Shown here: piece by piece, positions 1 through 64,000 of the stretch
Numbering within the stretch: position 1 is the stretch's first letter
Layout: every line of letters starts with the position of its first letter
Source: Octopus vulgaris
Lineage: Eukaryota
Reading direction: 5' to 3'
Assembly (NCBI GenBank): GCA_951406725.2
Contig: OX597816.1
Span: 34,782,001-34,846,000, forward strand
Length of the DNA stretch: 64,000 nt
The notes under the pieces: model-generated
Told to the model about the DNA's origin: nothing
Database searches by the model: none
What the model saw: only the letters and a program-made list of their open reading frames with translations
Program-made: the position numbers and the translations under genes

Positions 1-3259
<3,259 letters not shown>

Positions 3260-3261
<2 letters not shown>

Positions 3262-3607
3262 TGAATAAAGATAGAGTTAACGCAGGTGTAATCAAATATT
3301 TTAACTTTCGACACATGTTTCGAAAATTCCACTGATACTATTCAAAAGAATAAATGGTATAAACAATGCAATCTTCTCCTCAGGAAAGTGAAAAAAACGA
3401 AACTCGTCAATAAGACATTTTAGCAAAAAAAAAAATTAAAATTTGCTAAAATGTCTTATTGACGTGTTTCGTTTTTTTCACTTTTCTGAGAAGATTGCAT
3501 TGTTTATACCATTTAGTCTTTTGAATAGTATCAGTGGAATTTTTGAAACATTTGTCGAAAGTAAAAATATTTGATTACACCTGCGTTAACTCCATTTTTT
3601 ATTCATA
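3260..3607. repeat. Long inverted repeat (~165-bp arms, ~15-nt loop), probably the inverted pLTR of a Penelope-like element
   Basis: atgaataaagatagagttaacgcaggtg...catttt agcaaa is mirrored by tttgctaaaatg...cacctgcgttaactccattttttattcat. Confidence 0.9.
3304..3389 (-). ncRNA. Minimal type-I hammerhead ribozyme motif (PLE type); degenerate mirror copy on + at ~3480-3562
   Basis: Minus strand reads ACTTTC-CTGAGGA-GAAGATT...AATTTTC-GAAAC-ATGT-GTC-GAAAGT: 6-bp stem I, intact core, long stem II, palindromic mini stem III, GUC cleavage triplet. Confidence 0.75.
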
Positions 3608-3899
3608 TTATTCAAAATATTCAACGTAAACACGAAGTTTCTACCTTTATAAACAAGGAGATACAATACCTTTACTTGTGAGATTTTTGCTGCCCTGGTA
3701 ACTATTTATTTATTTTTCCGTGTTAATTGTTAACAAGGTAAAAATACACTCATCTATGTATATATATATACATATATATATATATGAAACAGATCGGGTA
3801 TCGATAACCAGCTGGAAAGTTAGGACTGCCACCTTACTTTGGCAAATAGATTTTACAAAGCAGTATGGTTACTACTGGATGGAACTACTGCTTGAAGCA

Positions 3900-5275
3900 T
3901 CCCATCGCTATTAGCTTAAGAGCATATATCAACAACTCACCGAAATATCATACCTATATATAAGCCCTTTAATGTTGTCCCACCTGAGTTAATACATAGA
4001 AAAAAATCCCATAAATTCTGTACGTTTCTCAAAAATAAGTCACAGGAGCACATTAGATAATATGTGGTCTCTTATAAAAACATTGTATCTAGTTAGAAAA
4101 CCCGAAATGCATAAGAACGTTATACTAATAAGAATTATTACCATCTTGTTGATAATATATCTAGGAATACTAGAAAAATACCGTGGCATTAAAAGTTCAC
4201 GAATCCTACTTCATAAAGAAGCTGAGATGCAAGCAAATTAACCCTCTTAGAAACGGGTTAGGGAAGCTAATAAAATAATACCCAGGCATCAAAATAATTC
4301 AGAAGTGCATCACCCTACGAAATCAACAGTATGCCTCTAGGGTATTACCAATGACTTATTTGTTTTAATTTCCTCAATTCGACTTTATAGGTTTTTGCTG
4401 CTCGAAATGTAGATCACTGCTGAAAAAAAACATTAGGTCTCATACCCGATTTGGCCGCTATTTGAGACTCAGAAATAGAACTGATTATGTATAAACGCTT
4501 CATCATGTTTTTGAAGAGCAGCTCTGTTTGGACAGGTAAAATAAAATTGATCCTAATGCTATGTTAGATATCTCGTTCAGATCATACGTCAGTGACAACA
4601 TGTGCGATGTGGTCAGCTTCTATATATGTTAAACCTTTAAGAATTCCCTAGCCCCAACACACCAATTTGATGGACATATTTTATGCAATTTTCGTAAGAA
4701 TCTCCTGATAGCTGTTAATAGCATAGGCTTCATGATAACCATAGACAATCATTAAACCAAAAGCTTTCTTAGATAACTCCCTAGATCTCGAAACAGGTAT
4801 CTATAAGCCGTTACATGAACCCAACGAGTAATTAAGATATATTAGCAGATTTTCTGAGATTCTACTTCAATAAAACAGAGCTCTCCCAAGTTGAATCTTT
4901 AAAGGAACGCTCTACTATTCTTCACCCAACATATCAAAACCTGAATTCCGGTAAAAATATATAACTACCTCACATTTCTTCGAAAGCTTTAAAACAGAAC
5001 TATCCTGTGATGCATCTCAAAATAAGATCTACAACTGTTGAAATATGGAAATGAGCATTATTCTTGTAATCCAAAAATGAATTTATTAATAATATTGAAA
5101 ACTAAGACAATTGTAAACCCAGGACGCACATATACCAAAAGAAAAATGAAATCTAACTAGATAAAAAGCATGAAATATCTCTCTATATCTCTATGAGGCG
5201 ACGGTTATCACTCGAAGCCGAAACAAGTTGCGGCATATATTTCAATGCTGCAAGGCTGATTTAAAACAAGGTATA
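3900..5275 (+). mobile_element. Degenerate Penelope-like element RT/GIY-YIG coding remnant
   Basis: Fragments ALKVHESYF..C..INP..NGLGK (~4185-4275), QFDFIGF (~4375), MCDVVSFYI (~4600), FLD..LDLETGIYKPLHEPN (~4765-4830) resemble PLE RT motifs; same sense as the + strand HHR copy upstream. Confidence 0.7.
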
Positions 5276-6557
5276 GGACGGTGGGTTAAGCAGCTTATAG
5301 GATGATTATGAAAGAGTGATGCTAGAGTTGTGAAATTGGGCTCAATAATTTCAAAACATCTTATTAATAACTACATTTTTAGAGCATTGTTCCTTTCTTG
5401 GTAAAGTGATATCTGACTGTTCAAAGAAGACTCCAAAAGTAATTAGTAGCGACTTCTCTTGAAAATGGACACAATTTAGCATAATGAATTATCAACTAAC
5501 TACAGAAAAAAGGATTTAACCCCCAATGACATTCATTCTGATATGCTTGCTACATTAAAGGATGCTGCCCCAGCTTTATCAACAGTATAAACGGGGGTCG
5601 TTAAATTTAGGTAGGGAAGAGAGAATCTTGAAGCTTACCGAGGATCAGGGCATCCTGCCACTGCCACCACTGAGGAAGACATTGATGGATGACAGGCGAT
5701 TGATTATCAATCAAATAGCCAATGCTATTAGCATATCCCGTGAGGGAGCAGAGAATATTCTGCATAATGAAGCTGGCATGATAAAGGTTTCAACTCGATG
5801 GATGCCACTTCTACTGACACCTGATCAAAAGTGCACCCGGCCGATAATATCACGTGAAAATCTCACATTGAGGCAGATTCAGTTTCTTTCCTTCGTCGTT
5901 TCCTAAGCAAACCACGATGAAGTTTGTTTTAATCACTTTGATCCAGAGACAAAGAGCAAATTCATGATGTGGAAACACCCTTCCTCATCTGCTCCAAATG
6001 AGGCCAAGGCCGTTCCGTCTGCAGAAAAGATGATGGCCCCAGCTTATGGGATGCACAAGGCATTAAGCTTATTGACTCTCTTCAAAAGCGTCATGGCCAT
6101 CAATGGAGAGTATTATGCCAAATTGCTGTGGCAGCTACGAAAGGCTATCAAAATCAAATACCCAGGAAAACTGGCGTTAGTTGTCTTGTGTTAACAGGAG
6201 ATTGCTCGAGCATTCAAGACCTTGGTTTCAAAGATTGCTGTGCATGACTGAGTCTGCGGACTGACTGATTCCCCTCCCTGTTCTCCTGAATTTTACTACC
6301 TGATTATCATCTATTCTCCAACATGAAAAAAATACTTGGATAGGAATCTGTATCGCTGTGATGATCATGTCATATATGCCGTCGATTTTATGACCAACTG
6401 AATGAAAGATTTTTCACCAATAAGATCCAAGCACTGCAATACAGGTGAGAGAAGTATGTGAACCGCAAGGGTGACTATGATGAAAACTAAGTCTCATTTG
6501 GTTACATTCCATGAGAGTGTCCTTTCCAATCTCTGAAAGTTTCAGTCGACTTTGACA
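5276..6557 (+). mobile_element. Degenerate mariner transposon
   Basis: KVSTRWMPLLLTPDQK, WKHPSS, INGEYYAKLL, decayed SPDL-like motif; TIRs related to the copy at 49219-50451. Confidence 0.88.
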
Positions 6558-6825
6558 TTTAATTCAACTGAACAAAGAGATAATCATGACGTTGGCAGAC
6601 TATAGATGACTACTGTAGGTCAAAAGTATTATTAAACTGAGTGGCATTTTGGCGAAAGGTATTCATAAATGGAGCCAAGAAATGCAAACTTCCCCTGTCT
6701 GAGGGAACACAAGATTTACCAAACTGCAGTTATCCTTCATACATGTTCCAAATACTAAGGTAGCGTTTTAAATTGATCTAATCGCATTGTCATGTATAGA
6801 TTAGCTATACAGGTATTCATGATGA

Positions 6826-6846
6826 GAAGAAAAAGAAAAAGAAGAA

Positions 6847-6912
<66 letters not shown>

Positions 6913-7013
6913 GGTGGTGGTGGTGGTGGTGGTGGTGGTGGTGGTGGTGGTGGTGGTGGTGGTGTTGGTGGTGGTGGTGGTGGTGGTGGTGGCGGCGGCG
7001 GTGGTGGTGGTGG

Positions 7014-7045
<32 letters not shown>

Positions 7046-7175
7046 ATGATGATCATCTTGATTCAGTATGATGACGAGAAGTGTAGCAGGGAGAATGAGG
7101 ATAACGACATTCATGTGGTGATGTTGTTGGAGAAGGAGAAGGAGGAGGAGGAGGAGGATGAGGAAGAGGAGGAGG
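6826..7175. repeat. Compound (GAA)/(GAT)/(GGT)/(GAG) microsatellite
   Basis: Direct reading. Confidence 0.95.
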
Positions 7176-9819
7176 GCATAGGGGAGATTACATTAGAAGA
7201 TAGTTACTCTGTCTGCGTTGCATGGAGAATGGAACCAGGTCCAAGCCTGTGCCGATATTAACATTCGTCTTGATGCCAAATATTTGCATGTACAAGCACT
7301 TTATTCCTCATTTCATGGACGGATAACGTTGTGTAAAGGATAGAGGAAATCACTAATTATAAATAAATCATAAAATAACCTAAATAGATTGTATATCTTA
7401 TTTTTCAATTGATCGAAATAATGACGTAGGAATTCATAGATTGACAGTTTATTTAGCTATTCGTGGTGCGCTTATTTACACGTAAAGAATTCAGGATCAG
7501 TGAAGCCTATAATAAGTTATGTTGTCCTAACTGTATTTGTTAGGACAACAATCTATGTTTGTCAGGAAGTTTAATGCTGATTAAAATCAGTTTTCGAATA
7601 CAGAGAAAATAATCACGCAATTCAAGGTGAAAACCATGTGATATATTCACGGAAGTAATGTATTGACATGTTGTTTACTATTTATTATAATTCCTATATT
7701 TCCATTATTTTTTTTTTATTTTCCACTTCCTAATACGATAGTGAAATGGAATGCGTTTTAAATTAATTACAAAACCAATATTCAATTTCAGGCAATTATC
7801 AAGCCTGAAACGAGGAGAATACTCACACAAGAGTTTCACTATTGCAAACGTTGAAAGAAAAAGAAAGAAGCAGAACGCATGACCATAAAAGCATAGGAAA
7901 AGCAAATGTGAAAACACAAAGTAAAAGAAATTAATTTTTTCAGAGCTAATACTGTTTCAATAAATATGAAATGTTACTCCACTCAAAGCTAATAATTGAG
8001 CCCGATAATAAATTTAAAATAAATAAAATTGATTACCGTGTTACTTTAAAAATTGAATGCACATTACTGGTGAATTAATTGGCGAGCTCTCCTGAAAAAG
8101 TGATTCCTTTGATAGGATCCAAATTGCAGTTGAGTAGTTTATACATTTAGTTATCAATGAATATTCTTCAACTCTAATCCATTAATCTACACACAGTCTT
8201 TCTCTTCCAACCTCTGTCTCTCTATCATTCTCTCCCTCTCTCACTTTTCGCGTACGTATGCACACACGCACATGCTCACACACATGTATGAATGTATTAA
8301 ATATTTATTCAGATATTAAAAATATATATTATTGATAACATTGAACTTATAATATTCAATAATATTCAAAATATTATAAAATATATCGCGCTTAATAGAG
8401 AAATGTGCCGGGGGATATTTATATTTATATTGAAATATGAAATAGATATATATCTGTGATGTTTGTGTCGATACACGCATTAAGGCCTCACATCACAGCG
8501 TGGCTTCAAATATGGTGACAAAATATATTTTGAAAAGGTGAATGTGTAAATGTTAACGTTTCTCGTATGCTATATAGATACAAGTTGTTCTTCTCTAGCG
8601 CAGATGTCAACCTATTGGATATAATGTGTGTGTATGTGTGTGTGTGTGTTTTAGTGTAAATATTTTTATGTGTGTTGCTGTTATATCGGAAAAGAACATA
8701 TCGGATACATTGAATTATAAATAATTTATATATTCACAATGCCAGGAAGTGATATTATGAGAGAAAGAGAGGCTGTTTCTTATAATAGATAACGAAATAA
8801 GAAAATGAAAGAGAAAAAAGTGTGACATATATGTTAGACAGAATTTGAAACAAACTTAATGTGAGACAATTTCAAATCACTACTTTTTTTTTTCCAGTGA
8901 GGGATATGTTTTCAGTTCCCTCCTACATGCCTAGATTTGTTTGAATTCTTCAAACATTTGTGTTTCGATGTGTAAGTAGGTGTACAAATGTAGATTTTGA
9001 CATTTTTCTTCCCGCGTTTCCACACATATCACAAGTCATGTTTCAATACAAGTGTCTGATTGTTTAATGTTTAGTTACATAAATGCTTGCCATTTGTTTT
9101 AATTTCCAGGCGCAAGAACTGCATATTTCTTCGTCGTTTTCTTCAGCAAGTAGTTCAAGTCTCCCCTGTACACAGTGATTCATATGTAATGAATCATTGA
9201 AACATTAATTCGTGGCCTGTGCTGCAGAATAACTCCTACAAAGCAGAGCCCTTGATTTCAGGTTCAATTGGCATTATGCCTTTCATGTACCAGTCAAGTA
9301 CTAGGGTATATGTAAAAATAAAATACCAGTCAAGTACTAGGGTATATGTACTCGATTAGTCCCCTCCCACAAATTTCACGTCCTGTGCCTATATTAGGAA
9401 GTATTATTTAGTCAGTATCTCGATCTTGTATTCATAACATTTCTTAAGTACAATCACGTGCGATGATTTTAACGCATTTTGTATAAAGTTATTGATATTA
9501 AAAGAGTTTGACTGAGGAATTCTTTTCGTATCCCAAATACTGTTAGATATGAGACAGACTTTCATAGCTACACCGACATTTCCCTACATGGCGTTAGAGC
9601 TTTCCTAATACTTGATATACATTTCAAAATGTTTTTACTAACGATTCTTATCTCGGATTTAGATATCTAATTAAACTGCATACTAATATAGATGTAAAAT
9701 TTTCTTTATGGATCTTAGCTCTTATAAAGCCTTGTCGTTATTGAAAAATACCTAATTTATTAGGTAGATTTATGAGTCTGGCATGTTTTATGATTTATCA
9801 TTTGTTTTGTTATATATTT

Positions 9820-10096
9820 GTGTGTGTGTGTGTATATACATACTTGGAAATGGATGCGTGGCATTCGATCATATAATAATATAAATACACATACATATAT
9901 GCATACATACACACATATCTGTACATACATACACACCACACACATATATATATGCATATATGGGTACAGGACGTCACAAAACGTAAACAACATGAAATAC
10001 GAAGACAAATTTGGGTATGCAAACAACAAGAGAAACAAATGGAAAACAAGACGTACATACATACACATACACACACACACATTCACACACACACAC

Positions 10097-10152
<56 letters not shown>
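9820..10152. repeat. TA/CA microsatellite region containing a fragment (9958-10055) related to the arm of the 28439-28691 inverted repeat
   Basis: tatgggtacaggacgtcacaaaacgtaaac vs tatgggtacaggataccaacagaacgtcgaac. Confidence 0.65.
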
Positions 10153-10894
10153 GCTTTAAATATTACGCAGTTTTGCGTGACATTATCAAGTAGCTGTTTA
10201 TGTAAAATTTTATCTCTTCCAATATAATTTTATTTCTTACCCATTTATTTGATTCCTTAATTTGATTTATATCGTATTTTATTTTAGTTTTGAAGACATA
10301 TTTGTACTGATGCAATATCATTTTCACTCCTGAATCTCTCTCCTCAATTTATGGGTTGCAGTTTCCGAATTTACTATCATAATAATATTGAGCTTGACTG
10401 CAATTCAAAAAATGGAACTTTTCAGTCCATAGTCGTAACTACGTCGCACAACTCCATAGAATAAGACAAGTCACATGACCAACCATTTGAAATCGATAGA
10501 CACTAGAATCATTCCATTTTCCTTCTGTCTTGTATTTCTTTTACCATATCTTATTCCTTCTTTCTTCTACCCATTCTCCATTCTCCCGATGCTATTACGA
10601 AGATTCCCCTTGTTGATATATTAATCTCTGTTAATTCTACAATAGTATTTTTGCCATTCTGTAATAGAGGAAATATTAATGTAGGAACCTGAAACGGACA
10701 AAGAGAATAAGTCACATTTATATTCTAAGAGTTATTCACGAAACGCATATGTTTTCCGAAATATATTTTTTTCATATGATCAAAAAACATCCGCATATAT
10801 GTGGAGGGAATGAGTTCATCAGCCACTTAAAATTTATGTACCAGCATTTTACTCTTACCGCTTGCAAATTGAAATGCATCGTTCTGTGTGCTTG

Positions 10895-11066
10895 TACAAT
10901 GGGCTACTGAAAAGTTTCTGGATATCAGGGTCCCGTTGAAGGCCTGGTTGGAGTACTTAGTAAAACTGAAGGACAGCTGCCGTAAGTGTTTGTATCTGAA
11001 AGGCAAATATGTTAAGTAAAATTATAATTAACTGACTCAACCGGAGATTTTCAGCACCCCTCGCAT
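10895..11066. mobile_element. Short internally deleted mariner-like MITE
   Basis: Ends tacaatgggctactgaaaagtttctgg / ccggagattttcagcacccctcgcata are imperfectly inverted and resemble mariner TIRs. Confidence 0.5.
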
Positions 11067-11724
11067 ATACATACATATGTATGTGTAAATGTGTATGTAG
11101 ATATATATATATCCATATACTTCACCTTTCATATATATGTGTGTAAATAAACACAGACATACATACGTAAATGTTCAATTGTGTGTGATTGTCTCTGTGT
11201 GTGTGTGCGTGTGTGTATTTGCATGTGGCAAAACTGATTGTTGAGAATTCAACGAAAACACAAAAGTTGAACGAGATTAGATGACACAGATCGCAGCCCT
11301 GTAAACAACGTGGGCACGGAAGTGGACTATATGCATTAGTAACCTTTGCTTCAGTGTCTCTACAGTGGAATCTATGTATTCTTGAAACGCGGTACACATT
11401 TATTTCAAACAGACACATAAATGTTTGCCTCCGTGCGCGAATATATTTGTATGTGTGTGCATGCACGAGCTTGCAGTTGCTAAGAATATTACACTCGCAT
11501 GATTGAATCTCGAGCAGATTAAAACTAATTTGAGCGCCAAAGCTAATTTTTTGAAAAGCGGAAAGACTCAACCAGTTGTTTTCTATATGACCAATTGTAC
11601 TAATAAGACTTTGGCGTATCAGAAACATGCTTAAGGTTCTTGCACACAATACCATGCAATTTTATCGAACATGGGACTCATGTTTGCAAAAGAAACATCT
11701 TAACCTCTCTTCTGTGTTTAATAC

Positions 11725-12152
11725 TTTCTACTATCGGCTCAAGTCCTGTGTTGGATGAGTGGGAATAGTCGATTACATCGAAAATAATTACTTGACTGGT
11801 CTTTGATTTATCGATCCCAAAGTGATAAAATGCAAAGTTGACCTGGGCAGAATTTGAACTCAGAACTTATAGACGGACTAAACACTGCTAAGCATTTTTC
11901 CCGGTGTATCAACGAATCTGCCAGCTCGCCGCCTTACATATAGGTCATAATGGTTTCAAATTTTGAAACAATGATAGCAATTTCAGGGTAGGTGGTAAGT
12001 CGAATATATCGACTCCAGTACTCAACTGGTTCTTATAAACCACGAAAGGAAAAGTCAACCTCGGTGGAATTTGAACTCAGAACGTAAAGCCGAACTAACT
12101 GTGACTAAGCATTTTGCCCGGCGTGCCCACGATTCTGCCACCTCGCCGTCTT
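11725..12152 (-). mobile_element. Tandem pair of SINE family B (tRNA-like head plus Meta/Deu-like central domain)
   Basis: Two reverse-complement copies of ggcggcgagctggcaga...ttctgagttcaaattc...gtcgactttgcctttcatcc...aagtaccag. Confidence 0.8.
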
Positions 12153-13027
12153 ACACATTGAGGATAACGATATTATGCCAATATACATGAAGCCTAACAT
12201 TACTATACACTCTACTCAGCTTGGCTCTACTTCAACATAGCTCTTAGAAGGTATCCACTATGTTTTAATACATAGTGAAGATGATTAAATAACTTCAGTG
12301 TTTACCTGGGACTTTATTGAATCGGCACCACCCCAGAAAATTTGAAGCCAGAGTTAACCATGGTCTTATTTGATCCCATAACTGATATCCGGAACATATA
12401 ATGCTCGGTGGCTAAGTGGCAACGAAATGTTTCCCCTGGTATTAGTATCTGTATAATCGTGGAACCTCACCACTTTCTTTGGATTTCTAGTATTACCGTT
12501 CGTTAGAAAGTATTGTTATGATGTGTTTGCTTTGTGTTTCAACACATGATAAAGCATAAAAGATTCTATTGAACAAATTTGGTCGTCAAAATGTTTACTT
12601 AATATCACTGCCATTAATTTCACTTGAAGTCCACTGATTTTTATTGATTCAGTAAAATGTTTAAAAGTCGAGAGTAAATTAATTTCCTGTCAAAAGCCAT
12701 GTTATTATTTAAATCTTGTAGTCAAATTATGATGGACAAATTTGCTTTGTTGACAAGAAATTTTAGAAAATTGGTAAAAATTTATATCTTCAGATGAAGA
12801 AAACTGTATTGCAATGTATCTATGCATAAATGTGTATTCGGACGTGTCGACATACCAATTTCGTTGCCATGGTGTACGTATGAATCTACTTATGCTGCTT
12901 TTTTGCAAGTACTTCTGTAATTACGTATATTTCTTTGGAAGTGTTTACTATTTCAATGCGTGAATAAATGTGTATATTACTTACACACACACATACATAC
13001 ATATATATATATGTGTATATATATATC

Positions 13028-13308
13028 TCAGGTGACCAACCAGACCATCAGATGTTGCTACACATCGCTGGTCACAATGCGTTCGCATTGTTTTAGTCTT
13101 CGAACGACGCCACCCCGCTGGCTAAGCGAGCAGGCCAACAGAAGAAAGAGAGGTGAAAGAGTACAGCAGGGATCACCCCGCCCCTGCCGGAGCCACGTGG
13201 AGCTTTTAGGTGTTTTCGCTCAATAAACACACACAACGCCCGGTCTGGAAATCGAAACCACGATCCTAGGACCGCGTCCGCTGCGCTAACCACTGGGCCA
13301 TTGGGCCT

Positions 13309-13311
<3 letters not shown>
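13028..13311 (-). mobile_element. SINE family C (tRNA-derived head) with RTE-like 3' tail
   Basis: Head tggaggcccaatggcccagtggttagcgcagcgg...gtttcgatttcc with A/B boxes, shared with copies at 23641, 31548 and 32863. Confidence 0.88.
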
Positions 13312-13378
<67 letters not shown>

Positions 13379-13599
13379 GTTTGTTCTATAACCTTAGTTT
13401 AATATATTTGTCTCTTTCAATAGAGCACTTCTATAGCAGTCCTATTAATCTTTTTGTTCCTGACAAGAAACAATCACTGTATTATTGATATATATATATA
13501 AATGTGTAAAGGTATGTATGTATGTATATATATAGACCCATGCGTGTACACAACCCATATCTGTCTATCAGGGTATGGCCTGGTCAGCCTGTAATCACA

Positions 13600-14086
13600 T
13601 GCATAAGATCTGATCATCAAATCTAAGTAGAGACTTCAAACTTGAAATTTTCAAAGCCACAGTCGAACCAATTCCACAATATGGCTCAGAAACCTGGACG
13701 TTATCAAAGAAGCTTGAGAGGCGGTTGGATGGAGCCTACACTCGCCTCCTTATGAGAGCTCAAAATCTCTCGTGGAAGCACCATCCAACCAAAATGCAAA
13801 TATATGGGAAACTACCACCTGTGTCATCTCTTGTGAAAGGTAGGAGAGTCCAGTTTGCGGCACTTTGTTGTAGAGCTGAAAACGAGGCAATTTCTACTCT
13901 TCTCCTCTGGAAGCCATCTACTCGTAATACCAGAGGGCGCACACTCTCCTACCCTGATGTAATCTCCAGGGATACAGGCATCCAGCAACAGGACCTCCGT
14001 AATGCTATGATGGACCGTGAAGTCTGGCGTAGCATGGTAAATTCCATTGTCTCGACCACGGTCGAACAATGATGATGATGATGATC
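13600..14086 (+). mobile_element. RTE-type LINE 3' fragment with (GAT)n tail
   Basis: YGSETWTLSKKLERRLDGAYTRLL...AMMDREVWRS, then TGA and gat repeats. Confidence 0.88.
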
Positions 14087-14089
14087 AGG

Positions 14090-14640
14090 ATGTCTTTCTT
14101 TCTCATTCTATATACCCATGTGGACCATTTTCATACTAGCGAAGCACTTAATTCTATTCCTCCAACATGAAGGCAGCATTCAATATACTGCCAAAATCTG
14201 CCTGAATTTACCTGGGATTATACCTAAGAGCTTATACCTTCACGGAAGTACGGACCAACCTCCATACCTTCTGGAAGAAGATGAGCTATCTGTATTCTTA
14301 TGTCTACTGTTTAACTCTTTGTTCTTCTATCTACAGTTTTATTCCTTATAAACTGTGGATTTCCCTGTCTAGATCTTTCATACATACTTACCTAGTCTCT
14401 GACGACGGAATACCCAGTGTATGGACATGTTAGCCCATTACTTGGGTTATCCCAGAAAGAGCTGTAAGACTTCAAATTAAATTTACCCTAATTAAATATT
14501 GTACATGACTTTCTCAGATTGTCCTGCCCACCTACATTCAACGTGCTAAAATAAGAATTAGTTTTTTTGGGGTTTGGGATTTGACTCCTGTTTCTAGCAT
14601 GTTGGAAAACCACTTAGTGGCTTTTCCCTTCGTGTATTAT
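14090..14640 (+). mobile_element. Probable Penelope-like terminal repeat (pLTR) remnant
   Basis: Contains the HHR-like motif at 14394-14471; boundaries uncertain. Confidence 0.5.
14394..14471 (+). ncRNA. Slightly degenerate minimal type-I hammerhead ribozyme motif
   Basis: AGTCT-CTGACGA-cggaatacccag...cttgggttatccca-GAAAg-AGCT-GTA-AGACT: 5-bp stem I, core, stem II, palindromic AGCT loop; position 15.2 is G rather than C. Confidence 0.6.
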
Positions 14641-14738
14641 TTATATACACACATATAATATAATAATATTTGCAGTCTATGGATATTTTTACTCACACTA
14701 TCCACTGGTAAAAATTACGATTTAAATTTTACCCTATA

Positions 14739-14740
<2 letters not shown>

Positions 14741-14817
<77 letters not shown>

Positions 14818-14846
14818 GTGTGTATGTGTGTGTGCGTTTGTGTGTG
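14741..14846. repeat. (TG)n microsatellite
   Basis: Direct reading. Confidence 0.95.
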
Positions 14847-16359
14847 CATTGTTTATTTACAAGCTGTGATCGTCTAAATGAGGCGTTTGTTCTTTTGCTT
14901 CGCCATTTTTTCTGTTGAATAGCGAATGCTCAAATCGTGTAAAGCATTTTTTTCTGAGTGCAAACCTATAATAGACTGTTTCTTTGATTTATTTCATATA
15001 ACTGATATGAAATATGTCATAGATAACAGTGACAAATTCATATGACACCGCAAATAATTGTTGTTGACAAAGATCTGGAGAAATTGTATTCACCTCAATA
15101 GTCATCATTGATTGGTTGAAATGCAAGAAATTAAACAACAAATAGCTTACAAACTACTGAATTTTCTCAAGAAAACCAAGAGAAAAAGATGTTTTATAAA
15201 CACATTCTACCAATATACGAAGTTTAAAAGTGTTTAGTTACAACGAAATTATTTTAAAAATCTGCCGGTCAAAGCGAAAATATCCCATTTCACCATGTTT
15301 ATCTCTAAATATAAGACTTGTGGTACATTCGGTCAGGCATCACGAGCGAATATCTATAATCTCACGTGATTGGTCAGTTAATCGATTAGTTAGAGTGTAG
15401 CTATGGCATGATATGTTTTTCTCTAAAGTTCTAGAATTTGGCTTCTGGTCCCCTATAAAAACAGTGTGGCGCACAGCTTAGAGCGAACACGGCTAAAAAT
15501 CTCTTGCCACAAATGTTTGCTCAATTAACTTCGCATATTTTTGTCGGAGAGCATGTTTTCCCATAGACAGTTTTCTATATTTTCAAAGCACTTGTGCCCT
15601 CTCCCAGTCGACAATTATTAATATTGTTCATTGTGAATAGCCAACAACAAATATATTTACGTCCGGCAATATATATTTTAGTTCGATTTTCGTGGGTTTT
15701 CTTCAGCTAATATTCACACAGCCAACGAAAAATATATCTTCATTTCCCCACGAATCGAACAACGGCACCGCGTGACAAATAAAGGCTTTGTGCGCAAACA
15801 ATACCACAAAAGTATGGAATGCTATGACTGGATAATTACTTCTTCAGTTTTTCAGGTTCAACAGACAATGTCATTATCTATGTGACATTTGTAAAAAGTA
15901 GCTCTCACCGTAGTCTGATATTCATGCTGCTGTTTGAAAATCGAAAGGGGTGCTGTACACAGTCACATATATTATTGCACTCTTAAAATCTACAGTGGTA
16001 TATCCACTAATAGTTAATTACGCTACACAGATATATCGTCTTGAGACCTATAATAATACAGTAGATTGTTTTATTTGCTAGAAAACATATTGCTATTTTG
16101 AATAATTATATTAAAAGTTAAATGAAGTTAATGTCGCTAAGGAAAGCAAAGTGGCCTAATTTATATTAGTATATAGTTTATACAAACCCCTTTTTATTGC
16201 TTAGCTATGATAGTTAATATCTCAAGATAACAAGCTAAATAACAAGCAAAGGTATTATGGATATCAGAGCATATCTGACATACACACACGCACACAAATG
16301 TACACACACAAACACACACACACACACACACATACACACACACGCACACACACACTCAC

Positions 16360-16390
<31 letters not shown>

Positions 16391-16971
16391 CTGATGTCTC
16401 ACAATAGATACCTTCCTATAGTAACGTGCTTCTATGTTTACGCTTCTGTGTAAATCTCTATACAGTGATATATAAAGAGAGAGAGAGAGAGAGAGAGAGC
16501 AAAAGCAAGAGAGAGAGAGAAAGCCAGAGAGAGAAAGAGACAGAAAGACAGACAGAGCAACAGAAGCAGAGACAGAGGCAATTATGCGGTTAAAATTAAA
16601 TGTAACAACTTATGTTTGACATACAAAATATATATACATGCAAAAATGCAAAGAGCAAGACAATATATGTGCAAGGAAGAAGGATACTGAGTGGGATTAA
16701 GTGAAAGAGACTATATATAAAATGCTCCAGCGTAACCAGCAAGTAAATTAAAATTATCAATTAGGTAGACCTGTCACATGGGTCAGTTATGTGAATAGAT
16801 TCCTAGAGCTTCACGAGAAAGGTGAAGCACAAGATAAAATATACTTACTAGTCTCTAGTTGTGTGGTATTGTGTTCAATGCAATGTATATTAAACGGAAA
16901 CAACTATGCTGAGTAGAGAATGGAAGAGACAAAGAGAATGAGATGGGATTCAGGTTTATAATCTTATAGAC

Positions 16972-17477
16972 AACGAGCAAAACGCCCCCCGTCCAATGGA
17001 CGGTGCTGGGTCGTCAAACATTTAAACCAAATTTTCTCAAAACGACTTGTCCATCCGTCCGTCCGTTCAATAGGCCTCCCCTTTGAGAAACACTGATTTA
17101 ACCTAAAATTGAGACACCAACAAAAGAAGAAATATATCTTTTTTGCATATTACTTTTTTGGACTCTTAAATATATTGCATTTTGTGGCATTATTTCAAGC
17201 CAGCCGGTTTTTCTTGCGCAAACTGCACGTACATTTTTCTCGCGTGCGTGTAGTATCGATCGCAAGAGCTGATGTACTTGCGCGTACAAATGCACATTTT
17301 CACGGCTTTATCGATCGCATTCTCATCTGGAATCGCTTTTTGTAATTTTTTCAAGACTTATACACGCCCTGATACCGTCGATATCTACATATCAAATTTG
17401 AGCGCAATCAGATGGAGGATGCCCGATATCCTAGAAGACACACACACACACAGACAGAACGGATTTTATATAATAGA
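16972..17477 (-). mobile_element. Non-autonomous Helitron-like element
   Basis: Minus strand begins TCTATTATATAAAA...ctgtctgtgtgtg; subterminal hairpin ccgtccaatggacgg near the other end; terminal CTAG degenerate. Confidence 0.6.
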
Positions 17478-18384
17478 AAAGGTACATAATGAATGAGGGC
17501 TGCAAGTGCGCTTTAGATGCAGGTGTTTGTTGATAGCTACCAGAATAATGAATCCATTTATTGTAACGATTAGGATGTAATATTTAAAATTGTAACTTTA
17601 ATAAGAAGTACGAATATGCTTAAATGCGAGTATAGAAGTAAACATATGGATATTAACGTTTGTACAATTGAGAATATCGATTATTGGTTTCTATAATGAA
17701 ATATGTGTTTGCTTGAAAATGATATTTAATTAAATTGTTGTACTGAAAATATGAGCTAAATGTAGAGTGAAATAAAGAATTATAGAAAACTAAGGGGAAT
17801 AAATAAGGATTTCTTAGACCGATATAGAAAGATAATTGTAGAATAAGACGGTGAATGATAGAGGTCTTCTACTGAATAAATTAAATTAAGTTAGATTAAA
17901 TTAAATAAGGATATAATGCCCCTATAGTTTATGTTGGTAGGAATTATTGTAGCGATTCGAAAATATAAGTACCATTAAAGTATGACGATCGATCTAACCG
18001 ACTAGCACTTTCTCACAAAATTTCAAACTTTGTACTTATTGTAGAAAGGATTATTTTGTTGTTGTTTTTTTCTCTTTTTTTTTTATTTGATTTCCATTTT
18101 ATTTCATTTTCCGGCCGGGTCTCAATCAGAGACGTAAGGCATTTATATATTAGAGAGAAAGAAACTCCCTGAGAAGGTGAGCGGTTGGTGTCATCACAAC
18201 TTTTTGAACTTTGGAAATTGTTGGTTACACTGGGATCTGTTAAAAAAAAAAAAAAAAGGATTTAGCGCTATCTTTCTGGATCCCTTTCAGAGCATCCACA
18301 ACAATAGGGATGATGGTGGTTTTTACTTGTTACGTCCTAGATATCTCAAACTCTAGAATCTTTTATTTCGATAGTTTCTCTTTG

Positions 18385-18597
18385 CATCCCTTCGCATCCC
18401 CTCCCCCACAGCCCGGTTCCAAGCCTCAACCTCCTCTTTCCCTCCCCCAAGTCAGACACCATTGCACGGTTGCTTGGTCACCTGGCTTCCTGATTGCCTG
18501 GCTGCCGGGTTTCCTAGTCGCCTGGTTGCTTAGTCGCCCGGTTGCCTAGTCGCCAGGTTGCCAAGTCGCCAGGTTTCCTGGTTTCCTAGTCGCCTGG
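18385..18597. repeat. 8-bp-period minisatellite (GGTTGCCT/AGTCGCCT variants) with unique leader, duplicated at ~19830-20050
   Basis: cccttcgcatcccctccccc...aagtcagacaccattgca followed by ggttgcttggtcacctggcttcctgattgcct occurs at both sites. Confidence 0.85.
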
Positions 18598-18633
18598 TAA
18601 TTCTACCATTAAATAACTTGATATCAGGATGGT

Positions 18634-18635
<2 letters not shown>

Positions 18636-18730
<95 letters not shown>
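18636..18730. repeat. (CT)n microsatellite
   Basis: Direct reading. Confidence 0.95.
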
Positions 18731-18800
18731 AGTGACTGACTGTGGATGGTATTCATACCAGTTCTTAGGGTGCGGGATATCATAGTGACGGTATATGCCA
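18731..18800 (-). mobile_element. Small R4/Dong-type non-LTR fragment
   Basis: IYRHYDIPHPKNWYEYHPQSVTE matches the WYEH.P..V.E segment preceding the RLE domain (cf. ~53995-54035). Confidence 0.55.
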
Positions 18801-18943
18801 TCAAAGTAACACTGGTAAAATATACGAAGTGCCCCATAAACATCAGAACTACCCGTCTGATAAGGGTATGCGAGGCACATGCATCACAACCATATATGCG
18901 TGATATGGTGATTTCATATCTAGATAAACAGCACATGACTTCG

Positions 18944-19056
18944 CAGGCGTCTTGGGGAAATTTCGTCCTATGGCGTGGTGCTTAAGAGCGCGGGATACTA
19001 ATCCCAAGATTCCGAGATCGATTCCAGACAGTGACTTTAATAATAATAATAATAAT
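18944..19056 (+). mobile_element. Truncated copy of the HHR/tRNA-head composite element
   Basis: caggcgtcttggggaaatttcg-tcctatggcgtggtgcttaagagcgcggg...gagatcgattccagacagtgac-(taa)n matches the 29k and 36k copies in reverse. Confidence 0.85.
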
Positions 19057-19058
19057 GA

Positions 19059-19089
<31 letters not shown>

Positions 19090-19490
19090 AACAACAACAA
19101 CAACAACAACAACAGCAATAATAAGAATAATAATAAGAAGAACAACAACAACAACAATAACATCATAGTCATTATCATCGCTATAATCATCACCAAAACC
19201 ACCGCCATCACCCTACCCAATGATCACCACCAACATCATTGCCATCACTACCATCACTACCATCACTACCATCACGACGAACATCACTGTCATCACCACC
19301 ACCACCTTCAACACCACCATTACCACCACCACCATCACCACTACCACCATCACCAGCACCACCGTCACCACCTTCACTACCACCACCACCATCACCGCCA
19401 TCACCGCCACCACCACCATCACCACCACCATCACCACCACCATCACCACCACCATCACCACCACCACCACCACCATCACCGCCACTACCA
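19038..19490. repeat. Compound (AAT)/(AAG)/(AAC)/(CAC/CAT) microsatellite
   Basis: Direct reading. Confidence 0.95.
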
Positions 19491-19747
19491 TGAACATCTT
19501 CATTCTCAACATCCTGAAAAACCTCGACAAGTCAATCGTAAAGAAACTATAAAATAACAAGGAAAAAAATATAATAAACTTTCAAAATATTTTGGAATTT
19601 TGAAAATTAAACTCCTTTTTTGTGTACATTCCGCCACGTTCACTCACCTCCTCTTCCTGACCCCTACTCCCCATATCCACACACACACACACATTCACAG
19701 ACACATAACACCAAAACCCACATACACACACACACACATACACACAC

Positions 19748-19784
<37 letters not shown>

Positions 19785-19829
19785 ACTCATTTCCAAACAA
19801 CGACATTCTTCCGCTCTCAACACTCACCT

Positions 19830-20823
19830 CCCCTTCGCATCCCCTCCCCACAGTCCGGTTCCAAGCCTCAACCCCCTCTTTCCCTCCGCCAAGTCAGACA
19901 CCATTGCATAGTCGCCCGGTTGCTTGGTCACCTGGCTTCCTGATTGCCTGGCCGCCAGGTTTCCTAGTCGCCTGGTTGCTTAGTCGCCCGGTTGCCTGGT
20001 CGCCAGGTTGCCAAGTGGCCAGGTTTCCTGGTTTCCTAGTCGCCTGGTTGCCTAGTCACTCGGTTGCTTGGTCACCTGGATTCCTTATTGCTTGGTCGCC
20101 ATTCTTCCGCTCTCCCCACCCACCTCCCCTTCGCATCCTGGTTCGCAGCCTCTTTCCCTCACCCAAGTCAGACACTCATTCGCTACTCCTTGTTATACTC
20201 TTTCCCTCACCCAAGTCAGACACTCATTCGCTACTCCTTGTTATACTTCTCCTTCCTCCCCTCCACTCACACTTACTCTCCCTTCCCCACTTCCACTCAC
20301 CTCTCTTCTGCTTTCTTTCTTGCTTTCCGTTTCTCTGCCTCGGTCTTATCTCATTCACAATGGATGCAAAGATGCTTGGATGGTTGGTATGGTATGACGG
20401 CGGGATGGTTAGCTTCTTTAGATGCGTGATTGGTCAGAAGGTTCATAATTTGGATGGTTGGATGATTGGATGGTTGCGTGGTGCGGTGGTTGACTGGTTG
20501 ACGATTGTTTTCCTAGTCGCATGGTTGCTTTGTCGACCGGTTGCTTCGTCACCAGGTTGCCAAGTCGCCTGTATCCCTAGTCGCCTGGTTTTCTAATTGC
20601 CCAGTCGCCTGGTTGCTTAGTCGCCCGGTTGCTTGGTCACCTGGATTCCTGATTGCCTGGTCGCCAGGTTTCCTAGTCGCCTAATTGCTTAGTCGCCCGG
20701 TTGCTTGGTCACCTGCATTCCTGATTGCCTGGTCGCCAGGTTGCCAAGTCACCTGGTTCCCTAGTCGCCTGGTTCTCTAGTTGCCTAGTTGCCTGGCTGC
20801 TTAGTCACCCGGTTTTTTGGTCA
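19830..20823. repeat. 8-bp-period minisatellite blocks with interspersed short duplications
   Basis: Repeated ggttgctt/agtcgcct/ggtcacct units; direct repeat tctttccctcacccaagtcagacactcattcgctactccttgttatact x2 at ~20151-20248. Confidence 0.85.
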
Positions 20824-21383
20824 CCACGTAAGAAATAATAACGTTAAATCTAGAAACACCAGTTTATGCATTTGTAAACAAGGGTCGTAACTTCATAATA
20901 ATATAAGAGTTACTTCCCCTAGATTATAAACACTTAGGTAACTTTAATGGCGTTTCATGTTGGAAAACTTTCAAACACAAGATTATGAACTGTCACTAGA
21001 CAACTCTTAACATTTCTCTGAGCAAGATTACCGGAAATTGATATATGTACTTCACCACTTTCATAGAATAACTGGCGAGCATTATCAGAACCGTAATAAT
21101 TATACACTTACAATGAGTTATGTTATTGGGTAACAACGAACAGTTCATCTGTTAAGTCTCTTCCTATCTATTTCATTTCGTATTTCGCAATTTTTGCACT
21201 TCTTAATATGTTATATGTAGATGTATGTGTGTTTATTTTTTGATATCGGTATTTAATTATATGCTAATCGAATACATGCAATTTGTGGATTTGCGGATGA
21301 GTTCGTGTGAGTGTATTTGTTTACACGTATGTGTTTCTGTGAGTGTGTATGAGTATGTATGTGTGTGCGTATGTATGTATATA

Positions 21384-21467
<84 letters not shown>

Positions 21468-21502
21468 TGTGTGTGTGTGTATGTGTGTGTGTGTGTGCGT
21501 GC

Positions 21503-21534
<32 letters not shown>

Positions 21535-21574
21535 GTATGTGTGTGTGTGTATACACATACATTCATACTTAGAG

Positions 21575-21717
21575 ACATTTCATCTGCCGCTACGTTCTGA
21601 GTTCAAATTCTGCCGAGGTCGACTTTACCTTTCATCCTTTTGGGGTCGATTATATAAGTACCAATTACGCACTGGGGTTGAAGCAATCGACTTAAACCGT
21701 TTGTATGTCCTTGTTTG
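21575..21717 (+). mobile_element. SINE family B, 5'-truncated
   Basis: catttcatctgccgctacgttctgagttcaaattctgccgaggtcgactttacctttcatcc. Confidence 0.85.
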
Positions 21718-21859
21718 AAGAGGGTGCAGATAGTGCAAATTATTGTTGGGTCCTTGGGGACGAAATCAGAAGGCATCAAGTGGAATATAAAGGGAAACGG
21801 AAAACTGTTACAAAATACATACAAACATACATACATACATACATAAATACATACATACA

Positions 21860-21893
<34 letters not shown>

Positions 21894-21898
21894 CATAC

Positions 21899-21959
<61 letters not shown>

Positions 21960-22139
21960 AATATAAAATATGAATTACAAAGTGGGACAAGAACGCAAAG
22001 ACACACAAGGAGACGACACAAAAAACCGACGGGTCACTCGAAGCCTCTAATCTTCAGTCGGGAACCGGATCATCTTAGTAATTTCGGACATGCATACATA
22101 TTGATGATGATGACGATGATGGCTGCTCCTTTATAACCG

Positions 22140-22275
22140 AGGAAGGTCATTACTGATCATTGTCAATAAAGTAAAAAAGTTGGATAAGTGGGTTGCACAT
22201 GAACTCAATGAAAATCAGAAACAGCAACGTTTGGAAGCCTGGATTATGCTACTTTTACGTCACAAAAATGAATCG
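22140..22275 (+). mobile_element. Mariner transposase fragment
   Basis: KVKKLDKWVAHELNENQK (WVPHEL motif). Confidence 0.65.
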
Positions 22276-22319
22276 TGACCTTTGTTTTTCTGTTATTTTT
22301 TCTACTTTCAATACTCACT

Positions 22320-22720
22320 CATTTCTCACGGATACTAACAAGTCCTTACTTTTGGACAGATATCTCATTAAGTTCTTGAGTTCGATACGTACGCATTCTT
22401 CCACACTTCTCAGTTCACTCCCTCCATTTGCTCTCTTCATGTATAGGCGATCAGTGACTGCATGTGGCTGATAGACTCCATGCAACGTTAGGAGCTTTCA
22501 TGCCTTTTTGTGAAACTCCTTTAGCTCCACCTACACTTCAGGATTCCAGCTCCATACCGAACTACTTCGACTGCGCTCGAGTTTATTGCTGAAATTATAT
22601 TTCTGGCATTCGGCTTTGAAGCCGATATTATTCTCACTCACCGCAGGTTCACTTTCTTTCGCTTTCCTTTCATATCATTGTGCCTAATTCTAAAGCTAGC
22701 TTTGATATTCCGCTATTCCC
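22320..22720 (-). mobile_element. R4/Dong-type non-LTR RT C-terminal fragment
   Basis: NARNIISAINSSAVEVVRYGAGIL...DRLYMKRANGG..L.SVEECV. Confidence 0.7.
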
Positions 22721-23640
22721 AGTCATAAGTTTTACTAGCTCATATATTATTCTGAAAGGACAGCAAACTGAAAAAAAATACTTATAGTCATTATCTGAGG
22801 TGTGTTCGTGGTAAATGGTATTACGTTCCTGGTAATACATTTGTATTGTGGTGCACTGTAGTGAAATATGACTCCCGAGTTATTTTAAATTAGAGGTAAG
22901 TGCTACTCGCTTAATGTATGACAGAAAAAAAAATCCAAATTTCGATGACCCTCGATGTTTCTAGCTGAACAGCATAAATGAAAACTCATTGCTTCACTCG
23001 GTGGAATTTTTATGTTTAGAGAACATATCAAATATTTTGGTGTTCAAATATTTCATGAACCCCTCCCGAAAATCAGTCTCCCTTTACTGTAAAGCAGTGA
23101 GAAATTTTTATTTCCCACAGGTATACAAACGTTTTATTTACTACAAATGTAAGTTTTGTAAAACACTTATAACCTGTATATAGACTGAGAATGTAAGCAT
23201 TTCTCCGAATATTTGCCGCACGCACCTACATCGACGAATTGTACTTGGTATAGACTACACTTATTTTCATATTTGTTAATTAGTTATAGGAAATCTCCTC
23301 TATAACTTCAAATAAATGCTGTCATATCACGCAGTCTAAAAGCATATTTTTAAAACATTCTGTGGCTCATTAATGCAAGACTTACATCTTTACGATGCTG
23401 TCCAAAGCAATGACTGATGTGCATGCTTCAAGCATCATATGTTATGATTTAGGGGAAAAACAAGGGTGAGATAATATTTGCCATCTCCTTTTACGACCTT
23501 TGTGTTTTGACTTCATTTCAAAATCTTTTCCGGTATATTTTAGGGATATTCATTTAAGAATCCTCATCTTCAATGATTATATTGAAACGATCACATTTGA
23601 AGAAATTAAAGCTTTTGATGCACTAGTTATTTTCCGGCTT

Positions 23641-24022
23641 TGTGGAGGCGCAATGGCCCAGTGGTTAGGGCAGCGGACTCGCGGTCCTTGGATCGCGGTT
23701 TCGATTCCCAGACCGGGCGTTGTGAGTGTTTATTGAGCGAAAACACCTAAAGCTCCACGAGGCTCCGGCAGGGATGGTGGTGATCCCTGCTGTACTCTTT
23801 CACCACAACTTTCTCTCACTCTTACTTCCTGTTTCTGTTGTTCCTGTATTTCAAAGGGCCGGCCTTATCACTCTCTGTGTCACGCTGAATATCCCCGAGA
23901 ACTACGTTAAGGGTGCCCGTGTCTGTGGAGTGCTCAGCCACTTACACGTTAATTTCACGAGCAGGCTGTTCCGTTGATCGGATCAACCGGAACCCTCGTC
24001 GTCGTAACCGACGGAGTGCTTC
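23641..24022 (+). mobile_element. SINE family C, full length, distinct 3' tail
   Basis: tggaggcgcaatggcccagtggttagggcagcggactcgcgg...gtttcgattcccagaccggg. Confidence 0.88.
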
Positions 24023-24044
24023 CAATTTTCCGACTTTATTTTAT

Positions 24045-24382
24045 AGGGTAAAGACGCCTTCGATCCTGAATGACGATGGGATTGCACGTAGGGACTCCCC
24101 CTCCAAGGCATAAGTCCATGCAAGGATGCTTATGGAAGACTATAGCAGTCGTCCATGAATACCAGTCTGCTCTCACAACGCCAGTGATGATATCCAAAGG
24201 AAAAGCAAAGAACTATACAGCTTCACACTAGTGACGACTCATCTGATTTTTACACTTAGGTGAAGTGGAGCAACCTGAAATTAAGTGTCTTGCTCAAGAA
24301 CACAATACACATCGAGGTCCGGAAATCGCACTCACTACCTCCTTATTGTGATTCCGACGCTCCAAACTCTGCACTATGCGCC
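24045..24382 (-). mobile_element. Old CORE-type SINE
   Basis: Minus strand has a decayed tRNA head followed by the CORE-like ttgtgttcttgagcaagacactt. Confidence 0.6.
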
Positions 24383-25044
24383 TTATGTAGGAATTTAGGA
24401 ATGTCTGTATTATATAGCTTGCTAATTGTGTAGTAGCAAGCGTTGTTATTAGCATGCAGAAATGCCAAAGAGATAACACAGGGCGTCTTGCTTGATACTA
24501 TGCTAGTAGTACTACATTTAATACTCACTGTGGAATGATATTTCTTATTCACACAGAAAAGAAGGGAGGCAGCCGAGTAAGCTCATGTATCGCAAGGTAG
24601 CGTAACGTTCTAACAGCTCTGCCAAATTCCTTCACCTTAGAAAGAAAAGAATAGCTAGCTGCACTATTAGAAAATAAAGAATAAATTCGATTTGCAAAGA
24701 AATTTCAATCACTTGTTGTTTGGTTGTTTGGTATGTAAACGTGAGATCAAAACCGAGGAAAGGCGATGACTGAAAATTAGATTATACAAATCTGTTTTTT
24801 ATTGTGATAGAAAATGTAATAATATTGAAAAATGAAAATGTGAAAAGAGAAAAATGAGAAAAGAAGAAAGAAAGAAAAAAAGTATTTGTGGAAAGGGAAA
24901 ATGAAAGCGATCTTTTGCTGATCGTCTTATTAATCTATTCAGAGGTAGGAAGCGATTGACTCCGGAAATGAAGTGCAATTTTTTCCTCAAAAATTGTAAA
25001 AATAGCAAAATGCTGGAAATTTATTAAAAGGTAAATTTATGTAT

Positions 25045-25079
<35 letters not shown>

Positions 25080-25915
25080 TCTATTTTTCACAATAATCTA
25101 AACACTCTGCAATTCCAGAGTTACATGTTTATTAATTACAAAGCTGTACCGAAAGATTTGTATTCCTTTCTAATTTACGGTAAATCTTGTGTTTTAGGAT
25201 CATGGTACACTCGATTAATTCACTTATATTTCCTTAAAATTTAAAATATACATATTAAGTGACTGAAAGGTAAATATACTATTGTGGGTTGAACTAATAA
25301 ATAAAATGGTCCAACAGAAAAGAAAAAACAGCTTTTGTCTTATTTTGTGGTTATTTACGTAAAAATTAAACTGTCATCGAAATCATGGAAGCCTTGCCAT
25401 CGCAGGTTCTTTTCTATGTCTCAGATACCAAATCGAATGAGAAAATAGTAGAACTAGAGTAAGATTTCGTTGTTATTTCTAGCAATTCATGACGGTGTTC
25501 TTTCTCGAAGTTTGCAGTCCTGTAAGTCGTTGTAGTAGTAGTAGTCGTTATAGTTGTTGGTGTTGTTACAACTGTTGTCGACGTTCTTGTTGATTCTGGT
25601 GCTGCTGCTGTTGTTGTTTCTTTGGTCGTTGTGGTGGTGATGTTGATGGCAACAGCGGTAGCGGTGCCGACGTCCTCGACGTCATCAGTGTACGAAAAGT
25701 CGCCTGAAGCGGCGGCTGCAGTATACAGGAGGCGGCTGAAGCTGAAGTGGAAGCTGTGACGGCTGAAGCGGAACCGGTACCGGTGACTGCTGTTGTAGTG
25801 ATGGTGTTGGTGATGTTGGTGGTGGGTGCGGCGGCGTAGGTTGTGGTGGTGTTGGTGGTGCTTTAACAATGAGCACTGCCATTTCCCAAGAGAACTATTA
25901 TCAAACTTATACATA

Positions 25916-26331
25916 GGCGCAGGAGTGGCTGTGTGGTAAGTAGCTTGTTTACCAACCACATGGTTCCGGGTTCAGTCCCACTGCGTGGCACCTTGGGCAA
26001 GTGTCTTCTACTATAGCCTCGGGCCGATTAAATCCTTGTGAGTGGATTTGGTAGACGGAAACTGAAAGAAGCCCGTCGTATATATGTACATATATATATA
26101 TGCGTGCGTGTGTTTGTGTGTCTGTGTTTGTCCCCCTAGCATTGCTTGACAACCGATGCTGGTGTGTTTATGTCCCCATTACTTAGCGGTTCGGCAAAAG
26201 TGACCGATAGAATAAGTACTGGGCTTACAAAAGAATAAGTCCCGGGGTCGATTTGCTCGATTAAAAGGTGGTGCTCCAGCATGGCCGCAGTCAAATGACT
26301 GAAACAAGTAAAAGAGTAAAAGAGTAAGAGT
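25916..26331 (+). mobile_element. SINE family A (tRNA head, CORE-like domain, internal TA/TG tract, (gtaaaaga)n tail)
   Basis: ggcgcaggagtggctgtgtggtaag...ggttcagtccc...accttgggcaagtgtc; near-identical copies at 38364 and 40805. Confidence 0.92.
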
Positions 26332-26511
26332 ATTCAACATTAGCACGTCAATTTTCTCTCTATGGCTTGGATTAGATTACGCACTGTGCGATTCCTTTTC
26401 TAAGACAGTAGAATGAGATATAAAGGACATTTGGTCGCTATGTCTAGAAGGTCAAGCCACCAAGTACGTCCTCTTCATCTTTGCTCCTCTTCACGTAAGA
26501 AATAATAAAAT

Positions 26512-26717
26512 AAGATGCAGCACGGATTTTTGTCATTGAACAGGTCGCGGTTTCATAGCGACGAAAATATTTTCATAAAATTAAACTTAAACGTTGAAAT
26601 GAATCGAACGGCTTTTGTTTGTTTCTTAAATGGCTTACAAACACCTTCCACGCTGCAATTGTTTTCGATCCACCACACGATCTCAGATCAAATCACTTGC
26701 TATGCAAGTACATCTCC
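26512..26717. repeat. Interspersed repeat (possible MITE); related pieces at 28020-28167 (+) and ~62645-62693 (-)
   Basis: gatgcagcacgga..tttgtca...aaatttaaatgttgaagtgaatctaacgg shared; ends agatgc/tacatct. Confidence 0.55.
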
Positions 26718-27084
26718 GTAAAATAATAAAATAGTTCAGCGCTTACGCCACTGGGGACAAGGGTCGTAACTTTGTAAGAATATAATGGAGTTACTTCCCC
26801 TAGTTGAATAGAACTCTGTCAGACACAAGATTATGAACTGTCGCTGTTTCAACAACTGCTATTTCTCAGAACACAATGAGCGGAGAAGTAACAACATATC
26901 TACTTCCTTACCTTTCCCATCTGGAAAGCATTACCTGAACCGTCATAATTATACACTTACAATGAGTTATGTTATTGGGTATCCACATTACCTATCTACC
27001 TCATTTCGTATTTTGCAATTTCTGCAGCTCTTGGTATGTTATAAGTAAATGTATGTGTTTACTTTTTGATATCGATTTCGACTG

Positions 27085-27258
27085 CGGTTACGTTCTGAGT
27101 TCAAATTCCGCCGAGGTCGACTTTTCTTTCCATCATTTCGGGGTCGATTAAATAAGTACCAGTCACACACTGGGGTTCAATGTAATCGACTTAATCCGTG
27201 TGTCTGTCCTTGTTTCTCCCCTCTGTGTTTAGCCCCTTGTGGGTAGTAATGATATAGG
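27085..27258 (+). mobile_element. SINE family B, 5'-truncated
   Basis: tacgttctgagttcaaattccgccgaggtcgac...agccccttgtgggtagtaa; absent from the paralogous site near 21248. Confidence 0.88.
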
Positions 27259-27324
27259 TATTTGATTATATATTAATCGAATACATGCCATTTGCAGATT
27301 GATGAATGGGTTGGTGTTAGTGTA

Positions 27325-27408
<84 letters not shown>

Positions 27409-27412
27409 TATG

Positions 27413-27443
<31 letters not shown>

Positions 27444-27495
27444 TTGTATAGATACCGAAAGAAATATAGATATAAATGTGTACTTATATACATAC

Positions 27496-27544
27496 ATTCC
27501 TGGCTTTCACCCAGGCGGCTCGGGTTCGATTCCCGGAATGGGAA
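27496..27544 (+). pseudogene. 3' two-thirds of tRNA-Glu(TTC), 5' part missing; followed by a SINE-like tail to ~27616
   Basis: ATTCCTGGCTTTCACCCAGGCGGCTCGGGTTCGATTCCCGGAATGGGAA: anticodon stem cctgg/ccagg, loop cTTTCac, T-loop TTCGATT. Confidence 0.8.
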
Positions 27545-27616
27545 CGCATGTTTAGCGATGGTGCCCCAGCATGGCCGCGGCCTTCGGGTTAAAACATTTT
27601 TAAGGATTTAAGGATT

Positions 27617-27647
27617 AATGATGATAACGACGACGACGACGACGACA

Positions 27648-27724
<77 letters not shown>

Positions 27725-27770
27725 GATGATGATTATGATGATGATGATGACGACGACGATGATGATGATG
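27617..27770. repeat. (GAT)n/(GAC)n microsatellite
   Basis: Direct reading. Confidence 0.95.
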
Positions 27771-28391
27771 AAAATAGCTTCCATCACTGAACATTCTCAG
27801 TACAAAATGCCAACAATATCTGTGCATGATTAAGTCCTAAACATTTTTTACAGCCCCTTGCAACCTACGCCATTTAAAGTCAAGCCAGGACAAAATTATG
27901 AGTGCCATTGCATTATGCAAGCTAAGGAATGCAGGGGTGCCACGATTTCACCAGCAGGAAAAATATCTCCAAAATATCTTAAGCTACCCCCAATCCCCAA
28001 TATCTGGGATTTGTATAAGAGATGCAGCACGGAATTTTGTCAGTAAACAAGTCGCGGTCTCAAAGATACGAAAATATTTTGACAAATTAAATTTAAATGT
28101 TGAAGTGAATCTAACGGTTTTTGTGTGTTTTAAAAATGGCTTATAAAAACTTTCCACGCTGCAATTGTGTAAGAGTGTCCTTATCCAAGAAGCTTTAAAA
28201 TTTTTAATGTAAATTCGCAAATAAATAGACAAATGCTGAAAACAAACCCACAGAATTCAATTATTAAAAACTCATACATGAAATGAATAAATAAAACAAA
28301 GTATTAAGTATTTATGGAAATTCGGTTAACTGTGAGGATATCTTTAGCCAAGTCTCTACATGTGTGTACGTGGGTGCACGTATATATATAC

Positions 28392-28432
<41 letters not shown>

Positions 28433-28438
28433 AGCCTT

Positions 28439-28691
28439 TATGGGTACAGGATACCAACAGAACGTCGAACAGAATGAGAAACGAAAACATAAACACAAAA
28501 CCAAGGAAATGGACATTTTTCTTAAACAACAAAAAAATAGAGTACAAGACATACAAAACAAGGAAAATTCCCCTTCTTCAGCCGCCTCTGTTTCATCTAC
28601 TCCACGAAGAAAAATGTCCATTTCCTTGGTTTTGTGTTTATGTTTTCGTTTTTCATTGTGTTCGACGTTTTTTTGGTGTCCTGTAACCATA
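28439..28691. repeat. Inverted repeat (~85-bp arms, ~85-bp spacer) within TA repeats
   Basis: aaaacataaacacaaaaccaaggaaatggacatttttct mirrored by agaaaaatgtccatttccttggttttgtgtttatgtttt. Confidence 0.88.
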
Positions 28692-28863
28692 TATGCATGT
28701 ATATATACATGCAGAGGTAGGTATGTACATATATGTATGTATATATGCATATGTTTTTTTTATTTATTAATTTATTATATGACGGAACGCAAGCATCCAT
28801 TTCTAAGTAAGATTGTTCTTAATATATATATATATATATATATATGTATCTCTTTTTTTTTTT

Positions 28864-28895
<32 letters not shown>

Positions 28896-28898
28896 CAC

Positions 28899-29069
28899 AC
28901 ATTATTTACATTATTTACTTTCTTACATTTGACAGATATTTGTCCTCATCTTGTTTGTTGTAAACGTTTCGGCTGATATACCCTCTAGCCTTCATCAGGA
29001 GTCTTGAAGAAATTTCGAACCTGGGTTCTCATACCTGAAGTATTTTTCGTTGTTGATGATATTGTTATA

Positions 29070-29133
<64 letters not shown>

Positions 29134-29134
29134 C

Positions 29135-29203
<69 letters not shown>

Positions 29204-29403
29204 CATTATTATTATTATTATTCAGGTCACTGACTGGAATCGAACTCGGAATGTTGGAGTTAGTAGACCGCGCTCTTAACCACTGCACCATAGGACGAAA
29301 TTTCCCCAAGACGCCTAATGAAAGCGGGAGGGTATATCAGCAGAAACGTTGTGTTTACAACAAACAAGATGAGGACAAATATCCGTCAAATGTAAATAAT
29401 GTA
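28899..29403 (-). mobile_element. Composite element: inverted HHR arms flanking a tRNA-like head and (AAT)n
   Basis: Arms ~28899-29018 and ~29296-29403 are inverted; left arm (minus) CTGATGA-aggctagagggtatatcagcc-GAAACGTT; tRNA-like head 29223-29292 (minus). Confidence 0.85.
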
Positions 29404-30172
29404 ATAATATTGAAAAATGAGAATTTGAAAAGAGAAAAATGAGAAAAAAAAAAAGAAAGAAACTATTTGTGGAAAAGAAAAATTTAAGCGATCTTTTGCA
29501 GATCGTCTTATTGAAAGGTAGGAAGCGATTTACTCCGGAAATGAGGTGCAATTTTTTCCTAAAAAATTGTACAATTAGCAAAATGCTGGAAATTTATTAA
29601 AATGAAAATTTATTTATTCATTTTTTATTTTTCACAATGCTCTAAACATCCTGCAAATTCCAGAGTTACATGTTTATTAATTACAAAGCCGTACAGAAAG
29701 ATTTGTATTCCTTTCTAAATTATGGTAAATCTTTTGTTTTAGGACCAAGGTACACTCGCTTAATTCACTTATGTTTCCTTAAAATTTGAGCGATACTTAT
29801 TAAGTGACTGAAAGATAAAAATACTATTGTGGGTTGAACTAATAAATAAAATGGTCCAACAGAAAAAAATAAACAGATTTTGTCTTACGATGTTATTATT
29901 TACACGAAATTAAACTATTGTCGACAGCATCGAAGCCTTGCCATCGCAGGTTCTTTTCTATGTCTCAGACTCAAAATCGAATGAGAAAATAGTTGAACTA
30001 GAGTAAGATTTCGTTGTTCATTGTAACAATCCATGACTAGTATTCTTTCTCAACGTCTAGAGTTCTGGAAGTTCTTGTAGTACTTGTTATTGTAGCTGGT
30101 TCTGTTGCAACAATAACTGTTGTCGACGTTCTTGGTGATTTTGGTGTGTGTGTATGTGGGTCTATGTACATA

Positions 30173-30228
<56 letters not shown>

Positions 30229-30469
30229 TACACACACACACACACATACACACACATATATATATGTTTTTACGTATGTATGTATGTATTTAATCGAACG
30301 ATGCATTGTATATTGTGTATCTCCCTTCTATTTTCATTTTCATAAATTTAATATATACCCATGTGAATTGTAAAGAGTTTTCTACTAAACTGTGTATCAA
30401 ACAATTAAGCCAGTGAAAACCTGAGTGTTTTCATCGCTATAAGGGAAATCTATTTTCCTTGTATTGGAA

Positions 30470-30507
<38 letters not shown>

Positions 30508-30511
30508 GTGA

Positions 30512-30542
<31 letters not shown>

Positions 30543-30579
30543 GTGTTGTATTTCGGGAGATTCATATATGCACTATATT

Positions 30580-31075
30580 TAATTCAATTCAATTCAATTT
30601 TTATTGGCTCAAAAAGCAAAGGCAAGGCCATGTAGGGGGACAGGGAGTTATGTACAGGGAGGATGGTCATACGAAGAGTTCAGGCCATTTCTGGTCAAGA
30701 GAGACTTTGAACCGAGCGGTCGTCGGCATCTTCACTATCTCGTCCGGCAGCTTATTCCTTGGATCCGCAACCCGGACGGAGAAAGCCCCTCTCCTTCGAT
30801 TGAGATGAAATCGTCGTTGATAGAGCTTTTCGGAGTGACCCCGCAGCCCACGCTCTGGAGCAGGAGTGAAGAACAGCTCTTTCGAGAGGTTACACTTTCC
30901 ACTTTTGATGTTGTGAGCGAGAATGAGATCACCACGGCGTCGTCGTTTTTCGAGAGAATAAAAGTCGAGCGTCTTCAGCCTTTCTTCATAAGACAAGTGC
31001 TTGAGAGCAAGAACCATGCGGGTAGCCAGCTTCTGGACTCTTTCGTGATGACGTATGTCTTTGAGGGGATACACC
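30580..31075 (-). mobile_element. CR1/L2-group LINE 3' fragment with (TTGAA)n tail
   Basis: ERVQKLATRMV...LSYEERLKTL..YSLEKRRRRGDLI...LRGHSEKL...FSVRV; aattcaattcaattc tail on +. Confidence 0.88.
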
Positions 31076-31547
31076 CAATTCGGTCAGGTATGCTCTTTTG
31101 TAAATTTTCCACTCAGAATTGTATAGCTTCTGCTCTGTATTCGTATTGAAGTTGAATTGAGGCGTATGAAACAAATCGAATGAAACAAAAAGACAGTCTT
31201 TGCTGGTTTTATTCTAGAGAGTCAACTCTTATGAATCTTACTATATGTTTAATAATGTGTTTTAGAAGTACGTCAATGAAACTACTAATTCCATGTACCT
31301 CACAATTGCTGTCATATTGGGATCTCTGGCATGTGGCATACTAATAGCTAATGAGGATGATCTGCTATAGGCCTGATTTATGACTTAACTCGTATGAATT
31401 TTTGAAGTCCGTGCATGTTATTGGCTTTACAGTCAAATTATGTCAAGTATTTATTTCCCTTTTCGTTAAAACCTCTGATATTTATCATTATTGTAAATTG
31501 TTGCTAATTTTTAATTTCTTTTATACAAAGTCATGAAGAAGAATGTT

Positions 31548-31850
31548 GAGGCACATGGCCTAGTGGTTAGAGCAGCGGACTCGCGGTCGAGGGATCGCGG
31601 GTTCGAATCTCAGACCGGATGATGTGTGTGTTTATGAGTGAAAACACCTAAGCTCCACGCGGCTCCGGTAGAAGGTAAAGGCGAACTTCTGTTGACTCTT
31701 TCACCACAACTTTTTCTCACTCTTTCCTCCTGCATCTTGCAGCTCACCTGCGACGGACCGGCGTCCCGTCCAGGTGGAGAACCTATGCGCCAAGAAACCG
31801 GGAAACCGGCACTTGTGAGCCAGGCATGGGTCGAGAAGGAACATACAAAA
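31548..31850 (+). mobile_element. SINE family C variant with V-domain-like tail
   Basis: gaggcacatggcctagtggttagagcagcggactcgcgg...ggttcgaatctc; ctgcgacggaccggcgtcccgtccagg. Confidence 0.85.
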
Positions 31851-31859
31851 ACGTAGATG

Positions 31860-32110
31860 AATTACTGCGGAGTTTATGTATAGTTCAGAGTTCATAATGA
31901 CTAAAGCATAACTTCTATCAGCTTCTTTAATAACTATATCATAATCGTCTTCGAGATCTTTGATGATTTCCCTTTCTTTTCGGTTTCCTGTTCGTTTAAA
32001 TTTCAGATATGTTAGTAAATTATTGGAGAAATTGCTTACAAAGAAACTAAACTCTCCAGAGTTTAGTTCCTGCCTTTTTTCCAGACTAGTTACCACTCGT
32101 TTCATGCGTT
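31860..32110 (-). mobile_element. Penelope-like RT N-terminal fragment
   Basis: EREIIKDLEDDYDIVIKEADRSYALVIMNSELY resembles the PLE I.IK.ADKG..VV.M...Y motif. Confidence 0.65.
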
Positions 32111-32862
32111 CTCTGTAATTTTCACTTTTATAAGTCCAAATCTACTCAGTCATGGTTTCTAAGGAAATATGTTTTGTGTATTATAAATGTTAAACGGAAT
32201 AGGCAAAAGGTTAATGGCATTTTGTCCGACGAAATTACTTCTGTCATAAAAGATATTTCTCCTCATTTTATATCAGTTAAGTCAGGCAGAGCTTTTTCAA
32301 ATCGATAAAATAAGGTACCATTCGCGTAGTTGAGTCAATTTAACAGAGCAACCCTTTCCACAAATGCTCAGTGTGTATGCCTATGTTAAAAGAGAATTGT
32401 AATTTGTTTGTCAATGTAGTACGATGTTTAAGGCAGATTTCTTTCATATATTAATCAGGCAGAGCCACCGCTTGGAGGTGTCTTTGCTAGCTACAGGAAA
32501 AATGTATTTTATTTCTGTTTAGCATTGAAGTATTAAGCTCAGGCAATAATATAAACCTTGCGAAAAGTTTTTAACAAACTGTAGTAAGGCAATTGTCAAA
32601 GAGTGCGCATAATGGAAGTCAGGACACTTGCCGAAGGAGCCATGTCGTGGGATGGGCTTCGGAATGAGGAGTTGCCAAGCTAACATCCACCGCACTGTTT
32701 TGTTCACGTTTGTGATACTGCTGTAGAAATAATTTTTCAAAAATATAATCTACTATGCAATATGGGAGATAACTCTTGACGGAGTTCTCTCCCACATGCA
32801 AATATATTTCCAGAGTAGAGAAGATAGGTTATTGGACTTGGGTGTGAGTATAATAGACAAGC

Positions 32863-33165
32863 GTGGAGGCGCAATGGCCCAGTGGTTAGGGCAGCGGATT
32901 CGCTGTCGGAGGATCGTGGTTTCGATTCCCAGACCGGGCGTTGCGTGTGTTTATTGAGCGAAAACACCTAAAAGCTCCACATGTCTCCAGCAGGGGGGGG
33001 GGGGCGATCCCTGTTGTACTCTTTCGCCACAACTTTCACTCTCTCTTCCTGTTTCTCGAGTAACGCTCCGATGGACTGGCGTCCCGTCCATCTGGGGGGG
33101 GGGCATACGCCACAGAAACAGGGAAACCGGCCCCATGAGTCTGGCTAGGCTTGAAAAGGGCGATG
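32863..33165 (+). mobile_element. SINE family C with V-domain-like tail
   Basis: Same head as 23641; cgatggactggcgtcccgtcca; flanked by direct repeat ataatagacaagcg (32850-32863 / 33175-33188). Confidence 0.88.
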
Positions 33166-33744
33166 TTCATCTTCATAATAGACAAGCGGTTCGGCACAAA
33201 AATATGCTACCGAGTCAAAGAATTTCGATCTCACTGCACTGCGCTATTTACGTGTTTGAAATTTGTAATATACACTTTTCTTAGAAGGAAAATTCTGTGC
33301 TAATTACGGTTGGATTTTTTCTACTTAAAATATAGTTGAACAAACTTCAACTGATACTAAACATCACCAACCCGATTACCACAGTTGCATATCTTGAACA
33401 AATACAAGAATTGCATTCCCTTCGTCCTATTCCAGTGGCGATATTGCCGTTAGTAATACTCTGTCCAGACAAATATATGCTTCACATCAGCTTTAATCCA
33501 CTGAAAACTGGAGAAGTGTTCTTTCACTTCCACCAGATACGGGAAATATATGCATTCTGTCCTATATTTTTTCCCACATAATTTAGGATATTCATGCAAT
33601 AGGGTTAGTTTGTTTTACTGATCAAGTTTTGTGACAAAATATATACAAAGAACTACTTTGCTGTCGTCTATTGTTCCATGTATGGTGGTATTATTAACCA
33701 AATATATTTTTTAAATAATTTTTTACAAATTAAAATGGCTGCAA

Positions 33745-33905
33745 GGTAATGGATTCATTAGTATGCCGGATAATAAGCTTTTCAGCATTTCGTCTGCCTT
33801 TACGCTCTGAGATCAAATTCCACTGTGATCAACCTCGGTTTTTGTTCTTTCAGGGTCGATAGATTAAATATCAGTCGATTACTGTGGCCGATGTATTGGA
33901 CCCCC
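33745..33905 (+). mobile_element. Old SINE family B copy
   Basis: gcatttcgtctgcctttacgctctgagatcaaattcc...gggtcgatagattaaata. Confidence 0.65.
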
Positions 33906-34597
33906 TCCCATCACCACACACCACCACCACCACCAACAACAAAAACTGAAAAACCATACGAAAGTCTGAACCCATTATATACAAAATAAATTTTAAATTA
34001 TTTTAATTAAATACTATTCTTGAAAATCCTTTCCATTCAATTTAATAAGAACTTTATAAAACTCAGCATTAAAAAGATAAATACCGCCCACTTGCCGGAA
34101 GAAAATGAAAAGGAAAAAAAATACAAATATTAACAGAATAAATGTATAACACTGAATTTATTATTAATTGAGGGAATCTTCAAAATCTTGTCGATTTCTG
34201 CCGAAATGTATAATTATGTTTTTAATAGTATTGAAATATTTTAAAATCGTTTTAGTTTTCATCATCTTTCTTTCCCTTTGTTTTAATTAATTATTTCATT
34301 AAATGCTTTCGCTGCCTTTCCATACATTCAAGAACCCAAATATAGTAAAAGGTGTTTTCGATTAGATGTATTTAACAATTTTCATTAGGATTTAATATGG
34401 CCATTAGAATCTTTGTTAATTTTTTATTACTCTTAGTATTTCTTCGTCATTACTGATTTTGGAAACGGCACAGCAGCAGCAGGCTGCAGTAATACTGTTG
34501 TTTGTAGTGCTTGTGGTCGTACTAGTGAAATATATTTTCAGTCAACAATACCTTACTATCCTCATCTCAGTCCAGTTGAAGGCTTTGATATGTTATC

Positions 34598-35048
34598 CTT
34601 TATTTGATCACTTGATCACTTTAACCGACCAGTCCGTCAGGCGTCCATTTGACACCGCTTGTCACAGCACGCTGTCCACTCCTCTCTGGATAGCGCCTTT
34701 CTCATCCACGTGATCCCAATCGTCCTCCTGAAATAATAATTCCACCGTCGTGGAGGTCTTCCGGGTGGTCTTTTCTGCTCACGCGGGTACCACTCGACAA
34801 CTGCGTGCGTCCACCGGTTATCGGTGAGCCGGGCGACGTGTCCAGCCCATCTATACTTGCTGCGTGTATACTCTGCGATGACATCTCTCACGCCGGACTT
34901 CTTTCTGATGATCTTGCTACTGATGTGCTCTCTCAACGAGATACCAAGCATTGACCTTTCCATTGCTCTTTGAGCCGTTACCAGTCTTTGCTCTTCTCTC
35001 TTTGTGGTAGCCCATGTTTCACTACCATATACCATTGCAGGCAGAACT
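34598..35048 (-). mobile_element. RTE LINE 3' fragment with (TGATCAAG) tail repeats
   Basis: VLPAMVYGSETWAT...AQRAMERSMLG...RWAGHVAR..DNRWT...RPPGRPPRRW. Confidence 0.92.
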
Positions 35049-35930
35049 TGGAAATGGGACAGTTATCATTTATTTACAATTTATTAATTATAGTTTATTT
35101 CTGTAATTTAATTACGTTTAATTTAATTTGACTGCATGTGATTAAAATATGATATGGAAAGAATGTCATGCACAAATTGCCATAAATGTTATCTATTTAT
35201 TAAATTGTATGATTTTGTTTCCGTTTCTTTTCATCTTCTCTGTTTTCTTTTCTGATCTAATCATTCCATTTCCCAGTTTATTTTGATTAAAAATCGTTTA
35301 ACATTTCATTTGAGATGCTTTATTGCGGGTAGCTTAATTTACAACTGAGGACAGAAGAGAAAAATGGAGAGAATTGGAGCTGTAGAGAACAAAGAAATTA
35401 AAAGAAAAGATTCATGAAAGTGCAAATTATAATATCAGCTGATACAGAGGGTTTCAATAATCAGGAAGATGTATTGAATTAACTATACATGCATTCAGCA
35501 TATTCGTAAAACATTCTGTTTGAACAAAATACTATGGTGAATAACAAAAAGAAATTTTTTAAAAATTGATAAGTGCGTAACCACTCTGGTTACAAACTCT
35601 ATTTAAAGACTTCTCCTTCCAAAACAACATAATGCACATGGGCTAGTCGAAAATATTATTTGCCATCTCTGCGAGCAAAAAACAAAAGAATATGCTCGTT
35701 TCATCAATAGCAACGAAATGGTTAATGTAATTTTTAATTTTATTTTAGTGAACTAATTAGCTATGCAGTCATTCAATTTACGCTTGGATTTTCTTATCAA
35801 ATGATGCAATTTTGCTGGGTGATCTTTAGCTACTAGCCTTTTCAAGACGCTAAATGCATAGGAAATTTTCCGATCTTAAATTTACTTTTTTGGTCATGTT
35901 CTTATATTTGTTAGTGTCAACGTTGTCAAT

Positions 35931-36100
35931 ACATTATTTACATTATTTACATTTGACGGATATTTGTCCTCATGTTGTTTGTTGTTAACACAACGTTTCG
36001 GTCGATATACCCTGCAGCCTTCATCAGTTGTCTTGGGAAAATTTCGAACCTGGGTTCTCATTCCTAAGGTATTTTTCGATGTTGTTGTTGTTGTTATTGT

Positions 36101-36172
<72 letters not shown>

Positions 36173-36395
36173 TATTATTATTCAGGTCACTGACTGGAAT
36201 CGAACTCGGAATCCTGGGGTTAGTAGAACGCGCTCTTAACCACTACGCCATAGGGCGAAATTTCCCGAAGACACCTGATGAAGGCTGGAGGGTATATCAG
36301 CCGAATCATTGTGTTAACAACAAAGGTGAGGACAAATATCCGTCAAATGTAAATAACGTAAATAACGTACATAACTCCTCATCTCTTATATATAG
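35931..36395 (-). mobile_element. Composite element: inverted HHR arms flanking a tRNA-like head and (AAT)n, with terminal tail and 12-bp TSD
   Basis: Arms 35931-36047 and 36257-36368 inverted; tRNA-like head 36183-36252 (minus); TSD aacgttgtcaat 35919-35930 / aacattgtcaat 36396-36407. Confidence 0.9.
35987..36032 (-). ncRNA. Minimal type-I hammerhead motif (left arm); mirror copy on + at 36270-36315
   Basis: gacaa-CTGATGA-aggctgcagggtatatcgacc-GAAAC-GTT-gtgtt; four-arm consensus GACAC CTGATGA A GGCTG..CAGCC GAAAC GTT GTGTT. Confidence 0.65.
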
Positions 36396-36648
36396 AACAT
36401 TGTCAATGTCATCGGCATTCTTGCATAACTTCCTCTTCTACTTGACTACCAAGGTAGTGGTATACATGCAGTTGTATATCATAAAGTCTTTGCTCATAAT
36501 GTTCTTTGTTACTGCTGGCCCACGTCATAATTTGCTAAATCTCAACCTGAAAATATCAGCGATTACTTTTTGTGCTAGTTATTGCTACTGTGGTTAGATT
36601 TTGGGGGTTCTACCCATCATATTGATGTTATTAGTACGAGTACTTCGA

Positions 36649-36882
36649 GGGCGGTGAACTGGTAGAATCGTTAGCACGCCGGGCGAAATGCTTAGCGGCA
36701 TTTCGTCTGCCGCTACGTTTTGAGTTCAAATTCCGCCGAGGTCGACTTTGCCTTTCATCCTTTGCGGGTCGATCAAATAAGTACCAGTTACGCACTGGGG
36801 TCGCTATAATCGACTTAATCCTTTTGTCTGTCGTTGTTTGTCCTCTCTGTGTTTAGCCCCTTGTGGTTAGTAAAGAAATAGG
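36649..36882 (+). mobile_element. SINE family B, full length
   Basis: ggcggtgaactggtagaatcgttagcacgccgggcgaaatg...gagttcaaattcc...taaagaaatagg. Confidence 0.92.
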
Positions 36883-37435
36883 CACTAGGAGTACTGTTCA
36901 CACTTTTACAGGCGTATGCGAGGGTGACGACGATAGCTACGAGGCTGCCTCACACGCCTTACATGCTCCTTCTCTCTTATCTTAGTGGCTAACATCATCA
37001 CCATCGTCATGTCTTTCTGATATCATTATATATATTTTGATATTTATGATTATCATTATGGACGATCATCAGGTATGTCCTCCATTTGTAAGACGCATCC
37101 TTGCACAGCCCAGCTCTTTGACGGAACTGCAGTCCTGGTTCAAGAAAAATTAAAATCATGCACCTGGCGACTGGAGTGGCATCAAGCGATCACTGTTCCC
37201 TACCAGTCATGCATTTAACACTGTCACATCGATCCATTGTTGTTTAGTGTATTTAGAAGAGGACGCATTATTTAGAATGTTGTCGCTAAATCTGTTTAGG
37301 AGGTAATTTTGTCCTTCCTTTTCAAGAGAGATAGAGGTCAAGAAAAAACCTGTATGTTTCACACTTTCATTTTCTGACTGCTTCATGCAAACACAATGAA
37401 TGCAACAATCTATTTGCTCTTTGATGTCTAACATA

Positions 37436-37731
37436 TCTTTATATAAAAGTGAAGTTGTGTGTCTGTCTCCTACGATTTAGATTCCTAACTACTCCCACAT
37501 TTTGCGGTGCAGTTTAACCAAAAGCGGGTATCTTATAGTCGTGATTCATATCGAGCTCTTCTGGGTATTAGCGTGCGTCTACGATGAGTCTACGATTAAA
37601 AAAAAATTTAACATCGTTTTTCCCCATTTTTAATGCATTTTTTCACTATTATATAAGGGAAGTAACTCTCTAAAAATGCTTATATAGTTATTTCCCTTAC
37701 AAACCCGAGCAACGCCGGGCGATACTGCTAG
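37436..37731 (+). mobile_element. Non-autonomous Helitron
   Basis: 5' TC, 3' hairpin cccgagcaacgccggg followed by CTAG, inserted between A and T. Confidence 0.85.
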
Positions 37732-37929
37732 TTGAGAGTAAATCAATTTTGTAGTGGCTGAGACATGCATGTCATTTCACTCATAAAATCGTGTATTTAT
37801 TTCAATTTCATGTAATGTTGTAAAGTAAGAATCAAGCCCTACCATAAATAACAGACTTATATACATCATTATTTTTACAAACAAGTTTCAGTTACTTAAG
37901 AATTCAGACATCTCTGTCTGTCTCTCTTT

Positions 37930-37976
<47 letters not shown>

Positions 37977-38363
37977 CTTTTCTGTACATACACATACATA
38001 TACATACACAGGATACATGTGTGAGTGTGTGTGTGGACAAAATCTACCAAAGTTTGGTAGATAGATGCGCACATGTGTATGTTATATAAGTGAATACACA
38101 CAAATATACACAAACGGTACGTATATATATATATTTAGTGTTTTGGCTGTTAGCTCCCATACTATATTTCAAAGAATATAGGCAATATTCTTTCATATAC
38201 TGCCTATTCTTTACCATTTTCTACCATATACATATTATCGAATATTCTTATCTAATCATAAACGAACACATCACTGAAGTCATTACTTTGCTGCGCTTTA
38301 ACTAAACCAATTTTTTACCTTTTTACAAAATATGTTAACAGTTGAAACCATACAAGGATGTAA

Positions 38364-38782
38364 CTTACTCTTTTTACTCTTTTACTTGTTTCAGTCATTT
38401 GACTGCGGCCATGCTGGAGCACCGCCTTTAGTCGAGCCAATCAACCCCGGGACTTATTCTTTGTAAGCCCAGTACTTATTCTATCGGTCTCTCTTTTGCC
38501 GAATCGCTAAGTGACGGGGACGTAAACACACCAGCATCGGTTGTCAAGCAATGCTAGGGGGACAAACACAGACACACAAACACACACACACACACATATA
38601 TATATACATACATATATACGACAGGCTTCTTTCAGTTTCCGTCTACCAAATCCACTCACAAGGCATTGGTCGGCCCGGGGATATAGCAGAAGACACTTGC
38701 CCAAGATACCACGCAGAGGGACTGAACCCGGAACCATGTGGTTGGTTAGCAAGCTACTTACCACACAGCCACTCCTGCGCCT
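38364..38782 (-). mobile_element. SINE family A
   Basis: Reverse complement of the 25916-26331 copy. Confidence 0.92.
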
Positions 38783-39135
38783 TATAAGTAATCTGTGTAA
38801 ATCGTTCAAAATATTAGAACAGATGCAATGTATTTAGATGTTTCTTTAACGCATTGGATAAAATGACTTGACGAAGACGATTTGGATTACTTCGTTGTAG
38901 ATTCGATCAAATAAAGCAGCAGTCAAGTACTAAATTAATATTCAGGAAACTTTACGCCTTCTACAGAAAACTCTCAAATACGTAACTTTGTACCAGTGTA
39001 ATAAATCAATATTTCATCCCAGACGTCCAGAAAAAGAAATTAAAATTTAAATGAGTCAGGATAGTAAAATACCATATATAACTGAAAATCTTATCTCTAT
39101 TTTCGAGTTAATATAAAAATATAGTCGCTGAATAT

Positions 39136-42100
39136 TAAGGTTATAACTTTTTCACAATGTAATAATCTTATACTGTAATTCGATGAATAATTTCCTAAAA
39201 GTCATGGAAGTAACATTTATTTTGCTTTATTTGAAAAATAAGTCACCCCCAAATTGAGAAATCAAACATTATTTATTACCCAAATCATGCAAAATTCTAG
39301 TATGGTTCATAACGCCTACTCAAGTGTTTACTAAATTTGGTGTGCCAACGCAATGCAATGCAGAAATAGTATATCTGAAAGTTCAGTCTTCTATTTGAAG
39401 TTGCTTCGTAGTTATTGGCTTTTAAATCTATAATCACTAGCTGGCACTAGATTCACACTTCATTATTTCCGCAGCCTAAATCCTTGTAAACGCAAGAGAG
39501 AAGTGGAATAAAATTATATTTATATATTTTTAAGATTACTGCATTGAAATTGCTATGTAAAAGTTCAAAACTATGCTATTTTAAGACATTGGCCTCTACA
39601 AGCATTCGATAACATACATATGTTTTAATAAAATACATATTTTGAACATAATAGGTTTAATTCCAATTTTAAATAACTGTTTAAATAAAGGCTGCAGAAT
39701 GTTAGCAAAATTTTTAACATGACAAAGAAATAATATGTTTTGTTAGATAAAATAAATAGAAGCTGAAGTTTTTCCTTCCTTTTACAAACAGCATAAAGAT
39801 CTTGAAGACACTTGATTGCCCGTTCTGCAATCTGATTTGTTCTAGGAATTTCGTTTTGATGGTTCTCGACTCCAAAAGTTTTTTTTATGAACTTGCAGGC
39901 TATCAGTAAACCAAAAATCTGCCCAGCTGTAAGAAATTAATCGACAAACATAGAGAAGGAAAGCTCTTTTCTCTGGTGGAAGAATACATGCCAAAAGTGT
40001 TTGTATTGCTCGAGAATACCATCTTGCATTACTTAAGTTGGGTAGTTTGTGAAACATTACAGTAGGAAATTTGGTGGTCAAATGAGATAGAAATTTCATG
40101 CCAAATTAGTAATGCTAATTCAGTAATCTTTTCTTCACCATTGTTAAAATTAGCCTTGAGTTTCTCGTAACCTCTTGGGATGAATGTATATTCAATATTG
40201 GGAGATGGCTTCTTTCTCCAAACTCGTTATCCATTACAGCACGAAGAACTGTATCAAGGATATGATGCTGACAACCAATAAATTGCGGTTCTTTGAAGCC
40301 CTTTTGGACAAGCAGTCTTTGCAACTGAATGACTGTGCCGTTTCTTTTCCTAGTGTTCACACTTGTTGTATCAGTGACAATCATTAAACATTTCTATAAA
40401 TTGTTTTCATCTGAAACAGCTGTTATTTCTTTCACAACAGTATCAGCTTTTCCTTTGGTAATACGAGGAATTCTATCTTAACTTCTCGCTGTTCTTTCTT
40501 TAAAACCAGCACGTTGTATTCTTGGTCATTAATACGCTTCCCATCAAAATGCAATGTACAGTTTTCTAAATGTAGTGTTTTCTTCATTTTCCTTTTTAGT
40601 TTAACAGCTTCTTTGAGAGTCGATCTGTAAATACCAGATTGGTAAAGAGTCTGGACATTGATTACATCTTGAAATAATTGTCGATAAACTGTTGCTGTTT
40701 TGGGAGTTGATTGCTTGGAAGATATTACTAACTTGGCTGCAGTACCAGTTTTGCTATACTTCATCCTTTTTATGTGGATTCTTCATCTGACTTTTCGGAC
40801 TCTCTTACTCTTTTCTCTTTTACTTGTTTCAGTCATTTGACTGCGGCCATGCTGGAGCACCGCCTTTAGTCGAGCAAATCGACCCCAGGACTTATTCTTT
40901 GTAAGCCCAGTACTTATTTTATCGGTCGCTTTTGCCGAACCGCTAAGTGACGGGGACGTAAACATACCAGCATCGGTTGTCAAGCAATGCTAGGGCGACA
41001 AACACACACACACATACATAAATATATATATATATATTACGATAGGCTTCTTTCAGTTTCCGTCTACCAGATTCACTCACAAGGCATTGGTCGGCCCGGG
41101 GCAATAGCAGTAGACACTTGCCCAAGATGCCACGCAGTGGGACTGAACCCGGAACCATGTGGTTGGTTAGCAAGATACTTACCACACAGCCACTCCTGCG
41201 CCTTTTGATATTCACTTTCAGTCTCTGCTTCAGTCTTTGACGATGACACTGGATTTGCTCTGGTTGAAGTTGGCACTAAGAACACTTTTCATTTGGATTG
41301 ATGGATAGTTGTGGAACTGGCTGCTTTTCCTGTTGCATACTCAACTGTCCTTTGCATTCAATTTGAAGATAATATAACTTTCTACCCTCACTGCACAGCT
41401 ATTCACCGTTTTCCTTTGTGATGTCAAAAGTTCCCTTCAATGAATCGTATTTTCCTCATTTTAAACATTTATCGCAGGTATTCAGCATTTTTATACTTTT
41501 GCTCGTACATTTTGATTTGATAAATATGGGGAATTTAATGTCTTTTACCATAAAAAGTTACTTCTTTCGAAATTTCCTTTGTTCTTTCATTCCTTTGATG
41601 GTACCTCCAAGGAACAGATAGCGACCGACAATTTGAAGCGTCATTGGTATCCGGCAGTTGTTTTCCAAAAATGCTTTCTAGAGGAACAGGTCTTCTTTAC
41701 CTATGTGAGTCTTGAATTGCACGAGATTCTTCGCCCAGATATTTTTTGTTTATTTGAGTAACACAAGCACATCTCTTATGAGACATTATTTTAAATACTC
41801 TAGTTGGATAAGCCTATTATTTCTGAAAAAAACCCCAGTTAATATAGTCAGAGCTTTTAGCATCACAGAAATAAAAAGGAGAGGTAGAGGATATTTCCTC
41901 AAGTAGAGCTGGGTGGTAACAAATTAAAAATCTCTATAACTCCTAAACTACTTAAACTTAAAAGCTGAAATTTGAGTTATACTGCTTCTGCATTGCATTA
42001 ATTCAGTAAACCAAGTTTGTTAAAAACTTGAGTAGGCCTTATGACCCTCACCCCACGTCTAGAATTTAACATGATTTGGGTCAAATGTGGTGTTGGATTT

Positions 42101-42235
42101 CTTCAGTTGAGGCTGACATTTAAAAAAAAAATATCATAAAACAAAGATTATTTTCCCTACTTACTTAAAATTGTTCATTGGCTTTCATACAGGAAATTGT
42201 TTACTTCCACTAAAAATCAAAAACTCATAACCCTA
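39136..42235 (-). mobile_element. hAT-superfamily (hATm-like) DNA transposon, decayed, with long imperfect TIRs
   Basis: Termini TAAGGTTAT / ATAACCCTA; 8-bp TSD ctgaatat (39128-39135) / ctgtatat (42236-42243); ~300-bp inverted ends; transposase motifs LHFDGK, DTTSVNT, GCQHHILD, NARW. Confidence 0.85.
40805..41202 (-). mobile_element. SINE family A nested in the hAT element
   Basis: Same sequence family as 38364-38782. Confidence 0.92.
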
Positions 42236-43624
42236 CTGTATATATTGCAGTTAACATATATTGATACTAACTTTATTCACTTCCTCTCTCTTTCTTAGTC
42301 TCTCTCGCGCGCTCTCACTCTTTCTTTTTCCTTCCATAAACACTCACACACGCACGCACACACGTGTGTACGAACAAGTATATAGGAAGGTAAATAAATA
42401 AATAAGCATACTAAGATGATAAATGTTTAAAAATTAACACATGTAACATGTTTTAATTGCAAGAAGGTCCTTTCACGATGTGGTTTCCTGTTTTAATACA
42501 TGACTTCATTTTGAACCATTTGCTAATCAAGTCATCTGTAGGAAATAGCTAATTTCTTACGAGCATGCCGTATATGCAGAGTGTGAAGCTGTAATGTTAA
42601 ACCTCTGGAGGTCCAATCATCTGGAAATGCAGACGTAATGACTGTAACAATGCTGTGTATTTTACAGTGAAGTAATTGAAGGAGCGCTGACGTTTCGAAA
42701 AATTGTTCCTTATCAATTCTTGTAGATACTGCGGAAGAGAGAAACTGTGCGTACTATCAAGGAAGCGATGCAAATAAGGCAACGTGAATTTTGTCAGGGA
42801 ATCTGCAGACGTTCATATTATATATGTGTGGGAATATCAATCATACGATGACAGATTCCGTTATGTGTGCACATATATATGAGTCTATATGAATACAATA
42901 TGTAGTAAGTAGCAACGATTGCGTTTTTAGGTATAAGGATAGGTATAAAGAGACACGGAACGGATACAGAGGGTTAATGTGGTATGGGGGAGCGGCTAAT
43001 AGAGGGTTAATGTGGTAGCGAGGTAGCCGTTTCAGTCTAATAAATGATTCTGGAAAAAGGTAGAGCAGATACTGGCACTTTTAATTAATCAACTAGTTTT
43101 CTTTTACATTGTCCAGAACCGTAAATATGAATTACAGCACTCACTGACTCAATCGTTTACGTTTGTTTGTTTATAGGAACAAGGAAATTAAATGAAATAT
43201 AAATTAGTGGAATAGTATTAATACAGAAATGACTAAGTATTAGACTGCACTACAAAATTTCAAGAATCACCAGAGAACTATAAATTATCTATATGTCAAT
43301 AAATACACTAAACGAATCAAGAATATTTCAAAAGAAATTCTCTGAGGTTTATCCAAGCTATACGCATTTTTGTAATGAATAGAAAGATTTATTGAATATC
43401 ATTTTTAACGCAACACACACAAAAAAAAACTGGCATACGAATTATTGGGAGAGAATGTAAATCGTCTAGCGCTCTTCTCCAAAAATTGATGGCCATGTAT
43501 CTAAATTGGAAACGTCTAATGTAATCCTTATTATATAATGATAACATTATTATATAACCAGCGTTCAACTGGTTATATTTTGCATCATGTCTGAAGAAAA
43601 TGAACGACAAACTCGATAACGGAA

Positions 43625-43910
43625 TAATTTGAGCTTAGAACGTAAAGCCGGAAGAAAATTCGCTAGGCATTTTTCCCACTATACTAATGATTCTGCCAGC
43701 ACTGCGCCTCCAATAAATTCTACGGATTTTTAAGACGGTGAACTGGTAGAATCATTAGCACGTCGGACAAAATTCTTGGCGGTCTTTCGTCTGTCCTTAG
43801 GCTCTGAGTCCAAATTCGTTTATCAATGAAATAAGTACCAGTTCAAGTCCCGAGGTTAAAGTAAACGACCTCCCCACCTCATCAAAAATACTGGTACTGT
43901 GCCAACATTT
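43625..43910. mobile_element. Two head-to-head degenerate SINE family B copies
   Basis: atgattctgccagc (minus head, ~43690) and acggtgaactggtagaatcattagcacg (plus head, ~43735). Confidence 0.6.
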
Positions 43911-44791
43911 GAAACACATATTTTCGTTACTGTTGTTGTTGGACTTTTAGTGGTGGTTTTTTTGTTGCTAAAATGATCAGCTTCAGCAGTACAATTACCA
44001 TCCCCACAACTACCATCATCCTTATTATTACTGTTTGTGTTGATATATTGTTGGTCTTACCATTTTTTAAAATATTTTGTGACGTTCATCTCTAGTTACA
44101 TTCCTCATTGCCAAGACGTTGATTAATATTTGTGATTTAATTTTATCAGCGTAAGTGGTGGAGTATTTTGAAATAATGTTGCCTGTCAAGGTCATGGCTT
44201 CACAATTAACGTTTCGCTAATAAAATTCTCTCTTTCACTCGCATTAGATGACAAAAGGCAACCACATCTGATCACTAGCAGATGTCTTAAACTTCGTGCA
44301 CGCTTTCATCTTCACATACAACCAGAATCATTCTCTTCGGTGTGAGTGAAGGTAACAAATGAATCTTCTAAAAAACAAACAGAAATAAATGTTATCCACA
44401 ATAATAAAATTCTATATTCCCTGGGTAAAAAAAACGGCTAATAATAAAGACATAATACGCTACTGAACATATTCGTGTTGTTGTTCATATCTGAACTAAT
44501 GTTGATCACTAGCATTCCCGTAAATACCATTGCTTTTCCCATGATACTATTTGTCAAGGACTAATTAAAAAGTGTTCGTTTTTTTCTTTCTCTGCAAGGA
44601 AAGGAAATTGAAAGAGACTTATTTATTTCATGGTTTGGGCTGCTATCTCTGTTATGTCAAAAACACCCACGTAGAAACATCCCAGTTGACTTTGGGATTC
44701 TTTCAAATGATGTATACATTTCTATAAACGCATTAACTGAACCATTATATTTTGCATTACAATATTTTTTACATTTATAATTTTTTCGATG

Positions 44792-44940
<149 letters not shown>

Positions 44941-46499
44941 TAATTTTCTTTTACGTAAGTAATAGGATATATAATTTCTAACAGTATGTAGTGGCGTGAT
45001 GTACAACTTTGATTAGCGACATGGCTGTATAAGGTATTTATGACATTTAATGTAAGGTTACAAATAAAATTCAGTGATTAAATTTGTTTTATGATACACC
45101 TCCTTCTTGGAATCTTATAGGAAAATCAAAATTTTTACCAGGAATATTGATAGTTTCTTTCAGAAAATTGAAACGATCATTAGGAGAAATAAATAGTAAA
45201 GTATTTCGTTTCCGCGCTGCAGTATCACTAAAAATTGGAGGTAATACAAGGATATATAGTATTACAATATGAATACTATTTTATGTGTACATTTTTAGAT
45301 ATATTTGGCAAAAAATGGGACAAACGTAAAGGAAACCAATAATAAATAGCTGACAACGCTAAAGCAGTTAGATAATATATTTTATAATCAGACATCAAGG
45401 TAAAAATATAGAAATATAAGCAGGGCAATATAAACGAACACAAGTCGTAATTGGAATGTACAACAATGAGAAAAAAAAAACAAAAAAACAGAAAACACCT
45501 ACAAAATCAACAAACGATATCTATCAAATAGTGATAGATTTATATGTAAAGAACTAGAAATAGTGAACAGAGAAGACAGTCTCTTACAAAATGTGCTTTG
45601 TAAAGAAAGAACTCAAGTAAATAGAATTAGGTTGAATGTATTCACTAATGAAGGCAAAACAATGCTCAGTACAATATATTTGTCAAAATGTTGGATGAAG
45701 ATTCCAAATTATTTGACTAAATGCCACGCATTCATTTTCAAGTAAGATTATTTAATCGTTTTGATGCGACTCTATGCTATACTGTCTTCTAGCCCATCGT
45801 TTTCTCTCATCTTTTGCTCTAATTCCCTATTTCTCCCCTTCACCGCCTTCTATCCGTCTCTCTCTCCTCTTTCTCCTTTTCTCTCATTGTTGCTCATTGT
45901 TCTTCATCTGATCGTCTTTCTTTTCTTTCAGGATTGTTCTAAGACTTGGACGTATTCTATCTTAAATGGAAAGTACTTGCTTCGGAACCTTCCTATCAAC
46001 TTAATATTAAATATGTTTTTATACTTCAATGAAAATTCTTTTTTCTTTCGGCTGAAGATCCCGTTCTTAACCTCAGGGATGAACACAACGTCTCTTGTAT
46101 TCATATAACTAAGTTTGTATTTTCTAAATATTATATAGCTACTTTTATTTTTATTATTACTAAAATACTTGTTTAAATTATATAATTACTTGCTCACTAT
46201 TTCCCTGATTTCTTTATGGTAAACCCTTCTCAATTTTTACAATCTCTATGTCTTTATTACCATCTATATATATTGATATATAGTTTTATATACATCTATA
46301 TAGACTCATACATATCTGCTTTTATATTACAACTTGTTTGGAGAGAAAAATAAGTTTTCCTTCCTATATGCAGGTCCATATTGTAATTTTAATATTGGGA
46401 TATAGTATTTCTTAGTAAGTCAAGTTTTCTCATTCCGTATGCTTATATGCGTCTTAAATTCTTTTATTACTGTTTAATAGTTTTTTAACTCCCTGTTGC

Positions 46500-48110
46500 G
46501 CTTCGTCAATAGCTCTTCGTCAGAGCTTTCATCTTCGACACTCCCATTTGTCCGCTGTGGAATTGCTGTAATACACGTTTTTGTAATGTAGTCGGTTCTA
46601 CAAATCTTTGCGCATACACCAGAATATCTTTATCCTGCTTAATTTTTAAACCTTCTATCAGTTTTGTAATATACTCATTGCCTACAGATTTCATTCTTAT
46701 ATTCGGTGCGTTCGCTAGCAGTTCTTGGATGACATTAGTCATAATAATATTTTTTTTCATTTTCTGCCTGCAGTGCGGTTGTCACGGTCTTTTCCAGTGG
46801 GTCCGTATTTTTGGAAATTAGTCATGATAGACAGTCCACATGACCAATTTGTTTCGAGGGAATATACTGCATTTTGAAATTGTAATTTAGTAATATCATA
46901 ATCCAACATTGGAGTCGGTTCGCTATATGGGTAGGTAACCCTTTCTTTGACCCATAAATTGATAGCAATGATCGATGATCTGTTTGTAATAAAAAACGTC
47001 TACCATGTAGAAACCTTTGACATTTTTTAATAGCAGAGATAATCGATAGGGTTTCTTTTTTCTATCGGACTGTATTTTTCTCTGCCGTTATCAGCAAGCA
47101 TGAAACGTGAATCACTGGTTTCATACTTCCATATTTATACTTGTGTAGCAAAACTGCTCCTATTCCGTACTCCGATGCATCAAAGGCTACAACACTGTCA
47201 ATTTCAGGATCGAAATGCACTAGAGATAAAACTTCGATTACATTCCTTTTATATCTTCAAACGCGTTTTGGCATTTAACCGACTAACTCCATTCTGCTTT
47301 TTTTAATAAGTCATTCAATGGAGCTCTTAATTTGTGCATGATAGCAATGTAGTTTTGCTAGTGGTTTGCCAACCCAAGAAACGCCTATAATGTTGGTGTA
47401 TTTGTCAGGCCGTCTACTATTTTTATCATTTATTTTCCCTAAGTACTTAATTTGAGGTAAAAAGAATTCACATTTTTCTTCATTCAAAGTGAACCCATAC
47501 TCTTTAATTTTCTTGAATACAGCTTTTATATGCTCCACATGCTGTTCACGAGAATTACTCTCAATCAATATATCGTCTAAATAAGGGATTGCAAATTCAC
47601 TATCACATAACATAGCGTCCCATGTTTTGCCGAAATATTGCCGGTACAACCTTTAATCCAAAAGGTAACCAGGTATATCTCTACAATCTTCTATGTGTAT
47701 ATATAGTCAGATACTTTGAGCATTTGACATTTACTTTTATCTATACATAGGCTTCGGACAGATCAAATTTGGAGAAAATTTTTCCATCACTAAATTGTGC
47801 GAAAATGTACTCCGGAGTCAGGAGTGGATGGTGGCATGACTTTAAGCAGTCGTTCAATCCTGTAGAATAATCGGCACACGGCCTAATCTTATTATTTTTC
47901 TTTTTAATGCACACCGTGGGCACTGCCAGATTAGAGTAATCCACCTTTTCGATGATTCCACTCTTTTCCAGTCTGTCCAATATTTCATTTACAATTTCAA
48001 TTGCCGCGAGCGTTACGTTTCTGTTAGACTTAAAAACAGGCACATTGTTCTCACTTATTTGAAAGCAGGCTTCAGTCTTTTACATAGATCTAAGTCCTCC
48101 GATAGTACTT
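46500..48110 (-). mobile_element. Ty3/Gypsy pol remnant (RT, RNase H, start of integrase)
   Basis: IRPCADYSTGLND, FSKFDLSEAY, YLDDILI, EKCEFF..IKYLG, ASEYGIGA, LQTDHRSL, VLQQFHSGQMGVSKMKAL. Confidence 0.9.
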
Positions 48111-49218
48111 GAGGAAGCATATATTTTCATTCACGTAGGCACCACTGAAGAGATCTGTTAACATTTGATTGTATGGGATATACGGGACATATACTGTTAT
48201 CATAATATTGATAGGTCTGTAAACTAACACAAGAGCAATTGGATATAATAATATATAATGATGTAATTAGGTCGTTGAAAGGAGTAACTCGCCTTTACAT
48301 TACTGGCTATCGGCAGTTTTGGAAGTTTTTAGCTACTAGTTGTGTCACTGATAATATTCAGCCCAGGGCTAATAGAGTTGGCATATTAGGTTGTGCATTA
48401 TATGACTGGCCATCATATTTGTTTTGGAATACGCACCGTTTACGTTATATAATGTGTATTTTTAATACTTAAGTCGACAACTATTTCTATCAGTTCAAGT
48501 GACAGTATAGGAAATGTTTCTACTGCTTAAGGCACAATCCTTGTATTCCTATATGGATGTGTTTAAAATCAATGAAATAAATACTAAATCCTTATAGTGT
48601 ATGTTCTGTGGGTTTCTCTCTTATGTTGAGCATTAAATTTGCCTATGGCATAGCAGATTTATTTTAATGAATTGTATATTACAGGACAAAGTATAAAGTA
48701 CAACAACAATACAAAGGAAGCAAAGTGTATCAATAGAATTACATAGTTTTCACAGAACTAGGATTGGCAAAGTAAAAACGAAAAATAATAGTAATATAAG
48801 TAATATCTTAAATAGTGAAATTTGAATATACTGGGGCATGTCGGATAATTGTAGAGTATGAAAGGCAAAAGATTAGTGTATCACACATTCTAGCTGTTCG
48901 TTTATAGATAGTATAATAGTGCACATTCTAGAAATATTTTGTAGATCGTAGACATATAACTCCAATGACTGTTATTCAGAGAGAGTGACAATTCCAAAAT
49001 TTCTCGGTTTTCAGAAGACGAATATTAATAGTTGTTTAACTCCCCTAATTTATATTTGATGTAACGTATTAATATATGCAAAACTGCATTAAGTAATTTC
49101 ATATTTAATTGTTTGGGATGATAATGCTTCAGCCCATTAAAAAAACTTTATGTTTCACTGACAATCTTGTTATTTACTTAAGCATTCTTGAACGTTGTCC
49201 ACATTTCCGCAATACTTG

Positions 49219-50451
49219 TACGAGGTTCGGCTGGAAATTACACAGGAGGACCAAGATGCTCTCATTGAATGCGACCAAAGAAGGTTAATTTTTCAACATA
49301 GGTCTCCTTGCAGTCTGCGTGCTTCTTCCATCGGTATTGTAGTGTTTGGATTGGCGAAGAAGCTTTCATCCTGATGGTTAAACAAGGCATCGATAACAGC
49401 AATGACGTCGTCATCACTGCGACATCGCTTCCCATCCAACTGTTGCTTCACATTGGAGAAAAGATAATATTCAGATGGGGCCAACTAAGGAGGATAAGGA
49501 TGGTGATCAACCAGTTGATATCCATAGTCACGGAACGCAGCCATTGAAACCAAGATCGCGTTTGCTGGGGCAATGTCCTGATAAAACAAGTTCCCTTTCG
49601 TTATTTTATCTGGGAATTTGATCTTGATAGGGTTTCGTAACTGCTTCAACAAGATGTCATAGCACTCTCCAGTGATGGTGTCGCCTTTTTGAAGGTAGTC
49701 AATAAACACAATGCATTTTGAATCCCTCAATATTGAGCGGATTAACTTCCCGGTAGATGAAAAACCTTGGCCTTCTTTGGAACAGGTAAGGGGAGATATT
49801 TCCACTGCATAAATTGTATCTTTATCTCTGGCTCAAAGGATTGAACCCTACACTCACCATGGCTTAGGAAACGTTCAAGTAAAGCAGTTGCATTTGTCTC
49901 AAATAATGTCAGATTTTCTCGTGATGTTATCAGTCTTGTGTGCTGTTTAACAGGTGTCAGAAGACGAATCCCCCACCTTCGCCATACCAAGTTCATTGTA
50001 CAGAGCATTCTCAACTCTCTCACGGGATATGCCAATAGCATTGAGTATTTGATTTATAGCCAATCACCTGTCATCCATTACCACGGTCAATTTTTTCCTC
50101 GGTGATGGCAGTTTCAAGACGGCCAGACTTTGGGGTCACTTTCAAGAATCGCTCTTCCCCTCCTAAATGCAGCAGTCTGATTTTTCACCGCTAAAGCTAG
50201 TGCGTCATTTTCTAATATGACAACCATTTTACTGCTGGTACATGATAACACCACAATGCCAAATTTTGTCAATTTTCAAGAGACTCTCTACTACTTACAT
50301 TTGAAATCTTCTTTGGACGTAAGATATTTAGTTTACTTGGAAAGAAATAATGCAGTTACTAATAAAAGTCGAAATTAATGCATGCAAGATTACACAGCTC
50401 TTGTAGCACTCCTTCATATTCAGCTTATGAACCTTTCAGCCAACGCCGGTA
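49219..50451 (-). mobile_element. Degenerate mariner transposon with both TIRs and TA flanks
   Basis: FIDYLQKGDTITGECY, HHPYPP*LAPSEYYLF; ends tacgaggttcggctggaaa / ctttcagccaacgccggta. Confidence 0.9.
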
Positions 50452-50746
50452 AAATGAGGGAAATAAATGTAAAACAAATCAGGAATAAAATAGATGTTGC
50501 GAGAACTAGCATTATAATTACAGTTGAAAAATAAACGAAACAACAAATCTATGAAAATGAAAATACAAGTGGTAGCTTCAAGATAACTAATGACTAAAAT
50601 ATGCAATTAATTGCCTATTGACAGGAAGCATTGTATGCGTTGTGGATATAACCACCAGGAAATTTTAATCCAGTTAGCTTGCTGGGTGTGGCTGAAGATA
50701 CACAGTCTTGCTTAAAATGATAATATAATTTAATTGTTTACACATA

Positions 50747-51163
50747 TACCTATTTCTTTACTAACCTCAAGGGGCTAAACACAGAGAGGACGAACAAGGA
50801 CAGTCAAAGGGATTAAGTCGATTACATCGACCTCAATGCACAACTGGTACTTATTTTATCGACCGCGAAAGGATGAAAGGCAAAGTAGACCTCGGCGGAA
50901 ATTGAACTCAGAACGTAACGGCAGACGAAATACCTATTTCTTTACTACCTACAAGGAGCTAAACATAGAGGGGACAAACAATGACAGACAAACGGATTAA
51001 GTCGGTTATATCGACCACAGTGCGTAACTGGTACTTATTTAATCGACCCCGAAAGGATGAAAGGCAAACTCGACCTCGGCGGAATTTGAACTCTGAACGT
51101 AACGGCAGACGAAATACGGCTACGCATTTCGCCTGGCGTGCTAACGTTTCTGCCAGCTCACCT
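50747..51163 (-). mobile_element. Tandem dimer of SINE family B
   Basis: Unit tacctatttctttact...gaacgtaacggcagacgaaa repeated at 50747 and 50931; only one head. Confidence 0.88.
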
Positions 51164-52339
51164 AATATACCAGAGTTGGTTTTTGCATAATATAATCTTT
51201 TGCACGGTATAAATTTCGCAGTGATTTTACGCTGTTATTTTTAAAATATATATAAGAATATGTTTAAAAAATGACTATTACCTTGATTGAATAATATTAT
51301 AGGAAAATACATTACTGCACTTTACTATCAAAAGTGGGAATAGCATCACGTTCGGGACTATATTTATTTAAGCAAACACCCTAATATCATATTCTGGCAA
51401 ATTATAATGGCCACTTGCTGAAAAAGTTTTGTACATATTCCACCATACATTTATTAGTTGCATTGAATGTTATTACTTATAAACGTTAGAGATAAACAGA
51501 GAGACTGTAGAGTATATAACAATACATGATAGAGTGATACCATACCAAATATGTTAGTTGTAAGGATTTTGCAGGAACAAGGATAACGAAGAAAAAATCT
51601 CCCTGCAATATCATTATAACAATAAAAAGAATAACACTCAGATGGGAGAAAAACTTAATGCTTAGCACAATGCTTCACGCATGTTTAATGATGTCTAATG
51701 ACACAGCAATTTATGTTACAGCTCGTTAGTGAAAAATTTTTCACAAATTAAACTATTAGTCATTCATCATTATTTTCAGTTTAAGATAAGATGCTTGACT
51801 TTTTGTTTTCGTTTACTGCTTTACTTTTTTTTTTAACTGAACACAATCAAAATGACATCATTCGCTAATAGGAATTGAACTTCTATTAAACGAGAAACAT
51901 ATATACGGTGGTTTACTAATAGCAAATTACAAATCAAAAAATCAAAATCTAAAAGCAATTTAAATCATAAACACTACAACAACTTGCGTTTGCTTAATTC
52001 TCAAATCTGCGTTGATAAATGTAATCACATTTAGAAGCATTTCTGTTATCAGTTGTGACATTCAGCAAAGCACTTGGATAGCATTCTAGATTTATTCTGA
52101 CACTTTTATAATGTTAAAGTATAGAAGTCCGAAAACATTGATAGGTTATAGGATTCGGGAACGGTATTGTTGAAATTGAAATTAAAAGGGACACAGATTT
52201 ATTAAAAGAATCTTTACTAAAGGAAACAAAGCTCCATCATAATTGCCTTTGATATGAAATACACTCAAACTCATACATTCACAATAACACATATGCAAAC
52301 AACCATACATGAGATGCATATATGCACACATATATAGAT

Positions 52340-53184
52340 AGGAGGTGTTATCAAAAGTTTCCTGGGCGAGTCATGTTTAATAAAAAAAATAGCATATTAT
52401 CATGAGTTTTATCTTCGAAATAGTCATCCTGACCAGTCTTCCTCACACTTTAGGAATCCAGCTCGGAAGTTGGTTTCCGTAAAAGAGACAAGGAGCTTTG
52501 CGATTCACTCTGGACCTTGACAATGGTGTTAAAGCGTCAACCTTTCAGCTCCATTTTTATCTTGAGGAAGAGATAGAATTTCGCAGATGCTAGATCTGGC
52601 GAATAGAGCGGGTGCAGAAGCGATACCATGTTGATTTTGGCGAGAAACACACGAGTGAAGAAAACTTGGTGAAGAATCCAGTTCTTCACACTCCACAGAT
52701 CCGGTCGCTTTCGCCGAATGTCCTCCCTCAAATGCTACAAAACGTCGCAATAGAATTCTCTATTGAAAATCTCGCCCAGGGAACGAATTCTCAATGCACA
52801 ATGCCACATTTTTGTTGGTGACGCTCGTGGCAGGTCTTCCAGATTCTTCATCGTCTTCCAGGGATGATATTCCGGTTTTGAAAGTGCCGTGCCACTCGAA
52901 ATATTGCTTAGTCGTTCTGCCAAAACATGCCCAATGTCTCTGTAGCAGATTTCCAAAGTTTAAGGCGAGATTACATATTGGTTCTTTGTTCCTGTCCATG
53001 AAATTTTGCAGACTACAACATACACGTGATTACAAAATCACAAATTTCACAACTTGTGAAGTAAACATAGCAATGTTACTTAGCACACTGCCTCGTGAAG
53101 GTCACCGTTAGCTCTCCCTTCGCACGCATTCATGTATTGCTATATGTTGGCCTGCTACAGGCGACTTTTGGATATCTGATGGTA
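52340..53184 (-). mobile_element. Internally deleted mariner element
   Basis: FEWHGTFKTGISSLEDDEESGRP, IRRKRPDLW..WILH, HPLYSPDLASAKFYLFLKIK. Confidence 0.88.
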
Positions 53185-53805
53185 TTTATCTGTGGAAGAC
53201 ATTCTTTAAGTTCGAGTTCATGGTGCATGAATATCTTTGCCAAGCCTATACGAAAAAAGTCCAGAAGCTGCATCTATCATTCCCTATCTCTGCGAATATC
53301 ATATTTCTTGGTATTTATACAATTATTTCCCTCTTAAAATTCATTCACTTTTCATATTGCAAAACTCGAAACGGATAAAACATGTTTAGTAATTTATCCT
53401 GTTGTCAGCGATTTCCTTCCGTAATTAGCTAGAGGACACACAAGTGAATGCTTGCGCTCCTTCAGGATACCAGCGGTGGACATATCGGTGCCTTCTGTTG
53501 CATTGAGTATTATCTATTACTGTTATGATGCCCTAGGTGCAGAAAATTATATTATTGTTAAGTGGCATTGTTGAAGCTGCTTTATTGACAGAATTGAAAA
53601 TAGATGTGTTATAGTACTTCCCGCTGGCAGCAGTGTAATATTTCATATAAGTAGCAGAGACGAAGAAGCAAAGAAGATTCTATGGCTAACAATATTTGTG
53701 CATGATGTTTATTTTACACTCAATTGCGTGTAAATACTTTAAAACGTTTTAAAAATTTACTATTTATGATAGACTACTTGTTAGCAATAATCACAATGGG
53801 AACCA

Positions 53806-53807
53806 TG

Positions 53808-53880
<73 letters not shown>

Positions 53881-53891
53881 TGATAATAATG

Positions 53892-53961
<70 letters not shown>
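53806..53961. repeat. (TAA)n microsatellite
   Basis: Direct reading. Confidence 0.95.
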
Positions 53962-53963
<2 letters not shown>

Positions 53964-54470
53964 TATGCCAACAATATTGAATAACAATAAAAAAAGGATG
54001 GTATAGGCACATGCCAGTGAAGGTCACGGAAAATGAGAAAGCAACCATACTATGGGATATGCCAATATACAGAGACAGAGAAATTAGGACCAATAAGCTG
54101 GAGATAATCAGTAAAAAATTACTTTCTAATTGATGTATCAATACCAACAGATGACTAAGTTACTCTAAAAGAGGTAATAAAGGTAACTCGAATTTGGAGT
54201 CTAAAGACAGAAACAATTCCTATCATAATATGCGCATTAGGCAAGATTTTAAAAAAATTGAAAGATACATACGAAAAACACCAGGACTAACAAGTATATA
54301 TAACATACTGGAAATAGTACTACTAGGCACCTCACACATCCCTCGTAAAACACCCTCAATGTAGTAACAATAAGAGCATCACAACAAACCACAGCACATA
54401 CCCAAGGCACACATAGTTGTGCTCAATAGTGCAGTGGAAGCACGTGATAAAAATAAAACTACAGAATAAA
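53962..54470 (+). mobile_element. R4/Dong-type non-LTR retrotransposon 3' fragment between (TAA)n tracts; second short 3' end at ~54636-54700
   Basis: WYRHMPVKVTENEKATILWDMPIYRDREI, IDVSIPTD, IPIIICALG, IVLLGTSHI.RK; second piece VQKIVLTGTAHVLRRALSL*. Confidence 0.85.
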
Positions 54471-54541
<71 letters not shown>

Positions 54542-54633
54542 GAAGAAGAAGAAGAAGAAGAAGAAGAACAACAACAACAACAACAAAAACAAAAACAATA
54601 ATGATAACAATAATGATGATGATAATAATAATA
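54471..54633. repeat. (AAT)/(AAG)/(AAC) microsatellite
   Basis: Direct reading. Confidence 0.95.
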
Positions 54634-56583
54634 AGTGCAAAAAATCGTATTAACTGGAACGGCTCATGTACTGAGAAGAGCATTATCGCTGTAAAAACAA
54701 TATCCTTTCATGAATTTATTTATTTCTTAATTTTTTAATACATATTTTATCTGTGAATTTGCGTGTGTAATCTGGGAATGCGTACAATGAGCTTCTCTGG
54801 TGTATTTCTGATGTTCTAACTGCAATTCACCGTTCGAAAATAAATCATCGTATTTGTATCGTATATTTGAGAGGCATTGTGTTATAGTTACAATGCTTTT
54901 CTGGATGTTTGTTGCCAGGAATATTATGATTAAAAATGAGTTCTCTTGGTTAGAGAGCAACTGATGCCTGGAGTCTCAGTAGTTGTGTTGCACTGCCGGA
55001 TATAGTGATATTATTCTTTATTTCCATTAGATGTTTTCTTGCCTCTTGAGATGAGGGAACGATATGGCCCGCCTAACATCATTGATGAAAGCAAAGGTGT
55101 TACTGTAGTGATTAAACTGAGAGTAGCTTCAGCATAACTGAAATTCTTTGGTAGAAGATACGATGCGGTGTCAATTTTATGAATACTTACCAAGTGAGTT
55201 GACTCTTAATTGTACACATAGCACATAGGAAACCGGAGAATGAGTAGTAACGTTCTAGACAGAGTCTCTGACGTAGAGATAGCATGAGATTTTTTTATCC
55301 TATTTCAATTGTGCAAGTTGCGTAAAACAATTATTAATTGTGGGATGTCATGTGTTGATTTTGTGGGTGTTGTCGTCGGAGTTGTTTGATTGTGATTTGA
55401 GAGTAACATTGTAGTTTGTACACATTGATTTGAGTGGGTCTGCGATTCTATTAAACATAATGTTGAATTGATGACGATGGCAACGAAGAACAAAAGGGTA
55501 TTTTATTAACTGTATTTTATTTCCCCTGTTGAGGAAATGGATAAGCTATTACACTCAAAGAAACTAAGATCACTGTCAAATACGGCATTGTATTTTTATT
55601 GTTGTTAATTACGTCACTTCGTTTCCAATTTGTTGTGTGATTATTGAAAGAAATGACCGTAATTTTACTGAAATTCAATAATTCTATATCTTCACCTTTG
55701 AATTACGGCAGTTAAATATTAACTTGAATGTTTCATCTACGGTCACTGACATTTACTTAATCATCATAGCTATCATTACCATTTAGAGAATTCGAGAATA
55801 TGCCTATAATTTCAGTGTCAGTTCTTCTATATACGACAAGAATTTCTGCGTTGGCATTCATCGACTGAAGCGCATTGTGTTCACTAATTACAATTGATAG
55901 GTCCTTGACACCAGCTTATCTAACAAGCTTAACATATGTTAGCGACTCGTTGATAACTCTCTTCTATCGTTCATGGAGTTCAGTGAAATCATTATTGAAC
56001 ACATTTTTCTCGAGTGAATTCCCGAATATCATGTATTGTCACAGTTTATATCAACCACCCTTTAATGTCGATTTTTTTACATTAACTGAGGCATTAGCAA
56101 AGTATCAGACCCAAGCATTCTTGTGTTATCTTTCAGCTGATATCAGCTTGTATCAGCTTCGTTGCATCTCTCATACATTTCACATTGTGATTTATGTTTG
56201 AATACGGTATGCGCAGCTTGATTGCAAAAATATTGTAAAAGAATTGGTAAAAAAAAGGATGAACTCTTTTAGGGTAAAAGGAAATATCCACCACCAGCAC
56301 GTGCCAAAATTTCACTTACATTATAGAAATGCAGAATTAAATCGCTTTTGGCACTAAACAGTTATCTCATTTGTATCGTAATTTTCAAAGCTGCTGATTT
56401 TCAGAAACGTTATACAGCCTCACTGCTCCGGCTTTTTGCGTTCTGGAGTAAAATTTTCGAAAACTTTTTGGGTAAAATTTTACGGTGAAAACTTTCGGAA
56501 AATTTGTGGGTAAAATTTTCGGGGAAATTTTCGAAAAATTTTTGTTGAAAATTTTCACTGAAAAAATGCGACGGTCGGAAAAA

Positions 56584-57050
56584 TGGGGCGCACCGGAATG
56601 CCGAGTCCGAAGCCAACGCTACAGCCCCGTACAGGTCCGCCGCTTCGCGTGAAGACATGTTCCGGCGCCCGACGGCGCGACGCCGAGCGAACGGCGACAC
56701 ACACGGCCCGACCGACCCGGTCCTCGGAGCCAATCCTTCTTCCGAAGGTACGGATCTATTTTGCCGACTTCCCTTACCTACATGGGCGCTATCGACGAGA
56801 GGCTGTACACTTTGGAGACCTGCTTCGGATGGTGGGTACGGACCGACTCGAGAGCTGCGATTCGTTACGGACCCGACTTTTCCAGGGCCGCCGAAAGCGC
56901 ACCGGACGCCGCCCGAGACGCGGCGCTCTACAGGTACCTTATCCGTATCTCCGGACGAGCCGATTCCACGGACGCGATCCTTTACGAAGAAGAGAGAACT
57001 CTTCCCGGGGCTCCCGGCAACGTCTCCGGGCTCGCTTGCGTTGCCGCTTC
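56584..57050 (-). rRNA. Dispersed 28S (LSU) rRNA fragment, from just after D7b into D8 (pseudogene)
   Basis: Conserved cores on minus: GGGAGCCCCGGGAAGAGTTCTC, GCAGGTCTCCAAAGTG.ACAGCCTCT, ATGTAGGTAAGGGAAGTCGGCAA, AAGGATTGGCTC; GC-rich island. Confidence 0.92.
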
Positions 57051-57057
57051 TTCGCCC

Positions 57058-58198
57058 TTAAATTTGTGTTCATTTTACTGAATAATAGTATTAAAATTTC
57101 TTTGATTAAAACCCAAGTATCCAAAGAGCATTTGAGGCACATAATGCTTTATGAGTACCAAAATGAAGCTCGGCAACCGAAGCGACTCGAAACATGCACT
57201 CAGTTTATGGGAAAGAATGCTTGAATGAAAGAATTTGCAGATGGTTTGCAAAATTAAGAAGTAGAGATTTCAGCCTTTAAGATGAAGATCGAACAGAACG
57301 TTCAGTTGAGTTTGATGATAAACTCCCTGAGGTATTACTTGAAGAAAACCCAGCATTATCAGTTGAAGAATTGGCAATAAAGGTTAGTTCAAACCATACG
57401 ACTGTTCACCGTCATCTTCAACAACTTGTGAAATTGGTGTCTCATGAATTTTCCGAAAGCAAACGCAAATCCCGAGTGGACATCTGCTCTTCTCTTCATT
57501 CTCGCGAACTCATTTCACCCTTTCTGGATAGACGTTTGACTGGTGACGAAAAATGTATGTTCTATCGAAATGTTAAACCTCGTAAACAGTGGCTCGGTAA
57601 AAGGTAAAAACGCTCAATCTCGACCGAGAAGGGAACTTCATGGGAAAAAGATTCTTCTCTTTATGTAGTGGGATTGCAAAAGAGTAATTCACTTTGAATT
57701 CTTACCACCTAATGAAACAATCAATGCTAAAAGTCTACTGTCAGCAATTAGAGCGTTTGGATCAAGCTTTGAAGCAAAAAAAGACCCTCATTAGTAATTT
57801 CGAAAAGGAGTGATGTTTCATCAGGGAAATGCGCGACCCCACACTGCAAAGATCACATCACAGAAGATCGAAGAGCTTGGTTGGGAAAAAATTCCCTATC
57901 CACCTTATTCTCCCGACCTTGTTCCTTCAGACTGCCTTTTGTTTCGTAGTTTACAGAATCATTTCAGTGACATAACTTTCGCAAGCCAGGCGGAGGTCGA
58001 AACTAACATTTCAGAGTTCTTCGCTTTGAATCCAAAAGAGTTTGACATTGATGGGATTAAAAGGCTTTTAAAAAGATGGAAGGAAATCATAAATAATCAG
58101 GAAAGGTATATTGATGATTAAATTTCAATTAGATATAACATTTGATCACTTGTTTTCTTTATTCAAAATTCGGACAGAACTTATGGGATGGTCTGATA
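57058..58198 (+). mobile_element. Mariner transposon, frameshifted, 5' TIR not found
   Basis: HLRHIMLYEY, TGDEK, FHQGNARPH, PPYSPDLVPSDCLLFRSLQN; 3' TIR cggacagaacttatgggatggtctga-TA. Confidence 0.92.
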
Positions 58199-60000
58199 AC
58201 CTACGCTACTCATAGGATAATTTTGCATTGCCATGGTAGCAAATACATACCCACCATTACAGTGATGCTGCTCACTCTCACCATCTTGGCAATTTTCTTA
58301 ACACTCAATTACATTTTAGAATCTTTGGATTTAAAGAATGGCAACAAATTTTCAATATGCCTATTGAAAATGCCATAAACATTTCTCACTCCAATGCCAT
58401 AGATATCCTGAAGCCTCAACATAGACACCATGATCAAGTTATTAGTAGAAATGCTACCTCGTTCTATTTAGACTTTTACTTGTATTTATGATTTATATAT
58501 ACACTAATAAACACATGCATTACGATACTTATGTGACGAAAAATGCAGTAAAATGAAGGTTGAATTGCGTAAAAGGAGATTTAACATGCAAATACTGTGG
58601 TTTAAAAATTTAATCAGAACATGCCGACTGCAATAACGTCTGGTTAGAATTACGAGTTGCGTAATTAAAAAACAGCATATGACTAAATTTATTCCATCAT
58701 TGTATAATATTTCATTCCACTAATATGCTCAAAACATATTCCAAATACGTCACTGCCCAAAATACTAATGGTAGTTTGTCTTATACTATTTTATTCTACC
58801 AAAAAATCAACAGAAAGCGAGCTCAAATCTGTCAATATAGTGTAACACTTTCATACATGATCGTTGCATACAATACTAGTAGTAATTAGATATGCAACGT
58901 CTATTTTTAACATGTGAACATTTTTGGCACGAAGAAAACATAAGTCGTGTAGAAAACGTGAGGTTCATAATATAAGTAGCAACATTTATAGTTATATCAG
59001 TGATTCTGAAACTAGACAGTAGAAATCTATTCGGGTTCTTGAGTGTTCAATTAGGGCAGCAAATGTTAAGGCGAGTCTATGAAGTTGCTGGTATTTAGAG
59101 GTTGTTGCGATTTTTCTTAGAAAAAGCATATAAACCACGTTCAGAACTTATATATTACGTATACGATGGATGGTTCTCCTTACTTACATATTAGGTTCGA
59201 CAAACTATATGTATATACAGTAGCATATTACACATCATACGGATAAGCTTCAATGCTTAAACTATGGAGTACTTCACCTGAAACAGATAGGTATTGTGGT
59301 ATACATATGATCAAGTAGTCCACCTCCTGTATTCACGTAGTGTGGTTTACTGTCGAGTATTTCATCATATGAAAGTGCGTACTGTGGTATACGCTATCGT
59401 CTAAGATCTCGTATATGTACGTAATATACTTCATATATGCAACACTCCACCTCCAGTAGATAATAGTACGTTATAGATGATAGTCCACAGCCTATTATAT
59501 GTATGCTCTGTGCTTTACACTGTGTAGTACTCATCGTCCAGTGATTATTACTATAGTACATATAATATACCGTACGATATTATACCACTTATAACTGTAG
59601 TAGATATTCCACTTCTTACAGTTGTGTTTTATGTCTAATATTATTGTATTTTTTACCTCCATTCATTGAGTACCTCTCTACCTTCCATCTCATAAAAATA
59701 TGTACTATAGCACATTGTAAATCCTCTAGAGATTGTGATATATGTTAGCACGCTACCCAGTATGTGGTTGCTTCACCTAAAGTAGCAGCTATATCGCTAT
59801 TACTTACATTTCCATCTTCGAAATATATTGTATGTAGTAATGTCATTCTATTCTGTTTGTGGTGGGCAGTTGTTAAATATTTTCACCACAGGTCTGCAGA
59901 ATTACAGATTAATCTAGGGCTAAGCAGCACTTTGTTTTAAATCATCAATGACTTATGGCTTATATTTATCTAAGAGCAATTCATTCTCTGTGCAGAAATC

Positions 60001-60450
60001 TAATCATTTCTGCTATAGGTAAGAGGTCTGGAATTCAGGGGTGGGGATAGTCGATTAGATGGACGCTAGTGAGCACTGGCACTTATTTTTATCGACCTCG
60101 AGAGACTGAAAAGCAAAGTCGACCTCGACGGAATATGATCTCTGAGCGTGAAGACGGGCGAAATGCCGCCAAACATTTCACTCGGCGTGCCAACGACTCT
60201 GTCAGCTCGTCGCCTTATTGCTGATATCTAATAATCATTTCTGCTATAAGTGCAAGGCTTGAAATTTGGAGAAGGTGGACTGGTCGATTACATCGAGTCC
60301 AGTGAGCATCTGGTACATATTTTTACCGACCCTGAAAGTATGAAGGGCAAAGTCGACCTCGGCAGTATTTGAACTCAGAACGTGAGGACTCTTCGAAATA
60401 GCGCTACGTATTTTGCCCGGCGTGCTAACGATTCTGCCAGCTCACCACCT
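60001..60450 (-). mobile_element. Tandem pair of SINE family B
   Basis: ~232-bp units both beginning taatcatttctgctata on +. Confidence 0.85.
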
Positions 60451-62155
60451 TGTTTCTGATTTCAAATAATACAAAACTGTTCGATGTTTTTACCACCAGA
60501 AATGGCGTGTCTCTACATTACCCGTTTAAAAATTTTAATTAATGCAAAACCTGCAATGATTGATATTTCCCCAAGGTTTTCCTTTTATCAATTTTTGAAA
60601 AGTTACGTTTGCCTATGTTTAGTTTAATTAAACATTGTTCGGCGCAGTTTACCTCACCATAATACACGTAAAGAGTCGTGTTTATCATGCTGAACAAATT
60701 AATTATACGAGAAGTACAAGGTAATAGAAACTCTAGGATATATACTTCACTATTTTGCATGATTTTTTTGTTCACATATTGGGAGATAAATCATGAAAAT
60801 TTATAAGTTCGTATGTTGCATAATATTAATATTTGGAAATGCTATATTATGTTTCTTTTTTTTTAATCAAATACATTATTACCTTAAATAATATGAAACG
60901 CAACAGATATAAACATGTAATAGGTTGTAAAAAACACGTTAAAATTTTTTTTTCGTGAATCTATCAATGAAATATTATTCATCTGCTACGAAACGATGAA
61001 GCCAAACATATTTCCTGTTAACGAAGACATCGTGATACGTACGTACCCCACTACTCACACACAAACATACATACATACATACATATAGAGAGATGAATAA
61101 GAGAAAATGGATTGAATGATATTCTTTATTTTATTTCCCTACAATTGTTTCTACATATTGTTACAACCGTAGTATATAGATAAGATGATATAATTAACAT
61201 TTTGCGTTACAGGTGTAAAATTTTTCTATAGGTGATTATTTCCAATACACCTTTCGTTGGACCACACTGTCATTTGAAAAATATAAATATATATATGAAT
61301 AATGCAATATGCTATTTCCAGTTTTGTGAAAACAAAACTAAACTCATAGGCACTGTGAGTGACAGCCAAAACACCAGTATAATCGAAATACAAAACACAA
61401 AAACAAAGAAACAGGCATAAAAAAATCTCCCATGTGAAGATAAATATTAATTATAATTCCAGCTTTATGATTAGATAATTAGGAAGAAAGCGAAAGACAA
61501 AATTAAAAATGGTATTAAACGTACACAGATAATAAAAGTATAAACTGATTAATACTGATCATTTCCATTACAAGAAGACGGGGATACTTTGGAGGCATTT
61601 TCTGCTTACCTACTAATTTATTCTTTTAAACGTTTCTAAAAAGGATACAAGTACTAGAGATTTATTAATTAACTTTGCATAGGGACAGTTTTCATTGCAA
61701 CATGCAGAAAATACTTTAGATCCCTTTTAAGTAAACAGGAAATGGTCAGTCTAATCATTTTATTAACATTATTATTTCTACACGCTTAATTTCATTCTTC
61801 ATTTTCCTTTTTCGTTTTCTTCTTAATTAACTGACCATGGTGATAATATTGCAATTTAGAGTTAATGGGTGTTAACGTCTGTGCTTGTTTCTTTATTTTT
61901 GCATTTTGTATTTTGATTAAACTTGTGCGTTGTCAGTCACTATATCTTTGGACATAGTTTTGTCTGCAACTTACTGGGGAAATGGCATACTCCTTTGGGT
62001 GTCCATTCTTCTCAGAAGTGAAATGACATTATGATCAAACTAAGGATTTATTCAAAATAATACTCTGAAGATACAAGATGACATCCATGAGCCAATAACT
62101 ACGGCCAAGCTTTGCATAGAATACTGCAAACATTTTACCAAATTTCATTCAACCG

Positions 62156-62240
<85 letters not shown>

Positions 62241-62261
62241 GTCTGTCTGCCTGTCTGTCTA

Positions 62262-62293
<32 letters not shown>

Positions 62294-62296
62294 TCC

Positions 62297-62367
<71 letters not shown>
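62156..62367. repeat. (ATCT)n microsatellite
   Basis: Direct reading. Confidence 0.95.
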
Positions 62368-63499
62368 CGGTTCCTGCAATGCAGATAGATTCCTTCAAGT
62401 GAACACATAGAGAGATGTGCAACTAGCATCAAACTAAATTTCACAGTTTTTTTCTTCTACTAGTGCAAAGATACAATTTCTTTACAAGAACGTTTAAATA
62501 AAGAAAATTTATTCATCGAAAAATACAGAACACGTATAAATATGTACGCATAACCAGGTGTGATCTCCATACATATTTTAATTCACGATTACATAACCAT
62601 TACTGTACATACTCCACTACTCTAGTGTTTGAATTTTAAGTCATTTAAAAACACACAAAACCGTTAAATTAACTTCAACATTTAAATTTAATTACATGCA
62701 ATTGTTACATGTTTTTCTGTCATATAATATATACATACCTAAGTTTGACTGACAGAACACAGCACTTGTAATTCCATTGGACTATTACTTACTCCTCCAT
62801 TGCCCTCTATCCCTGTATATAGAGTCGGAATTTCAGTACTATTACTGACAAGATACAGCATTTGTAATTTCACTTCACTATTACCAATTTTTGGGCAACT
62901 AGAAAACGATTCACATACTAAACAGGTATTTGTTTTAATATTTAAAAGAAAATTAATGTGTGGTTCTGGAGCGTCTCCCATGTTCATCAAGGAAGAATGA
63001 ATTAACATATGGCCGAAGGAAAATAAAAGGGTGTCGGTGCTAGGATTGAAGTTACAACAACAAATGTGATTCATTACCTGATACCAACAACAGAAAAAGT
63101 AATATTTTGTCATGTGTGCATCCTTGTGGATATGAAACAGACTATTGTTTAAAATATATGATTAAATTCTTCTCCTCACGTATACTAAGATCTCAAAGCT
63201 ATCAAATAATTCACATTAGACTGTCGTTTAAATATTCTTATGATGCTTTTGTTAAAAACAATGATTTCTTTCCTATTTGAATAAAACAGAGAGTCTCATA
63301 AGAAACGTTTACTTTATCAGATAATCGTTTACAAAATGTTACAAGGCAAGGAACCAGGTGTACAACAAAGTTTTCAATGAGTTTTCAATGACATTATTTC
63401 GTCTTCATTTTATTGCCCGAAACATATGAACAGCATAATATTTCATTACCTCAAGTTCTATAAAAAAATGCATTCATATCTACGAATATGTATGATTGT

Positions 63500-63667
63500 A
63501 TATTTGTATGTATATATGTATGTATGCATGTATGTATGTATGTATGTATGTATGTATGTATGTATGTATGTATGTATGTATGTATGTATGTATGTATGTA
63601 CGTATATATGCATGTATGTATGTATGTATGTATGTATGTATATCTACCTATCTGTCTATCTCTCTGA

Positions 63668-63710
<43 letters not shown>
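63500..63710. repeat. (TATG)n/(CT)n/(TA)n microsatellite
   Basis: Direct reading. Confidence 0.95.
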
Positions 63711-63740
63711 ATTGCATCTCTTTTGTTCTTTATATATAAC

Positions 63741-63927
63741 CTGTGTCAGTCATTAGATTGGTGCGAAGCTGTACATCACAGTGAAGTACCTTTAGTCGAA
63801 CGTTACGACTCCAGTAATTGCTATCTTAAAGCGTTGTACTTGTCCTATCGGTCTCTTTTGCTGGAACGCTAATTCACGGGACGTGAGCACACCAGCACCG
63901 GTTCTGAAGCCGTGGTGGAAGCGTGCG

Positions 63928-63930
<3 letters not shown>
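63741..63930 (-). mobile_element. Old 3' half of a SINE related to family A
   Basis: ctttagtcga...tatcggtctcttttgc.gaacgctaa..acgggacgtga.cacaccagcaccggtt. Confidence 0.65.
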
Positions 63931-63965
<35 letters not shown>

Positions 63966-64000
63966 CTACCTACCTTACTATCTATTTATCTATCTATCTA

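Follow-up and report, generated by a model that had tools for sequence, protein, structure and literature searches.

The repeat unit that occurs three times in the window (the whole 64,000-nt stretch of Octopus vulgaris DNA analysed here) is, head included, the pseudo-LTR of an autonomous retrotransposon of the Penelope/Poseidon type, and its origin from a Penelope-like element (PLE) is close to certain. The SINE-like unit was recognized as a Penelope pseudo-LTR because the open reading frame (ORF) of the element is continuous with its tail, and the tRNA-like head is found again 3′ of the ORF. A captured tRNA-derived Pol III promoter probably drives the Penelope element, and the SINE-like copies would then mostly be its own short products. 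The name Poseidon presumably applies; it was chosen from ORF geometry and a likeness of motifs, not from a tree of reverse transcriptases (RT).

Copies in the window and structure of the family

In the first-pass annotation one insertion was described as a tRNA-like head and an (AAT)n tract enclosed by two inverted arms of ~115 bp, and all of these parts were located. The 3′ arm of the head-bearing copy (35930..36046, minus strand, 117 nt) corresponds to the first ~130 nt of the Penelope ORF, includes a minimal type-I hammerhead and terminates at the tail-less end point. The hammerhead motif, sense relative to the head (35987..36032, minus strand), has its core CUGAUGA at 36027-36021 and GAAAC-GUU at 35999-35992; the predicted cut is between 35992 and 35991, and stems I and II are mutated. 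On the same strand lie the spacer (36047..36080), with the first in-frame ATG of the Penelope ORF (36061-36059), the (AAT)n/(AAC)n tract (36081..36182), which is variable in length and a predicted 5′ leader, and the tRNA-derived head (36183..36254), a predicted Pol III promoter and RNA start with its A box at 36250-36240 and B box at 36207-36196. In other family copies, later insertions often land in the (AAT)n tract. The second monomer copy (36255..36369, plus strand, 114 nt) is inverted and 5′-truncated, and its hammerhead core is broken (GAAAC-GUU changed to GAAUC-AUU at 36303-36310). The extension claimed for the right arm is present and restricted to it; this Penelope "tail" (36370..36398, plus strand) measures 29 nt, not ~27 nt. 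The 12-nt direct repeat with one mismatch was also found (35919..35930 and 36396..36407, plus strand); it is read as a target-site duplication from the sequence and the family-wide repeat test, and its right copy overlaps the tail end by 3 nt.

The second head-to-head insertion (28907..29408, minus strand) has the same layout that had been claimed for it, but it has neither tail nor target duplication (the best flanking repeat is 5 nt), and the cut site of its sense arm is deleted. The third insertion (18944..19056, plus strand) is partial; the head and tract are there, but the inverted part is a 24-nt stub and the downstream arm is absent. The observation that every arm in the window is mutated holds for all four.

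The genome (2.80 Gb, 227 contigs) was searched with three queries (head plus arm, arm plus tail, and head alone), giving a family sample of 89 loci, of which four were duplicates and were dropped. The monomer consists of the tRNA-like head, (AAT)n, a 36-nt spacer, the arm with the hammerhead and a tail of ~30 nt, in this order. Most sampled loci contain two monomers head to head, each cut at its 5′ side at a different point, and mapping of the parts showed that the junction differs from locus to locus. The "sandwich" of the window is one case of this variable junction, and the fixed architecture proposed for it was not upheld: junctions vary widely, and a single arm is in sense to the head. 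Nor do the two hammerheads form one functional unit, since the upstream arm lies outside any head-started transcript and the two monomers are joined variably.

In 40 of the 44 pairs with both outer ends resolved, one end was at the tail and the other 23-43 nt (once 7 nt) short of it, with queries that were biased toward one tailed end and not toward a short second end. The remaining resolved pairs were tail-less (3/44) or had two tails (1/44). Tabulated across the family, direct repeats of at least 11 nt (one mismatch allowed) flanked 22 of the 44 pairs vs. 1.1% of 1892 mismatched flank pairs. This excess over the null, together with thousands of first-look candidates genome-wide, excludes a chance origin. 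Copy number was estimated, roughly, at ~28,000 insertions (95% range 6,000-81,000) from three insertions in 302 kb. A tail at one end and an inverted copy have been described as a signature of PLEs (PMC8557442). Because the tail is on one arm only, the second copy is inverted and the target is duplicated, the family insertions were read as Penelope-type. The first-pass proposal of mobilization by Penelope machinery appears to be right, given the 40/44 tail/short-end pairs and the target duplications.

Head-to-tail tandems of the non-LTR retrozyme kind are not the form of the sampled loci (L001-L089), which are monomers or head-to-head pairs with few local duplications. A few tandem deletion forms were found in a further set (L214-L243), including two derivatives in which ORF+234 is joined to the head (L235, L239). 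The junction at ORF+234 recurs in four loci, perhaps from two or three events, and was given no weight. A separate head-only SINE was considered and rejected; 5 of 30 head-query loci lacked the arm, but the tract was disrupted by a later LINE insertion in two.

The autonomous Penelope parent

An RT fragment beside the spacer at one locus (L039) served as the entry point, and a search with this fragment led to 29 other loci. The head was found 3′ of the ORF on the same strand in 20 of these 29 RT-selected loci, and the arm as well in 17; at the other nine, the element was lost or the 3.2-kb locus ends first. The autonomous PLE sharing arm and tail, which the first-pass annotation had proposed to look for, was thus found. 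The same 20 loci place the head inside the autonomous pseudo-LTR, and it can no longer be regarded as a SINE-specific addition to a Penelope tail. When loci were chosen by a query on the junction of tail and ORF start, the two were directly continuous in 29 of 30; when ORF sequence was the sole criterion, they were so in 7 of 30.

The complete layout was observed within single loci (L252, L253, L255). The full-length order is head, (AAT)n, ATG, hammerhead, tail, an ORF with RT and GIY-YIG-like parts, 36 nt, and the head again. The majority ORF encodes ~835 amino acids in one frame; its start ATG is in the spacer, and it runs via the hammerhead and the tail to a stop 29 nt before the head and 36 nt before the A box. 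The ORF end was placed from aligned real copies, the majority sequence being short of a 25-nt stretch near the end. Partial tandem and inverted 5′-truncated copies, which form the pseudo-LTR of PLEs, are present. The motifs DKG, YVDD, and CxC were identified in the majority frame. Pfam RVT_1 was matched in three of six real-copy fragments (from three real copies). Pfam GIY-YIG was not matched by two C-terminal fragments; the C-terminus is 42% identical over 258 amino acids to P0062, named as a GIY-YIG endonuclease by its source, and has CxC and GET motifs. Relatives carry PF00078 and PF26215; some relatives (P0002-P0121) are 60-75% identical.

Several other candidates for the parent were rejected. 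Fifty GIY-YIG loci of other Penelope families were without the arm, save for one separate insertion in L130, and a young Penelope family encoding 781 amino acids is not the partner. The arm-peptide search among longer proteins gave one match, an Octopus sinensis gene model that opens with the arm peptide yet is not the PLE. Eight distant relatives on metagenome contigs (32-49% identity) have 5-23 T4 runs each; no tRNA was found in them, and most of these contigs end before the pseudo-LTR region.

The putative promoter and the source of the short copies

The description of the head as tRNA-like with canonical A and B boxes was borne out. It aligns best to tRNA-Arg (TCT, TCG) among 31 tRNA loci of 34 matches, an incomplete set, and the boxes match the pattern and spacing quoted for SINE heads in PMC8969392, the distance of 10-15 nt from the 5′ end included. 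ARAGORN called no tRNA at default and did so only at the 70% threshold. The 5′ ends of the copies pile up at the head. Among 56 heads that reach the A box, 53 stop within ~15 nt of it and three continue into the ORF end; these loci came from arm or head queries and the top 40 similarity matches, a sample that may favor short copies. Six further heads are truncated inside the head. Three of four insertions in unselected DNA stop at the head. Candidate counts along the ORF (at least 2652, 1041, and 246) suggest a decay length near 650 nt, from which smooth truncation would predict that 2-5% of copies stop at the head. The 5′ ends lie 7-14 nt ahead of the A box, as a Pol III start would predict, and the full-length copy L252 begins 9 nt before it.

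It is likely that Pol III initiates at the head, as the pile-up of 5′ ends and the lack of T4 runs suggest. Transcription of the whole 2.9-kb coding RNA by Pol III, with an ORF purged of terminators, translation without a cap and tens of thousands of SINE-like copies shed, is proposed more tentatively, at somewhat below even chances, and cap-less translation of a Pol III RNA is its weak point. As to origin, the pseudo-LTR would have captured a tRNA-SINE with an (AAT)n end immediately before the ORF. Pol III would transcribe from this head across the terminator-free ORF, the Penelope protein would nick both target strands, and reverse transcription would begin at two internal positions of the RNA separated by ~30 nt, the tail end and the tail start. 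Two internal RT start sites and double-strand nicking have been demonstrated in vitro for PAc of the anole (PMC11167929). A head-started RNA would carry the RT start window twice; reverse transcription from the first window would give head-to-tail sequence only (~300 nt, the SINE-like unit), and that from the 3′ window would give long, 5′-truncated copies. The two cDNAs would meet and be joined at variable points, producing an inverted pair with one tail and a duplication of 9-14 nt.

The short copies might instead form an independent non-autonomous SINE, transcribed by Pol III from source genes of their own and mobilized by the Penelope protein in trans. They outnumber long copies in the sampled loci (53/56) and retain intact A and B boxes, they keep ~166 nt of the ORF, near the 172-nt minimum for PAc (PMC11167929), and tandem deletion derivatives joining ORF+234 to the head exist (L235, L239, above). 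This explanation is nevertheless unlikely, as the short copies have diverged from the majority sequence about as much as the long ones (5.4% vs. 4.9%), linked variants are held in common and the head belongs to the parent element. The linked variant T57A+A126G was present in 10 of 106 short arms and in 14 of 73 arms from ORF-bearing loci. A weak third-codon-position excess in the ORF frame was detected in short copies (site permutation within base class, P = 0.02), which in the head-query subset alone was not significant (P = 0.31). A shared frameshifting indel is absent; each of the 24 indel events held in common has a length divisible by 3, but they occur in short tandem repeats and may reflect slippage. 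The shared variant, the third-position excess and the in-frame indels together point to coding source genes for the short copies. Equal age, the common variant and the third-position signal speak against the independent non-autonomous lineage of the first-pass annotation. Unlike a SINE2, which is a lineage separate from its partner and shares only the 3′ tail with a LINE, the short form has a PLE as its partner; it appears to work in a SINE-like way but fails the separate-lineage test. Secondary spread of short copies in trans may also occur.

A second alternative, which we consider less probable still, is a Pol II-driven Penelope whose head was left behind by an old SINE insertion and whose 5′ ends pile up because of a Pol II start, RNA processing or snap-back of the cDNA. 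The characterized Penelope promoter is internal, TATA-less, of the Inr/DPE type and located in the pseudo-LTR (PMC2377424), and a capped RNA would be simpler to translate. Sequence on either side of the head start forms a near-perfect hairpin, and perfect palindromes centered there make up many of the junctions. Against this stand the A and B boxes, which match the consensus at canonical spacing, and the 5′ ends 7-14 nt before the A box. RT also read through the hairpin in the majority of long-copy partners. At ORF-bearing loci, inverted partners pass the head-start point in 5 of 10 cases by automatic classes (P = 0.001) and in 7 of 8 after hand-sorting (P = 1e-6), in which L159 and L243 were assigned to "through" and L216, L217, L235, and L236 were dropped (their main copy is not a long truncated ORF). 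The head is therefore not an RT block. Of the five upstream copies in tandem whose sequence reaches the A box, two continue beyond the head, so some RNA starts farther upstream.

The absence of T4 terminator runs also argues against Pol II. None was found in the 2.63-kb sense majority, a modest departure from the synonymous shuffle (P = 0.014-0.022; base shuffle, P = 0.006), and three decayed full-length copies have one each (3 in 8.2 kb, 0.37 per kb). Three other Penelope families have 50 T4 runs in 11.9 kb (4.2 per kb), although these control families are distant (25-35% protein identity) and one is itself mildly depleted relative to its own shuffle (P = 0.03). G4 runs are likewise absent from the majority sequence, where 1.3 are expected.

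Three unstranded raw RNA runs and one contig set were aligned on L255. Pieces of the window also occur in sequencing runs of five organisms (shares of 0.18-0.55 for the 20 that contain them), none listed as RNA; of these, X1 was aligned. Reads were abundant, with equal depth on both strands, which in unstranded data does not discriminate. No end pile-up was detected in these reads at the head or the cut site. Between the head bin and the first bin upstream of it, depth dropped ~1.6- to 2-fold, compared with an ~18-fold step among DNA copies; this small step is in favor of Pol II, but the comparison is distorted by single expressed loci and partial alignments and leaves the step unsupported. 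In the three runs, A>G/T>C counts were no higher than C>T/G>A counts, and read joints on L255 are due to the arm being split over the reference.

Finally, the window copy alone (arms inverted about a core, direct repeats on the outside) would suggest a foldback or MITE-like DNA element whose terminal inverted repeats are long, or a SINE nested by chance in a palindrome. This reading has next to no probability: the arms are asymmetric in 40/44 pairs, the junctions are variable, the arm forms the 5′ coding portion of an RT gene, and ORF continuity refutes it.

The hammerhead and related systems

The consensus hammerhead core proposed in the first-pass annotation proved intact: in the majority of 114 family arms the CUGAUGA and GAAA core is complete, stems I and II are each 5 bp long and stem III is a palindromic ACGU. 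The bulged A that precedes stem II, G10.1-C11.1 and a palindromic 15.2-16.2 also fit. The same set of features (core, stems, bulge, and palindromic stem III) has been described for minimal PLE hammerheads (PMC4209133), and by sequence the family hammerhead conforms to the minimal type-I form of metazoan PLEs. By the criteria used, 48 of 114 arms are intact, and none of the four window arms. The sole common non-CpG variant in the core is at N7, a free position. Covariation of stems I and II, which had been proposed as a check, was not observed (4 double changes over 12 pairs × 114 arms), as is expected for neutrally decaying copies of a single family. An Rfam check gave no hammerhead or tRNA match in the window or among the best 150 of 161 rows from six loci.

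Monomer folds had z values of −1.4 to −1.9 for three arms and +1.5 for the window sense arm. When the majority hammerhead was folded as a dimer, the dimeric ribozyme fold was not the energy minimum. It is predicted that the hammerhead needs a dimer or a protein, and that it is dispensable for insertion. Truncated 5′ ends exactly at the cut site were found in 3 of ~128 cases, a weak signal (P about 0.05). Most copies retain sequence 5′ of the predicted cut site, from which uncleaved RNA appears to be the usual insertion template, as in PAc.

The octopus element resembles PAc (Poseidon_Ac, Anolis) and D. virilis Penelope in its single ORF with an RT and, toward the C-terminus, a putative GIY-YIG-like domain, in the pseudo-LTR overlapping the ORF start, in the minimal type-I hammerhead with a bulge before stem II and a palindromic stem III, and in its 5′ truncation, partial tandems, inverted 5′ copy and ~30-nt tail at one end (PMC11167929, PMC8557442, PMC4209133, PMC2377424). 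In the place taken by an Inr/DPE-type promoter and an intron in the D. virilis Penelope pseudo-LTR (PMC2377424), the octopus element has a tRNA-derived head and (AAT)n. It also differs from these elements in that 5′ ends pile at the head, the sense strand is without T4 runs and solo pseudo-LTR copies dominate.

Promoters derived from tRNA or 5S RNA have been reported in the terminal repeats of non-autonomous LTR elements, namely the TRIMp3 elements Cassandra, Helenus, and Ajax (<1.3 kb), with a proposed origin by SINE insertion; for their autonomous partners, Pol II transcription is expected, and a shared repeat is not (PMC10886601). The octopus family is like TRIMp3 in having a Pol III-type promoter derived from a small RNA in a terminal repeat, and unlike it in that the promoter carrier is a 2.6-kb coding Penelope element. 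In Schistosoma Sm-alpha and Sj-alpha, a Pol III-type promoter is likewise followed by a type-I hammerhead; these form tandem direct repeats with canonical, monomer-releasing hammerheads, and the available part of the review describes no coding parent (PMC6765202). The octopus copies, unlike these, are scattered and inverted, and they belong to an RT gene. Metazoan non-LTR retrozymes and MRC1-type non-autonomous PLEs are also short, non-coding, hammerhead-bearing and related to pseudo-LTRs, and both have been proposed to use PLE enzymes (PMC7761336, PMC8557442). It has been proposed that retrozymes derive from pseudo-LTRs (bioRxiv 10.64898/2026.07.22.740005, PMC7761336). Retrozymes form head-to-tail tandems, and no promoter motif is described for them in the portions of these sources available; the octopus family is instead head-to-head and tRNA-headed.

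According to a repeat annotation of O. vulgaris, 893 recently active SINE families are unclassified and SINEs underwent a burst at JC 0.065; the parts of it available make no mention of a hammerhead (PMC13282606). Neither a PLE with a tRNA head nor a SINE carried by a PLE in octopus was found in the full-text literature, as far as the accessible parts of the sources go (PMC3531059, PMC8967140, and PMC9223172 among them), a scope distinct from Repbase, Dfam, and SINEBase. An entry for the short unit may already exist, under whatever name, in such repeat databases.

The octopus tRNA-SINEs OK, OR1, and OR2 were reportedly described by Ohshima and Okada in 1994. Like the present family they have a tRNA-derived head, likely in the same host genus, and the heads of OR1 and OR2 are Arg-like. 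Both OR1 and OR2 have been cited as CORE-SINEs (PMC4824008, PMC4758252). Compared by description, the octopus head is unlike theirs in being followed directly by (AAT)n and ORF-derived sequence, with no room for a CORE of ~60 nt. With neither tandem arrays nor a CORE, the family would be neither a retrozyme nor a CORE-SINE.

Pol III promoters are commonly taken as the mark of short non-autonomous elements. It has been argued that autonomous partners must use Pol II (PMC10886601), and a coding Penelope with a tRNA promoter would, if true, break this rule. A LINE-like element and its SINE would then be contained within one transcription unit, with a direct route for a SINE-like family to be born from inside its own partner, and the long Pol III RNA would offer a testable case of cap-independent translation. 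On the scale of a genome, the insertions also back the in vitro model in which reverse transcription of PLEs starts at two internal sites. Octopus repeat libraries contain SINE families without a class by the hundreds (PMC13282606), and in them the members of this family would fall partly under SINE and partly under Penelope labels. Each head-to-head insertion equips host transcripts with a ready-made long hairpin.

Joints of head-to-head pairs and short deletion forms

Where both copies of a head-to-head pair are of full length, the joint between the two inverted monomers is a perfect palindrome, as at the genomic loci L040, L070, L080, and L082. These palindromes centre on the 2-nt loop immediately before the head, which suggests annealing of the two cDNA ends at this loop.

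The same ORF position, 234 nt past the tail, was found as a junction in four loci (L219, L226, L235, and L239), creating short tandem deletion forms. Its partner is the hammerhead cut site in two of the loci and the head start in the other two. A fixed 3′ end of the RNA could explain the recurrent junction, but so could two to three chance events.

Relatives and other Penelope families

Numerous proteins from sequence assemblies (P0002–P0121) are 60–75% identical to that of the studied element. A gene model of Octopus sinensis (P0001), found with the arm peptide, carries the ORF start of the element as its first 38 residues; the remainder of the predicted protein looks like a cysteine-rich membrane receptor. 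The fusion is either an exonisation or an error of the gene model.

Decayed fragments of other Penelope-type ORFs were identified in the window at 31074–32042 (minus strand) and 62362–62541 (plus strand), neither having a DNA-level relationship to the studied family. Elsewhere in the genome, a young Penelope family (L120–L124) has intact 781-aa ORFs with RT and GIY-YIG domains, each preceded by an open frame of 330–380 aa; a hammerhead scan of these loci found none. Another distinct family, with a variant hammerhead core, is represented by L125, where the inverted 5′ copy (1821–2586 and 4218–4983) is 100% identical, and the element is therefore a recent insertion.

Other repeats and open frames in the window

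A second tRNA-like repeat family, more frequent than the studied one, was found at 36650–36882, 21565–21717, 27075–27263, 50743–51162, 60001–60470, and 11767–12158, with direct tandem pairs at 50743–51162 and 60001–60470. A decayed, dispersed fragment of large-subunit rRNA lies at 56572–57200 on the minus strand (Rfam RF02543, 122.7 bits). Judged by eye, a 620-aa open frame at 1179–3041 (minus strand) reads like a LINE endonuclease-RT. Also present were an inverted pair of about 1.2 kb with 66% identity (5297–6517 and 49259–50428) and, at 3383–3486, an AT-rich sequence of about 100 nt that forms a near-perfect hairpin, for which all miRNA-model matches were under threshold.

The (AAT)n tract as a target

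At L065 (1627–3066) and L083, the (AAT)n tract that follows the head is split by one and the same LINE-type RT sequence, which we take to be R4/Dong-like. The tract serves as a target of other elements.
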